Shown one piece after another: positions 1 to 60,053 of a stretch of 60,053 nt of DNA (the stretch's first letter is position 1; the number at the start of each line of letters is the position of its first letter). The notes under the pieces were generated by a model, which was not told the DNA's origin, made no database searches, and saw only the letters and a list, made by a program, of their open reading frames with translations. The position numbers were made by a program, and so were the translations under genes. Origin of the DNA: Candidatus Nanopelagicales bacterium. GTDB lineage: Bacteria; Actinomycetota; Actinomycetes; S36-B12. The DNA is taken from positions 12,328 through 72,380 of the forward strand of contig JAQTXL010000001.1 in assembly GCA_028688835.1 (NCBI GenBank). Direction: 5' to 3'.

Positions 1-204
1 GCCGAGGCCTGGCACCCGCACCTGCCGCGCGGGGCCCGCAACCTGGTGCAGCCCTCCGGCACCTTCGCCGAGGTCCTGCATGGCCCATCGCACCAGTCCG
101 ACGGCACGATGAACCTCGCGGGCGCACTGCGCAAGGCCATGGCGACCACGGGCTACAGCGAGCTCAAGGGCTTCCAGCGCGTCGAGATGGTCATCGGCAG
201 CTGA
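1..204 (+). CDS. IMP dehydrogenase-related protein (GuaB3-like), C-terminal fragment; 5' end lies outside the window
   Basis: Frame 1 is open from base 1 to TGA at 202-204. It translates to ...NLAGALRKAMATTGYSELKGFQRVEMVIGS, which resembles GuaB/GuaB3 C-termini. G/C-rich third codon positions. It lies upstream of guaA, as in many actinobacteria. Confidence 0.55.
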   Translation, partial: AEAWHPHLPRGARNLVQPSGTFAEVLHGPSHQSDGTMNLAGALRKAMATTGYSELKGFQRVEMVIGS

Positions 205-212
205 CTCGCGCG

Positions 213-485
213 ATGACCGAACCCGACCAGGCCACGACGGCCGTGCCGCGCACCTACCTGTGGTGGGCAGTCGCGGCCACAGCCCTGTGCTTCGCCCCGC
301 TCGGGATCCTCACGCTGTTCTTCGCCGTGCGCACCCTGTCGCGCCTCAATCACGATGACCTCGAGGGCGCGGCCCGCTGGAGCCGCCTGGCCCGCCGCTG
401 GCTCATCATCACGGTCGTCATCGGCGTCATGGTGAACCTCGTGCTGCTCGTGGTGCTGGGCCTCCTGGGGGCATTCAGCACCTGA
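213..485 (+). CDS. CD225/dispanin-family small membrane protein
   Basis: 90-aa ORF with two hydrophobic helices. The pattern YLWWAV..LCFAPLGILTLFFAVRT...GD..A is typical of CD225/interferon-induced-transmembrane-like bacterial proteins. Confidence 0.55.
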   Translation: MTEPDQATTAVPRTYLWWAVAATALCFAPLGILTLFFAVRTLSRLNHDDLEGAARWSRLARRWLIITVVIGVMVNLVLLVVLGLLGAFST

Positions 486-518
486 TCGGTGCCCCGCGCC
501 AGACGTTAGGCTGCGCAC

Positions 519-2160
<1,642 letters not shown>

Positions 2161-2252
2161 CTTTGGGAAGCGCGACGTGGGAAGCATCACGATCTGCTCA
2201 CGATGCGTGCCGCGGTGCCGGAAATCGTGCGGTGTCGGGTTAGATTCTGCGG

Positions 2253-3845
2253 ATGCGAATCTCCCGAACCCTTGCCGTCTCCGCCGCGGCAGTAGCCCTG
2301 ATCGCCGGCGCCATCGCGCCGGCCGCCAATGCCGCCGACACCGTCGTCCCCAACGCCCAGTGGTCACTCGGCCTGGCCCCGGAGGTCACCACGAGCCCCG
2401 GCGTGCAGGGCGCCTACATCCGCCTGTGGGACATGAAGACCGCGTGGCGCGACATCAACCCGGCCCCCGGCCAGTTCGACTTCTCGATCATGGATCAGCG
2501 CGTCGCGCAGGTCGAGGCCGCCGGTGCCAAGCCGCTCATCGTGCTGGGCCTGACCCCGCAATGGGCCGCAGCAGACCCCTCCGCAGGCGACCCCCGCTGG
2601 GGCGCCGGCACCGCATCGGCTCCGGCGAACATCAGCACCTACGTCGCCTACGTCACGGCGATCATGCAGCACTACGGCAGCAGGGTCGGCGCGATCGAGG
2701 TCTGGAACGAGGCCAACCTCAAGACCTTCTGGACCGGCACGCCAGGGCAGATGGCAGACCTCACGGCAGCTGCCTACAAGGCCATCAAGTCCATCAGCCC
2801 CGGCACCGCGGTGATCGCAGCATCGTCCACGACGCGGCTCTTCGGCTCGGTCAAGAACTTCTTCGGCCCCTACGCGGCCGCGGTCAAGAAGCAGGGCTAT
2901 CCGATCGACGGCTGGACGATCCACACCTACCCGGCGGGCAACCAGGGCCCGGCCGACCGCTACCAGCAGATCCTCGAGTGGCAGGGCGTGCTCAAGAACG
3001 CAACCGACAACGACCCGGCAGCCATGGCCAAGCAGGTCTGGGACACCGAGATCAACTACGGCCTCGCCGGCCCGGGCGCGATCCCGAAGACCGACTTCGA
3101 CGCCAACGGCAGCTCGCAGTACGTTGCCCGCACGTTCGTCGACTCGCAGCGCATCGGCATCGACGCCACGTTCTGGTACATGTGGACGGCCAGCTCGTTC
3201 TCGCTGCTGGGCATCCAGATGTTCACCGGCACCACACCGTCGATCACCGCCTACAACACCACGCGCTCCTGGCTCGTCGGGGCGACCTTCAAGGGCTGCG
3301 ACACCGATGGCAATGTCCTGAAGTGCTTCTTCACCAAGAACGGTGAGGCGTTCTTCCTGGGCATGTCCAAGAACGACACCCCGGTGTCGTACTCCAAGGC
3401 AGCCACGCTGAATGTCGAGAACTGGATCGGCCAGGCCACCACGCCGGCTGGCACCGTCTCGCTCGGCACCGGACCGCAGAAGTTCACCTGCCCCGGCGCT
3501 GACAAGTCGGCCTGCACCTTCGGTGCTGCGGCCGCCGCCGGCGCGACCACGGGCGGCGCTGCATCCGGCTCAGGCGCCACGGCGGCCAAGAGCATCACCA
3601 TCAGAGCCACGAAGGGCACGTTCAACGGCAAGAAGGCCGTGATCATCACGGGCAAGGCCGTGGGCATGGAGGGCGAGCAGGTCACGCCCTTCGTCAAGCT
3701 GAAGACCGAGAGGCGTTTCACGGCACTAGCACCGGTGACGGTCGGCGCCGACGGCTCGTTCACGGCCCATCGCAACACCAGCAAGATCGCAACGGTCTAC
3801 GTCGTGAACAACGGCGTGCAGTCGAACACCGTCACGGCCAGGTAG
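2253..3845 (+). CDS. Secreted glycoside hydrolase-like protein (clan GH-A / TIM-barrel type) with Ala/Gly linker and C-terminal Ig-like domain
   Basis: Signal peptide MRISRTLAVSAAAVALIAGAIAPAANA. It has EVWNEANL (an NEP-type acid/base motif) and is a paralogue of the ORF at 25730. The exact GH family cannot be assigned by eye. Confidence 0.7.
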   Translation: MRISRTLAVSAAAVALIAGAIAPAANAADTVVPNAQWSLGLAPEVTTSPGVQGAYIRLWDMKTAWRDINPAPGQFDFSIMDQRVAQVEAAGAKPLIVLGLTPQWAAADPSAGDPRWGAGTASAPANISTYVAYVTAIMQHYGSRVGAIEVWNEANLKTFWTGTPGQMADLTAAAYKAIKSISPGTAVIAASSTTRLFGSVKNFFGPYAAAVKKQGYPIDGWTIHTYPAGNQGPADRYQQILEWQGVLKNATDNDPAAMAKQVWDTEINYGLAGPGAIPKTDFDANGSSQYVARTFVDSQRIGIDATFWYMWTASSFSLLGIQMFTGTTPSITAYNTTRSWLVGATFKGCDTDGNVLKCFFTKNGEAFFLGMSKNDTPVSYSKAATLNVENWIGQATTPAGTVSLGTGPQKFTCPGADKSACTFGAAAAAGATTGGAASGSGATAAKSITIRATKGTFNGKKAVIITGKAVGMEGEQVTPFVKLKTERRFTALAPVTVGADGSFTAHRNTSKIATVYVVNNGVQSNTVTAR

Positions 3846-3871
3846 TCAGCAGGCTCAGGTGCGCGGTGGTG

Positions 3872-4591
3872 CTACGGCATCACCGCGCGCCTGAAGCCCT
3901 CGGCCAGGCGGCCCTCAGGCAGGCCCGCAGTGGCAGCCGTGGCTGCCAGCCAGGTGCGCAGGAAGCCCGGGAGATCCTCCATGTGCGAGGTCTGGCTCAC
4001 ATGCGCCCGAAGCGCGGCGACCTTCTGGTCGAACGCATCGGTGACATCGATGAAGTGATCGGGGTCGGGGGATCCCATGACCCACACCTCGCCCACCGAC
4101 CACGCCTCCAGGCCCTCGTCGGCGAGCAGCGCCTGGTGGGCGAAGGGGTTGCGGGCATCGGGGTAGATCGCGAAGATCGCGGCCTCGCCGGAGGCCAGGT
4201 GGTCGGGGTGCGAGGCGGGGATGCGCGCCCAGTTGCGCTCAGGGGACTGGATGAGCATGAGCTGCGGCCGCACCTGGCGGATCACCCGGCTGATGTCGCG
4301 GCGCAGCTCGTGGGTCACGGTCAGCTCGCCGTCGCGGTAGCCCAGGAAGTGGATCTCGCTGACGCCCAGGGCCTGGCCGGCGGCCCGCTGCTCGGCCTGC
4401 CGGATCGCCGGGATCTGCTCGCGCGGCACTGCCGGGTCGAAGCCACCGGCGTCTCCTGAGGTGATGACGCAGTAGCTCACGCCCACGCCCGAGGCCACCA
4501 GCGTGGCCACCGTGCCGCCGGCGCCGAAGTCGACGTCGTCGGGGTGCGCCGTGACCACGAGGGCCCGTTCGAATGCCGCCATGCTGCTCAT
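3872..4591 (-). CDS. PIG-L/LmbE-family deacetylase
   Basis: Motifs VVTAHPDDVDFGAGG and HPDH are typical of LmbE/MshB-type metal-dependent deacetylases. The ORF extends to 4657, but ATG at 4591 (MSSMAAFERALVV) or at 4582 fits family N-termini better. Confidence 0.8.
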   Translation of the reverse strand: MSSMAAFERALVVTAHPDDVDFGAGGTVATLVASGVGVSYCVITSGDAGGFDPAVPREQIPAIRQAEQRAAGQALGVSEIHFLGYRDGELTVTHELRRDISRVIRQVRPQLMLIQSPERNWARIPASHPDHLASGEAAIFAIYPDARNPFAHQALLADEGLEAWSVGEVWVMGSPDPDHFIDVTDAFDQKVAALRAHVSQTSHMEDLPGFLRTWLAATAATAGLPEGRLAEGFRRAVMP

Positions 4592-4602
4592 CCCATCGTC
4601 GA

Positions 4603-4618
4603 TGTGATCCCGATCACA
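4603..4618. promoter_or_regulatory. Perfect CRP/GlxR-type palindrome TGTGA-N6-TCACA in a divergent intergenic region
   Basis: TGTGATCCCGATCACA was read directly at 4603-4618. It lies between the deacetylase (-) and the secreted peptidase (+). A second inverted repeat, GTCAC-TTCC-GTGAC, lies at 4660-4673. Confidence 0.5.
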
Positions 4619-4678
4619 CAAATAGTCCCGAGGAAGCACTCGCCACATTGGTCTCATCCGTCACTTCCGTGACACCAT

Positions 4679-6676
4679 ATGCGGGTGCTTCCCCACACCG
4701 GGCGTTTCGCCCTGCCTCAGCGACGCCGTCGCCGGGGCAGCAGCGCCGTGCTGGTGGGGGTCCTGGCAGGCACGTTACTCGTTGCCGTGCTCCCGCAGGC
4801 ACAGGCCGCCGATTCCGGCTGGACCCCGTCGTCATGGACCGGCATCGCCCAGGGCCCGCCGGTGCCCGGCGCCAACCTGCCGCCGGCCGCCACTCCCGCC
4901 AACCCCGTGCCTGTGCCGCCGCAGCTCGACACCCTGCCGACCTATGAGGGCCAGCAGGTGTGCGACCCCACGCCCAAGCCGGGCACCCAGCGGGCTGCCG
5001 ACCTCATCAAGGCCACCTTCGGTGCCAACCAGGAGGTCTGGATCTCCCGCGGCTGCGACGTCGGCGACCAGAGCGAGCACAAGGAGGGCCGTGCCCTCGA
5101 CTGGATGACCAACGTGCGCAATGCGCAGGAGCGGTCCAACGCCGAGTCCTACCTGCGCTGGCTGCTCGGCCCCGACGCCACGGGCCAGGCCTACGGCAAC
5201 GCCTACCGCATGGGCATCATGTACATCGGCTGGAACGACCGCATCTGGCGCGGGTACGACGCCGAGCGCGGCTGGGCCGAGCTCAAGGGCTGCTTCGCCA
5301 GGCCTGAGCCGAGCAGCGACACCACCTGCCATCGCAACCACATCCACATCTCCTTCACGTGGGACGGCGCCGCCGGCACGACCTCGCTGTGGACCGGGGC
5401 GGCCATCACCGCTCCCTACTGCCCGCGCGTGTCCTCGGGCGCCCGAACGCAGTACCCCGAGGCCAAGGGCGAGCTCGTCCCGATCGGCCCGGTGCGCGTG
5501 CTCGACACCCGCGCCCCGATCGGCGTCGCCCAGCGCTGCCGGCTCGAGCAGGACCGCTGGACCGGCGACTCGCATCGGCTCTTCCCCAAGATCACCGGCG
5601 TGGGAGGGATCCCTCCGAGCAATGTCGGCTCGGTGCGCGTGCGCGTGACCGCTCAGGGCTCCAACACGGCGGCCACCGTGCGCCTGTGGTCGCCCGGGCA
5701 GAACACGAGCATCCCGGTGCTGCAGGTGGGCATGAACGCTGACGCTGTCGGCGAGGCCACGGTGCCGGTCTCCACCGACGGCACCATCGCCCTGGCCACT
5801 TCTGCCGGCGCAGTCGACATCGTCGTGGAGGTGCTGGGCTACTACCGGGCCGATGCCACCGCTCCGGCCACCGTCCTGCCGAACACGACCTCGGGCTCGA
5901 CGCCCGCCGTGGTCCCGGCACCTGCGGCAGTGCCCGAGCAGGCCCCGGCGCAGACGGTCATGCCGGCCAGCCCACCGCCGCTGGCGCCTGAGCCGAGCGA
6001 GTTCCATCCCGTGGGCTCGGTGCTGGGCTACGAGTCCACCACCGACGGCCCGATCCAGCCCGGTGAGTCGCGCACGGTCGCCCTGGCCGGGCTGCCGGCC
6101 GAGGCGCGCACCGCCGTCGTGTTCGTCACCACGAAGCAGGCCGAGAAGCGCGGCGTGCTGCGCATCGGCAGATCCAGCGCCACTGAGTCCCTGCCCGTGA
6201 AGTTCCCCAAGACGCGGATGCGCAAGTCGGTGATGATCGTGCCGGTGACGGGAAGCTCGCTGGTGGTCAGCGCCTCGCCCTCGTCAGCAGTGCAGATCCG
6301 CGTGGAGGTGCTGGGCTACGGCACCAGTGACACTCCGCCGCAGGTCATCGCCCTGAGTCCGCGCCCGATCATGCAGGGCACGGTCGACCCCAGCAAGCCG
6401 CAGCTGTTCAAGGTCTCGCGCAAGTTCGGCCTGCCCGGCATGAAGAAGCTCAAGGCCGTGCTGCTGCGCGTGCAGACCTCGAAGGCCACCCAGGACGGCA
6501 CCCTGGCCGTCTACGCCTCCGGCGGCGCGCCACCGGGCACCCGCTCGGCTCCGGTGATGGCCAATGCTGGATATGCCGCGCTCGTGCTGGCGCCCGTGGG
6601 AGCCGACGGCAAGGTGCAGGTGAGCTCCACGGTGCCGGCGTCCTTCGTCGCCAACCTCGTCGGTTACGTCAAGTAG
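4679..6676 (+). CDS. Secreted LAS-type (VanY/Hedgehog-fold-like) zinc peptidase domain protein with three tandem beta-rich C-terminal modules
   Basis: Arg-rich signal peptide (RRRRRGSSAVLVGVLAGTLLVAVLPQAQA). It carries SEHKEGRALDW and HRNHIHISF, the H-x(n)-D and HxH metal ligands of the LAS fold. Three modules of about 110-130 aa follow, each ending V(E/N)(V/L)(L/V)GY. Confidence 0.65.
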   Translation: MRVLPHTGRFALPQRRRRRGSSAVLVGVLAGTLLVAVLPQAQAADSGWTPSSWTGIAQGPPVPGANLPPAATPANPVPVPPQLDTLPTYEGQQVCDPTPKPGTQRAADLIKATFGANQEVWISRGCDVGDQSEHKEGRALDWMTNVRNAQERSNAESYLRWLLGPDATGQAYGNAYRMGIMYIGWNDRIWRGYDAERGWAELKGCFARPEPSSDTTCHRNHIHISFTWDGAAGTTSLWTGAAITAPYCPRVSSGARTQYPEAKGELVPIGPVRVLDTRAPIGVAQRCRLEQDRWTGDSHRLFPKITGVGGIPPSNVGSVRVRVTAQGSNTAATVRLWSPGQNTSIPVLQVGMNADAVGEATVPVSTDGTIALATSAGAVDIVVEVLGYYRADATAPATVLPNTTSGSTPAVVPAPAAVPEQAPAQTVMPASPPPLAPEPSEFHPVGSVLGYESTTDGPIQPGESRTVALAGLPAEARTAVVFVTTKQAEKRGVLRIGRSSATESLPVKFPKTRMRKSVMIVPVTGSSLVVSASPSSAVQIRVEVLGYGTSDTPPQVIALSPRPIMQGTVDPSKPQLFKVSRKFGLPGMKKLKAVLLRVQTSKATQDGTLAVYASGGAPPGTRSAPVMANAGYAALVLAPVGADGKVQVSSTVPASFVANLVGYVK

Positions 6677-6707
6677 GGCCGTCAGCGCCGACCCCTACGA
6701 TGCATCG

Positions 6708-8921
6708 GTGACTACGGCCGCCGACCTCCTGATCGACCTCAATGAGCCCCAGCGGGCGGCGGTCGAGCACCGTGGCGGGCCGCTGCTGATCGTGGCCGGA
6801 GCCGGTTCGGGCAAGACCCGCGTGCTCACCCGCCGCATCGCGCACCTGCTCGCCACCGGCGATGCCCGCCCGGGCGAGATCCTGGCCATCACGTTCACGA
6901 ACAAGGCCGCTGGCGAGATGAAGGAGCGCGTCGCCGAGCTCGTCGGCCCGAGCGCGAAGACGATGTGGGTCTCCACCTTCCACAGCGCCTGCGTGCGCAT
7001 CCTGCGGGCCGAGTCCAAGCGCCTGGGCATCTCGAGCAGCTTCACCATCTACGACCAGGCCGACTCCCTGCGCCTGATGACCATGGTCATCCGCGACCTC
7101 GACCTCGATGCCAAGCGGTTCACGCCGCGCAGCTTCCTGGCGCAGGTCTCCAATCTCAAGAACGAGCTCATCGACGAGGAGACCTACGCCTCTCGGGCGA
7201 GCAACGTGATGGAGGAGACGCTGGCCAGCGCCTACCGCGACTACCAGGCGCGCCTGCGCCGCGCCAGCGCCTTCGACTTCGACGACCTCATCAGCAGCAC
7301 CGTCGCGCTGCTGCAGGTGTTCCCCGACGTGGCCGAGCACTACCGCCGCAGGTTCCGCCAGATCATGGTCGATGAGTACCAGGACACCAACCATGCGCAG
7401 TACCAGCTGGTCAAGGAGCTCGTCGGCCACGACACCCCTGAGCTCAAGGCCGGCGAGCTGTGCGTGGTGGGCGACGCCGACCAGTCGATCTACGCCTTCC
7501 GCGGCGCCACCATCCGCAACATCGAGGAGTTCGAGCGCGACTACCCCAATGCGCGCACGATCCTGCTCGAGCAGAACTACCGCTCCACCCAGACCATCCT
7601 CACCGCGGCCAATGCGGTCATCACGCGCAACCAGGGCCGTCGCGCCAAGAGCCTCTGGACCGACTCCGGCCAGGGCGAGCCCATCGTCATCTACGTCGCC
7701 GACGACGAGCACGACGAGGCCTCGTTCATCGCGCGCGAGATCGACGACCTCTCCGACGACCACGGGGTCAAGCCCAGCGATGTCGCGGTGTTCTACCGCA
7801 CCAATGCGCAGTCGCGATCGGTCGAAGATGTCTTCATCCGCGTCGGCATGCCCTACAAGGTCGTCGGCGGCGTGCGCTTCTATGAGCGCAAGGAGGTGCG
7901 CGACGCCATCGCCTACCTGCGCGCGCTGGCCAACCCCGACGACGACGTCTCGCTGCGACGCATCCTCAACGTGCCCAAGCGCGGCATCGGCGATCGGGCC
8001 GAGTCGATGGTCGAGGCCTTCGCCCAGCGCGAGCGCATCTCGTTCTGGGCCGCCCTCGAGCGCGCCGAGGAGGCGCCGGGCATGGCCACGCGCTCGATCG
8101 GCAGCATCGCCCCCTTCGTCGAGATGATGCGCGGCCTGCGCACGCTCGTCGAGTCCGGCGCCGACTCGGCCACGATCCTGCAGGCCGTGCTCGAGCAGTC
8201 GGGCTATGTCGCCGAGCTCACCCACTCCACGGACCCGCAGGACGAGGGCCGCCTCGAGAACCTCGCCGAGCTGGAGTCGGTCGCCCAGGAGTTCACCGAC
8301 GAGAACCCCGAGGGCACGCTCGTCGACCTGCTCGAGCGCATCGCCCTGGTCGCCGATGCCGACTCGATCCCCGATCACGAGGGCGGCGTGGTCACCCTCA
8401 TGACCCTGCACACGGCCAAGGGCCTGGAGTTCCCGGTCGTCTTCCTCACCGGCATGGAGGACGGCGTCTTCCCGCACATGCGCTCCCTCGGCGACCCCAA
8501 GGAGCTCGAGGAGGAGCGCCGACTGGCCTACGTGGGCATCACCCGGGCCCGCGAGCGCCTCTACCTGAGCCGCTCGATGATGCGCTCGGCCTGGGGCGCC
8601 CCCGCCTACAACCCGGCCTCACGCTTCCTCGACGAGATCCCCGAGGAGGCGATCAGCTGGCGCCGCGAGGAGCCGGTGCGCCAGGCCTTCACGCCGTCGG
8701 TGTCGCGCAGCAGCAGCGCCCTGCGCCTGGGTGATCGCGTCGTGGGCACCGGCCCGGTCATCAACCTGTCGGCGGGCGACCGCGTGACCCACAGCAAGTT
8801 CGGCCTCGGCACCGTCGTGAGCACCTCGGGCAGCGGCGACAAGGCCGACGCCACCATCGACTTCGGCTCGGCCGGGGTCAAGCGGCTGCTGCTGCGCTAT
8901 GCACCGGTGGAGAAGCTGTAG
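6708..8921 (+). CDS. pcrA: ATP-dependent DNA helicase PcrA/UvrD
   Basis: 737 aa. Walker A is AGAGSGKT, with DEYQDTN and other SF1 helicase motifs such as TLHTAKGLEFPVVF and YVGITRA. GTG start. Confidence 0.95.
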   Translation: MTTAADLLIDLNEPQRAAVEHRGGPLLIVAGAGSGKTRVLTRRIAHLLATGDARPGEILAITFTNKAAGEMKERVAELVGPSAKTMWVSTFHSACVRILRAESKRLGISSSFTIYDQADSLRLMTMVIRDLDLDAKRFTPRSFLAQVSNLKNELIDEETYASRASNVMEETLASAYRDYQARLRRASAFDFDDLISSTVALLQVFPDVAEHYRRRFRQIMVDEYQDTNHAQYQLVKELVGHDTPELKAGELCVVGDADQSIYAFRGATIRNIEEFERDYPNARTILLEQNYRSTQTILTAANAVITRNQGRRAKSLWTDSGQGEPIVIYVADDEHDEASFIAREIDDLSDDHGVKPSDVAVFYRTNAQSRSVEDVFIRVGMPYKVVGGVRFYERKEVRDAIAYLRALANPDDDVSLRRILNVPKRGIGDRAESMVEAFAQRERISFWAALERAEEAPGMATRSIGSIAPFVEMMRGLRTLVESGADSATILQAVLEQSGYVAELTHSTDPQDEGRLENLAELESVAQEFTDENPEGTLVDLLERIALVADADSIPDHEGGVVTLMTLHTAKGLEFPVVFLTGMEDGVFPHMRSLGDPKELEEERRLAYVGITRARERLYLSRSMMRSAWGAPAYNPASRFLDEIPEEAISWRREEPVRQAFTPSVSRSSSALRLGDRVVGTGPVINLSAGDRVTHSKFGLGTVVSTSGSGDKADATIDFGSAGVKRLLLRYAPVEKL

Positions 8922-8935
8922 GGCGTCGGTGCCAC

Positions 8936-8968
8936 TTGACATTCAACAAGTCTGAATGCATATTCAGA
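8936..8968 (+). promoter_or_regulatory. AT-rich promoter/operator candidate upstream of the wHTH-NTase/HEPN pair
   Basis: TTGACA lies at 8936-8941, and the inverted repeat TCTGAAT-GCAT-ATTCAGA at 8951-8968. The patch is locally AT-rich in an otherwise roughly 70% GC context, immediately before a GTG at 8972. Confidence 0.4.
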
Positions 8969-8971
8969 GAT

Positions 8972-9589
8972 GTGAAATCGCCTCAACTCCTGCCCCTGCT
9001 GCGCTCCCAGACCCAGGGCGACCTGCTCGCGCTGCTGTTCCTGCACCCGCAGCAGGAATACTCGCTCACCGAGATCGCCCGGCGGATCGGCGTCTCGACC
9101 TCAGGTGTGCACCATGAGGTGACCCGGCTCCTGGATGCCGGATTCGTCGCCGATCGGCGCGTGGGCAACACGCGCCTGGTCAGGGCGAATGCCAGCACAG
9201 TGGTGGCCGAGCCGCTGACCCAGTTGCTCGCCGTGACCTATGGGCCGCTCCCGGTCCTGCACGACCTTCTCGTCGATGAGCCCCTGGTGGACGAGGCCTT
9301 CATCTACGGCTCGTGGGCGGCGCGCTACCTGGGTGTCCCCGGTCCAGTCCCCGAAGACGTCGATGTCCTCGTGGTGGGCACCGCAGATGCGGACCGCCTT
9401 GACGACATCGCCAGCGCCGCCAGTGAGGTGCTGCATCGGGATGTCAGCATCCGTCGTGCCCGTCGGGACGCCTGGGCGCTGGCTCGAGCGGGGGACGGGA
9501 GCCAGCCGTTCCTCAGCACCGTCGCGCAAGGTCCACGCGTGCTCCTTGATGTCGGAGCGCTGGATGCCGCGACGGAAGGTGAGCGATGA
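8972..9589 (+). CDS. Winged-helix (ArsR/MarR-like) domain fused to a minimal nucleotidyltransferase (MNT-type antitoxin-like)
   Basis: wHTH segment LTEIARRIGVSTSGVHHEVTRLLDAGFV. NTase signature YGSWA...EDVDVLVVG (GS...DxD). The ORF opens at TTG 8936, and I prefer GTG 8972 because 8936-8968 looks like promoter/operator. Its end overlaps the next ORF by 4 nt. Confidence 0.6.
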   Translation: MKSPQLLPLLRSQTQGDLLALLFLHPQQEYSLTEIARRIGVSTSGVHHEVTRLLDAGFVADRRVGNTRLVRANASTVVAEPLTQLLAVTYGPLPVLHDLLVDEPLVDEAFIYGSWAARYLGVPGPVPEDVDVLVVGTADADRLDDIASAASEVLHRDVSIRRARRDAWALARAGDGSQPFLSTVAQGPRVLLDVGALDAATEGER

Positions 9590-10056
9590 GGTGGAACGCG
9601 GGACGCGACGTCCTCGACGCGATGCTGCTCGCGAATCCGCCGAGGCTTCAGCGGGTGGCACCCAGCCGCGAGCACGCGGAGCGGCTCATTGCCCAGGCTC
9701 GTGCGCACCTCGCGTCGGCGTCGCTGCTGGCCAGCGATGATCCGGAAGGCGCCTATGCGCTGCTCTACGACGCAGCCCGGAAGTCGCTGACGGCGATCCT
9801 CGAGAACCAAGGACTTCGTCCGACCTCGGCGGGCGGCCATGTAGCGGTCTACGACGCAGTCCGCGCACAGCTGGACCCACCGATGGGCAGCACCATTCGT
9901 CCCTTCGATCGCATGCGTCGCAATCGACGTGACGCGGAGTATCCGCCGAGCGATGCTCCGTCCATCGACGTGGACATGGTGCGCGAGGATCTCCCGAAGA
10001 GCCGGGCGCTCGTCGACATCGCAGCGCAAGTGCTCGATGAGATGAGCCCGTTCTAG
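9586..10056 (+). CDS. HEPN-domain protein (SAV_6107-like family), putative toxin partner
   Basis: All-helical 156-aa ORF. The patterns A..LA.A..LL..DP.GAY.LLYDAARK and GLRPTSAGGHVAVYDAV are as in actinobacterial HEPN partners of MNTs. The motif region RRNRRDAEY lacks the canonical His. ATGA overlap with the upstream gene. Confidence 0.55.
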   Translation: MRWNAGRDVLDAMLLANPPRLQRVAPSREHAERLIAQARAHLASASLLASDDPEGAYALLYDAARKSLTAILENQGLRPTSAGGHVAVYDAVRAQLDPPMGSTIRPFDRMRRNRRDAEYPPSDAPSIDVDMVREDLPKSRALVDIAAQVLDEMSPF

Positions 10057-10099
10057 CCCTGCTGTTGGCCTTCTCGCCGGTGGAGCAGCTCTCGCCGCC

Positions 10100-10738
10100 T
10101 CAGATGAGGTGGCGCGCCGACGCCCACTTCGCCAGCTCATGCCGATCCGAGAGCTGCAGCTTGCGCAGCACTGCCGACACATGCGTCTCCACGGTCTTGA
10201 TCGAGAGCACGAGCTCGGCTGCGACCTCGCGGTAGGTGTACCCGCGAGCGATGAGCCGCATCACCTCGCGCTCGCGTGGCGTGAGGCGATCGAGCTCCTC
10301 GTCGTCCTCGGCTGCGCCGCCGGTGAAGGCATCGAGCACGAATCCGGCAAGGCGCGGCGAGAACACCGCGTCGCCGTCGGCGATGCGCTGCACGGCAGCG
10401 ATGAGTTCCGGTCCGGTGATGGTCTTCGTGACGTAGCCGCGCGCTCCGCCGCGCACGACGCCCACGACATCCTCTGCGGCATCGCTGACCGACAGTGCCA
10501 GGAAGCGCGTGTGCGGCACCTGCTCGATGCAGGCGTCGAGCACGGCTCGTCCGCCGCCGCCGGGCAGGTGCACGTCGAGCAGCACGACATCAGGGCGCGT
10601 CTGGATGATCACCGTGATCGCAGAGGCGACATCCTCAGCCTCGCCGACGATCTCGACAGCGTCGCCGATCTCGGCGCGCACCCCCGCGCGCACCATGGAG
10701 TGGTCGTCGACGAGGACTACTCGGACGGGCTGGGTCAT
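10100..10738 (-). CDS. NarL/LuxR-family response regulator
   Basis: The receiver domain is VVLVDDH...DVVLLDVHLPGGGG. The C-terminal LuxR HTH is LTPREREVMRLIARGYTYREVAAELVLSIKTVETHVSAVLRKL. Confidence 0.9.
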   Translation of the reverse strand: MTQPVRVVLVDDHSMVRAGVRAEIGDAVEIVGEAEDVASAITVIIQTRPDVVLLDVHLPGGGGRAVLDACIEQVPHTRFLALSVSDAAEDVVGVVRGGARGYVTKTITGPELIAAVQRIADGDAVFSPRLAGFVLDAFTGGAAEDDEELDRLTPREREVMRLIARGYTYREVAAELVLSIKTVETHVSAVLRKLQLSDRHELAKWASARHLI

Positions 10739-11937
10739 GACGCCTCCTCGCGCTGGAGTTGGAGCCGGACCTCGGTGCCCTGGCCGCTCGACGTGATGAT
10801 CTCGGCCGTCCCGCCGATGCGCTCCATGCGGCCGATGATGGACTCCCGGATCCCGTGTCGGTCACCCGGCACCGCTGCAAGCTCGAAGCCGGCGCCGCGA
10901 TCTCGGACGAACACCTCGACTGCTGCAGGCGTGAGCTCGGCGTAGACGGACACTTCACTGCCCGCATGCTGCGCGGCATTGAGCATCGCCTCGCGGGTGG
11001 CCGCGAGCAACGAGCCCAGCGATGGGTCGATCGCGGCGTCTCCCACGACCACCACCTCGATGCTCGTGGAGAAGGTCGCCTCGACCTCCGCAGCGTCGCG
11101 CTGCAGCCGAGCCGCGAAGGTGCGCTCCGCGTCACCCTGGGGGGCGTAGAGCCACGAGCGCAGGGCGCGCTCCTCGGAGCGGGCCAGGCGCGTGACCTCA
11201 CTGGGGTCATCGGCATTGCGCTGGATCAGCGCGAGGGTCTGCAGCACCGAGTCGTGCACATGCGCCGCGACCTCGGCGCGCTCCTCGGAGCGGATGAATG
11301 CCCGACGCTGCTCCTGCTGGTCACGCACCAGGCGCAGCACCCATGGGTAGGCGACGATCGCCAGGCCAGCGAGCAGCAGCAGCGCCGTGCCGAGCACCTG
11401 CAGGGCCTGCGCCGGGCTGGTGCGATTGACGAGCAGGCCGATCGCGCCGAGCAGCAGCAGGGCCACGCCGATGACCAGGCGCCAGGTGCGCACGGCCGCG
11501 GTCGAGCGCGCCCCCTGACGCGCAGCGCGTGCGGCAGTCGCCGACCACGATGCGCGCTGGTCGTCATCGGCCTGCTGCCAGATCAGCGCGGCGCCGATGA
11601 CCGCGATGATGATCGGGATGACGGCGCCGCTGACGACGTCGGCCCCGATGGCCGCCAGGAAGAGTGCGATGCCGAGCACGATGGCGCCGAGTGCGACCAG
11701 GCGCAGCTGGTTGCGATCACGTGCGCGCGGATCCTCGTCATCCTCGGCCTGCTGCATCGGCAGCGTGGCCCACAGCGCGAGGTAGAGCACGATCCCGATG
11801 CCGCCGGCGATCGCGAGCACGACGAAGGCCAGGCGCACCAGCGCCACGGGCAGGCCGAGATGCTCCGCGAGCCCGCGTGCCACGCCGGCTACCATGCGTC
11901 CGGAGGCGCTCCGGTACGCGCGCACTGCCTGGGCCAT
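10735..11937 (-). CDS. PspC-domain sensor histidine kinase (LiaS/NarX-like HisKA_3 type)
   Basis: The N-terminal PspC motif is GRMVAGVARGLAEHLGLPVALVRLAFVVL, followed by several TM helices. The H-box is VAAHVHDSVLQTL and the ATPase part is VFVRDRGAGF...GQGTEV. 4-nt overlap with the regulator. The ORF opens at 11973, and ATG 11937 (MAQAVRAY) is preferred. Confidence 0.85.
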   Translation of the reverse strand: MAQAVRAYRSASGRMVAGVARGLAEHLGLPVALVRLAFVVLAIAGGIGIVLYLALWATLPMQQAEDDEDPRARDRNQLRLVALGAIVLGIALFLAAIGADVVSGAVIPIIIAVIGAALIWQQADDDQRASWSATAARAARQGARSTAAVRTWRLVIGVALLLLGAIGLLVNRTSPAQALQVLGTALLLLAGLAIVAYPWVLRLVRDQQEQRRAFIRSEERAEVAAHVHDSVLQTLALIQRNADDPSEVTRLARSEERALRSWLYAPQGDAERTFAARLQRDAAEVEATFSTSIEVVVVGDAAIDPSLGSLLAATREAMLNAAQHAGSEVSVYAELTPAAVEVFVRDRGAGFELAAVPGDRHGIRESIIGRMERIGGTAEIITSSGQGTEVRLQLQREEAS

Positions 11938-12005
11938 GCCGTGATCATCCCGCGCAGGGGCGCACGGGCGCATCAGGGGCGCACCCCGAGGTTCACGCCG
12001 GCAAG

Positions 12006-12036
12006 ATCAGGGTGGATTCAGGGTGGTGTCCCTGAT
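12006..12036. promoter_or_regulatory. Direct and inverted repeats in the PspC divergon intergenic region (candidate response-regulator operator)
   Basis: TCAGGGTGG occurs at 12007-12015 and 12018-12026 (11-bp period). ATCAGGG (12006-12012) pairs with CCCTGAT (12030-12036). An additional direct repeat, CAGGGGCGCAC, lies at 11955-11965 and 11974-11984. Confidence 0.35.
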
Positions 12037-12069
12037 GTGCTGGGCCGACGGGTCGGCCACGCTGGAGCC

Positions 12070-13263
12070 ATGACCGAGAACCTCGAACAGGAGCAGGCCG
12101 CACCCGGCGCTGCTGCCCCTGCACCATCCACCGCTGGTGTCCGCGCGCCGCTGCGCCGCAATCGCGATGATCGCGTGCTGGCCGGCGTCGCGTCGGGCTT
12201 CGCCCGCTGGCTGGGCATCGACCCCGTGATCGTGCGCGTCGTGCTCGTCGTGCTGGCGGTGTTCGGCGGCAGCGGGCTCGTGCTCTACCTCATCGGCTGG
12301 CTGCTCATCCCGCTCGAAGGGGAGCAGCGCAGTGAGGCCGAGCGCCTGCTGCGTGAGAATGCCGACATGTCCAGGAGCCGCAAGGTGCTCATCGTCCTGG
12401 GCATCATCGCCGCGCTGATCGTCTTCGGCTCCATCGCCAGTGCCGCCTCGTGGGGCTGGGGCTGGGGTGCCGGCGGCTGGCTGCTCCTGCTCGCAGCCGG
12501 CGGTGTGGTGCTGTGGCTGATCAAGGGCCCGGTTCCGGCCACCGCAGCGCCGTTCACCGCGGCCCAGGATCCCGCGACTGCACCGGCCCCGGAGTCCTTC
12601 GTCCAGGGCGGCGTGGGCGCCTACCCCGGCTACGTCCCAGCGCCCGTCGTGCGCGTGAAGACGCCGCCGTCGTATCTCGGCCTGGCGACCCTCAGCCTGG
12701 CGCTGATCGTCGTGGGCGTGCTCGTGCTGCTCGACCTGTCGACCGATCTCGAGGTCCCGGTGGTAGTCACGCTGGCCAGCGCCCTGGGAGTGCTCGGGCT
12801 CGGGCTGCTCGTGGGGACGGTCGTCGGACGCGCACGGTGGCTGATCTGGCTCGCGACGCCGCTGCTGCTGGTCGCGCTGCTCGTCGCAGCCATCCCGAGC
12901 AATGTGAGCATCGCAGGCGGCGTCGGTGATCGCACGTGGACCCCGACGACGAGTGCAGGCAGCTTCCGGCTCGGCCTGGGCGACGCCACCCTCGACCTGA
13001 GGTCGGTGCCCCTGTCGGCACCGGCGGTGGTCGCGGTCTCGGTCGGCGTGGGTGAGCTTCGCGTGATCGCGCCGAGAGATGCTCGGGTGCAGATCAACGC
13101 GAACGTCGCCCTCGGCGAGATCCATGTGCAGGGCAGGCCAGCGATCAGCGGGTACGACCTGCGCTTCATCGGCGACCTTCCCGGGCTGCTGCCCGAGGAC
13201 GCCCCCGTCATCACGCTGACGACCGACGTCGGCATCGGCAACCTGGAGGTCTCCCGTGGCTAG
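12070..13263 (+). CDS. PspC-domain membrane protein
   Basis: ATG at 12070 (MTENLEQEQ...). The PspC motif is DRVLAGVASGFARWLGIDPVIVRVVLVVLAVFGG, followed by multiple TM helices. Only the last 397 codons of the 834-aa ORF 10759-13263 are credible, because the remainder is antisense to the kinase. Confidence 0.8.
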   Translation: MTENLEQEQAAPGAAAPAPSTAGVRAPLRRNRDDRVLAGVASGFARWLGIDPVIVRVVLVVLAVFGGSGLVLYLIGWLLIPLEGEQRSEAERLLRENADMSRSRKVLIVLGIIAALIVFGSIASAASWGWGWGAGGWLLLLAAGGVVLWLIKGPVPATAAPFTAAQDPATAPAPESFVQGGVGAYPGYVPAPVVRVKTPPSYLGLATLSLALIVVGVLVLLDLSTDLEVPVVVTLASALGVLGLGLLVGTVVGRARWLIWLATPLLLVALLVAAIPSNVSIAGGVGDRTWTPTTSAGSFRLGLGDATLDLRSVPLSAPAVVAVSVGVGELRVIAPRDARVQINANVALGEIHVQGRPAISGYDLRFIGDLPGLLPEDAPVITLTTDVGIGNLEVSRG

Positions 13264-13492
13264 GCATCGCATCGACCTGATCTCACTGCTCGCCGGCATC
13301 GCCTTCACGGCTGCTGCGGTGGTGCTCGTGCTGACGGCAGTCACCGACGTGACACTGGATGCCAGGCTCGCGCTGCCCATCGGGCTCGTGGCCCTGGGCG
13401 TGCTCGGGCTGGTGGGCTCGCTCCTCGCGCAGCGCGGCGCCGGCCGCGAGCACGACCCGGTGAGCACCGAGGGCCCTGCCACCAGCCCCTGA
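13256..13492 (+). CDS. Small two-helix membrane protein co-located with the PspC gene
   Basis: 78-aa ORF with a GTG start overlapping the PspC gene end by 8 nt. Two hydrophobic helices and G/C-rich third codon positions. Confidence 0.45.
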   Translation: MARHRIDLISLLAGIAFTAAAVVLVLTAVTDVTLDARLALPIGLVALGVLGLVGSLLAQRGAGREHDPVSTEGPATSP

Positions 13493-13507
13493 CCGACCGT
13501 GGCGGGA

Positions 13508-13525
13508 GTAATGCAGATGCATTAC
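13508..13525. promoter_or_regulatory. Perfect palindrome GTAATGCA-GA-TGCATTAC upstream of prlF (candidate antitoxin operator)
   Basis: Read directly. It lies about 28 nt upstream of the ATG at 13554 and just before a GGAGG Shine-Dalgarno at 13544-13548. Confidence 0.5.
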
Positions 13526-13553
13526 CATGGGTGCCACACGAGTGGAGGCCGTC

Positions 13554-13877
13554 ATGAGCATCATCGAGTCCGAGTCGACGCTCACCGACCGCTACCAGAC
13601 CACGGTCCCCGAGGCCGTGCGCCGGGCACTGCACCTCAGCAAGCGTGATCGCATCCACTATGCGATCGAGGCAGACGGGCGCGTGGTGCTCACGCGCGCC
13701 GAGTCCGCGGTCGAGGATGCGGCCCTCACCGCCTTCCTCGCGTTCCTGGCCGACGACATCACCCAGCACCCGGAGCGTCTCACCGCCATCGATCAGGCGC
13801 TCGCCGATCGGCTCATCGCGCTCACTGCGGAGGTGGTCGTCGACCTCGACGCTGCGCTCCCGTCGGGCGATGCGTGA
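13554..13877 (+). CDS. prlF: Type II antitoxin, PrlF (SohA) family, AbrB/SpoVT-like
   Basis: MSIIESESTLTDRYQTTVPEAVRRALHLSKRDRIHYAIEADGRVVLTRA parallels E. coli PrlF (..SKVTIRGQTTIPAPVREALKLKPG.DSIHYEI..). The ORF opens at 13527, but ATG 13554 has the SD. 4-nt overlap with the toxin gene. Confidence 0.8.
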   Translation: MSIIESESTLTDRYQTTVPEAVRRALHLSKRDRIHYAIEADGRVVLTRAESAVEDAALTAFLAFLADDITQHPERLTAIDQALADRLIALTAEVVVDLDAALPSGDA

Positions 13878-14374
13878 CGCGACGCCCTCCGGTGGCGCAG
13901 CACGGCTGGGCGCTGTACGCACACCCGCTGTTCCTCGATCAGCTCGAGACGCTGATCACCGAGGTCGATGCACAGCGAGATCGGGATCCGGTGGGGTACC
14001 GCTCGACGAACGCGGCGCAGCGGCTCGCTGCCATCCGACGTCTCATCCTCGAGGTCATCCCCGAAGACCCGACGCGTGCTGAGTACCGGCAGGGCACCAC
14101 GCTCGGGGATGCGCACACCCACTGGTTCCGAGCCACGTTCTTCCAGCAGTACCGGTTGTTCTTCCGCTACCACTCCGCTGCGCGCATCATCGTCTACGGC
14201 GGGGTCAACGACAGCACGACCAAGCGGGCCTGCGGCAGCTCGACCGATGCCTACCGCGTGTTCCGCTTGATGCTCGACAGCGGCCACCCGCCCACCGACT
14301 GGGATGCGCTCATCTCCCAGGCCTCTGCGCTCGAGGACTCAGGCACGGTTGCGCCGCCCCGGGCCGTGGACTGA
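13874..14374 (+). CDS. yhaV: Type II toxin, YhaV-family ribonuclease
   Basis: GWALYAHPLFLDQLETLITEV, YRLFFRY, TDAYRVFRLMLDSGHPPTDWDAL closely track E. coli YhaV (GWALYAHPCFQETYDALV.., YRLFFRY, TDAYTVFSKMLKRGHPPADWETL). Confidence 0.85.
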   Translation: MTRRPPVAQHGWALYAHPLFLDQLETLITEVDAQRDRDPVGYRSTNAAQRLAAIRRLILEVIPEDPTRAEYRQGTTLGDAHTHWFRATFFQQYRLFFRYHSAARIIVYGGVNDSTTKRACGSSTDAYRVFRLMLDSGHPPTDWDALISQASALEDSGTVAPPRAVD

Positions 14375-14413
14375 GGCACGCAAGCGCGTTCCTGCGCAGC
14401 CGCAGCCGCCGAC

Positions 14414-15261
14414 TCAGCGAGCAGTCGTGCGCTTGTACTTGCGGATCGACAGCGTCGCGAAGACCGCGATCACGACCGCGCACGAGACCAGCGTGTAGAG
14501 CTGCGGGTGCTGCAGTGACCAGTAGTCAGGCTGGATGCCGGTCGGGTTGCCGAACAGCTCGCGCGTTGCCAGCACGAGCGTCGACACCGGATTGAATGCA
14601 GCGATCGGCTGCAGCCAGTCGGGCATCGAGCTGAGCGGCACGAACGCGTTCGACAGGAACGTGAGCGGGAACAGCCAGATCAGGCCGGCAGTGCTGGCGG
14701 TCTCGACGTTCGGCATCGCCAGGCCGATAGCCGCCCCGACCCACGAGACCGTGTACGCGAAGATCAGCAGCAGGCAGTAGGCCCACACCGCGTTCCAGAA
14801 CCCGCCGGTGATGCGCCACCCGACGAGCAGACCGGTGATGCTCAGCACCGCGAGCACCAGGATCTGGCGGGCCGCGTCGGCGAAGGTGCGCCCGATGAGC
14901 ACGGCACCGCTGGCCATCGGCAGTGAGCGGAAGCGATCGATCAGCCCGGTGGACATGGCCTCGGCCATGCCCACGGTGCTCGCGGCCGCAGCGAAGGCCA
15001 CGGTCTGCCCGAAGATGCCGGGCATCAGGTAGTTGCGGTAGACCATCGCCGCGTCCTCGCCCATGAGTGCGGCGCCGGCCACGGGGATCGCGCCGCCGAA
15101 CACGAAGGCGAAGAGCAGCACGAACATCACCGGCTGCACGAGTGAGAAGAACATGAGCTCGGGCACGCGCAGGGTCTGCACGAGGCTGTAGCGCGAGACC
15201 ACCGCGCCGTCGGCGACGTTCCAGCCGAACAGCGGACGCCTGCGCGTCGGAATCGTCGTCG

Positions 15262-15265
<4 letters not shown>
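14414..15265 (-). CDS. ABC-2 type exporter permease (DrrB-like)
   Basis: 283 aa with six hydrophobic segments, typical ABC-2 architecture. 4-nt overlap with the upstream ATPase gene. Confidence 0.8.
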
Positions 15266-16245
<980 letters not shown>

Positions 16246-16367
16246 GCGGGCGACAGTAAGGGAACCCTGAGCACAGGCACAACCGACGTGCCGGGCCCTG
16301 CACCGCGAGCAGGTCGCAGCACTGCCGAAGCGCTGATCGCTCCGGGTCGTTCAGGCGACTGAGTTAG

Positions 16368-17753
16368 ATGGTGTGCATGCAGTCGACACCCCGCACCAGG
16401 CTTCGCGCCGCAGGCCTGGTGCTGACGGCGACTGCCGGCGCGGTTGCCGTGCTCGTGATCATCGGCGAGCTGTTCGAGAACCTGCCCTCGCCGCTGCCCG
16501 GCAACTGGTGCGACATGTCAGTGATCAGCGCCGTCGCGGTCATGCTGCTCGGGTGCAGCATCCTCTGCGGCGAATTCCAGGCCCGGGTGACGAGAGCCTG
16601 CGGCATGATCGCCGCGGGATTGGTCCTGATCATGTCCGCGGCATCGCTCCTGGGTCACCTCGGAACGGCGAACCCCGAAGCCGCCCAGGCTTGCAGTGCG
16701 GCGCCCGACTACCGCCTGGACTCGATGTCGGATCCGGCGGCACTGTGGTGCGGCATGTTCGCCGTGCTCATGCTCATCTCGCGGTCGCGGTCGCGGTCGC
16801 GGTCGCGGTCGACGATGCGCGACCGCACGAGCACCGTGCTCGCAGTGGTGCTGCTCCTGAGCGCCTATGTGATCGTCTTCGCGCAGGTGTTCGCTGCGCC
16901 GTCCCTCACCACGATCGGCAAGTCGCCGACATCTGCCTATGTCACCGTCTGCGTGGCACTCCTGCTCACGGGCTGGGCGCTGCTCCAAGTGGCGTCAGGG
17001 CGGTGGCCTGCAGTCACCGAGCGGACCATCGCAGGCTCGCTGCTGCGCCAGAGCCTGCCGTTCCTCCTGCTCGTGCCCGTCGTCGTCGCGACGCTCGCTG
17101 ATCGCACGGTCTCCTGGACCGGGCTGTCCAGCGCAGGCGTGCTGACGATCGCAGCGACCCTCACCTCGGTGATCCTGTTCATCCTGATGCTGCGCGTCGT
17201 CGCCGCCGTCGGGCGCGTGGAGGACGAGCTTCGCGAACGGGCGCATGCCGATGCGATGACGGGCCTGGCGAACTCCTGGTCCTTCGGTCTGCTCGCAGGT
17301 CAGCTCCTCTCGCAGGCTCGGCGCTTGGGAGCCCCGGTCAGCGTCATCTTCATGGACCTCGACGGGCTCAAGGCGATCAATGACACCCACGGCCACGATG
17401 CAGGCTCCAGGGCGATCGCCGACTTCGCCCAGGTGCTCAGCGCCACCGCGAGGGACGGTGATCTCGCCGCCCGGGTCGGGGGAGACGAGTTCGTCCTGCT
17501 GGTGATCGCCGATGCCGGCACCGCCGCCGGGATCCTGGCTCGGGTCCGCGAGTCGATCCGGGCGCTCAATGCCGAGCGCGACATCCCGATCCAGTTCAGT
17601 GCCGGGGTCGCATCAGCCGATCCCGACCTGCCGATCGAGTCGCTGGTCAGGGCGGCCGACCTGCGCATGTACGAGGAGAAGGAACGCCATCGTCGCGAGG
17701 GTGGGTCCAAGATCACAGGGATCGAGGCGCGAGACCACCTGCAGGGTGAGTAG
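16368..17753 (+). CDS. Membrane-anchored diguanylate cyclase (multi-TM sensor + GGDEF)
   Basis: The GGDEF domain carries an intact [10 protein letters not shown] and an RxxD I-site (RDGD) five residues upstream. About 8 TM helices N-terminally. The start may be ATG 16377. Confidence 0.88.
16779..16811 (+). repeat. Hexanucleotide microsatellite (TCGCGG)x5.5 inside the GGDEF gene, encoding (SR)n
   Basis: tcgcgg tcgcgg tcgcgg tcgcgg tcgcgg tcg was read directly. It translates as [11 protein letters not shown] in a loop between TM helices. Confidence 0.95.
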
Positions 17754-17829
17754 GCTCGGTGCGCTCGGTTGCAGTCTGCCGAGATCCGCTCTGCCATCGC
17801 GTCATCCCGCATCGCAAAAGGAGTCCTGC

Positions 17830-19017
17830 GTGGACCTGTACGAGTACCAAGCAAAGCAGCTCTTCGAGGCGCATCAAGTCCCGACCACTCCCGGTGAAGT
17901 GGCCACGACGCCCGATGCAGCCCATGAGATCGCCCGCAAGATCGGCACCCAGGTGGTCGTCAAGGCCCAGGTGAAGACCGGTGGCCGCGGCAAGGCCGGC
18001 GGCGTGAAGCTCGCTGAGACCCCCGATGACGCCAAGGAGAAGGCCACCGCCATCCTGGGCATGGACATCAAGGGCCACACGGTGCACCGCATCCTCGTCG
18101 CCGAGGCAAGCGACATCGCCGAGGAGTACTACGTGTCCTTCCTGCTCGACCGCACGAACCGCACCTTCCTGGCGATGGCCAGCGTCGAGGGCGGTGTCGA
18201 GATCGAGGAGGTCGCGGTCAGCAACCCCGATGCGCTCGCGATGATCCGCGTCGATGCGCTCGAGGGCTGCACCGAGGCCAAGGCCCGCGAGATCGTGGCC
18301 GCCGCGAAGTTCGACGATGCGATCGCCGACCAGGTCGTCGCGATCCTGCTGAAGCTCTGGGACGTCTTCGTCAAGGAGGACGCCACCCTCGTGGAGGTCA
18401 ACCCGCTCGTGCTCACCCCGACGGGCACCGTGCTGGCGCTCGACGGCAAGGTCACGATCGACGACAACGCGGCCTTCCGCCACCTGTCGCACGCCGACCT
18501 CGTCGACCGTGAGGCCACTGACCCGATCGAGCTGCGCGCAGCCGAGTTCGACCTCAACTACGTCAAGCTCCAGGGCGAGGTCGGCATCATCGGCAACGGC
18601 GCTGGCCTGGTCATGAGCACCCTCGACGTCGTCGCCTACGCAGGCGAGGAGTTCGGCGGCGTTCGTCCGGCCAACTTCCTGGACATCGGCGGCGGCGCGA
18701 GCGCTGAGGTCATGGCCAACGGCCTCGACATCATCCTCAACGACCCCGAGGTCGAGTCGGTGTTCGTGAACGTCTTCGGCGGCATCACCTCGTGTGACGC
18801 CGTCGCCAACGGCATCCTGCAGGCCTTGGAGATGCTGGAGTCCAAGGGCGCCACGCTGACCAAGCCGATCGTCGCGCGCATCGATGGCAACAACGCGATC
18901 GAGGGTCGCGCCATCCTGACCAACGCGAACCACCCACTCATCGAAATGGTCGAGACCATGGACGATGCCGCGCGTCGTGCTGCAGAGCTTGCAGCCGCTC
19001 GCAAGGCCGGAAAGTAG
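17830..19017 (+). CDS. sucC: Succinate--CoA ligase (ADP-forming) beta subunit
   Basis: GTG at 17830 gives [15 protein letters not shown], the canonical SucC N-terminus, and it is preceded by AAAGGAG. The upstream part of the 501-aa ORF overlaps the GGDEF gene and was rejected. Confidence 0.95.
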
Positions 19018-19029
19018 AGGCAGACGAAC

Positions 19030-19902
19030 ATGGCTATTTGGCTCAACAGCGACAGCAAGATCCTCGTGCAGGGCATGACCGGCTCCGAGGGCACCAAGCA
19101 CACCCGCCGCATGGTCGCCTCCGGCGCCAACGTGGTCGCCGGCGTCACGCCGGGCAAGGCTGGCCAGGATCTCGATGGCATCCCGATCTTCAACAGCGTG
19201 GGTGACGCGATGGCCGCCACGGGCGCCAATGTCAGCGTCGTCTTCGTGCCGCCGAAGTTCGCGATCGGCGCCGTCGAGGAGGCCGTCAACGCCCAGATCG
19301 GCCTGGCCGTCATCATCACCGAGGGCATCCCGGTGCACGACACTGCGAAGTTCTTCCAGTTCTCGCAGAACTCGGGCAAGACGCGCCTCATCGGCCCGAA
19401 CTGCCCCGGCATCATCACGCCGGGCGTCTCGAACGCGGGCATCATCCCGTCCGACATCACCAAGCCCGGCCGCATCGGCCTGGTCTCGAAGTCGGGCACG
19501 CTGACCTACCAGATGATGTACGAGCTGCGCGACATCGGCTTCAGCACCTGCGTCGGCATCGGTGGCGATCCCATCATCGGCACCACGCATATCGACGCAC
19601 TCCAGGCGTTCCAGGATGACCCGGACACCGACGCGATCGTGATGATCGGCGAGATCGGCGGCGACGCCGAGGAGCGTGCTGCCGCCTACATCGGCGAGCA
19701 CATCACCAAGCCGGTCGTCGGCTACGTGGCCGGCTTCACCGCTCCTGAGGGCAAGACCATGGGCCACGCCGGCGCCATCGTGTCGGGCTCGTCGGGCACG
19801 GCAGCGGCCAAGCAGGAGGCTCTCGAGGCCGTGGGCGTCAAGGTCGGCAAGACGCCGAGCGCCACGGCTCGCCTCATGCGCGAGATCATGACCAAGGGCT
19901 AG
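19030..19902 (+). CDS. sucD: Succinate--CoA ligase alpha subunit
   Basis: [11 protein letters not shown], the CoA-binding motifs, the catalytic His region GHAGAIVSG. Confidence 0.96.
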
Positions 19903-19919
19903 TCAGCCCAGCGGTACTC

Positions 19920-19955
19920 CTGAGGGCGGTCAGTGGCGACACTGGCCGCCCTCAG
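19920..19955 (+). terminator. Stem-loop after sucD (16-bp stem with one G-U pair, GCGA loop)
   Basis: CTGAGGGCGGTCAGTG-GCGA-CACTGGCCGCCCTCAG was read directly. No clear U-tract, as is common in high-GC actinobacteria. Confidence 0.5.
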
Positions 19956-20049
19956 TCGTGCCTGCGCTGTGACCGGTCACTCGGCCGAAGTCAGGACGTT
20001 CGGACGCCCACGGACCTGTGCATGAGCGCTAGCCTCAGGCCTAGACGAC

Positions 20050-22689
20050 ATGGCGCGAAGGAGGCTCGGTTCCATGCGCATGCGAGCTTGGCCCTCAAAG
20101 CTTCCCGCGGTGCGCGCCTTCTATGCCCACGGCTGCCATGCCGCAGCCGTGATCATCGCCCTCGCGGCGATCGCGGTCGGCCTGGTGGTCCTCATCGGCG
20201 GCTGGTGGCTCGACATCGAGGTGCTGCGCCAACCGGCGAGCGGGTACTCGGCAATGCGGGCCGGCACCGCCGTCGGCCTGGCGGTCGCTGGGCTGGGGAT
20301 CCTCGGCATCGCACGCGCATGGGCCACCTGGTTCCAGGCGGCGTCCGGCGCCGTCCTGGCTGCACTGGGTGCAGTGGTCCTGGGGTCCTACGCGGCAGGG
20401 CAGGCCAAGACCGAGTTCGAGGGCCTGTTCGCACGACAGGCCATGGATGACGCCGTGCCCGGTCGCATCGCGCTCAACACTGCGCTGTGCTTCCTCCTGC
20501 TGGGTGCGGGGCTGCTCCTGATCGCGGCCCGCAGGGCCGACAGCCTGCGCCAGTCGCTGGGCCTGATGGTCTCGCTCATCGCCTATGCCGCCCTGGTGGG
20601 CACGGTCATGTCGTCGCTGGTGGTCGCAGGCGTGTTCGAGGACGACTTCACCGCGATGTCGCCGTTCACGGCTGTGCCGCTGCTGTTCCTGGGCTTCGCC
20701 ATCGTGCTCGTGTCGGTGGAGCACGGCTGGGCCAGGACGCTCACCGACTCACGCACCGCCGGCAGGCTCCTGCGCGCCGGCGTGCCCTTCATCCTGGTGC
20801 TGTTCCTGTTCGCAGGCTGGATGTTCGTCCGCGTCGCGGGCATCAGTGACGCGAACCTGGGCAGGCTGGCCCTGTCGATCGTCCTGCTGGTCGCCGTGCT
20901 CATCGTCGCGCTCGTGGCCGTCACGGCTCGCATCGAGAACCTCGATGTCGCACTGGTGTCACTCGAGTCCGACTTCACCAGCCGAGTCGCTGAGGCCACC
21001 TTCGATGCCCGTCAGGCCATGTCGATCCTGCAGGCGATCCTCGACAACTCCTCCGAGCTGATCATGCGCTACGACCGCAATCACCGCGTCGCCTATGTCA
21101 ACAGCAAGGTCGTGGAGGCATCGGGCAGGTTGCCTGACGACTGGATCGGTCGCACTGTCGCTGAAGCGGGGTACACACCTGAGTTCACCGCGCAGTGGGA
21201 CGCGGCGCTGGAGCGGGTGCTCGTCACCGGCAAGACTGAGACCTTCGAGTTCGAGATCGACAACATGAACAGTCACCGCTGGTACGAGAGCACGATCGCT
21301 GCAGAGCACGACGAATCCGGGGCCATCACGCACGCCCTGTCGTCGAGCCACGACATCACCGTGCGCAAGACGGCCGAGCTCAAGCTGGCGGAACTGGCCA
21401 CGCGCGACCCGCTCACCGGCCTGGCCAATCGATCGGCCCTCCTGGCCGAGCTGGCCCGTGCGCTCAGCGCCGGCAGCCGCTCCGGGCGCCCCACCGCCGT
21501 GCTCATGCTCGACCTCGACCGCTTCAAGCAGATCAACGACTCCCTCGGGCACTCCTTCGGCGACTGCGTGCTCGAGGAGGTGGCGCACCGGCTGAACGCC
21601 ACCGTGCGCTCGAGCGATGTCGTGGCACGGCCGGGCGGCGACGAGTTCATCGTCGTCATGCGCGACCTGGCCAACCTCACCGAGCCGATCCGGGCCGCCG
21701 AGCGCATCATCGCCTCACTGCGGCAGTCGTTCAGCATCGAGGGCACCGAGATCTTCACCACCGCCAGTGTCGGTGTCACCATCGCGAGCGGCATCGCCTT
21801 CGCCGACGATGTGCTGCGCGAGGCAGACACCGCGATGTACGCGGCCAAGAACGACGGTCGCGACCGCGTGGCGCTCTACAACGCCGAGCTGCGCACGGTG
21901 GTGACTGAGCGGCTGACGCTGGAGAACGACCTGCGGCGCGCAGTCGATCGCGAGGAGTTCCTCGTCTACTACCAGCCCGAGGTCGACTTCGCGACGGGCG
22001 AGATCGTGGCGGTCGAGGCCCTCGTGCGCTGGCAGCACCCCGATGGCAGGCTGCGGATGGCCCAGGAGTTCATCGAGACCGCCGAGGAGACCGGCCTGAT
22101 CCGCGAGATCGGCGAGTGGGTGATGCGCGAGGCGTGCGCGCAGGCGGCCGTCTGGGCGGCACAGAGCCCCGACCATCCGATCATCGTGCGCGTGAACCTC
22201 TCCGCAGTGCAGCTGTCCTCACCCACGCTGGCCGACGGCATCGATGCGGCACTGGTCGCCAGCGGCATCGATCCCTCCACCCTGTGCTTCGAGATCACCG
22301 AGACCGCCCTGCTGCGCGACACCGTGACCGTGCGATCGAACGTGCTGAGCATCCGTGACCGCGGCATCAAGATCGCCATCGACGACTTCGGCACGGGGTT
22401 CGCGTCGCTGGCCTACCTGCGCGACTACCCGGTGAGCGCGCTGAAGATCGACCGCATGTTCGTCACGAGCATGCTCACCAGCGACATCGACCACCGGCTC
22501 GTCGCCGGCATCATCGCCCTGGCCGAGCGCTTCGGCGTCACCGTGACCGCCGAGGGCGTGGAGGAGCAGATCCAGGCCATGGAGCTGCAGGCGATGGGCT
22601 GCCCTGCTGCCCAGGGCTTCCTGTACTCCGAGGCGGTGCCCGCGGTCGAGATCGACGCGCTCATGGCGCACACGTACGCGCACTCCTGA
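20050..22689 (+). CDS. Multi-TM sensor PAS-GGDEF-EAL protein (c-di-GMP turnover)
   Basis: About 8 TM helices, then a PAS domain (ILDNSSELIMRYD...). The GGDEF is intact (RPGGDEFIVV, I-site RSSD) and so is the EAL (VAVEALVRWQHP, DDFGTGFASLAYL). Confidence 0.9.
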   Translation: MARRRLGSMRMRAWPSKLPAVRAFYAHGCHAAAVIIALAAIAVGLVVLIGGWWLDIEVLRQPASGYSAMRAGTAVGLAVAGLGILGIARAWATWFQAASGAVLAALGAVVLGSYAAGQAKTEFEGLFARQAMDDAVPGRIALNTALCFLLLGAGLLLIAARRADSLRQSLGLMVSLIAYAALVGTVMSSLVVAGVFEDDFTAMSPFTAVPLLFLGFAIVLVSVEHGWARTLTDSRTAGRLLRAGVPFILVLFLFAGWMFVRVAGISDANLGRLALSIVLLVAVLIVALVAVTARIENLDVALVSLESDFTSRVAEATFDARQAMSILQAILDNSSELIMRYDRNHRVAYVNSKVVEASGRLPDDWIGRTVAEAGYTPEFTAQWDAALERVLVTGKTETFEFEIDNMNSHRWYESTIAAEHDESGAITHALSSSHDITVRKTAELKLAELATRDPLTGLANRSALLAELARALSAGSRSGRPTAVLMLDLDRFKQINDSLGHSFGDCVLEEVAHRLNATVRSSDVVARPGGDEFIVVMRDLANLTEPIRAAERIIASLRQSFSIEGTEIFTTASVGVTIASGIAFADDVLREADTAMYAAKNDGRDRVALYNAELRTVVTERLTLENDLRRAVDREEFLVYYQPEVDFATGEIVAVEALVRWQHPDGRLRMAQEFIETAEETGLIREIGEWVMREACAQAAVWAAQSPDHPIIVRVNLSAVQLSSPTLADGIDAALVASGIDPSTLCFEITETALLRDTVTVRSNVLSIRDRGIKIAIDDFGTGFASLAYLRDYPVSALKIDRMFVTSMLTSDIDHRLVAGIIALAERFGVTVTAEGVEEQIQAMELQAMGCPAAQGFLYSEAVPAVEIDALMAHTYAHS

Positions 22690-22788
22690 CCCGGACCCCC
22701 CTCGAGGCTGACCGTGCAGCGCACGTCGTGAACCAGCACTCCAAGCGTGTCGGGCGATCCGTGGCTGCCGCCATGTGACACTGGCGCG

Positions 22789-23580
22789 ATGACGACAGCG
22801 ACGACGCAGGCGCAAGCGGACTTCCAGGCCCGGATCAAGGGCCTGGTGCGGCTCAACCTCATCGCGGGCCTGGCCCACCTCGTGCAGGCCGTGCTGGTGC
22901 TGGTGCTCGCCAACGACTTCACCCTGCCGGTGACCGCCTCCTACATGGCCGGCCCGCCCGGCACGCCCCTGGCCGACCCGGTGACCCTGCTCGACACCCG
23001 CATCGCGTGGGGCGTCGCGCTGTTCTTCGCCATCTCGGCGCTGTTCCACTTCATCGTCATCTCACCGCCGTTCGTGCGGCGCTACGCCGTCGGACTCGTG
23101 GCCAAGCGCAACTACTTCCGCTGGGTCGAGTACTCGGTGAGCTCGTCGATCATGATCGTGCTCATCGCGCAGATCGTCGGCATCACCGACATCGCAGCGC
23201 TCACGGCGATCTTCGGCGTCAACGCCTCGATGATCCTGTTCGGGTGGCTGCAGGAGAAGTACGAGACCCCAGGCAGTGGCGGCTGGATGCCCTTCATCTT
23301 CGGGTGCATCGCCGGAGTCGTGCCGTGGCTGATCATCGCGTGGTTCACGCTGGCGCCGGGATCGACCACGGGCGCCTCGCCGCCGGGGTTCGTCTACGGC
23401 ATCATCATCTCGCTGTTCCTGTTCTTCAACTGCTTCGCGATCGTGCAGTTCCTGCAGTACAAGCCCGTCGGGCGCTTCTCGGACTACCTGCGGGGCGAGC
23501 GGCTCTACATCATCCTGAGCCTCGTCGCGAAGTCGGCGCTGGCGTGGCAGATCTTCGCCGGCACCCTCGCACCGAGCTAG
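22789..23580 (+). CDS. Heliorhodopsin
   Basis: It shares long runs with the 48C12 heliorhodopsin prototype as I recall it. These are ANDF.LP, SALFHF, FRWVEYS.SSS.MIVLIAQI.GI.DI.AL.AIFGVNASMILFGWLQEKY, PGFVYGIIISLFLFFN.FA.VQ.LQYK and YLRGER.YI.LSLVAKSALAWQIF.GTL. There are seven hydrophobic helices. The putative Schiff-base Lys codon AAG is at 23530-23532, and the counter-ion Glu lies in RWVEYS. The ORF opens at 22747, and ATG 22789 (MTTATTQ) is preferred. Confidence 0.9.
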   Translation: MTTATTQAQADFQARIKGLVRLNLIAGLAHLVQAVLVLVLANDFTLPVTASYMAGPPGTPLADPVTLLDTRIAWGVALFFAISALFHFIVISPPFVRRYAVGLVAKRNYFRWVEYSVSSSIMIVLIAQIVGITDIAALTAIFGVNASMILFGWLQEKYETPGSGGWMPFIFGCIAGVVPWLIIAWFTLAPGSTTGASPPGFVYGIIISLFLFFNCFAIVQFLQYKPVGRFSDYLRGERLYIILSLVAKSALAWQIFAGTLAPS

Positions 23581-23661
23581 CAGCTGCCGCGCACGCCAGT
23601 TCGTCGGCGACGCATGCGCGCGGTGCCCGGTCTGGCCTGCGGACTCTGAGAGGCTAGGGCA

Positions 23662-25032
23662 GTGCCAGCGCCAGTGATGAACGATCTCGCCAGGCTGGGC
23701 GCTCGACTCCACCTGCGCTGGCTCCTCGCGCCGCTGGGCGTGCTCGTGGCCGCTGCAGTGAGCCTGGTCATCCTCGGCATCCCGATCTGGCTGGCCTGGT
23801 TCACCACCGACCACGGCACCAACGGCATCGACCAGCTGTTCACGCTCATCGGCTCGGCCTGGCTGGCAGCGCAGGCCGTGCCCCTGCACAGCGCCGCGAC
23901 CTACTCGATCCTGCCCTGGGGCCTGGCGATCATTCCGATCGTGCTGCTCTACCGCGCGGGCGTCGTGCTGGGGCGGGCCACGCGCAAGGCCAGCCTGCGC
24001 GAGATCGGCATCCTGCTCGGCGTCGCAGCCCTCACCTACGCGGGCGTCATGGCCCTGGTCGCCTGGTGGAGCGCCACCCACACCATGCACGCCTCCGTGC
24101 CGCGTGCCGCGCTCACCGGCCTGCTCATCGCCCTGGTCACCATGAAGATCGCCCTGCTGCGCTCAACCGACGCGGGCCGCCTGGCGCTCGCGCACGTGCC
24201 GCGCCCGGTCTGGACCATCCTGCGCGCGGCAGCGGCCGGGATACTGGCCCTGCTCGGCGCCGCCGCCGTGCTCGCCCTCATCTCGCTGGTCTGGCACTTC
24301 AGCCAGGCCAAGGGCATCTTCGAGTTCCTCGGTGCGGGGGTCTGGGGCGGGCTGGTCATCACGCTCGGCTGCATCGGCTACCTGCCCGTGCTCGTGCTCT
24401 GGGCCCTGGCCTACCTGCTCGGCCCGGGCATCGCCATCGGCCCCGGCATCGGGCTGTCGCCCTTCGTTCCCGCACCGCCGCCCACGGTGCTGCCCGGCTT
24501 CCCGCTGGTCGCCGCGCTGCCCGAGCGCGTGGGCGCCATCGCCTGGGGACTGCCGATCATCGCCGTGGTGATCGGCGCCGGCATCGGCATCATGGTCGCG
24601 CGGTCGGGGGAGCGGCAGGCGCTGGTGCGCCTGGGCTATGCCACCGCAGCCACTGTGCTCACCGGCCTCGGTGTCGGTCTGCTCGCCTGCCTGTCGTTCG
24701 GGTCGCTGGGCGACGTGCGGCTGCAGGCAATCGGACCCGACCCGGTGCTCGTGGCCCTGCTCGCCTTCGGCCTCACCGCCATCGGGGCGATCCCGACCGC
24801 CCTGGCGCTGCGCGTCGACCGCGAGCCAGCGGAGCAGGACGAGCCGACCGTGGATCTGGTGCCGGAGCCGCCCACTGCCGATGACGCAGGGCCCGCCATC
24901 GCTGTGCCTGCCGCGATGGAGCCAGCACCCGAACCCCAGCCCGATGTGGCCGAACCGGGCACCCCTGCCGCAGAATCAGCACTGCTCACCCAGCCGATCA
25001 GACGCGAGGATCTCGATGACCACCCCCAGTAG
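23662..25032 (+). CDS. PerM-like (DUF6350-type) polytopic membrane protein with acidic/Pro-rich C-terminal tail
   Basis: About 10 TM helices. Its position between sucCD and purNH matches mycobacterial perM (Rv0955). The N-terminal pattern (...ILPWGLAIIPIVLLYRAG...) resembles that family. GTG start. Confidence 0.6.
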   Translation: MPAPVMNDLARLGARLHLRWLLAPLGVLVAAAVSLVILGIPIWLAWFTTDHGTNGIDQLFTLIGSAWLAAQAVPLHSAATYSILPWGLAIIPIVLLYRAGVVLGRATRKASLREIGILLGVAALTYAGVMALVAWWSATHTMHASVPRAALTGLLIALVTMKIALLRSTDAGRLALAHVPRPVWTILRAAAAGILALLGAAAVLALISLVWHFSQAKGIFEFLGAGVWGGLVITLGCIGYLPVLVLWALAYLLGPGIAIGPGIGLSPFVPAPPPTVLPGFPLVAALPERVGAIAWGLPIIAVVIGAGIGIMVARSGERQALVRLGYATAATVLTGLGVGLLACLSFGSLGDVRLQAIGPDPVLVALLAFGLTAIGAIPTALALRVDREPAEQDEPTVDLVPEPPTADDAGPAIAVPAAMEPAPEPQPDVAEPGTPAAESALLTQPIRREDLDDHPQ

Positions 25033-25720
25033 CTCCAGCAGCCCGAACATCTCGGTCTCGATGACGTGGGCCTTCAACGCCTTCAAGCGCAATGCCGCCA
25101 CCTTCCTGGCCCTTGCCGCTGTGGTCGTCGTCGTGCAGTTCGCCCAACTGGTGGCCTTCACCCCGATCCTCAACACGCTCACCAACTGCCTCGATGCGAG
25201 CTCGCCTGGCCAGGAGCTGGCGTGCAGGTCGGCCTCGGGGCTCGCGGTGTTCTTCTCGTGGACCCTCACCTTCGTGTTCGCGCTGCTTGCTGCCTTCGCG
25301 ACCATCGGTGTGCTGCGCGCGGCCCTTCGCACCACGCAGGGCGTCGAGCCCTCGTTCGCCGACATGCTGACGACGCAGTACCTCCTGCGCTATATCGGCT
25401 TCGCGATCCTGTTCAACATCGCCTTCGGCATCGGCTTCGTCCTGTGCTTCCTGCCGGCCCTCGCGGTCATCTTCTTCTTCGAGCTCGGTCACTTCAGCGT
25501 CCTGGACCGCGGCACGAGACCGTTCGCGGCCTTCGCCACCAGCTTCCGCCTGGCACGGGCCAACCCGGTGCCGATGCTCATGATCGTGGCGATGGTGATC
25601 CTGCAGGTGATCGCCGGGTCCTTCCTGTTCGGGCTGGTCACGCTGGTCGTGCTGCCGTTCACCTCGCTGTTCATCGCGCACGTCTACCGCTCGGTCAACG
25701 GCGAGTCCGTCGCCTCCTAG
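25016..25720 (+). CDS. Integral membrane protein, family unassigned
   Basis: ATG 25016 (MTTPSSSSSPNISVSMTWAFNAFKRNAATFLALAAVV...). Five to six hydrophobic helices and G/C-rich third positions. The upstream part of ORF 24638-25720 overlaps the PerM-like gene in another frame. Confidence 0.55.
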   Translation: MTTPSSSSSPNISVSMTWAFNAFKRNAATFLALAAVVVVVQFAQLVAFTPILNTLTNCLDASSPGQELACRSASGLAVFFSWTLTFVFALLAAFATIGVLRAALRTTQGVEPSFADMLTTQYLLRYIGFAILFNIAFGIGFVLCFLPALAVIFFFELGHFSVLDRGTRPFAAFATSFRLARANPVPMLMIVAMVILQVIAGSFLFGLVTLVVLPFTSLFIAHVYRSVNGESVAS

Positions 25721-25729
25721 GCGCAGACC

Positions 25730-26785
25730 ATGACCAGGCTGCGCGGGCTCGCCTGCGCGATCGCAGCACTCGCTGCGATCGCGCTCATGCCGATCTCCCC
25801 GCTGCCTGCGCAGGCCAATCCCGCACCGGCTCCGATCTCACCGGTGCCGGGTGCGGCGATGACGGTGCCGTGGGCCATCGGCGGCCCGCGCATCGAGCGC
25901 GACGGCACCAAGCATGTGTTCCAGGGGGACTGGCCGAACATGCCGGTCACCTCGCTGCGCATCTGGGATGCCCGCACAGCCTGGCTCAACATCGAGCCGG
26001 CTCCGGGCCAGTGGGCCTTTGCGAGGCTCGATGCCTTCGTGGCAAAGGCCGAGGAGCATCACGTGCAGGACATCGTGCTGGTGCTCGGGGGCACACCCGC
26101 CTGGGCGGCCAAGCAGCAGCGCAAGACCGATGCCCCGTGGCTGGGCAAGGGGTCGGCCTCTCCGCCGGAGTTCTGGGATGACTGGACCACCTTCGTCGAC
26201 ACCGTCGCCTCGCGCTACCAGGGCCGCATCAAGGCCTACGAGATCTGGAACGAGCCCAACTCGGTGACCTACTGGAGCGGCACGGCGCGCGAGTGGGCCA
26301 CGCTCACCGAGCTGGCGGCCAAGCAGATCGCCATCTCCGACCCGACCGCCAGGGTGGTCGTGGGCGGGTTCTCGACCTTCCCCGCGAAGACCCTGGCCAA
26401 GGCCCAGGCGTTCATCAAGGCCCTGCCAGCCTCGATGCCCAGGCCCTCCGCGATGGGCTTCCACTGGTACCCGACGAAGCAGCAGCTGCCTGCTGGCATC
26501 ACCAGCACCGCCCAGGCACTGCGGGCTGCCACCAAGGGCACGAGTCTCAGTGGGGTGCCCCTGTGGCTCACCGAGACCAATGTGCGCGGCGGCAGCAGCC
26601 TGAGCAGCAGCGCCCAACAGGCGGCGATGCAATCCATCGCGACCACCTCAGCGAGGGCGGGCATCACGCGGCTGTGGTGGTACGCGTGGACCGATCTCGG
26701 GCCGCCAGACCTCATCCAGATCTACGACGGCACACCAGCGGCACGCTGGCTCGAGGTGTCGAACGGGAGCGCGAGCCAGTCGTGA
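25730..26785 (+). CDS. Secreted glycoside hydrolase-like protein (clan GH-A type), intact paralogue
   Basis: Signal peptide MTRLRGLACAIAALAAIALMPISPLPAQA. It has YEIWNEPN (acid/base) and LWLTETN (nucleophile-type TE) motifs and is a paralogue of the ORF at 2253. Confidence 0.75.
   Translation: MTRLRGLACAIAALAAIALMPISPLPAQANPAPAPISPVPGAAMTVPWAIGGPRIERDGTKHVFQGDWPNMPVTSLRIWDARTAWLNIEPAPGQWAFARLDAFVAKAEEHHVQDIVLVLGGTPAWAAKQQRKTDAPWLGKGSASPPEFWDDWTTFVDTVASRYQGRIKAYEIWNEPNSVTYWSGTAREWATLTELAAKQIAISDPTARVVVGGFSTFPAKTLAKAQAFIKALPASMPRPSAMGFHWYPTKQQLPAGITSTAQALRAATKGTSLSGVPLWLTETNVRGGSSLSSSAQQAAMQSIATTSARAGITRLWWYAWTDLGPPDLIQIYDGTPAARWLEVSNGSASQS
25875..26541 (+). repeat. Copy 1 of a roughly 667-bp near-identical segmental duplication (copy 2 at 30151-30817)
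   Basis: A manual base-by-base comparison shows only about twenty substitutions and no indel across the block. There are four amino-acid changes: R>H, Y>H, R>C and T>M. Confidence 0.9.
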
Positions 26786-26791
26786 CCTTCG

Positions 26792-29335
26792 GTGCTGCCA
26801 GTGCACCAGCGCGCAACTGACGCCGCTCGCGGCTACCCTCGACATGTGGGGGATGCAGCACGGCCAGAGGCGGTTCCGCCGACGCCGTCAGGCGAGGAAT
26901 GGCTACGCGCGTCCCTGGACACCCTGCAGGAGTCGCTCTTCATCTTCACTGCCGTGCGCGATGAGTCCGGCGACGTCATCGACCTGCAGTACCGATTCCT
27001 GAACTCGGCGGCCCAGCGGCTGTACAGCCGCACGTCGGACGAGGTCATCGGGCGGGGGCTCATCGAGCTGTTCCCGTCAGTCAAGGACCTGGGCATCTTC
27101 GACTGCTACATCACGCCGATGGCCACCGGCCAGTCATGCTCGATGGTGGTCCAGGGCTTCCATGACGGAGGCGTGGTCGGCGACTTCATCGTGAACGCCG
27201 TGCCGTTCGGTGATGGGGTTGTCGTCACTGCACACAATGTCACCGAGGAGGCAGCGGCCCAGAGGGCGCTGGCGGAGTCGGAGTCGCTGCTGCGGGTGAT
27301 CCTCGACAGCACCTCCGATGCCATCATGCGGTTCGGGCCAGACCTGCGCGTGCGGTATGTGAATCGACAGCTGATCAAGAACTCCGGGATCTCGCTTCAG
27401 GGCTGGCTCGGCAAGACGTTTGCCGAGGCCGGGTACCCCGCCAACCTTGCGGCCGGCTGGGACGAACACAGCCGGCATGTCTTCGCGACCGGCGAATCCG
27501 TGCAGCACGAGTTCGAGATCGATCTGCCTGGTGGGCATCACTGGTTCGAGACTCGAGTGGACCCTGAGTTCGACACTGACGGCGCCGTCAGCCATGTGAT
27601 CACTGCAAGCCGTGATGTCACGGCTCGCAAGATCGCCGAGTCCAGGCTTCGCCAGTCGGAGGCTCTGCTCGAAGTCGCGGTCGAGGGCTCGCACGACGGC
27701 ACCGCGACGTATGGCCCTGACCTTCGCTTCGAGTACGTCAATCAGCGAACGGTCGAGCTCTCGGGCATGCCGAAGTCAGCGTGGATCGGCAAGACCATGG
27801 AGGAGCTCGGCTTCCCACCGGACAGCGTGGCGTTCTGGACCGAGCATGTCGCCCGGGTGTTCGCCACCGGCGTGGCCGGGACCATGCGCTACGACCTCGA
27901 GAACACCGAGGGCCACCGCTGGTACGAGGCGATCCTGGCGCCGCAGCTCGATGAGTCAGGCGCGGTGGCGCATGTGGTCTCGACCAACCATGACATCACC
28001 GACTGGGTGCTCGCCGAGTCGGCACTCCGGGAGATGGCGACGCACGACTCCCTGACCAACCTCGCCAACCGGCGGGCCGTCCTCGACGAGATCCAGCGCG
28101 GCCTGACCGCCGCGCAGCGCACGCGGCTCAGCGTGGCAGTGCTCGTGATCGACCTCGATCGGTTCAAGTACTACAACGACTCGCTCGGCCACGCTGCTGG
28201 CGATGTGCTCCTGCAGCATGCCGGTGCACGCCTGGCCGAGGCCGTCCGTGGTGGCGACCTGGTCGGGCGTCTCGGTGGCGACGAGTTCGTGGTCGTGATG
28301 CGCGATCTCTCCGACGCTGCCGAGGCCGCTCGCACGGCCTGGCGCATCGTCGAGGCCTTCCGGCAGCCGTTTGACGACGACGATGCCGAGCACATCGCCA
28401 CGGCCAGCGTCGGCGTGGCCTACTCCGACAGCGAGGGAGCGGCGGCTGACCTCCTGCGCGACGCCGACACCGCGATGTTCGCCGCCAAGGACGCCGGGCG
28501 CGACCAGGTGGCGATCTTCAACTCGGTCCTGCGCGAGGCCGTCGCTCAGCGCCTCGAGATGGAGGATGCCCTGCGGCACGCGCTCGAGCGCGATCAGCTC
28601 GCCGTCTGGTACCAGCCCGAAGTGGATCTGGCCACGGGCGAGATCGTCGCCGCCGAGGCCCTGCTGCGCTGGCACCATCCTTCAGGGCGCGTGCTGACTG
28701 CAGGGAGCTTCATCGACATTGCGGAGGAGACCGGCCTCATCCATGAGATCGGCGCCTGGGTGCTGGAGCAGGCCTGTGCAGTGGCAGCCGAGTGGTCATC
28801 CGACCACTCCCGCAGGCACCTGACGATGCGCGTCAATGTGTCCGCGCGTCAGCTGGGGGAGGGCCGGCTGCTCGAAGACATCGACCAGGCGCTGGGGCGA
28901 ACGGGCCTGGATCCCACGCGGCTGTGCCTGGAGATCACCGAGACGACACTCCTCGATGACTCCGTGCTTGCCACCCAATCCCTCATGGGCATCCGGGCAC
29001 GTGGCATGAGCATCGCGATCGACGACTTCGGCACGGGCTACGCGCCGCTGACCTACCTGCAGCGCTATCCCATCGATGTGCTGAAGATCGACCGCAGCTT
29101 CGTCACCCGCGTCGCAACCGATGCCTTCGACCGCCAGCTGATCGGCGCGCTGATGTCACTGGCCGACTACCTCGACCTTGATGTGACCGCGGAGGGCGTG
29201 GAGACCGACGAGCAGGCGATCACCCTGCGGGCGCTGCGCTGCACGAGCGCCCAGGGCTTCCTCTACTCGGAGGCGGTGCCTGCCGACCAGCTGCATGCCA
29301 TGGCGCAGACCGTCTTTCCCCATGGTGGGCACTGA
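26792..29335 (+). CDS. Cytoplasmic PAS(x3)-GGDEF-EAL protein (c-di-GMP turnover)
   Basis: Three PAS-like modules, of which the second is clearly paralogous to the PAS of ORF 20050. The GGDEF is intact (RLGGDEFVVV, I-site RGGD) and so is the EAL (AAEALLRWHHP, DDFGTGYAPLTYL). The start is uncertain (GTG 26792, 26801 or 26846). Confidence 0.9.
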   Translation: MLPVHQRATDAARGYPRHVGDAARPEAVPPTPSGEEWLRASLDTLQESLFIFTAVRDESGDVIDLQYRFLNSAAQRLYSRTSDEVIGRGLIELFPSVKDLGIFDCYITPMATGQSCSMVVQGFHDGGVVGDFIVNAVPFGDGVVVTAHNVTEEAAAQRALAESESLLRVILDSTSDAIMRFGPDLRVRYVNRQLIKNSGISLQGWLGKTFAEAGYPANLAAGWDEHSRHVFATGESVQHEFEIDLPGGHHWFETRVDPEFDTDGAVSHVITASRDVTARKIAESRLRQSEALLEVAVEGSHDGTATYGPDLRFEYVNQRTVELSGMPKSAWIGKTMEELGFPPDSVAFWTEHVARVFATGVAGTMRYDLENTEGHRWYEAILAPQLDESGAVAHVVSTNHDITDWVLAESALREMATHDSLTNLANRRAVLDEIQRGLTAAQRTRLSVAVLVIDLDRFKYYNDSLGHAAGDVLLQHAGARLAEAVRGGDLVGRLGGDEFVVVMRDLSDAAEAARTAWRIVEAFRQPFDDDDAEHIATASVGVAYSDSEGAAADLLRDADTAMFAAKDAGRDQVAIFNSVLREAVAQRLEMEDALRHALERDQLAVWYQPEVDLATGEIVAAEALLRWHHPSGRVLTAGSFIDIAEETGLIHEIGAWVLEQACAVAAEWSSDHSRRHLTMRVNVSARQLGEGRLLEDIDQALGRTGLDPTRLCLEITETTLLDDSVLATQSLMGIRARGMSIAIDDFGTGYAPLTYLQRYPIDVLKIDRSFVTRVATDAFDRQLIGALMSLADYLDLDVTAEGVETDEQAITLRALRCTSAQGFLYSEAVPADQLHAMAQTVFPHGGH

Positions 29336-29360
29336 CTGCCCGCAAGGCCGCGGCGGGCAG
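29336..29360 (+). terminator. Short GC hairpin after the GGDEF-EAL gene
   Basis: CTGCCCGC-aaggccgcg-GCGGGCAG lies immediately after the stop, between convergent genes. Confidence 0.35.
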
Positions 29361-29381
29361 CCGAAGCTCAGGTGGGTTCCG

Positions 29382-30150
29382 CTAGGGCGCAAGGGAAGGA
29401 AGCCCCAGCAGGCCACGCTCGAGCACGGAGCCGGTGTGCAGGCTGATGAAATTGCCGATCGGCAGGTCCGACCAGGCATAGAAGTACACGCGGGCGATGC
29501 CCAGCGACTTGGCCATGGCCAAGGTCTGCGGCACGACGGCGGCGACCGTTGCTGACGACGACTTCTTGGCCTGGGTCTCGAACCCCACCTCGGTGACCCA
29601 GATCGGCAGTTCGCCCAGGCCGTTGAGCACCGCGACCCGGCGCATGGCGCTCCACGTGTAGTCGAGCCCCGAGGCCGAGAGCGTCGACGGGTACCAGTGA
29701 AAGGCCAGCGCATCGATCGCGGCGCCGGTAGCCGCCAGCGCCTTGAAGTACGGGGCATACATGGTCACGTCCTCAATGGAGCGGACGGTAGGGAGCCGGG
29801 GCGACGACGAGGGCGTTGGGATCCTCCTCGTGGATAATCGCCGCAGCGCGGGACATCATCTCCGCCATCTGCTCGGGTTTCCCTCGCCAGAAGAGCGTGA
29901 GGTTGGGCTCATTGCCGATCTCGTAGGCGGTGACCTGCCAGGCGTACCGCTGCACGCCATGACGCACGAAATCCAACCAGTCGTCCATGCTGGCATGAGG
30001 GGCGGCAGAGCCCGGGCCCATCCATGGCGCGTCGTTGGCATCAAGCCTCGCGGCTGCCCAGGCTTGCTCCCCCCTGGTCTTCAGTGGCCAGGTGGTTGTC
30101 ACGGAAGGCAACCGACGAGGCCAGCCTGACCACCTGCTCAAGGGCCACAA
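29382..30150 (-). pseudogene. Glycoside hydrolase paralogue, 5'-truncated and frameshifted
   Basis: Two adjacent minus-strand ORFs (29773-30150 and 29382-29768) together cover YEIGNEPN ... FHWYP ... IWVTEVG, motifs collinear with the 25730 gene. They are separated by a TGA and a frame change at about 29770. There is no signal peptide and the first roughly 90 residues are missing. Homology stops where the plus-strand duplicate begins. Confidence 0.75.
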
Positions 30151-30960
30151 CCATCGGCGGCCCGCGCATCGAGCGTGACGGCACCAAGCATGTGTTCCAG
30201 GGGGACTGGCCGAACATGCCGGTCACCTCGCTGCGCATCTGGGATGCCCACACGGCCTGGCTCAACATCGAGCCCGCCCCGGGCCAATGGGCCTTCGCCC
30301 GGCTCGACGCGTTCGTGGCCAAGGCCGAGGAGCATCACGTGCAGGACATCGTGCTCGTGCTCGGGGGCACACCCGCCTGGGCGGCCAAGCAGCAGCGCAA
30401 GACCGATGCCCCGTGGCTGGGCAAGGGGTCGGCCTCTCCGCCGGAGTTCTGGGATGACTGGACCACCTTCGTCGACACCGTCGCCTCGCGCTACCAGGGC
30501 CGCATCAAGGCCTACGAGATCTGGAACGAGCCCAACTCCGTGACCCACTGGAGCGGCACGGCGTGCGAGTGGGCCACGCTCACCGAGCTGGCAGCCAAGC
30601 AGATCGCCATCTCCGACCCGACCGCCAGGGTGGTTGTGGGCGGGTTCTCGACCTTCCCCGCGAAGACCCTGGCCAAGGCCCAGGCGTTCATCAAGGCGCT
30701 GCCGGCCTCGATGCCCAGGCCCTCCGCGATGGGCTTCCACTGGTACCCGATGAAGCAGCAGCTGCCTGCTGGCATCACCAGCACCGCCCAGGCGCTGCGG
30801 GCTGCCACCAAGGGCACCAGCCTCGACGGCCAAGGCAGGGTTTACGCGTCTCTGGAGGTACGCGTGGCCCGTTCTCGGGCTGCCGAACCTCACCAGAGCT
30901 ACGACGGCACGCCAGCGGCAAATTGGCTGTGGCTGAACAGTTGGTCAGAGTGCAACGTAT
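30151..30960 (+). pseudogene. Truncated duplicate of the 25730 glycoside hydrolase gene
   Basis: 30151-30817 is nearly identical to 25875-26541. It lacks the start and the signal peptide. The segment encoding LWLTETN (copy 1, about 26542-26678) is replaced by about 40 unrelated nt. The diverged tail (about 30858-30935) carries a further 1-nt indel. The N-terminus of ORF 30024-31034 is antisense to the neighbouring pseudogene. Confidence 0.8.
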
Positions 30961-30974
30961 CCGCACGCGATGTC

Positions 30975-32123
30975 TCACATTGCTTGCAGCGAACCTCGCG
31001 ATGTCCGTGCATTCGCAGGATTCACGCCCAATGACTCGGCATCCACAGCGCCGGGCATGCGCAGTGCCCACCTGAGGTTACGTGAGATTCCAGCTCGGCG
31101 TGGGCGACGGCTCGCGCGGCGCGCATTGCTCCAAGCGGCGTTCGCGAGCTCTGGTGTCATCAAGGCATGTGCGTCGTACATGGCGACGGCGGCGAGCGAG
31201 GCGACCACGCGCAGCGCATCGTCTCCGGAAGACGCCGCCATTTCAGCCGCAACGTCGGGTGACGCATGCACGGGTATGGGATGGTCATTCCTGCGTCGGA
31301 GCAGCAACACCCAGTGCCAAGCGCCCACCACGCGCGCCAGTGAAGACCCCCGCTGCAGGCGAATCCGCACCACATGCCACACGATGACTGACACTATGAG
31401 GCGCAGCAGGACCGCCGCCGCGAGTAGTGCCACGGCAATGCCTGCGGCACCTGCGATCACTACGATGATCGCCGGGAGTTGCCAGGGGATAGCGGGCGTG
31501 GTGACTGTGGTTGGTGCTGTGATCGTCTGCGTCAGCGTTCGGTGGGCACCAAGGAACGGAGCCGCGGCTGCCTGCACAGCCCAAGCGAGCGCAACCGCGC
31601 ATGCGAGCTGGGTCACGAACGAGGCAAGTCGTCGTCCCGAACGCAGATCGTCGATCGTGTAGGGACCGAGCATCCATAGCGTCATGCAGAGAGCAACGAC
31701 CCACAGCGCCGTCAGCCACGGTGGGAGGCTTGTGGTGTCGAGTGCCACGACGCCGATGAGCAATAGCAACGCGGGGATCACGACCAGCCACTGGCGGTGC
31801 GAGGCCACCGCGAGCGCCAAGCCGAAGGCACCCAGGCATGCGAATGCCGTCGCTCGGGTGATCGGACCAGATGACGAGCCGCCGAGACTCTCTGCCAAAG
31901 CAGGCACGATTGCCACCAAGCCGATGCCGACGAGTGTCGCGACTCTGGGTCGCCCTGCTACGAGCAAAGTGCGCACCACCAGTGCAGTGATGAGCGAGCC
32001 ACCAGCAACCCAGATGACGAGGCCCTGAGTTGAGATCAGGCGGTCGTATCCGACCCAGCAGACGACCAGCAGTGGGGCTAACGTCCACAGCGTGGGGACT
32101 TGGCTGCCCTGATGCTCAGTCAT
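30975..32123 (-). CDS. Polytopic membrane protein with DUF4129-like cytoplasmic C-terminal domain
   Basis: About 8 TM helices, then a helical tail (ASPDVAAEMAASSGDDALRVVASLAAVAMYDAHALMTPELANAAW) resembling DUF4129. No transglutaminase Cys-His-Asp core is seen. The ATG at 32123 overlaps the DUF58 stop (ATGA). Confidence 0.55.
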   Translation of the reverse strand: MTEHQGSQVPTLWTLAPLLVVCWVGYDRLISTQGLVIWVAGGSLITALVVRTLLVAGRPRVATLVGIGLVAIVPALAESLGGSSSGPITRATAFACLGAFGLALAVASHRQWLVVIPALLLLIGVVALDTTSLPPWLTALWVVALCMTLWMLGPYTIDDLRSGRRLASFVTQLACAVALAWAVQAAAAPFLGAHRTLTQTITAPTTVTTPAIPWQLPAIIVVIAGAAGIAVALLAAAVLLRLIVSVIVWHVVRIRLQRGSSLARVVGAWHWVLLLRRRNDHPIPVHASPDVAAEMAASSGDDALRVVASLAAVAMYDAHALMTPELANAAWSNARRASRRPRRAGISRNLRWALRMPGAVDAESLGVNPANARTSRGSLQAM

Positions 32124-33199
32124 GAGGATCCACTCCTGACGGTCACTGGGCTCAGTCGGCTCCAGGCCGCGACCCACGACCGTGAATGCTCAGTTCGGCT
32201 ACCGGTGATGAACACGACGCCACTAATCGGCCCCGCCCTCAACAACGAAGTTATGCGGGCAGGGTCGCATGCCGAGACTGGTTGCGCAGTGACCAGTGCG
32301 AGCCTGTCCACTGCAGAGGCCCGATCACGCGGATCGACGATTACGGTGTGCGCGCTGGCTTCAGTCGTCGTGAGCACGACAGCCTGGTGCGGACCGCAGC
32401 CGTGCCATGCCCAGCTCGCTGCCGAATCCACCGCCTGCTCGAAGCTCTCGGTATCGAAACTGGAAAAGACCGAACCCTGTTGGTCGTAGGCGCGGGCATT
32501 GACATCCAGAATGACGAGCAGTTTCGGGAGCGTGCTGCCGACCATGCGTCGGACCATGAGCGAGCCGTGGTGTGCTGAAGCACGCCAGTGCACCGACTTC
32601 ATCGGATCGCCGACCGCGTACTCTCGGATCGTCTCGACGTGCTCATTGCCGGCTCGGCTTCCCTCGGAGACGCTTGAGTCGGCTCCACGCAGGTCGAACT
32701 TGGCCAGTGGTTGAACGCGAGGCACGACGAGGACCTGCGATGGCTCTCGCCTGGCCAGCACCCTCGTATGCAGTCCCCATGGCCCCTGGACCTGCAGCCG
32801 CTCGGGTCCGACGAGGAATGAGCCGCGCTTCGAGGTGTCCACTGGCCACTCAAGTGTCACGCGTGTCGTGCCGGCACGTGCGCCGGACGGTGACTTCGGG
32901 ATCCACTGTCTTGTGCCGTGTCCGGTGGCGCTCAGCCAGGTTCGAGAACCCCAGCCGAGCTCCAGATCGATCATCACGCAGGCCGCTTCGCCTCGAACGA
33001 CACGAGTGGGGTGTTCGAGATCGTGCCACGTGGCGACATGCGGACCGCGAACTACGAACGCGAGGGCGACAAGGCCCAGCAGTGCGCCAGATACGCCGAG
33101 GATCTCGGCCCAGCCGAGCACCGTCGCGGCGACCGCCACGAGCAATATGCCGAGTGCGCCAGCAAGGCCGGCTGCGAGGTGCGTCACTCTCGATTGCAT
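32120..33199 (-). CDS. DUF58 (vWA-like) domain protein
   Basis: It has the signature REYAVGDPMKSVHWRASAHHGSLMVRRM and two N-terminal TM helices. It lies immediately downstream of the MoxR ATPase gene. Confidence 0.85.
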   Translation of the reverse strand: MQSRVTHLAAGLAGALGILLVAVAATVLGWAEILGVSGALLGLVALAFVVRGPHVATWHDLEHPTRVVRGEAACVMIDLELGWGSRTWLSATGHGTRQWIPKSPSGARAGTTRVTLEWPVDTSKRGSFLVGPERLQVQGPWGLHTRVLARREPSQVLVVPRVQPLAKFDLRGADSSVSEGSRAGNEHVETIREYAVGDPMKSVHWRASAHHGSLMVRRMVGSTLPKLLVILDVNARAYDQQGSVFSSFDTESFEQAVDSAASWAWHGCGPHQAVVLTTTEASAHTVIVDPRDRASAVDRLALVTAQPVSACDPARITSLLRAGPISGVVFITGSRTEHSRSWVAAWSRLSPVTVRSGSS

Positions 33200-33210
33200 A
33201 GTGCCAGTGG

Positions 33211-34194
33211 CTAGCGTGGCTGAGGCGCGGGCACGGCGGCAATCGCATCCGCGATGATTGAGGCACCGCTGGTGCCACGTGATTCGGAGTCGACGTCAAC
33301 GATGAGCCTGTGTGCCAGCACTGCTCCTGCAAGCTTCTGCACGTCACCTGGGAGGACGAATCCGCGATCGTACAGGAGTGCCCGGGCGCGGGCAGCCCGG
33401 AGCAGTGCGATCGACCCGCGAGGCGAGGCTCCCAGCTGCACCCCCGGGGCTGTGCGTGTCCATGCAACAAGGCGGACGATGTAGTCGATGACCGGCGGGC
33501 TGACTTCCACGGATCGTGCCGCATGGATCAGCGCGTCAATTCCTGCGGCGTCGATGACGGGTGCGATCTGGCTGATCGCTGCACCGTGGTGATGATCCGA
33601 CACGACGGTGATCTCGGACTGGAGATCGGGGTATCCCAGCTGTCCTCGAATCAGGAAGCGATCGAGCTGTGCTTCGGGCAGGGCGTAGGTGCCTGTCATG
33701 TCGACTGGGTTCTGCGTTGCGATCACCATGAAGGGGACGGGCAGCCGTTGGGTCGTGCCGTCGATGGAGACGGTGCGCTCCTCCATGGCCTCGAGGAGAG
33801 CAGACTGCGTGCGAGGCGTTGCCCGGTTGATCTCGTCGGCGAGCACGATCGATGCGAATATGGGTCCGGGGTGGAAGACGAAGGTGGATGTCCCTGGATC
33901 CCAGACCGAGACTCCGGTAATGTCCGATGGCATCAAGTCGGGCGTGAATTGGATGCGGTTCCAGTGCACCGATGTGGCCTGGGCAAGAGCCCGAGCCAGC
34001 GACGTCTTGCCGACGCCCGGGACGTCATCGAGCAGCAGGTGCCCTTCGGCGATCAAGCAAATGACGGCGAGTTCAATGGCCTCCGGCTTCCCGCGGACGA
34101 ATTGTCCGACGGCGGCAACGATGTCAAGGGCAGTGGCAGTTGCGCTCCTGGGACTCTGACTGTCGTCGGCAGCACCCGCATTCGTCGATCCCAT
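33211..34194 (-). CDS. MoxR-family AAA+ ATPase
   Basis: Walker A is DDVPGVGKTSLARALA and Walker B is VLADEINRATPRTQSALLEAMEERTVSIDG. The start is uncertain (ATG at 34194, 34224 or 34239). Confidence 0.9.
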   Translation of the reverse strand: MGSTNAGAADDSQSPRSATATALDIVAAVGQFVRGKPEAIELAVICLIAEGHLLLDDVPGVGKTSLARALAQATSVHWNRIQFTPDLMPSDITGVSVWDPGTSTFVFHPGPIFASIVLADEINRATPRTQSALLEAMEERTVSIDGTTQRLPVPFMVIATQNPVDMTGTYALPEAQLDRFLIRGQLGYPDLQSEITVVSDHHHGAAISQIAPVIDAAGIDALIHAARSVEVSPPVIDYIVRLVAWTRTAPGVQLGASPRGSIALLRAARARALLYDRGFVLPGDVQKLAGAVLAHRLIVDVDSESRGTSGASIIADAIAAVPAPQPR

Positions 34195-34289
34195 GGGAGT
34201 GCATGTTACGCGCCTGAAGGCCATGGTTCGCAGTGGCAACGTCGCGTTGGTATCCCAAGATCAGCAGCGCTCGTGCTCCCGAGGCTCGC

Positions 34290-36026
34290 TCAGCCGGGCC
34301 CGACGGACGCATCGGCAGGCGGTGTGGCAGCGTCGGCGAACTGAACCAGCTCGGCTGTGTGACGAATACGCCAGCGGCCGCGCCCTGTGCCATCGGGACC
34401 CAGGCTTCGCGCTACCAGATACAGCCGCGAGATCGCGGCATCGACGTCGACCGTGTTGCTCAAGGGGGCAGGCGCGCCACGGAAAGGAGCGGTGATTCTC
34501 TGCAGATGCCGGGGTGAGGCCAGTGCCCTGCGCGGGAGGTGCGGCTGCCCAGTGAAGTCGATGAGATCTGCATGATGGCTGTCCAAGAGCTCCCGCACCT
34601 GGGCCGGCGATTCGAGCGCTGACAGGTCGAGTGATTCCAGCAGGCGTGCAGCAGTCGAAGGGTCGGGGGCCTGCAGGATCCGCGCAAGCTCAGGATTGAG
34701 GTCGAGACGCTGGGCCCGCGTAACGAGAGCGTGCCAATCTGCCACCAGGGGCAGGATGCCCCGCGCGCCGATTGCTGATGGCAGGTACGACCTGAGCCGC
34801 GCCTCCGAGTAGAGACCGTCGTCGGCGAAGACGAGCATTGCATCGCAGACGCCTCGGTCGCGCAACTGCGAGAGAGGCAACTCGATGGACTCATCCTGGG
34901 CGAGAGTCGGCCAGATGCCGAGCACCGTGGTGCCGCCCTCGAAGTCCACTCCGCTGATGACAACAAGGCGTGTGGCTTCAGGCGCCGAAGAATCTCGGAT
35001 CACCGGCTGAGCCGCAGTCAGCGTGATGACGGCATACCGCCGGTCCAAGGGTCGCGTCAGCCACTCCTCCTGCTGCACCAGGCAGTCACGCACCAGGCCA
35101 GCGATCTGAGCAGGCTGGACAGCGATGCCGTGTCGTTTGCCGAGCTGCCTTGCGATCTTCGCAGGCCTCATGCGCTGTGCAGAGAGACGCAATGCCGAGC
35201 TGGTCAAGTCCACCGTCGGTACGCTCAGCTGCGCATCCTGGTGTCGCTCGGATTCACCCGGGTGCCTTGGCGCGCGCGCTCGGAAGGTCTCGAATGCGTC
35301 GTGCAGTGCATCGTGATTGCGGATCAGCGCAAGATCGCTGTCCAGCACTTGTTTATCGGTCACCATTTGCACCGGCATCGTGTCGAGCCCGAGCAACGCG
35401 AAGATCCGGTCTGCTGTTTCCTGCCACTCCGCGACGAGTGACTCGTAGGAAATGGAGAGGTAGTTCGGGCCGGCGAACAGCGTCGCGAAGTAGTCGTCGC
35501 TGCGCTGCATCTGCTCGAAGAACTCGAGCGCTCTTCCGACGCGAATGGAGAATGGGCGCACCGGTGGCCGACTCGAGCGGTCGCTCGACCATTGCACCCA
35601 CACTTTGGTGCGCTTGGCGAGCTCTAGTGAGATCAGAACACTCAGGTAGTCGTCTCGACGAATGTGCAGAACTGCTGCGTCTGGGTAGTGCTCACGAATT
35701 CGGGGGAGAAGATCTGCAGCACCGGACCCTCGAACGTGCTCGGCGAAGACCTTGAGCCCGATGACGGCCGGAGGTGGAACCTGAGACTCGGGTGCCGAGA
35801 ACACATACTCGTCAAGGAAGTCGATTGCGTCTTCTTTGCGAGGGTTGAACCAGCGCTTCTCGGTGCCCCCGAGCGCATGCTGGCCTCGGCGCTCGTTCTT
35901 CACCGGATGGAAGAGCTCACCGTGCATTTCGATCGACGGGTGCTGGAGCAGGAGTGTGCTGAGCAATGTGCTGCCCGTGCGGGGGCTTCCGACGACGAAC
36001 AGTGGCAGAGGGTGATCACTCATCAA
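34290..36026 (-). CDS. Stf0-like sulfotransferase (about aa 1-250) fused in frame to a degenerate IS256-type transposase-derived region (about aa 275-560)
   Basis: The 5'-PSB loop is GSPRTGSTL and the 3'-PB-like motif is LHIRRDDYLSVLIS. After residue 275, QEEWLTRPLDRRYAVITLTAAQPVIRD, VISGVDFEGGTTVLGIW, LRDRGVCDAMLVFADDGL and SPRHLQRITAPFRG are collinear with IS256 transposase motifs (W..RPL..YP.v.lDA..vKvR, v.iGv..eG.r.vLG, L..RGL..v.lv.sDg..GL, TTN.iE.ln...R). Confidence 0.65.
   Translation of the reverse strand: MMSDHPLPLFVVGSPRTGSTLLSTLLLQHPSIEMHGELFHPVKNERRGQHALGGTEKRWFNPRKEDAIDFLDEYVFSAPESQVPPPAVIGLKVFAEHVRGSGAADLLPRIREHYPDAAVLHIRRDDYLSVLISLELAKRTKVWVQWSSDRSSRPPVRPFSIRVGRALEFFEQMQRSDDYFATLFAGPNYLSISYESLVAEWQETADRIFALLGLDTMPVQMVTDKQVLDSDLALIRNHDALHDAFETFRARAPRHPGESERHQDAQLSVPTVDLTSSALRLSAQRMRPAKIARQLGKRHGIAVQPAQIAGLVRDCLVQQEEWLTRPLDRRYAVITLTAAQPVIRDSSAPEATRLVVISGVDFEGGTTVLGIWPTLAQDESIELPLSQLRDRGVCDAMLVFADDGLYSEARLRSYLPSAIGARGILPLVADWHALVTRAQRLDLNPELARILQAPDPSTAARLLESLDLSALESPAQVRELLDSHHADLIDFTGQPHLPRRALASPRHLQRITAPFRGAPAPLSNTVDVDAAISRLYLVARSLGPDGTGRGRWRIRHTAELVQFADAATPPADASVGPG
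34345..35205 (-). mobile_element. IS256/Mutator-family transposase remnant (5'-truncated, catalytic residues degenerate)
   Basis: See the previous feature. The first DDE Asp position reads T (TLTA instead of lDA) and the Glu position reads Q (HLQRI). I did not find inverted repeats. Confidence 0.6.
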
Positions 36027-36816
36027 GGACTTCGTCGATGTAAGCGGGATCTACGGCAGTCGCCCCTCCTGCGAGGCCATCAACCCAAGCCGTGTATTCA
36101 TCGACGACTTCCTTGGCGGGGCCATGCGCGCGCACGCGTCCTTGATCGAGCCAGAGCACCGTCTCGGCTGTGTTCGCGATGCCGGCGCCGTGCGAGGACA
36201 TGACCACGATCTCGGCGTTGTTGTGAAATTCTCGTAGGCGCGCTGCAGCCCTCTGCGCAAATGCCGCATCGGCAGTGGCGACTCCTTCGTCCATCACCAG
36301 GATCTGCGGCGTCAGGCTTGTGAGGATTGAGAAGCGCAAACGTGCGCGCATACCGCTGGAGTAGGTCGCCACCGGATTGCGAAGTCGCACACCAAGCCCC
36401 GAGAAATCTGCGATCTCATCCACACGTGCACGCATCGCCTTGGGGGTTTCGCCCAGCAGCACGCCGGTCATGATCACGTTCTCGTAGCCTGAGAGCCCGA
36501 AGTCCAGGCCAGCACCTGACCCTCCGAGCAGTGAGAAGACCTTGCCTTCCAGTCGAACTCTGCCGTGCGTAGGTGGGAGTGCTCCTGCCATCACGCGCAG
36601 GAGGGTCGACTTGCCCGCGCCGTTGACACCGATCACGCCCAATCGCGTTCCGGGGGTAAGTGTGAGCGACAGGTCATCGATCGCGGCCAGCGTCGTGCTC
36701 GGTGCATTGATGCGCTTGCGGCCAAGACCTGTCAGGAACTTCCGCTTGAGATTGGCGCCCTCGATGGTGAGCAGGTTGTAGACGACGGAAATGCCGTCGA
36801 TCTCGATGCGGCTCAT
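36016..36816 (-). CDS. Polysaccharide/teichoic-acid-type ABC exporter ATP-binding protein (Wzt/TagH-like, no C-terminal glycan-binding domain)
   Basis: ATG 36816 (MSRIEIDGISVVYNL) overlaps the permease stop (ATGA). Walker A is GVNGAGKSTLL, the signature is YSSGMRARL and Walker B is ILVMDEGVATAD. About 266 aa. Confidence 0.88.
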   Translation of the reverse strand: MSRIEIDGISVVYNLLTIEGANLKRKFLTGLGRKRINAPSTTLAAIDDLSLTLTPGTRLGVIGVNGAGKSTLLRVMAGALPPTHGRVRLEGKVFSLLGGSGAGLDFGLSGYENVIMTGVLLGETPKAMRARVDEIADFSGLGVRLRNPVATYSSGMRARLRFSILTSLTPQILVMDEGVATADAAFAQRAAARLREFHNNAEIVVMSSHGAGIANTAETVLWLDQGRVRAHGPAKEVVDEYTAWVDGLAGGATAVDPAYIDEVLDE

Positions 36817-37616
36817 TCTGCGACCCAGTAGGGGATCCGTGCGCGTGACTTGGTGAAGACCACGATTCCCAGTGCCAGATTCCCGACAGCGAGCAGGGTG
36901 GTCACCACGTAGGGCGCCAGACCATGGCTGGTGCCAAGAATAGGGTCGCGAAAGGCAAGGAGCTGATAGGTCAGCGGGTTCCACCAAGCCAGCCAGGCAC
37001 GGTCATTGGTCGTGACTTGGTCGATGGACCAGAAGATGGGTGTCAGGAAGAACATGAGCCGCATCACCATGCTCACCAGCGGACCGACATCCCGGAAGCG
37101 TGCTGCCAGAGGGCCGAGCCACAGCCCGACTCCGATGCTCGATGCAACAATCAGGAAGGTAGCAAGGACCGACAGTCCCCATGCGAGAGTGAAGGGGATG
37201 GAGAAGAACAGGGCGATGACGATGATCACGACCGCGTCGTGCAGGAAGTCGATGAACTGCACTGCGTTGCCCTGCATCGGGTAGGTCGAGTACGGGCGTT
37301 GTGAGGTGGAAAGCTGAGCGCCGGCTTGCACGTAGGTGGAACTGCCGACATTGATTCCGCCGGCGATGAGTCCGAAGATGATGAAGCCCAGTCCGACATA
37401 CGGAACCGCGTTCTTGAGATCACCCCCGCCGAGACCGACGCGCAGGAACGACAGACCGAACACGAAGAAGACAGTGCTCAGGGTGAGCCACCAGGGTCCG
37501 AGAATGGTTCGTCGGTAGCGGTTTCCAACCGAGATCAGCGCGGCCAGCGTCCAGATCCGGCGCTCTCGCCAAGTGGCTTTGATATCGGCTCGGGCCGCGG
37601 CCCACTGGTCGCGCAT
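36813..37616 (-). CDS. ABC-2 polysaccharide exporter permease (Wzm/TagG-like)
   Basis: The pattern NRYRRTILGPWWLTLSTVFFV is typical of Wzm/TagG, with six hydrophobic helices. The start is uncertain (ATG 37616 or GTG 37667). The upstream part of ORF 36813-38006 overlaps the RgpF-WbsX gene. Confidence 0.85.
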   Translation of the reverse strand: MRDQWAAARADIKATWRERRIWTLAALISVGNRYRRTILGPWWLTLSTVFFVFGLSFLRVGLGGGDLKNAVPYVGLGFIIFGLIAGGINVGSSTYVQAGAQLSTSQRPYSTYPMQGNAVQFIDFLHDAVVIIVIALFFSIPFTLAWGLSVLATFLIVASSIGVGLWLGPLAARFRDVGPLVSMVMRLMFFLTPIFWSIDQVTTNDRAWLAWWNPLTYQLLAFRDPILGTSHGLAPYVVTTLLAVGNLALGIVVFTKSRARIPYWVAE

Positions 37617-37656
37617 GGGTGCATCAACGGGCACCACGATGGTGACTTCTGTTGGG

Positions 37657-39981
37657 TCAATGGCCACGGAAGGCACGATAGCTGGAAGGGAAGATGTCGG
37701 GCAGTTCGCCGCCCTCCAGATGCGCGCCCTCTGCCCACTCGTTCCAGGCATTGATGAACACCAAGTTCGGGTCGTGCTCGGGGTTGTAGCGAGTTGCCCG
37801 CTGCAACCAGCGACGGAACGTGACTGGATTAGAGCCATGGAAGACATAGGCGTCGATCCCGCGCCGGGCAGTGTTGTCCCATCCTGGGAATACTGTTGGG
37901 TAGACAGGGACGTGCACCCCCTCAGGTGCGGCCAGCGCAGGTGAGTCCGCCGCCGTGTCGTATGAGTAGACATCGCCGGTGAGGCCTGCAACTCCACCTG
38001 GGACACAGTCCACGATGCTGGTCAGGGAGACTCCGCTTCCGGGCGGGAAGCTGATCAGCCCGTCGAGTTGGTCGAGTGCGCTCGGGTCGACATCTCCGAA
38101 GTCTCGTGATGGAAGCACGCCGAGGATGTGTAGGCCCTCAAGCCCGTCTTCCTCCGCCAGATGACGCCAGATCGCAAGCGCAGCCTTGAGGTCCGGCAGC
38201 AGGTCAAGCCGGTAGACAAGGAGCAGTGGCTTCTCGTCTACGGTGACATAACGAGGGTCGAATAGCGCAGGGCGGATGTCGTCGTAGAACCGGTGCTCCC
38301 AGCCCTGTGTGTAGGTCTGGCTGATGAGGACATCCATGTCAAGGCCGTCCCAGCGCCTCGTCCACGGCTCATTCGCCCAGCACAACGCGAAGGGCAGGGG
38401 AATGCTCGGATCCGCCAGGAGATTGTCCAACGGTGTGCGCAGGGCACGGCGTCCGTCGAACCAGTAGTGGTAGAACACCAGTGCGTCGATGCCCATAGCG
38501 CGGACGTCATCAGCCTGCCTTCGAAGTTCCTCACCGTCTGCCAGGTCGTAGTAGCCGACGTGCTCAGGAGGCGTGATCGGCTGCCGGTGGCCTGCATAGA
38601 GCGGGAGTGCACGGCGGACGTTGTGCCAGTCGGTGAAGCCCTCCCCCCAGAATTCGTCATTGTCGGCGTTCGCGTAGTACTGCGGCAGGTAGAACGCGAG
38701 GAGCTTGGCTGGTGCAGGCGGGTGCCGCTGCAGTTCCCTCGTTCTCGACGGCACATCCAGCGTCTCCACGAGATCCATGCCGCCCACTGTGGACATGACT
38801 CCGACCATGCGTTCCAGGGCATGTGCCGTCGTACCGTCGTACTGGCCGCCCTCCACCTCGAAGTCATTCTCGTCCAGGCCCAGTTCGGCCAACTGCTCAA
38901 GCAGCCACGGCCGGCACCAGAACATGGAACCGGCAGGGAACGCGAGCTCGTCGGGGTCGAAGGCCATGGGCAGCCGTGAAGCCAGCAGCTCAACGATGCC
39001 CTGGTTGCTTCCCCAGTGATCCGGCCCGGAGACGTGTCCGGTGGGCAGCACGATCCCCACGGTGCGATCGGCATCCAGCAGATCGACAGTTCGCTTGATG
39101 GCATCTGGAGACTCGAGGATTCCGTCAAGGAGCTCCAGGCGCCACGTGTCACCGTCGAGCCGATGCTCGCTCTTCTTGGTGTGCACCTTCGCCACAGCCG
39201 TGTACCCGCGCAGCAGGCCTTCGTTGACCACGTGAATGAGCGGTGCCCAGTCGCGTCCACGGTTGGGCACGAGTTCGATGCGCGCATTGACGTGGCGGCG
39301 CGAGATTGCCGGGATGGCGGACTCCGCCGTGCCCTGCGTGACCGTGACGATCAGGTCGAAGGGCTCATGGATGCGCGCTAGGCGGTCTTCAATATCCGCC
39401 CAGAGCTCTGGATAGTGCACATGTGCGACCACCACGATACGAGGAAGCACGGTATTGGCGTCCCGCGGTCGCCGCGCTGGAGGCGCCGGTCGCCGATCGG
39501 CCCCGGCACGGCGCAACGGGGATGTCTCAGGGAGCAGGTGGGCGGCAGGTGCGAACAAACCCGACAGTCGGAGTGTGGCGGCAGCGCTCCTGCGCCTGCG
39601 TCGCCTGGCGACCCACCGTCGTGCGCGCAGCCTGGCGATCCGCACTCCGGCGGCGAAGACCCGCAGAGGGCTGGTGACCCTCCATGACGTGCTCGTGAGC
39701 ACCTGCGACATCTGCTTGCGGTACTCCACCACGGTGAGTTCCAGGTCGGCGATGCGCTGGCGCTGGCGCTGATTCTCCGCGAGCAAGCCGTCGATTTCGA
39801 GGGACGAGGCGGTGGAGGCGATGTCGTGAGGCGCTGCTGTACCGTCGGCCGCATTCAACGCGGTCGTCTGATGGGCAGTGATGCGCTGGGCATGCTCGGG
39901 CACCGCAGACACTTCCCCCCAGTAACTGACTGCCCCAACCTCGAGGCAGGACCTGTCGCATTGGTTCCAGCAATCTACCAT
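37657..39981 (-). CDS. Fusion protein: coiled-coil + RgpF (rhamnan synthesis protein F) domain + WbsX-type (GH99-like fold) glycosyltransferase domain
   Basis: RgpF-like segment: VVVAHVHYPELW...ELVPNRGRDWAPL...AKVHTKKS...FPAGSMFW. WbsX-like segment: LLAFYLPQYY...DEFWGEGFTDW...YHYWF...LCWANEPWTRRWDG. The leader contains the motif TSTSWRVTSPLRVF after a coiled coil. The start was taken as ATG 39981, because the upstream 190 codons of the 964-aa ORF overlap the divergent gene. Confidence 0.8.
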   Translation of the reverse strand: MVDCWNQCDRSCLEVGAVSYWGEVSAVPEHAQRITAHQTTALNAADGTAAPHDIASTASSLEIDGLLAENQRQRQRIADLELTVVEYRKQMSQVLTSTSWRVTSPLRVFAAGVRIARLRARRWVARRRRRRSAAATLRLSGLFAPAAHLLPETSPLRRAGADRRPAPPARRPRDANTVLPRIVVVAHVHYPELWADIEDRLARIHEPFDLIVTVTQGTAESAIPAISRRHVNARIELVPNRGRDWAPLIHVVNEGLLRGYTAVAKVHTKKSEHRLDGDTWRLELLDGILESPDAIKRTVDLLDADRTVGIVLPTGHVSGPDHWGSNQGIVELLASRLPMAFDPDELAFPAGSMFWCRPWLLEQLAELGLDENDFEVEGGQYDGTTAHALERMVGVMSTVGGMDLVETLDVPSRTRELQRHPPAPAKLLAFYLPQYYANADNDEFWGEGFTDWHNVRRALPLYAGHRQPITPPEHVGYYDLADGEELRRQADDVRAMGIDALVFYHYWFDGRRALRTPLDNLLADPSIPLPFALCWANEPWTRRWDGLDMDVLISQTYTQGWEHRFYDDIRPALFDPRYVTVDEKPLLLVYRLDLLPDLKAALAIWRHLAEEDGLEGLHILGVLPSRDFGDVDPSALDQLDGLISFPPGSGVSLTSIVDCVPGGVAGLTGDVYSYDTAADSPALAAPEGVHVPVYPTVFPGWDNTARRGIDAYVFHGSNPVTFRRWLQRATRYNPEHDPNLVFINAWNEWAEGAHLEGGELPDIFPSSYRAFRGH

Positions 39982-40123
39982 GCACGTTTTGTCGCATTCC
40001 TCTCTGATGTGCAGTTGCCAGAAGGTGCTGTGGAGGCACGCCCGAGCCGGACGCACAGGCAGCTTCGACGGGGCAGCGCGAGTACCGACGGCACCCCACT
40101 CCGCGGTGGCTAACATAGGCTCG

Positions 40124-42409
40124 GTGAAGCGCCTGAGGACCACCCGGGGTGCGCGTGCGGCGCAAGGGTCGGTGGATCGTGCCCACAACGGAATCGTGGC
40201 GGGGTGGATGCTGTGCAGCGAATGTGCGCCCGGCGCTGCCCCTGCTTTCGAGGTGCTCGTGGGCAGTACCGTCGTGGCCGGAGTCAGCAGCGCGTCCCCG
40301 AGGCCGGATGTCCCGGGCGCGCAGGGCTTCGTGACGAGGTTCGCCCCCTTGCCCGGGGGCCATGCGCCTGAGGTCGAGATCACGGTGCGCTGTCCCGTGC
40401 ACCACGGCCAGCGCATGTCCACAATCCGTCCGGCGGCCGTCTGGAACACCGAGGCGGTGGGGCAGATCGAGTCCGTGGCGTGGCCTGTGGTGTCAGGCTG
40501 GGTTGCGCAGTTCTCGGGCCGGGGTGAACCGAGTGTGAGGCTGGAGATCACGGGACTCGGTTCAATGGCGCTTCGTGCCCATGTTCCGCGTCGCGACGTC
40601 CAGGCTCATCTGGGCGTCGCAGGTGTCGCCGGGTTCTGGGCCGACGTGAGCGCCCTGACTGCCTATGCGCCATTTGCCGGGTCCCGCGTCGCGCTCACGT
40701 CGGGTGTGCAGGTCCTCGACGACCAGGAACTGGAGTCCACGCTTGAGTTTGATGCGAGGGACTGCATTGGCCGCGTGGGAGTCGGAGCATCGGGCTCAAG
40801 CGCAGACGGCCCCGCGGGCTGGCTCAGCCGCAGGTTTCTCCAAGAGGCAGAGCCTGTCATCGCATCCGATTGGCTGTCGGCACTCAAAGCTCTTGGTGTC
40901 CATGATCAGCCTGCTGGCAGCTGGCAGTGGGCGCAGTTCTTTGACTTCCACGGCTTCGCGGCAGAGGCGATCGCCGGTTGGCTGGCCCTGGAAGGCGCAA
41001 AATCGTCGGGTGTGCCAGCGCTGGCCCCGCTACCGGGATGGCTCCGGCAGCGGCTGGAAGAGCCGGCAGGCCGGATCGGCGAGCAATCAGCCACCGTGCT
41101 TGATGCCATGGTGAGTGCGGCGACCCTGGGTGAAGTCCCGACTTCGACATGGCTTGTGCCGTTGGTGGATTGTCTCGCTGGAGACGAACGTGCGGGTGCT
41201 ACTGGTGAGTGCTCATCGGCCACACCACCATGGGGGCAGTCACCAGCAGTCCTGCCCCTTGAGTCTGCCCGCGTGTGCGTTGCCGGTCTGGTGCGGCACA
41301 GGTCCGGCCTCGGCCAGAATGCTGACTACTCGGTGGACGCCTTGCGCGCAGCCGGTGCGCACGCTTGCCTCGCCCCGTTCTTCCCCGGTCGCGGAGGCTG
41401 GAGTTCGCGACTGGCCCCCAGCGCCGGTGCCGTCCGTGAACTGCAAGACCACGCAGTGCTCCTGCACGTTCCGATCGATCGTGTCGTGAGCACGCTGAGT
41501 GCCCAGCCGGCACTCATGGCCAGCCCGAAGATCATCGGCAACTTCTTCTGGGAGATCGAGGTCATCCCAGGCGAGCTTCAGCGTGGCCTGGATCTGGTCG
41601 ACGAGGTCTGGGCGGCTACCGACTTCATGGCAGACGCCTACCGGGCAGTCACCGATACGCCCGTGCACGTCACTGGCAACGTCGTGGATGTCTCCGGCGT
41701 GGAGACCTGGGATCGGCGCAGCCTCGGCATCGCTCAGGATGCCTTCGTCGTGCACTTCTCGTTCGATGCCAATTCGACTGTTGCTCGAAAGAACCCCAAT
41801 GCGGTCATCGACGCGTTCCACGAGGCTTTCGAAGGTGATCCGAACGCAGTTCTTGTGCTGAAGGTGCGCAACTTCCTCCAGGTCGAGGGTCTGGCACGCG
41901 GCGGTTGTCGCCATGCACGAGGACTGCTCTTGCGACTTGCCGAGCATTCCGATGTCGTGCTGGTCACGGACGAACTCTCCAGAGGCGCCGCGCTGGGCCT
42001 GATCCAAGGGTCCGACTGCTATCTGAGTCTGCATCGCGCCGAAGGCTTCGGCTATTCCATGGCTGAGGCGATGGCCCTCGGCACGCCCGTTATTGCGACC
42101 GCATACTCGGGAAACCTTGACTTCATGTCCGGCAACGAGGCCTGGTTGGTGCCTTCCCGCCAACTCGAACTCGTGCCCGGCGACTACTTCTACTGGCAGC
42201 CTGGCATGCACTGGGCCGAACCAGACGTCCATGCAGCCGCCGCTTGCCTCACGCACGTGCGGGAGGGTTCGCAGGCAGAAGCTCGCGCACGCGCGGCGCG
42301 CACGAGAATCGAGCAGTCTGTGTCGATGTCATCGCTGGCCGACAGGTACGCGGCGCTTCTGGGCCTGGACAATGATCGGCGCTCCGGCAATGTGGCTGGC
42401 GTGAGATGA
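40124..42409 (+). CDS. Glycosyltransferase family 4-like (GT-B) with a long N-terminal region containing two G-x-[IV]-[ED]...GW modules
   Basis: The C-terminal motif is LSLHRAEGFGYSMAEAMALGTPVIATAYSGNLDF (an EX7E-type GT4 signature). The N-terminal repeats are GSVDRAHNGIVAGWM... and GQIESVAWPVVSGWV.... The start is uncertain. GTG 40124 is preferred over ATG 39980, which would abut the divergent start. Confidence 0.75.
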   Translation: MKRLRTTRGARAAQGSVDRAHNGIVAGWMLCSECAPGAAPAFEVLVGSTVVAGVSSASPRPDVPGAQGFVTRFAPLPGGHAPEVEITVRCPVHHGQRMSTIRPAAVWNTEAVGQIESVAWPVVSGWVAQFSGRGEPSVRLEITGLGSMALRAHVPRRDVQAHLGVAGVAGFWADVSALTAYAPFAGSRVALTSGVQVLDDQELESTLEFDARDCIGRVGVGASGSSADGPAGWLSRRFLQEAEPVIASDWLSALKALGVHDQPAGSWQWAQFFDFHGFAAEAIAGWLALEGAKSSGVPALAPLPGWLRQRLEEPAGRIGEQSATVLDAMVSAATLGEVPTSTWLVPLVDCLAGDERAGATGECSSATPPWGQSPAVLPLESARVCVAGLVRHRSGLGQNADYSVDALRAAGAHACLAPFFPGRGGWSSRLAPSAGAVRELQDHAVLLHVPIDRVVSTLSAQPALMASPKIIGNFFWEIEVIPGELQRGLDLVDEVWAATDFMADAYRAVTDTPVHVTGNVVDVSGVETWDRRSLGIAQDAFVVHFSFDANSTVARKNPNAVIDAFHEAFEGDPNAVLVLKVRNFLQVEGLARGGCRHARGLLLRLAEHSDVVLVTDELSRGAALGLIQGSDCYLSLHRAEGFGYSMAEAMALGTPVIATAYSGNLDFMSGNEAWLVPSRQLELVPGDYFYWQPGMHWAEPDVHAAAACLTHVREGSQAEARARAARTRIEQSVSMSSLADRYAALLGLDNDRRSGNVAGVR

Positions 42410-42933
42410 CGGCCAGTCAGGGGCAGGGTCAGGACGATGCGGCCTCACTTCTGATGCGCGTTGACGAATTGACCGGCATCCTTGCGGCGGTCAGTCGCGT
42501 GGTCAGTCGTTCACGGTTCACCCAGCCTGCTCTGCGGATCGATCGCATGACCGAGCAGCAGCTAGCCGCGGCGCTCGACAGCGTCGCCAGCGATCTGGAC
42601 GCCCTACGCGCGCATGGCGCAGCGTTGGACCGCCAGCGGCGCGAATTGGCCGTGAGCCTTGTGGCTGCCAAGCGTGAAATCGAAGCCAAGGATGCAGATC
42701 TCGAGAGCATGCGCGAGCGCTTGGCAGCAGCAGACGAACACCTAGCGCGATTGGATGAGCACGCGACGAGCGCAATGGCGGTCGCACGCACTTGGCAGGA
42801 GGAGAGCCAGCAATTGCGCGTGCATCGCGATGAGGTTGTTGCAGCCCTGCTTGCCGTGCAAGGAAGTCGCTGGATGCGTCTGGGTCGAACACTGCAAGTC
42901 GTTCGACGAACCGGGGTTCCCGATGGCTCGTGA
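42406..42933 (+). CDS. Coiled-coil protein, no enzymatic motif
   Basis: 175 aa with heptad-like runs rich in A/L/E/R/D. It ends with the GSRWMRLGRTL motif, similar to the SWR..SPLR motif of the RgpF-WbsX leader. ATGA overlap with the upstream GT gene and 11-nt overlap with the downstream GT gene. Confidence 0.6.
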   Translation: MTASQGQGQDDAASLLMRVDELTGILAAVSRVVSRSRFTQPALRIDRMTEQQLAAALDSVASDLDALRAHGAALDRQRRELAVSLVAAKREIEAKDADLESMRERLAAADEHLARLDEHATSAMAVARTWQEESQQLRVHRDEVVAALLAVQGSRWMRLGRTLQVVRRTGVPDGS

Positions 42934-44557
42934 AATCTCGGTGGTGACCTCGGTCTGTGCCGCGGACCTCCATCTGGTGCCTGAACTGCTGGGGTCGATC
43001 GCGAACGCGGGGTCCGCGTTCGGTGATGTCGTCCTGCTGCACAGCGAGGACTCGGGCGCTGCTGTCGAGCTGGCGCTTGCAACCTTGATGGAGCCAACGT
43101 TGTCGATCCGCACACTTGCCGTGGGCGGCTCCTTGCCGGGTGCTGATGGCCTCAAATCCGTGCTTGAGTTGGCCACTGGCCCATTCATCTTGGCGCTGCC
43201 CGTCTGTGACGTGGTGGCGAACGACGCAACGGATCTGCTGGTGGATCACTGGGCATACTGGGGTACTAGCGGCGTGCTCTACGCCGATACGGACCAAGTG
43301 GATCTCGACGGCAGCCGCACGCACGGGGCATGGCGGCAAGCCTGGGACCTCGACCTGGAACTGCAATCCGGCCTCATCGGCGACTCGCCGATCCTGCAGC
43401 GTGATTTTGCACTGGACGTTCTTGCCGGCGCTCCGAACTCGCTGTCATGGCCAGGGTTGGCGCTTGCCATGGTGCTGCAAGGGGCCTCGGTGCGGCATCT
43501 GCCTCGAGAGCTCACGCATCACCGCCCAGTGCGCGCCTGGCGCTGGGGCCACCATCGTCCAGACGAGGGCGCTCGCATGGCTGAAGCTCAAGTGCTCTGC
43601 GGTGACGCTGGCTGGCAGGTTGAGATCGAGCGCCACCCGACGCTTGAAGGCCTGTCTCGAGTCAGATACCCATGTCCAGTGCGCACGAGCGTCAGCGTTG
43701 TAGTTCCGACCCGAGGGGGTGTCCATGACGAGCACAGCGACACGCCGCTGATTCTGCGCCTCATCGAGTCCATCGACCGCACAACCATGCGCGAAGTCGG
43801 CCTAGCACTGGAGTACATCGTCGTCTGTGACGAAGGGTTCCCTGCCTACGTTCGCGACGCTGTCTACGAGCTCACTGAAAGGCGCGTGCGCATGGTTGAT
43901 CATCGCGCGGGCGCCGACGGCTTCAACTTTTCAGCTGCCGTCAATGCTGGAGTGATGGAAGCCACGGGCGACTTCCTGATCATCATCAACGACGACGTTG
44001 AGCTGATCGCGCCGGGATGGGTGCCCGAACTGGTGGGCCTGGCAGGGCGTGCCGATGTGGGCGCGGTCGGCGTCAAGCTCCTCTTCGCCGATGCGTCGAT
44101 CCAGCACCTGGGCATGACCGTGCAGCCGGCGCAGGGAGGCCTTCCATATCACCACAACTACCGCGGCAGGCGGGATACGACTGGGTACGGGGGGCGCCTG
44201 GCCTGTACGCGCGCGGTGTGGGCCGTCACTGGAGCCTTCATGGCCATCGAGCGTCGGAAGTTTCTCGAGGTCGGGGGCATGTGCACCGCGCTGCCGCTGA
44301 ACTACAACGATGTTGACCTGTGTCTCAAGCTGCGAGCGCTTGGCTATGCAACGTTGATCACTCCGTTCGTCGAGGCCGTGCACCTAGAATCGGCTTCCCG
44401 GAACCCGGGTGTGCAACCGTGGGAGACTGTCCGTTTCAAGGCCCGATGGGGGTCTGAAGCCGGCCACGACCCATTCCCGAGCCCCCGTATCTCATGGATC
44501 GATTTGGACGATCGGGCGCCCGAGGGGCCGGTGCCTGCATCCCCCGCTGGGTACTAG
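42923..44557 (+). CDS. Glycosyltransferase family 2 (two GT-A-like halves)
   Basis: ATG 42923 (MAREISVVTSV...). The second half reads VSVVVPTRGG ... FNFSAAVNAG ... LIIINDDVELI ... with DxD in a GT2 context. Confidence 0.8.
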   Translation: MAREISVVTSVCAADLHLVPELLGSIANAGSAFGDVVLLHSEDSGAAVELALATLMEPTLSIRTLAVGGSLPGADGLKSVLELATGPFILALPVCDVVANDATDLLVDHWAYWGTSGVLYADTDQVDLDGSRTHGAWRQAWDLDLELQSGLIGDSPILQRDFALDVLAGAPNSLSWPGLALAMVLQGASVRHLPRELTHHRPVRAWRWGHHRPDEGARMAEAQVLCGDAGWQVEIERHPTLEGLSRVRYPCPVRTSVSVVVPTRGGVHDEHSDTPLILRLIESIDRTTMREVGLALEYIVVCDEGFPAYVRDAVYELTERRVRMVDHRAGADGFNFSAAVNAGVMEATGDFLIIINDDVELIAPGWVPELVGLAGRADVGAVGVKLLFADASIQHLGMTVQPAQGGLPYHHNYRGRRDTTGYGGRLACTRAVWAVTGAFMAIERRKFLEVGGMCTALPLNYNDVDLCLKLRALGYATLITPFVEAVHLESASRNPGVQPWETVRFKARWGSEAGHDPFPSPRISWIDLDDRAPEGPVPASPAGY

Positions 44558-44714
44558 GCTTCGCTGATGCATCGGGCCGTGCATGCGGTGGCTGCTCGCA
44601 CGTGCGAGCCGAGTCGCCAACTGACGCCGATCGCTGGTGGGATCGAATCGGCGGGGCGGGGAACTCGTCGATGGGGTGTGAGTCGATGGGCCGCATGGCC
44701 TGGTAGGGGGCAGC

Positions 44715-46592
44715 ATGAGACCGTTTCAGCGTCCGTTGAGTGTGCAGGAGCTTGAGCCAGATGCTCAGGAGGCCCACAACGAGGTGAGTACACACGGGAA
44801 CATCGAATCCATTCGTCAGGGCATCGTCACCGGCTGGGCGATCGCCACAATCCGCCAGCGTTCCGTCCCCCTGCTGGAGGTGCGCATCGTCCACGAATCT
44901 GGGGCGACCATCGCCCAGGGCGTGTCAACGAGGTATCGCACCGATGTCGTGGCTGCCGGCCTTCGCACCGGATGGTGCGGATATGAACTAGCGCTCATCG
45001 GTGCTGTGCCGAACTACGGGTCGCTGACGCTGCAAGCCAATGTCGAAGGAACGTGGGTGATGGTCTCCCAGACTTCGGTGCAGCAGGTTGAGACTGACGC
45101 CGCCGTTGATGGCGCAGAGGAGGGCGAGCCCTTCGCGGATCTCCTTGCAGTCTTCGCCACTGCGCGCACTACCGGAGCGCTGATTGGCAAGGAGTCGCTG
45201 CTGCTCGGCACTGACATCTGGATCCAGGCGGCACGTGATGCCGCCGAGCGCGCTCGCGCGAGTCTGCGGCTGGAGTCAGGTGATGACAGCGCCTCGGAGC
45301 GCGCATACGTGCGCATCGAGACCACCGAGGGCACCGCTGGACGCATCGATACACGTTTCAGGATCCGAAGTGCGATTCCTAGCGGCGGAGCGCATTCCAT
45401 CGTGGTGCCCGTTCGCCTGAAGACCCAGGGCAATGGCTCGATTCGCGTCAACGTCTTTGACGCAGGTTCACGTCGAACCCTTGCGAGGTATCGCGCCGTG
45501 ACCAGCAGCTGGATCACGCTCGAAGCACTGCTGCCTGAGCTCGCGCCGAGCGCTCTGGTGGAGGGCGCAGAGCCAGGCGAGGGGCTGTGGCTGGAGGTCG
45601 TGGCGGAGTCAGTCGAGTCCCTGGACATTGGCCAGTTGAGCGTTCGCGACAATTCCGAAAATCCATTCGAGTGCATCCGAGTCGCGGCGCAGTCCCAGTA
45701 CCTGGTCCCTGCCCTCGGGGACGAGGACGTCCTCGATGTCGAGCCCGAGGAATTCACCGTCGTCATCCCATTCCTCGGGAATCTGGCACTGACCAAGAAC
45801 TGCGTCGACGCCGTGATGGCCAACAGCCTCAATCTTCCGCAGGTGATCCTCGTAGACGACGGTACGCCCAATGGACCTGGCGGTCACTTGTTGGGCGGTA
45901 TGCGGGAGCGAGTCGAGATCTTGAGGTTCGGCAGCAACCGCGGTTATACCGCCGCAGTGAATGCTGGCGTGCGCGCTGCTCGCACGCCCAAGGTCGTCAT
46001 CCTGAACAACGACACCCGAGTGCTGCCCGGCTGGGACGTCCCCGTGCTTCGTGCTCTGGACAGCGATGAGGTGTTCGCCGCTGGTCCCTTGTCGAATGCA
46101 GCGTCGTACCAGAGTGTGCCGGAGATCCGCTCCGAGAACGGCTGGGCTGTGAACACGCTGCCGGCGAGGGTACGCCCGGCCGATCTGGCGCAATCGCTGC
46201 GCGCGGAATTCGGCCAGTCGACCTTCGACCTTCCGATCCTCAACGGCTTCTGCTACGGCATCAAGCGCGAACTCTTCGACAAGCTCGGTGGCCTTGACGA
46301 GGTCTCGTTCCCTCGCGGCTATGGCGAAGAGGTCGACATCATGCTGCGCAGTGTTGCTGCTGGCTACCGAAATGTCGTCACGCCGGGATCCTTCGTCTAT
46401 CACTTCAAGTCCAAGACCTTCGCTGGTGAGCGACAGGAGTTGACGCAGGCGTCGAACGAGGTGCTGCGGCAACGATGGGGCCAGGTACTGCCCGACAGTG
46501 TGTCGGCGATGGACGAGTCAACGGAAGGCGCCACTGTGCGTGAACGCTTCGTCCAGTTGCTGGATTCGCTCACTGCTGGGGAGGACGCATGA
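44715..46592 (+). CDS. Glycosyltransferase family 2 with N-terminal G-x-I-E...GW module
   Basis: The N-terminus reads HGNIESIRQGIVTGWAI. The GT2 core reads FTVVIPFLGN...ILVDDGTPNG...NRGYTAAVNAG...ILNNDTRV. Confidence 0.8.
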   Translation: MRPFQRPLSVQELEPDAQEAHNEVSTHGNIESIRQGIVTGWAIATIRQRSVPLLEVRIVHESGATIAQGVSTRYRTDVVAAGLRTGWCGYELALIGAVPNYGSLTLQANVEGTWVMVSQTSVQQVETDAAVDGAEEGEPFADLLAVFATARTTGALIGKESLLLGTDIWIQAARDAAERARASLRLESGDDSASERAYVRIETTEGTAGRIDTRFRIRSAIPSGGAHSIVVPVRLKTQGNGSIRVNVFDAGSRRTLARYRAVTSSWITLEALLPELAPSALVEGAEPGEGLWLEVVAESVESLDIGQLSVRDNSENPFECIRVAAQSQYLVPALGDEDVLDVEPEEFTVVIPFLGNLALTKNCVDAVMANSLNLPQVILVDDGTPNGPGGHLLGGMRERVEILRFGSNRGYTAAVNAGVRAARTPKVVILNNDTRVLPGWDVPVLRALDSDEVFAAGPLSNAASYQSVPEIRSENGWAVNTLPARVRPADLAQSLRAEFGQSTFDLPILNGFCYGIKRELFDKLGGLDEVSFPRGYGEEVDIMLRSVAAGYRNVVTPGSFVYHFKSKTFAGERQELTQASNEVLRQRWGQVLPDSVSAMDESTEGATVRERFVQLLDSLTAGEDA

Positions 46593-47635
46593 GTCGCGAC
46601 GTTGCCTTCTACCTGAAGGGCCGGCCCAGCGGCGGAGGGGCCAACTCCGTTGTGCAGGAGTTCACTGCCCTCGTGCACAACTACGGAATCGGCTACCTCG
46701 TAATCCAGCCGGAGCAGGTGACTGCCTTCCGCATTGCCTACGGTTGGAACCAGACCATTCTCGACCGGGTCAAGGTGGCCCTGTCAGACCTCCCCACTGA
46801 CGTGCTTCCGATCGCGACCACGAATGACTCGCTCAGGGAAATCCGTGCCGCACTCGATGATGAGAGCCGGACGATCCTGTACTACGTGCAGGACTATGAA
46901 CCTCTGTTCTACTCGCCACACACGGATCAGCACATCACCGCACATGAGTCGTACTCTGAGCCCAATAACGTGGTGGCCGTCGTGAAGACCGACTGGCTGC
47001 GGGACACGCTGCTCCGCGAGACATTCCTGCCAGTAGTGAAGATCCGCCCGAGCATCGACAGGGACTTGTACTTCCCGGAGCCGCTGGACCAGCAAGCAGG
47101 TCGGCCGACGTTGGTGGCGATGGTCAGGCCGGCTACGCCACGACGTGCACCCGCCCGAACCGTGGCCATCTTGAACCGGCTCGCTGCAGATCCGAATATT
47201 CGTGCCGATCTCGTGACCTTCGGCTGCACGAATGAAGACCTGGAAGCCAATGGCTACCGATTGGATCCCACAATCGTCAATGCTGGCAGGCTTGCACCGG
47301 AACGAGTGTCGGAGCTGATTCGCCGCGCGCGATTCGTGCTCGACGTCTCCGACTACCAGGCTTTCGGACGCACCCTGGCTGAGGGCATGGCCAGTGGAGC
47401 CATCCCGATCGCGACGAGGTTCGGGGCACCGTCGGAGTTCATCGAGGACAGGCTGAGCGGATTCCTGGTCAATCCCAGCGACCTGGATGGAACTTACGAG
47501 ACGCTCGAAGGCGCGTTGAGCTCGCCAGTTGAGGATCTGGACGACATGAGTCGTCAAGCAGTGAGGGCAGTGGCGGGCTGGTCAGTTGACGGCACTGCCC
47601 TGGACTGGTTCGCACTCGCACAGGACGTCGTGTGA
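46589..47635 (+). CDS. Glycosyltransferase, GT-B (GT4-like)
   Basis: The C-terminal half reads VLDVSDYQAFGRTLAEGMASGAIPIATRFGAPSEFIEDRLSGFLV (an EX7E-like motif). ATGA overlap with the upstream gene. Confidence 0.7.
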   Translation: MSRDVAFYLKGRPSGGGANSVVQEFTALVHNYGIGYLVIQPEQVTAFRIAYGWNQTILDRVKVALSDLPTDVLPIATTNDSLREIRAALDDESRTILYYVQDYEPLFYSPHTDQHITAHESYSEPNNVVAVVKTDWLRDTLLRETFLPVVKIRPSIDRDLYFPEPLDQQAGRPTLVAMVRPATPRRAPARTVAILNRLAADPNIRADLVTFGCTNEDLEANGYRLDPTIVNAGRLAPERVSELIRRARFVLDVSDYQAFGRTLAEGMASGAIPIATRFGAPSEFIEDRLSGFLVNPSDLDGTYETLEGALSSPVEDLDDMSRQAVRAVAGWSVDGTALDWFALAQDVV

Positions 47636-47736
47636 TCAAGGCTTCAACTCACTGTGTTGCGATGAATGATGTCGAGCGCAGCGATGCAGCAGGGGCAGTA
47701 ATGGGGGTTCACCCAGTGGAGAGGACGCGGTAGTTC

Positions 47737-49854
47737 ATGGCTCCGATAACCGTCGAACAGGTGAACTTGCTCCAGGTCCTGCACGATGCGCTCGATGCTG
47801 GAGACCACGCCCGTGTCCGTTCGCTGTTGGGCGCGGCATATGCCGGCCACCCTCTGGTGCCGGATCTCGACAGCCTTCTGCCGCTCACTTCTGCGGGCAG
47901 GGAGATCATCGCGGGGTACCTGCGCAGGCTTCCAGAGCCGAGGTTGGGAACGTCACTCTTCCTTGACGGCCTGATCGAGGACAATACGGCGTGCGGTGTT
48001 GAGTATGGGCTGATGGCGGTATGGCCGCGCACGATGTCATTCGAGCTTGTGCTCAATTGGCTGATCCGCCGCATGGCAGTGCCGTCCAAGCGGCTCGCAG
48101 TGCTGATGAGCGCCTCCAATGAGGGCCCCAAGATGCTGGAGTGGATCGCTCACTACAAGGCCATCGGCGCAGACTCCATCCTCATCTACACCAACGACAA
48201 CGATGACGGCTCGCATGAGCTCTTCGCGGCACTGAACGGACACCACGGCATCACGATCGTCCAGAATCCTCGGCCGCTTGAGGGCACGCCGGGCGCCGAC
48301 GCTGGCGTGCAGTACAAGGCCTATGGTCACGCGCTGTATGCCCTGCCGGTCCTGTATGACCACGAGTGGGTCGCGGTGGTCGATGCTGACGAAATCTGGA
48401 TACCGTCCCAGGGTGACGCCGGTCAAACGGTCACAGCGCCTGACCTCCTGCACAATGTCAAGGCCGACCAAGTCATTCTGCCTATGAAGTTCGTTGCCAG
48501 CCACCTGCTTGCCCGCGCTCCCGGCTCTTGCCTTGTCGACAGTTTCCGTTATGGGCAGGTCACCACTGAACCAGCCGAGAAGGCTTGGTACAAGGGCGTC
48601 GTGCGTCCTCGCACCGCGGTGCGGCTTCGGCTCAACAGTGCCTTGACGGTTCCCGAGGCCGTCACCATCGACGACCGCGACACGGTCATCCCGTGGACAG
48701 AGATGATGGACTCGCCACCCAGCTTCAAGGTCGATGCGGCAACGAGCGGCCATTTTGGCGAGATCCTGCACTTCTTCGCGCCTTCCTGGGCTGAATTTAC
48801 GGAGAAGGTGCGACGCGGACGTCCCCGTGCCGGGCACGCGCCTCGTGGCAAGGCCTACTTCTTCCTCGACCAAGGTGAGACGGAAGCCTTCACGTATCCG
48901 GCGGACCTGCGTGAGCGACTGCAGGCGTCAATTGAGGTTCTGTTGCAGGTGCCTGGCGTGCCGGAGGCGGTTGACCTGATCGAGACTCGCGCCGAGGCAG
49001 TTCGCGCCCACCTGCGCAGGAGGCTTGACGAACGAGGTCTCCCGTGGCTGGAGCCTCTGGCGGGGGACTATTCGATCGCTGAATTCGAGCAAGCGCGGGT
49101 TCGACTGCGCGAGGTGGTCGAAACCCTGGATGGCAATGCCCCTGCCGAAGCGGACCAGCGTGACGAGACGCCACCGGTCGCGACAACTGTGCTCACGACT
49201 GTGGAGTTCGATGCCGCCGAACCGCCCATGCTTGCCGAAGATTCGGCCACATTGACGCTCGTGCCCGAGATGGACGCTGAGACATACGCGTGGTTCGCCA
49301 CCACGGTGGGTGCCGAACCAGGGCTGCTGGAGTTCGGCTGTGGCGGCAGCACCTATGTCGCATCGACCAGGTGTCCGCTCATCGTGTCCGTCGAATCTGA
49401 CCGCTTGTGGATCGATAAAGTGGAGGCCGCGATTCGCGATCTGCAGAACCGACCGCTGGATAGCCGGATCAGGATCATCCACGGCGACATCGGCCCGACG
49501 AAGGCGTGGGGCAGGCCAGTGAACGCCGCCACCACGACGATGGGCCTGACCTATGCACTCAACCCACTGCTCACGCTCAGCGATGACGAGAGAAACGCGA
49601 TCACGTTGTGCCTGGTTGATGGCAGATTCAGGGTGGCCAGCGCAATGGCCGCCAGGCTGAGCATCCCCGGGCTGCGACGCATCCTGTTCGACGACTATGT
49701 GCCGCGACCGCACTACGCGCCCGTGGAGGAGCTCTTCGGCAAGCCGGAGATCGTCGGCCGCTCCGCGGTCTTCACGTTCTCCGGCCCGTTGGATGAGGCC
49801 CAGCGACAAGTTGCGTGGAGAGTCTTCGCCAAGTTCCAAGGCGACTCCAAGTGA
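47737..49854 (+). CDS. GT-A glycosyltransferase (Glyco_tranf_2_4/GT92-like) fused to a C-terminal Rossmann methyltransferase-like domain
   Basis: The N-terminal part reads NEGPKMLEWIAHYKAIGADSILIYTNDNDDGS ... VAVVDADEIW. The C-terminal roughly 200 aa read LLEFGCGGST...VSVESD...IIHGDIG...LVDGRFR (SAM motif-I-like). Confidence 0.65.
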   Translation: MAPITVEQVNLLQVLHDALDAGDHARVRSLLGAAYAGHPLVPDLDSLLPLTSAGREIIAGYLRRLPEPRLGTSLFLDGLIEDNTACGVEYGLMAVWPRTMSFELVLNWLIRRMAVPSKRLAVLMSASNEGPKMLEWIAHYKAIGADSILIYTNDNDDGSHELFAALNGHHGITIVQNPRPLEGTPGADAGVQYKAYGHALYALPVLYDHEWVAVVDADEIWIPSQGDAGQTVTAPDLLHNVKADQVILPMKFVASHLLARAPGSCLVDSFRYGQVTTEPAEKAWYKGVVRPRTAVRLRLNSALTVPEAVTIDDRDTVIPWTEMMDSPPSFKVDAATSGHFGEILHFFAPSWAEFTEKVRRGRPRAGHAPRGKAYFFLDQGETEAFTYPADLRERLQASIEVLLQVPGVPEAVDLIETRAEAVRAHLRRRLDERGLPWLEPLAGDYSIAEFEQARVRLREVVETLDGNAPAEADQRDETPPVATTVLTTVEFDAAEPPMLAEDSATLTLVPEMDAETYAWFATTVGAEPGLLEFGCGGSTYVASTRCPLIVSVESDRLWIDKVEAAIRDLQNRPLDSRIRIIHGDIGPTKAWGRPVNAATTTMGLTYALNPLLTLSDDERNAITLCLVDGRFRVASAMAARLSIPGLRRILFDDYVPRPHYAPVEELFGKPEIVGRSAVFTFSGPLDEAQRQVAWRVFAKFQGDSK

Positions 49855-49894
49855 TCGCTGATCAACCCGTCTTCAACGACCTCCTGGAGCAGTC

Positions 49895-51160
49895 ATGACC
49901 CGACCGACCAATCTCGTCGTCGTGGGGCTGGGCTATGTCGGCATGCCCCTGGTGTTGGAGGCAGCGTCCAAGGGTATGCAGGTCACTGGGCTCGACGTGG
50001 ACGCGCGTGTTGTGCTGCAGGTCAATGAGGGCCGGTCGCACATCGATGACATCCAGGATGCACAGGTGCTAGAGCTACTTGCGGTTGGCTTCAGTGCCAC
50101 CACTGATGCTGATGTGCTGCGTCAGGCCGACGTCATCGTCATCTGCGTTCCCACACCGCTCGATGCCGAACATCGGCCTGACCTGCGGGCTGTCGAGGCT
50201 GCGGGAGAGCAGATCTCCCAGAGACTCCAGCCCGGCCAGCTTGTCGTATTGGAGTCAACGTCCTACCCGGGCACGACTGAGGAGGTGCTCATCCCGATTC
50301 TCGAGACGAGTGGCCTGCGGTCTGGGGTTGACTTCAACGTCGCCTTCAGCCCCGAGCGCATTGATCCGGGGAACCCGCACTTCAAGCTTCGCAACACGCC
50401 CAAGGTCGTCGGAGGCTTGACGCTGGCCTGCCTCGACGCCGCTAAGACCTTCTATGGGCAGCTGGTCGATACCGTCGTGCCCGCGCGAGGCCTCCGTGAA
50501 GCGGAGCTCTCGAAGTTGCTGGAGAACACCTATCGTCACGTCAACATCGCGTTGGTCAACGAGATGGCAAGGTTCTGCTTCGAGCTGGGCATCGATCTGT
50601 GGGACGCGATCGACTGCGCCGCGTCCAAGCCCTTCGGATTCCAGGCCTTCTACCCGGGTCCTGGAGTCGGCGGCCATTGCATCCCGATTGACCCGAACTA
50701 CCTTTCCTTCCGGGTGCGATCCGTGCTGGGTCAGCCCTTCCGGTTCGTCGAGTTGGCCCAGGAAGTCAACTGGCAGATGCCGGACTACGTCGTGCTGCGT
50801 TCACAACTGCTGCTGAACGACGCACAGAAGTCGGTCAAGGGGTCGCGGATACTCGTCATCGGTGTTACCTACAAGGCAAATATCAGTGACCTGCGTGAAT
50901 CGCCGTCGTCGAGAATCGTCAATCTCCTGTGGACGCTGGGAGCACATGTCGAGTACTTCGATCCGCTCGCACCCGGATTCAGCGTGAATGACCGGCTCTT
51001 GGGCAGTCCGAAGACTCTTGCGGAGGGAGTGGCGTGGGCTGACTTGGTCATCGTCCTGCAGCACCATGACGGGGTGGATCTGTCGGTGTTGCATGACGCG
51101 GAAGTCACGACGCTCGACACGCGCGGGGTACTGCGCGGGCAGTCGATCCAGCGGCTGTAG
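49895..51160 (+). CDS. Nucleotide-sugar 6-dehydrogenase (UDP-glucose/UDP-N-acetylhexosamine dehydrogenase family)
   Basis: The N-terminal NAD fold is VVVGLGYVGMPL and the catalytic Cys motif is GVGGHCIPIDP. The C-terminal UDP-binding domain carries GVTYKANISDLRESP. Confidence 0.9.
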   Translation: MTRPTNLVVVGLGYVGMPLVLEAASKGMQVTGLDVDARVVLQVNEGRSHIDDIQDAQVLELLAVGFSATTDADVLRQADVIVICVPTPLDAEHRPDLRAVEAAGEQISQRLQPGQLVVLESTSYPGTTEEVLIPILETSGLRSGVDFNVAFSPERIDPGNPHFKLRNTPKVVGGLTLACLDAAKTFYGQLVDTVVPARGLREAELSKLLENTYRHVNIALVNEMARFCFELGIDLWDAIDCAASKPFGFQAFYPGPGVGGHCIPIDPNYLSFRVRSVLGQPFRFVELAQEVNWQMPDYVVLRSQLLLNDAQKSVKGSRILVIGVTYKANISDLRESPSSRIVNLLWTLGAHVEYFDPLAPGFSVNDRLLGSPKTLAEGVAWADLVIVLQHHDGVDLSVLHDAEVTTLDTRGVLRGQSIQRL

Positions 51161-51166
51161 TCGACT

Positions 51167-51907
51167 GTGCCTGATACGTCCAATGCGGGTCGGATCGTGA
51201 GAATGGCAGCGATGGATTCTGGCCAAGCAACGATCGTGGTGACCGGCAGTGCCCGAGGCGGCACATCGTTTGTCGCCAGCGTCTTGGGAAACCTTGGCAT
51301 CGAGATGGGCCGCGGCGCCCCACGATACGAGAACCCGTGGCTTCAGAAGGCCTTCACTGCTGGGGACATGCGAGCGGTCGGCCTGTACGTCGACTGCCTC
51401 AATGCCCAGTGGCCGGTGTGGGGTTGGAAGCTGCCGGCACTCTCGGACCGACTCTCAGAAATCGATGCGATACTCAGGAGACCTCGCTACATTCTCGTAT
51501 TCCGTGACCCGGTTGCGACGACGACTCACAAACTTACGAAATCAATCCAGAACGCGGATGAGCGGCGAATCATCAGGCAAGTACTGCGCGAGAGTCAGCG
51601 CATGATGCGGATGATCGACTTCGTTGGCTTGACGCGCAGTCCCGTACTTATGCTTTCACACGAGAAGGCCGTGTCAGATCCAGCAGCGACCGTTTCATTG
51701 GTCGCGAAGTTCTGCGGAAGCCCGGCCACTGACCTCGATGGGATTGTCGCGGCAGTCGGACGAGATTCGCGTTCCTACTCCGATGCCGGTTCGGTCCAGT
51801 CCCACAAGCCGAGTGCCTGGGGGCCGATGGATCATGCACTGTGGGCAGTGGCTGAAGAGCACGGTCTGCCACTCGCATCCCGGCGCGGCCACCCCAAGGC
51901 TCAGTAG
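51167..51907 (+). CDS. Sulfotransferase-family protein
   Basis: The P-loop-like 5'-PSB motif is VVTGSARGGTSFV and the 3'-PB-like motif is YILVFRDPV. About 240 aa. The start is GTG 51167 or ATG 51203. Confidence 0.6.
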   Translation: MPDTSNAGRIVRMAAMDSGQATIVVTGSARGGTSFVASVLGNLGIEMGRGAPRYENPWLQKAFTAGDMRAVGLYVDCLNAQWPVWGWKLPALSDRLSEIDAILRRPRYILVFRDPVATTTHKLTKSIQNADERRIIRQVLRESQRMMRMIDFVGLTRSPVLMLSHEKAVSDPAATVSLVAKFCGSPATDLDGIVAAVGRDSRSYSDAGSVQSHKPSAWGPMDHALWAVAEEHGLPLASRRGHPKAQ

Positions 51908-52590
51908 CCCAGGGCAGCAATCTCATCCAGGACTGCGGACCCCCACGATGCATTGGCATGCGACCAGTTCGGGCCCCAGAACGATTCCTGCAGAAACCCA
52001 TCAGGCGCTGTGCCGACACCGACTCCCAGCAGCGGCACGCCGAGATCCTCCAGTAGCGCTCGTACCGGATCACGAAAACTCTGATCCAGATCCAGGACGC
52101 CTTCTGTGCCGAGCCAATCCACCGCGCGATGACGCGCTTGCGGAGCAGGAGCCGCGACAGCGGCAGCCAGGACGCCGTGATGCTGCACTTGCCTGAAGAA
52201 TGCAAGTACTTGAGCCTGGAGTCCTTCGACGATTCGATCGAGCACTCCTGACGTGACGAAGGCCTTGCTTGAGTCGGTGGTGCTGTAGGACTTCCACATC
52301 GGATTCCCATACAGGAGCGGTGACGCAGTTCCAAGCGACACGATCAGCTTCGGAGTGGAACGATCAAACGTCGATGGCGCTCCTGCTAGTTCGCGCCATT
52401 GCCCGAGCCGCTCGCCGAAGACTGCCGGATCGAGCGCCACGCTTGTGCCGTCGGCAATGAAGAAGGGCTCACAAAAGGCCCCTGCGGATGACAGGAATCC
52501 GCCAGTCACTCGTGGGAATTCTAGCTCAGCATTTGCCTGCTGGATTGCAATGCAATTCGAGTCACCGACAAGCAGTGGAAGTGGCGTCAT
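51901..52590 (-). CDS. SGNH/GDSL-like hydrolase or esterase (tentative)
   Basis: N-terminal LLVGDSN block-I-like motif, with His-containing NWSHAN near the C-terminus. 4-nt overlap with the upstream GSCFA gene. Weak assignment. Confidence 0.4.
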   Translation of the reverse strand: MTPLPLLVGDSNCIAIQQANAELEFPRVTGGFLSSAGAFCEPFFIADGTSVALDPAVFGERLGQWRELAGAPSTFDRSTPKLIVSLGTASPLLYGNPMWKSYSTTDSSKAFVTSGVLDRIVEGLQAQVLAFFRQVQHHGVLAAAVAAPAPQARHRAVDWLGTEGVLDLDQSFRDPVRALLEDLGVPLLGVGVGTAPDGFLQESFWGPNWSHANASWGSAVLDEIAALGY

Positions 52591-53687
52591 TTGAATGCGT
52601 CCAGGGCTGCCTCATCGCACAATACATCTTCGTCGAACGAGTCTACTGCGCGCTTCTGGACTGGAGGGATCGCAGACCGACTGCCAAGAGAAGGATCATC
52701 GAGGCAGAAGGACTCAAGGAAGGCATCCATGACGGTGTCGACCGCTGCCGAGCGCACCGTACGGAGATTGTTCTCGAAGTTCTCGCTGCGCGCACTGGGC
52801 GTTGTGATGAGTTCATAGGACGGAAAGTAGTCAACTCCAGGGAAGGACGCGGCGAGATCGCCTGCGACCGCCCGCAGCACTGATTTTGAGTAGGTAGTAG
52901 CAGCAAGCACGTGGTTGCCTGAAGCCGTTGCTGTCAGGGGCACCGGCGAGACGGTGAGCACGAATCTGAGGTTGGGCCTTCGCCGACGCAATGTGGAGAT
53001 GACCCATTCCATGTCCGAATAGACCTCCGGGTAGGTCATGTTCACAAGAACGTGACGGTCCTCGTCGAATTCACCAGCGACAGTGCCAGGGCAGACGGGG
53101 AATGCAGCACCATCAGCGCGCGAGCGCCAGGATTCGGTGAGTCCAAGCGTGAAGACGAGGACGTCGATCCGTCGAAACAGCCTCCTGACACTCCGGAGGT
53201 GGCTTTCCCTACTCGCCTCAAGCTCTGCGCGGGACGCGAATCCACCGGGTTCGATGGAGGGTCGAAAGGGGTCGAACCACCGGCCGTCTGTCTCCCATGC
53301 GTCTTCGATCGGCCTGAACTTGCCGAATGCTCGCGCGATCAGTTGGCGCAGCTGACGAGTTGTGTAGATGTTCCCGTAGCGCGCCGAGTAGATCCCGTAT
53401 CCGAAGTCCGAATGAAGTTCGTGAGCCAGCATTGGTGGGGCCGGCTCCACGTCGGCCAGGCGAAAGCCTGAGCGACGCAGGGCACGCCCGATGTGCTGAG
53501 CAAAGCAACTACCCGCGGTGCCGATGAGGTCCGTACTCGAAATGCGGATCTCGGGAGGATTCGGCACGTCGCGTGGGACAAGCCCTTGCGCAAGTCCTGC
53601 TCTCCAAAACGATCGGTCGGGCAGGTCGCTATACGGCGTCGACAAGTGCCACCTCCAAGATGCTCGCTCGCGAACACTACAACGCAC
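52587..53687 (-). CDS. GSCFA-family protein
   Basis: It contains the eponymous GTAGSCFAQHIG motif, plus YTTRQL and VFTLGLTESW, which are typical of PF08885. The start is uncertain. Confidence 0.75.
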   Translation of the reverse strand: MRCSVRERASWRWHLSTPYSDLPDRSFWRAGLAQGLVPRDVPNPPEIRISSTDLIGTAGSCFAQHIGRALRRSGFRLADVEPAPPMLAHELHSDFGYGIYSARYGNIYTTRQLRQLIARAFGKFRPIEDAWETDGRWFDPFRPSIEPGGFASRAELEASRESHLRSVRRLFRRIDVLVFTLGLTESWRSRADGAAFPVCPGTVAGEFDEDRHVLVNMTYPEVYSDMEWVISTLRRRRPNLRFVLTVSPVPLTATASGNHVLAATTYSKSVLRAVAGDLAASFPGVDYFPSYELITTPSARSENFENNLRTVRSAAVDTVMDAFLESFCLDDPSLGSRSAIPPVQKRAVDSFDEDVLCDEAALDAFK

Positions 53688-53768
53688 TCAAGCCTGACGG
53701 AGGCGTCGTTCGCGGCCGCGACAGCGCTACCCGGCGCCTCACGGCGGTCATCGCGTAACCTTCACTGC

Positions 53769-55457
53769 ATGAACTCGCCTGTCACCGTGAGGTTCCGCGT
53801 CATGGTAGGGCTGTCGGTCGCAGGCGCGATTGTGGTCATACTCTGGCTGGGATTCAGCTTGGTGAGCACGCTCATGGATGCGCGTGCCCTGCGCAATTCG
53901 ATCGGCGCAGCACAGGAGTCGGTCGGACGCCTCGACGCGGCAGCGGCAGCGCAAGACCTGGCGGCAGTTCAACTTGAGGCGACTCGGACGCGGGCGTCCA
54001 CCAGTGGTCTTGCGTGGCGGATAGCCGAGCACGTACCAGTCTTCGCCGGCACTGCGCGGGCGACGACTGCCCTTGCGGAGGTTGCGGACGATCTGGCCGC
54101 CGCTGTGGAGCCGATGGTGAAGTCGCTGCAGGGCACCACCACGACGGCTGATAAGGCTCTCGCCGTTCTGCATGAGCCGGAGTCATTGGCCAAGCTCGCC
54201 GTCACCGTGCGCGCTGCGGCCGAACGGATGAACGGCGTCTCTGCAGGCCTGCTCATGTTCGGGTTGGGGGGCGCCGTCAGCGAGGCGCAGCAAGCGCTCC
54301 CGGCAATGGCAGATTCCCTTGAGTCGATGGCCAAGGCCACAGGCCCGATGCTCAGCATGCTAGGAGCGGACAGGCCGACAACCTGGCTTGTCATGGCGCA
54401 GAATCCCGACGAGATTCGCGGTTCAGGCGGCCTGTTCAGCGCCTACCTGCTGGTGCGCTTCACCGACGGGAAGATGGAGATCGTCGAGGCCGGCAGCCGC
54501 AAGCAGCTCGACCGCGAGTTCCCGCGCACCGAGCAGATCCCCTATTTCACGGCGACCGACATCGATACGGCCAGCACCTGGGGGCCGTCGCTGGGGGAGT
54601 GGGCGGTGTTCAACATCGCGCCTGACTTCCCGACGGTGGCCAGGCTGGCAGCGGCCGGCATGGCCAAGCGTGGCACGCCGGTCGATGGCGTGATCGCGAT
54701 CGACCCCGCGATCACGGCCGCGATCCTGGCGGGCACAGGTTCGGTCGAGCATGCTGGCGTGACCATCGATGCGTCCAATGCCCAGGAGTTCTTCTCCAAG
54801 GGCCTGTATGAGAAGTACCCGGGATTCGCGGACGTGCAGGCCAAGGATCAGTTGGCGATGGGCCTGACCTACGCCACGATCGATGCGGCCATGAAGCGGC
54901 CGCTCGACGTCTCGTCACTGTGGTCGGCGATGCAAGCGGCCATCGAGGGCGGCCACCTGAAGGTCTGGGCCAAGAAGCCGGCGAACCAGGACTGGCTCAT
55001 GACCCTGCCGGTGGCGTCGGCGTTCGCGCAGCAGCCGAATGTGCCAGTGGTGGGGTTCGTGAACGCAACCGGAGGCAAGCTCGACGCCTACATCAGCCGC
55101 GACGTGACGATCGACACGAGCCGGTGCCCTGCGGACAAGGAGATCGACCTCCGGGTCGAGATGAAGAACTCGGCACCGACCGGGCTTCCGGGGTATGTCG
55201 ATGTGAGCCTCGACCAGAACGGTGATCCGGATCCATCCGTGCGGCCGGGATACTCGAAGACGCTCGTCACTGTCTATGGGCCGGGCAGCGCGGCGCCTGG
55301 CGCGTCCTACAGAACCACTGCCACGCTCGAAGGCAAGTCTGTTTCGCCGGTCTACGGAAGCACAGCTGGCAGGCCCAACTGGATGTTCACGGTGCCGCTG
55401 CAGCGAGGGGAATCGGCCACGATCGCCACGACCCTGAAGGTCTCCACCTGCCCCTGA
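53769..55457 (+). CDS. DUF4012-domain membrane-anchored protein
   Basis: ATG 53769 (MNSPVTVRFRVMVGLSVAGAIVVILWL...). One TM anchor, then a helical region with LAWRIAEHVPVFAGTA, then MAQNPDEIRGSGGLFSAY, the typical DUF4012 core. The upstream 92 codons of the ORF overlap the divergent gene region. Confidence 0.75.
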   Translation: MNSPVTVRFRVMVGLSVAGAIVVILWLGFSLVSTLMDARALRNSIGAAQESVGRLDAAAAAQDLAAVQLEATRTRASTSGLAWRIAEHVPVFAGTARATTALAEVADDLAAAVEPMVKSLQGTTTTADKALAVLHEPESLAKLAVTVRAAAERMNGVSAGLLMFGLGGAVSEAQQALPAMADSLESMAKATGPMLSMLGADRPTTWLVMAQNPDEIRGSGGLFSAYLLVRFTDGKMEIVEAGSRKQLDREFPRTEQIPYFTATDIDTASTWGPSLGEWAVFNIAPDFPTVARLAAAGMAKRGTPVDGVIAIDPAITAAILAGTGSVEHAGVTIDASNAQEFFSKGLYEKYPGFADVQAKDQLAMGLTYATIDAAMKRPLDVSSLWSAMQAAIEGGHLKVWAKKPANQDWLMTLPVASAFAQQPNVPVVGFVNATGGKLDAYISRDVTIDTSRCPADKEIDLRVEMKNSAPTGLPGYVDVSLDQNGDPDPSVRPGYSKTLVTVYGPGSAAPGASYRTTATLEGKSVSPVYGSTAGRPNWMFTVPLQRGESATIATTLKVSTCP

Positions 55458-55594
55458 TTCGGGGGGCCGGTGGTGGTTGCCGACTTGGTGTCGAGTATGT
55501 CCGAACCTGCGCTATTGTCTGCTCAAGTGTTTGGGCGGTCTCACCGGCTGGGCGCTCAGGTGTTCGGGGGGCCTTGGCCCAAGGAGGAGGACAG

Positions 55595-56116
55595 ATGTCA
55601 CGGATTCGCAAGTCATTCGCGGTGATGATCGCCACTGTCGCCATCGGCGGCGGCATCGTCGCCATCGCACCGTCGGCCTCGGCTGCACTGTGCGGCTACC
55701 CGCCGGTTGAGTGCCCGGCGACCAACACCAACCCGCCCGAGCCGCAGCGCATCGGCGCGACTCCGGCTGCCGCGGCCCAGGCCGGCATGACTCTGCCCAG
55801 CCAGGAGACGGCCCGGGAGACTCCGCCGACAGCTCCGCCAGCCAGGCCTTCGGTGAACAAGATCGGCCAGGCACCGAGGATTCCCGCCGAGCGCGGTGAC
55901 ACTGTCCGCGTGCGGACCACGGTCACGCCTGCGACGACCTACCGCGTCAAGGTCAAGCGCAACGACGGCCCCTACAACTTCGTCGGCACGGTCACGGCCA
56001 ATGCCAACGGATCCATCACGCTGCCGGCGATCCAGTACGACCGCCGTGGCATCTACACCATTGCTCTAGAGGATGGCGCCGGTTCGACTTTCTACGTCAA
56101 GGTCAACGTCGAGTAG
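55595..56116 (+). CDS. Small secreted protein: signal peptide, Pro-rich linker, beta-rich C-terminal domain
   Basis: A strong SD (AAGGAGGAGG) lies before ATG 55595. The signal peptide is MSRIRKSFAVMIATVAIGGGIVAIAPSASA. No recognisable family. Confidence 0.6.
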   Translation: MSRIRKSFAVMIATVAIGGGIVAIAPSASAALCGYPPVECPATNTNPPEPQRIGATPAAAAQAGMTLPSQETARETPPTAPPARPSVNKIGQAPRIPAERGDTVRVRTTVTPATTYRVKVKRNDGPYNFVGTVTANANGSITLPAIQYDRRGIYTIALEDGAGSTFYVKVNVE

Positions 56117-56132
56117 GTCCCCTGAGATCTGC

Positions 56133-56170
56133 CACGAGGGCTGCACTCCATCTGGAGTGCGGCCCTCGTG
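56133..56170 (+). terminator. Rho-independent-like terminator (18-bp arms with one G-U pair)
   Basis: CACGAGGGCTGCACTCCA-tc-TGGAGTGCGGCCCTCGTG is followed by the T-rich CTCTTCCGGGTTCTTCG. Confidence 0.6.
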
Positions 56171-56262
56171 CTCTTCCGGGTTCTTCGCCTGGTGTTGCCC
56201 CTTTCCGCATGCGTCCTGGTAACGCCCGGATCGGCCCCCGCTGGGGCCGGTAGGGTTGCGCC

Positions 56263-56904
56263 GTGAGTTCGCGCATCGTGGTCCTGGCCTCAGGCTCGGG
56301 CACGCTGCTGCAGGCCCTGCTCGACTCGCTGGTCGGGTCGCAGATCGTGGGCGTGGTCTCCGATGTCCCCGCGTGCGGGGCGGTCATCCGCGCGCAGGCG
56401 GCCGGGGTCGCGACCGTGGTCGTGGAGCCCTCCGCTTTCGCTGACCGGGGTGCGTGGAACGCCGAGATGCTGACGTCGCTGGAATCCCTGGCGCCCAACC
56501 TCGTGGTCTCCGCCGGGTTCATGCGCATCCTGGGGCCGTCGGTCGTCTCGGCCTTCCGGGGCCGCCTCATCAACACCCACCCGGCGCTGCTGCCGTCGTT
56601 CCCGGGCGCCCACGGCGTACGCGATGCGCTGGCCTATGGCGTGCGGGTCTCGGGCTGCACGCTGCACTATGTCGACGAGGGCGTCGACACCGGCCAGATC
56701 ATCGCCCAGCGCGCAGTGCCGGTGCTCGAGCACGACGATGAGCCCACCCTGCACGAGCGCATCAAGGTGCAGGAGCGCTCGATGCTCATCGAGGCCCTGC
56801 TGCAGTTCGTCGCCACTGGGGCGATGGGCACCGGCGCCCCTGCACCTGCTCCTGCTGCCCTTCCATCTTCTGTAGATCACGCATCGAAACGGAGCACTCC
56901 ATGA
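56263..56904 (+). CDS. purN: Phosphoribosylglycinamide formyltransferase
   Basis: [31 protein letters not shown], the catalytic Asp context. GTG start. Confidence 0.93.
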
Positions 56905-58451
56905 ACACACCCATCCGCCGCGCCCTCGTGTCGGTCTACGACAAGACCGGCCTCGTCGAGCTCGCCCGTGGGCTGGCCGATGCAGGGGTCGAGATCGTGT
57001 CGACGGGCTCGACCGCTGGGGTGATCACTGCTGCCGGTGTGCCCGTCACTCCCGTCGATGCGGTGACCGGATTCCCGGAGTGCCTCGATGGTCGCGTGAA
57101 GACCCTGCACCCGCATGTGCACGGCGGGATCCTGGCCGACCTGCGCAAGGAGTCGCATGTCGAGCAGCTGGCTGAACTTGGCATCGCGCCCTTCGAGCTG
57201 GTCGTCGTGAACCTCTATCCGTTCTCCGAGACTGTGGACGCGGGCGCGGCGCTTGATGAGTGCATCGAGCAGATCGACATCGGCGGCCCGACTATGGTGC
57301 GGGCTGCCGCAAAGAACTTCGCAAACGTCGCCATCGTCACTTCGCCCGAGCGATACCCGGATGTACTGGCTGCCGTCGCTGGTGGTGGATTCTCAGCCGC
57401 ATCGAGGGCGGAATTGGCCCGCGTTGCCTTTGAGCACACGGCGACCTACGACATAGCAGTCGCGACATGGTTGGGGTCAGTGGTCACTCCCGACCCCTCG
57501 GGCTTCCCGTCGTGGCGCGGGGCCTCGTGGGAGCGCGCGAATGTGCTGCGCTACGGCGAGAACCCGCACCAAGAGGCAGCGGTGTACACGTCGATCCCGC
57601 CGGTGCCAGGCCTGGCCAATGCGCATCAGTACCAAGGCAAGGAGATGAGCTACAACAACTACGTCGATGCCGACGCGGCCCGCCGTGCAGCTTTCGATCA
57701 TGCGCTGCCGGCGGTGGCAATCATCAAGCACGCCAACCCGTGTGGGATCGCAGTCGGATCTGACATCACTGCTGCCTATCGCGGTGCGTTCGCAACGGAT
57801 CCAGTGTCGGCCTTCGGCGGGGTTGTCGCGGCCAATGGCATCGTGACGCTGGCGATGGCCGAAGCGATGGGCGATGTCTTCACGGAGGTCGTCGTGGCAC
57901 CGGGCTATGAGCCTGCCGCGCTCGAGTTCTTCTCGGCCAAGAAGAACTTGCGCGTGCTCGAGGTGGCGGCGCCAACGAATCGCTCAGTGGTCGAGACTCG
58001 CGTGATTTCGGGCGGCCTGCTCGTGCAGGCTACCGACACAGTTGAGGCGGACGGTGACGATCTGACGGCGTGGACCCTCGTCGCGGGTCCTGCCGCCTCG
58101 GATCGTGAACTTGCAGACCTCGCCTTCGCCTGGATCGCCTGCCGCTCGGTGAAGTCCAACGCGATCCTGCTCGCCTCCGGCGGTGCGGCCGTGGGTGTGG
58201 GCATGGGCCAGGTCAACCGCGTCGACTCGGCTCGGCTGGCTGTGGTGCGCGCTGGCGATCGCGCCGCGGGTTCGGTCGCTGCCTCCGACGCCTTCTTCCC
58301 CTTCGCTGACGGCCTGCAGGTGCTCATCGACGGCGGCGTGACCGCGGTCGTGCAGCCAGGCGGCTCGGTGCGCGACGCCGAGGTGATCGAGGCTGCTGCC
58401 GCGGCTGGCATCACGATGTATCTCACCGGCACCCGTCACTTCTTCCATTGA
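56901..58451 (+). CDS. purH: Bifunctional AICAR transformylase / IMP cyclohydrolase
   Basis: [34 protein letters not shown]-terminal ...TGTRHFFH. 4-nt overlap with purN. Confidence 0.97.
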
Positions 58452-59410
58452 CCAACGTCGCGGGCTCGCGCGCGCCCGTCTGGATCCCGATGGCGCTGTG
58501 CGTCGCGATCGGGGTCATGACGGCGGTGCAGTCGCGGATGAACGGCGAACTGTCGATCCGCCTCGACAACGGCATCGAGGCTGCGGTCTGGAGCTTCCTG
58601 TCGGGACTGGCGATCCTTGTCGTCATCCTCTTCGTGTCGCGGCGTGCACGCTTGGGCGTGCTCGGCGTGCCTGCTGCGATCCGTCGTGGTGACCTGCGCT
58701 GGTGGCAGATCCTCGGCGGCGTCCTCGGCGGGTTCTTCGTTGCCGTGCAGGCCACGGTCGTGCCGCTCATCGGCGTGGCGGTGTTCACCATCGCCGTAGT
58801 GGCCGGGCAGAGCACGAACTCGCTGGTCGTCGACCGCATCGGGCTGGGCCCGGCCGGCAAGCAGCCGATCACCTGGCAGCGGCTGGTGGGGGCCGTGCTC
58901 GCCGTGCTCGCGGTGACCTTGGGTGTCAGCCAGCGGCTCACCTCCGGGTCGATCCCACTGCTGCCCGTGGTGTTCGCGGTGCTTGGCGGCGCACTCATCG
59001 CGATCCAGGGGGCCACGAACGGCCGCGTCTCCTTCGTCACCGGGCAGCCGCTGTCGGCCGCCTTCCTCAACTTCATGTTCGGCTCGATCGTGCTGGGCTC
59101 GGCGCTCGGGGTCGCCTGGGGCCTGTTCGGCAAGGAGGTGCACGGGCCGTTCATCGCACCGTGGTGGGCCTACTTCGGTGGGGTGATCGGCCTGGTGTTC
59201 ATCGTCGTGGCCGCCTGGTCGGTGCCGATCATCGGCGTGCTCATGTTCGCCCTGCTCACGATCTCCGGCCAGCTGGTCGGGTCGATGGCCCTGGACATCG
59301 CGCTGCCCACGCCCGGGTCCGAGGTCACGCCCTCGCTCGTCGCCGGTGTGCTGCTCGCCTTCGTGGCGATCGGCATCACCGCATCGAACCGAAGCGCGCG
59401 GGTGGAGTGA
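58448..59410 (+). CDS. DMT-superfamily membrane protein (duplicated DUF606/YdcZ-like)
   Basis: Ten hydrophobic helices in two similar halves, each with a Q..(M/T)NG(E/R) motif ([10 protein letters not shown] and [10 protein letters not shown]). The start is uncertain (TTG 58448, GTG 58457 or ATG 58490). Confidence 0.65.
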
Positions 59411-59554
59411 GCGCAGGCTCGATGCTCATCGGCTCCACTCTGCTCCGGCCCCAGCCTGCTGGCGAATTGGCCCAGTCGCGCTCGCATAGGCTGATGGCGC
59501 TGTCGTGGCCTTCGAGGCCATCGAGGCCTCGGTGGAGGCGGGAGGGTCTTGAGC

Positions 59555-60053
59555 ATGGCGAGTCGGGCAGGCAGGCTGCAGCATCGCGTGCGCGGACGGA
59601 TGCGCTTCATGCGCCAGGTCGCGCAGCTGCGCCTTGCCGTCCATGACCATCCGTTGGTGCTGTGCATCGAGCGCGAGCAGCCCGGCTGGCGCGAGCAGTT
59701 GATCGAGACCACCAACACGGGCCTGGTGAGCATGTCCTTCAAGGAGGCCCTGAACCTCTCGCGGCTGGTGACCAAGACCGCGCACCTCGAGGGCGACATC
59801 GCCGAGCTCGGCACCTTCCACGGCGGCAGCGCCCTGGTGATGGCCCAGGCGAACGCGGCGCGCAAGCGCATGCACCTGTTCGACACCTTCGCGGGCATCC
59901 CCTATGTGTCCGAGACGCTCGACTCCGTCGTGGTCGGCGACATCCGGGGCAAGTCCCTGGAGGAGGTGCAGGCGGTGCTGGCCGACTACGCCGACTGCAT
60001 CAGCTACCACGTGGGCATCTTCCCGGCCACGACCTCGGGCATCGACCCTGACC
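59555..60053 (+). CDS. TylF/MycF-like class I SAM-dependent methyltransferase, N-terminal fragment (3' end outside window)
   Basis: This frame is open to the window edge and so is absent from the ORF track. ATG 59555 is preceded by GGAGGCGGGAGGG. Third positions are G/C-rich, and GDIAELGTFHGGSALVMA resembles the TylF motif GD..E.GV.RGGS. Confidence 0.5.
   Translation, partial: MASRAGRLQHRVRGRMRFMRQVAQLRLAVHDHPLVLCIEREQPGWREQLIETTNTGLVSMSFKEALNLSRLVTKTAHLEGDIAELGTFHGGSALVMAQANAARKRMHLFDTFAGIPYVSETLDSVVVGDIRGKSLEEVQAVLADYADCISYHVGIFPATTSGIDPD

Follow-up and report, generated by a model that had tools for sequence, protein, structure and literature searches.

Organization of the locus

The window, a 60,053-nucleotide stretch of a Candidatus Nanopelagicales genome, carries on its minus strand an open reading frame of 578 codons (34290..36026); the plus strand is interrupted by stops. 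The long frame of the original prediction is real, with the correction that it lies on the minus strand. The ATG at 36023 is the most likely start codon; it overlaps the stop codon of the upstream ABC-ATPase gene in ATGAGTGA, and a TTG at 36026 also leaves the frame open. The gene read from this ATG (34290..36023, minus strand, stop codon at 34290-34292) specifies a 577-amino acid fusion of a sulfotransferase with a dead IS256-type transposase domain, and an indexed protein (P0002) is of the same length. Residues are numbered from this ATG throughout.

Three genes precede the fusion on the same strand. A two-domain RgpF/WbsX glycosyltransferase (37657..39981, start approximate) leads the four-gene cassette, followed by a Wzm-type ABC-2 permease (36813..37673, start approximate and placed by alignment to homologues) and a Wzt-type ABC ATPase of about 266 amino acids (36016..36816, start placed by alignment to the Wzt of relatives L011 and L013). 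The fusion gene is predicted to close an RgpF/WbsX-Wzm-Wzt cassette for a putative ABC-exported cell-surface glycan, with its translation coupled to that of the gene before it. As context, a MoxR AAA+ ATPase gene (33211..34239, minus strand), the first of a downstream MoxR-DUF58 operon, lies 51 nt after the fusion gene. A scan for promoters and terminators around the fusion gene returned nothing beyond shuffled expectation.

Over the 984 nt of its C-terminal part the frame contains no stops, against 4-10 in each of the other five frames, and its openness exceeds chance expectation. The G+C content at the three codon positions (GC1/GC2/GC3) is 0.73/0.52/0.73 in the C-terminal part, similar to the 0.66/0.41/0.73 of the N-terminal part.

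The sulfotransferase half

Residues 1-252 (35268..36023, minus strand) form a NodH/Stf0-like PAPS sulfotransferase domain. The Pfam profile Sulfotransfer_3 (PF13469) matches residues 8-215 (E 7.6e-18, 66 bits, cut-off 27) and the Stf0 profile Sulphotransf (PF09037) matches with 28.7 bits (cut-off 22). A sequence search of the PDB matched this half to NodH (9vki; E 1e-5), and in a fold search with the model of the whole protein the sulfotransferases 3rnl and 1tex rank after the ISCth4 transposase. Pfam and fold matches thus agree with the Stf0-like sulfotransferase that had been assigned to the first 250 or so residues. A PRTGST loop begins at residue 14, and the HIRRDDYLSVLIS block holds an H-x2-R...S motif (H120, R123, S132); both are invariant in fused, stand-alone and ABC-fused relatives, and from general knowledge of sulfotransferases we take them to be the PAPS-binding motifs. 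This half appears to be an intact, PAPS-dependent enzyme of the NodH/Stf0 kind. The source genome also encodes an APS kinase domain (E 1e-61).

With the known NodH/Stf0-type enzymes (9vki NodH, 1tex Stf0, 3rnl) the fusion shares the profiles and fold over its N-terminal 250 residues, the PAPS-loop motif and a place in a glycan gene cluster. It differs in that those enzymes are stand-alone proteins of about 250-290 amino acids, and its identity to the solved ones is low.

The transposase-derived half

The C-terminal 300-odd residues come from an actinobacterial-type IS256 transposase, and contain its helix-turn-helix (HTH) and RNase H-like domain. Transposase_mut (PF00872) covers residues 274-517 (E 5e-17, 62.3 bits, cut-off 21) and positions 103-347 of the 379 in the profile, a significant match that bears out the proposed similarity to Mutator-family transposases. 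The NCBIfam model transpos_IS256 (NF033543) is matched over positions 64-334 of 338 with 63 bits, below its equivalog cut-off of 150; the protein is not a full-length IS256 transposase, its N-terminal dimerisation and DNA-binding domains being replaced by the sulfotransferase. The ISCth4 transposase (PDB 6xg8) is found by sequence (E 5.7e-9) and is the top fold match (E 6.6e-13). In the AlphaFold model the HTH (273-322) and the beta core (329-400) are well formed; the first 100 or so transposase residues are missing.

The fusion junction (35211..35267, residues 253-271) is modelled with pLDDT <50. Stand-alone sulfotransferase relatives end here, and this segment has a PRxR motif that lines up with the PRDR of genuine IS256 transposases. 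There follows the HTH (35058..35210, residues 272-322), the counterpart of residues 108-165 of ISCth4, which ends in W-x2-R-P-L. Strands 1-4 of the RNase H-like core (34809..35057, residues 323-405) retain the VLGxW and RG motifs. The remnant of the alpha-helical insertion domain (34509..34808, residues 406-505) is of low pLDDT, as is the model over 402-505 as a whole. Helices that close the transposase fold (34326..34508, residues 506-566) carry a conserved LxLxARSxxP...W block.

In ISCth4 the catalytic residues are D175, D241 and E348, with C262 and H265 forming the C/DxxH motif, and residues 1-108 comprise the dimerisation domain and NDB, the main TIR-recognising domain (PMC7780238). In the window copy the first aspartate of the DDE triad is replaced by T336 (codon 35016-35018) and the glutamate by Q508 (codon 34500-34502), so both named DDE substitutions are real; the second aspartate is retained as D401 (codon 34821-34823). 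The CxxH motif has become G422/P425 in the insertion-domain remnant. When the fusion is set beside the IS256 (Mutator) family and its prototype ISCth4 TnpA (6xg8/6xgw/6xgx; PMC7780238), the HTH, RNase H-like core, helical insertion and C-terminal helices are homologous, and W-x2-RPL, VLGxW, RG and the C-terminal L-x-L...W block are shared. Unlike those transposases, the fused domain lacks the dimerisation and NDB domains, has a T/D/Q triad and no CxxH, is single-copy without terminal inverted repeats (TIRs), and is attached behind an enzyme.

A family of fused proteins

Six other metagenomic proteins have identical architecture and the same fusion point, with 25-33% identity in the C-terminal part; P0003, P0004, P0006, L014 and L016 are 525-552 amino acids long with identical junctions. 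The carriers are a handful of related uncultured bacteria. Where the flanks of family members are known, the order is RgpF/WbsX-Wzm-Wzt-sulfotransferase, and in relatives L011, L012 and L013 the order Wzm-Wzt-fusion, the same as at the window locus, comes with overlapping stops and starts. An exhaustive profile search of 1.84 billion representatives returned five family clusters, all at E 1e-39 or better; a gap separates them from genuine transposases, which appear from E 1e-20. A word-index search with the C-terminal profile found only P0006 and one transposase. Neither the family alignment, which found nothing, nor the Wzt of the cassette, which found only distant ABC ATPases (≤39% identity over length), located the family when the GTDB species genomes were scanned. 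The original prediction had left room for a two-domain architecture conserved as a described family; the architecture is indeed conserved, and a literature search found no description of this fusion or of a bacterial enzyme with an exapted IS256 domain.

The first catalytic aspartate and the CxxH motif are both lost in 7/7 fused members. The glutamate is Q, R or N in five and is kept only in L013 and L016, both of which lack the first aspartate; the second aspartate is kept in most members. Some 35-40 residues of the insertion domain are deleted in every member except the window copy. All fused proteins keep W-x2-RPL, VLGxW, RG and ARSxxP..W, the motifs that define the fold, unchanged. Most other members with a recorded PF00872 match score about 19-21 bits, at or below the cut-off, against 62 bits for the window copy.

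In a tree with 29 transposases the seven fused domains fall on one side of a branch with support of 100/99, a grouping of fast-evolving sequences to which long-branch effects could contribute. The window copy is sister to the remaining fused domains (99/95), which share a deletion. The fusion arose once, long ago.

Other forms of the enzyme occur among the relatives. In P0005 the sulfotransferase is fused directly to the Wzt ATPase, so physical coupling to the exporter does occur in this clade. There are also about 15 close stand-alone sulfotransferases, one of them in identical synteny, and the module is therefore dispensable in some lineages. A tblastn search downstream of the stand-alone sulfotransferase of L015 found no transposase remnant. 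The sulfotransferase tree places the stand-alone forms either within the fused forms or as their sisters; the AU test on this domain gave p = 0.18 for monophyly of the fused forms and does not separate loss of the module from its original absence.

Selection and rate of evolution

For the C-terminal half dN/dS is 0.31 (95% CI 0.23-0.41) between L011 and L012 and 0.24, with dS saturated, between L013 and L016; the values are approximate because in each pair dS has come close to saturation or passed it. All sub-regions of this half, the HTH and C-terminal helices included, give 0.17-0.35. The purifying selection was measured on these relatives; the window's own lineage has no close relative. The six sequenced fused genes have no in-frame stops, against 1-17 in each other frame. 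Substitution pattern and open frame together indicate that the transposase-derived domain is kept open under purifying selection.

The C-terminal half is also the fastest-evolving part of the cassette, with identities of 25-33%; those of the sulfotransferase domain are 44-55%, and Wzm/Wzt reach 64-72%. Its net charge and pI vary widely among members (pI 4.9 to 11.0), and the HTH segment has a charge of 0 to +6 in fused members against a mean of -3.5 in 26 real transposases.

Origin of the fusion

The best explanation, to which we give a probability of about 80%, is that the two parts were fused once, long ago, and that the transposase-derived part was exapted as a module without catalytic activity. 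The sulfotransferase gene would once have been followed immediately by an IS256-family element. A deletion that preserved the frame would then have brought sulfotransferase codon ~252 next to transposase codon ~100 and removed the N-terminal domains with which the transposase dimerises and binds DNA. Since the catalytic residues have been lost in every member, no further action as a DDE transposase is possible. Mobility features are gone, and orthologues occupy a fixed syntenic position in L011, L012, L013 and the window. Selection has kept the C-terminal half in related bacteria, which marks it as an ancient module put to new use and not as the scar of a recent insertion. Several deeply diverged lineages have retained a dead IS256 core on a glycan sulfotransferase, in frame and under selection.

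Two readings had been offered at the outset: that an IS insertion removed the native stop and the frame stays open by chance, and that an inactivated transposase domain was recruited as a C-terminal module. The analysis supports the second. The first survives as a likely, old origin of the gene and fails as an account of its present state, given the junction shared with six other proteins, the open frame in all sequenced copies, dN/dS of 0.24-0.31 and the lack of any other PF00872 copy. As a recent insertion of IS256 at the 3' end of the sulfotransferase gene that removed the stop and left a chance-open, pseudogene-like passenger tail, it is barely credible. Stops are scarce in GC-rich DNA, accidental fusions do exist (in P0020 a TPR protein continues into a strongly scoring transposase part, with PF00872 at E 1e-70), and no other family member resembles a transposase as closely as the window copy (62 bits against about 20). 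Yet the same 984 nt hold 4-10 stops in the other five frames, the architecture is common to six further proteins at 25-33% identity, and the fused domains are monophyletic. The source genome (96.7% complete) contains no other PF00872 copy, so that alignment to a resident source element, proposed as a check, is impossible; 60 relatives have no orthologues, and the best genuine transposases among them are 26-27% identical. Nor are there meaningful TIRs. The best flanking inverted pair (34331-34355 and 35194-35218, 25 nt, 80%) lies within coding sequence, an impossible position for an IS end, and was rejected as chance since pairs of equal quality occur in 8/24 other 2.5-kb segments of the window.

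An old fusion might have left a functionless, slowly eroding tail that is tolerated, with the apparent purifying selection reflecting avoidance of misfolding or toxicity on an essential enzyme. We think this unlikely, even if the tail evolves faster than anything else in the cassette, has a variable pI and low pLDDT across 402-505, has suffered internal deletions of 35-40 residues in the other members, and can be done without, as the stand-alone form in identical synteny attests. A useless tail could be shed without penalty through a simple stop codon, yet 6/6 sequenced genes have maintained an open frame of about 275-325 codons despite deep divergence; each sub-region has a dN/dS within 0.17-0.35, and W-x2-RPL, VLGxW, RG and ARSxxP..W are invariant. 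Very improbable, in our judgement, is a domain that still acts on nucleic acid, whether as an enzyme or as a sequence-specific DNA-binding regulator of the SETMAR/FHY3 kind that ties sulfation to DNA transactions or gene regulation. The HTH fold is kept and well modelled, its segment is more positive (0 to +6) than in the 26 real transposases (mean -3.5), and most members keep the second aspartate. Against this stand the loss of the first aspartate and CxxH in all members, an overall domain charge that is not conserved, and the lack of repeated candidate binding sites or TIR-like sequences nearby; the TIR-recognising NDB and the dimerisation domain (ISCth4 1-108, PMC7780238) are missing as well.

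In the original prediction the remnant was also taken to mark a likely recombination joint where the glycan locus meets the MoxR operon. The evidence does not support this. A low-GC block crosses the junction and includes the MoxR operon; a congener interleaves MoxR-DUF58 with Wzm-Wzt beside the same RgpF/WbsX gene, without sulfotransferase or remnant; and the remnant is older than the divergence of the carrier lineages.

Possible function and known parallels

With low confidence, we assign the exapted domain a structural role without catalysis. It may keep the sulfotransferase in an oligomeric state or tether it to the machinery of glycan assembly and export; alternatively, it may bind a polyanion such as DNA, glycan or a glycan carrier. 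A more specific proposal, which we advance tentatively and think doubtful, is that the dead IS256 domain is a working adaptor that docks or oligomerises the sulfotransferase on the Wzm-Wzt exporter or a polymerase complex, and so would control where or when the chain is sulfated, as in capping or length-setting.

Eukaryotes offer well-documented examples of transposases reused by the host (SETMAR, FHY3/FAR1, RAG1). SETMAR joins a primate SET methyltransferase to a captured Hsmar1 mariner transposase, while FHY3/FAR1/MUSTANG are domesticated plant transposases of the Mutator/IS256 superfamily; the Mutator-derived FHY3/FAR1 and mariner-derived SETMAR exemplify DNA-binding or regulatory use of the captured protein. 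The likeness to the present fusion is that an enzyme gene captured a downstream transposase through loss of a stop, transposition was lost, and the transposase part is under purifying selection. The eukaryotic proteins kept the DNA-binding domain for chromatin or transcription, whereas the present fusion occurs in a bacterium, links the transposase part to a glycan sulfotransferase and has dispensed with the main DNA-binding domain. To our knowledge few cases of transposase exaptation in bacteria have been described, and dead IS fragments are usually taken as debris. A "transposase" Pfam match inside a biosynthetic gene, then, need not signal an insertion or a pseudogene. If the adaptor proposal were true, the fusion would be a bacterial, SETMAR-like exaptation joining enzyme and transposase, with a use of the domain that does not involve DNA.

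A second parallel is with the WbdD-type chain terminators of ABC-transporter-dependent O-antigens. These too are multi-domain modifying enzymes encoded beside wzm/wzt, and in both cases a C-terminal part without catalytic function could position the enzyme. WbdD combines kinase and methyltransferase activity with a coiled-coil ruler; the model of the fusion, in contrast, has no long coiled coil and its C-terminal part is a transposase fold. The natural stand-alone, Wzt-fused and transposase-fused versions of one enzyme make a small, tractable test case for the question of how a glycan-modifying enzyme may benefit from a non-catalytic RNase H-like module. The cassette also suggests that aquatic bacteria with small, high-GC genomes make sulfated cell-wall glycans and export them by an ABC transporter.

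Fusion gene and domain content

The open reading frame at 34290..36026 is genuine and lies on the minus strand; translated on the plus strand, the same interval shows many stops. A TTG at 36026 is followed directly by an ATG at 36023, whose bases overlap the upstream gene's stop codon, TGA, in the string ATGAGTGA. The indexed protein (P0002) starts at ATG 36023 and contains 577 amino acids; residue numbers below follow the ATG numbering. It possesses two clear Pfam matches which do not overlap: Sulfotransfer_3 at residues 8-215 (E 7.6e-18), the Stf0 family Sulphotransf matching as well, and Transposase_mut (PF00872, E 5e-17), where residues 274-517 align to positions 103-347 of the 379-position profile. 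The original prediction, a sulfotransferase ORF running in frame into a transposase-like part, is thus borne out. With the NCBIfam IS256 equivalog model the score is 63 bits, short of the cut-off of 150, and on these profile scores the C-terminal part is a homologue of IS256 transposases without full membership of that family. Nearest to the fusion among known families are NodH/Stf0 sulfotransferases, whose profile match, fold and conserved motifs are present in the N-terminal part, and IS256/Mutator transposases, with which it shares homology but not the mobility, catalytic or N-terminal features.

Fusion residues 276-464 match ISCth4 (E 5.7e-9), an IS256-family transposase of solved structure. 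This enzyme comprises a dimerisation domain (residues 1-56), an NDB DNA-binding domain, an HTH (108-165) through which a secondary dimer interface is built, an RNase H-like catalytic domain (D175, D241 and E348) and a helical insertion domain (261-325) bearing C262/H265 (PMC7780238). By comparison the fusion protein keeps everything from the NDB end onward, the first two domains being absent. Its catalytic positions, read from an alignment with three genuine transposases, are T336 at D1, D401 at D2, G422/P425 at CxxH and Q508 at E, confirming the substituted DDE positions noticed earlier. In the alignment D1 is missing from every fused family member, and E is kept only in metagenomic loci L013 and L016, neither of which has D1. 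As judged from sequence, the C-terminal part cannot act as a DDE transposase. An AlphaFold model built from a six-sequence input is of moderate quality (mean pLDDT 64), being reasonably confident for the sulfotransferase domain, the HTH (273-322) and the beta-sheet core (329-400), with residues 402-505 poorly modelled. Foldseek analysis of this model against the PDB returned ISCth4 at the top (E 6.6e-13), followed by bacterial and animal sulfotransferases.

A small family with the same architecture

A word-index search revealed three JGI metagenome proteins of 535-540 aa (P0003, P0004 and P0006) which share approximately 40% identity with the query; in two of these the alignment extends over 98% of the query length. 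An exhaustive profile search of 1.84 billion representatives, using the C-terminal parts alone as query, identified five clusters with E values of 1e-39 or better (P0004, the window protein, the 222-aa fragment P0009, P0010 and P0011); after a gap came genuine IS256 transposases, none stronger than E 1e-20. The PF00872 scores of the latter are 188-423 bits; those of most fused members with a recorded match are about 19-21 bits. The DNA of two further members came from a metagenome scan: a 525-aa fusion gene on a Sargasso-type AACY contig (L014), and the full-length form of P0010 (L016, 552 aa). In all members the junction is identical, the sulfotransferase ending near F-x-x-F and being followed by P-R-x-R, which aligns with the PRDR of genuine transposases. 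The conserved two-domain architecture which the original prediction had set against its own interpretation was therefore found, in a very small family of about seven sequences; all homologues of the fusion are metagenomic. A literature search for a bacterial exapted IS256 domain or a sulfotransferase-IS256 fusion found no description of either. In kind, the fusion most resembles SETMAR and the Mutator-derived FHY3/FAR1/MUSTANG proteins.

Age, origin and selection

A recent IS256 insertion can be rejected. The 96.7%-complete genome of the window holds no further PF00872 match, and hence none of the intact IS256 copies proposed as alignment partners. The fusion has no orthologue in any of the 60 relatives examined, and the best genuine transposases among these, open frames of 423 and 434 aa in genomes G009 and G030, reach only 26-27% identity with fusion residues 278-565. 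Terminal inverted repeats were not recovered either: the sole candidate, a single repeat bracketing the transposase-like part (34331-34355 / 35194-35218, 25 nt, 80%), lies within coding sequence and is of chance frequency, since equal repeats occur in 8 of 24 control segments. A contrasting case is P0020 (625 aa), where a TPR-repeat protein leads straight into a part that scores strongly as Transposase_mut (E 1e-70, profile 101-373), apparently a recent chance fusion like that envisaged in the insertion reading of the window ORF.

When the transposase-derived domains of all seven fusions were placed in a maximum-likelihood tree with 29 genuine transposases, they fell together on one side of a single branch (support 100/99), pointing to a single origin, and the window copy was sister to the other six (99/95). 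This position agrees with a 35-40-residue deletion in the insertion domain that is common to those six and absent from the window copy. An IS256 element would once have lain downstream of the operon's last gene, the sulfotransferase, and an in-frame deletion would then have taken out the left end of the IS and about 100 transposase codons together with the stop of the sulfotransferase.

The C-terminal part contains no coding-frame stop in any of the six sequenced fusion genes, the other five frames having 1-17 stops each. Nei-Gojobori dN/dS values, measured on pairs of relatives rather than on the window's own lineage, are 0.31 for the C-terminal half of L011 versus L012 (bootstrap 95% CI 0.23-0.41, dS high) and 0.24 for L013 versus L016 (dS saturated); those of the sulfotransferase domain are 0.23 and 0.09, respectively, dS being high in both pairs. 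By sub-region (junction, HTH, core, insertion remnant and C-terminal helices) each value falls within 0.17-0.35. The family-invariant columns are the fold-defining IS256 motifs W-x2-R-x-L, VLGxW, RG and ARSxxP...W, and do not include active-site residues. By these measures the C-terminal part is conserved under purifying selection, despite its lost DDE capacity.

Relatives without the module and other fusions

Some 15 sulfotransferases stand alone, at 253-278 aa, and share 49-54% identity with the N-terminal domain of the window protein. The stand-alone gene with its own stop which had been sought at a corresponding locus was found on a Ga0181563 contig (L015:3954-4730, 258 aa), with the same upstream synteny (RgpF/WbsX-Wzm-Wzt) as the fusion loci and no trace of a transposase domain downstream; it represents a natural counterpart of the fusion lacking the module. 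Next come a small secreted protein and the apparent beginning of a membrane protein that has a long transmembrane helix at its N-terminus. In a sulfotransferase-domain tree the fused forms are a basal grade round a shallow stand-alone cluster, with weak support, and the AU test does not reject fused monophyly (p = 0.18). One gain of the module suffices, whether the stand-alone forms lost it or never had it.

P0005 (532 aa, Logan assembly) is a Wzt-type ABC ATPase that carries, at its C-terminus, a sulfotransferase closely related to that of the window protein (50% identity). O-antigen Wzt proteins commonly carry a glycan-binding domain at that position. The layout suggests that the sulfotransferase acts at the exporter. 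A more distant relative, P0007 (543 aa), combines the same sulfotransferase type with a C-terminal SAM methyltransferase, a two-activity layout resembling that of chain-terminating enzymes. P0005, the translational coupling to Wzt and the secondary dimer interface of the ISCth4 HTH together hint, tentatively, at a non-catalytic role, with the module either oligomerising the enzyme or docking it to the assembly/export complex. DNA or polyanion binding by the C-terminal domain is possible; the HTH segment is more basic in fused domains than in real transposases, but the whole-domain pI of fused members runs from 4.9 to 11.0.

Operon context

Where flanks are available (L011, L012 and L013), the fusion gene lies 3' of an ABC2_membrane and an ABC_tran gene, the stops and starts of successive genes overlapping; an RgpF/WbsX glycosyltransferase precedes these in L011 and L012, where DUF4012 proteins are found downstream of the fusion. 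On the minus strand of the window the four genes stand in the identical order. Identity of the window's RgpF/WbsX, Wzm and Wzt proteins is 63-72% with their counterparts in the metagenome loci but only 42-56% with those of a congeneric genome. The window's genome encodes an APS kinase domain (L017, G000:C100:795-1241) inside a 612-aa open frame, perhaps a CysN/CysC-type fusion. The organism should therefore be able to make PAPS, and this kinase is the likely source for the fusion's sulfotransferase.

The remnant had also been proposed as a recombination joint between the glycan locus and the MoxR operon, a suggestion which was not supported. A lower-GC block at approximately 32-54 kb (61-65%; left flank 67-71%, left flank and right window end together 66-71%) spans the junction and takes in the MoxR-DUF58 operon, and so does not end at the sulfotransferase stop. 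In the congener (L024, G002:C13:650000-668000, about 2930-9933) genes for Wzm, a probable Wzt and a membrane protein of 395 aa lie downstream of MoxR-DUF58 in the same orientation, and MoxR-DUF58 divergently adjoins an RgpF/WbsX gene, with no sulfotransferase at this locus. In the genus, then, the MoxR operon regularly neighbours the glycan locus, and its interleaving with glycan export genes may reflect a functional link. Gene order has been reshuffled, yet nothing links this to the ancient transposase remnant. The lower GC, together with an exporter cassette nearer to metagenome contigs than to the congener, is consistent with 32000-54000 being a horizontally exchanged, serotype-like cassette.
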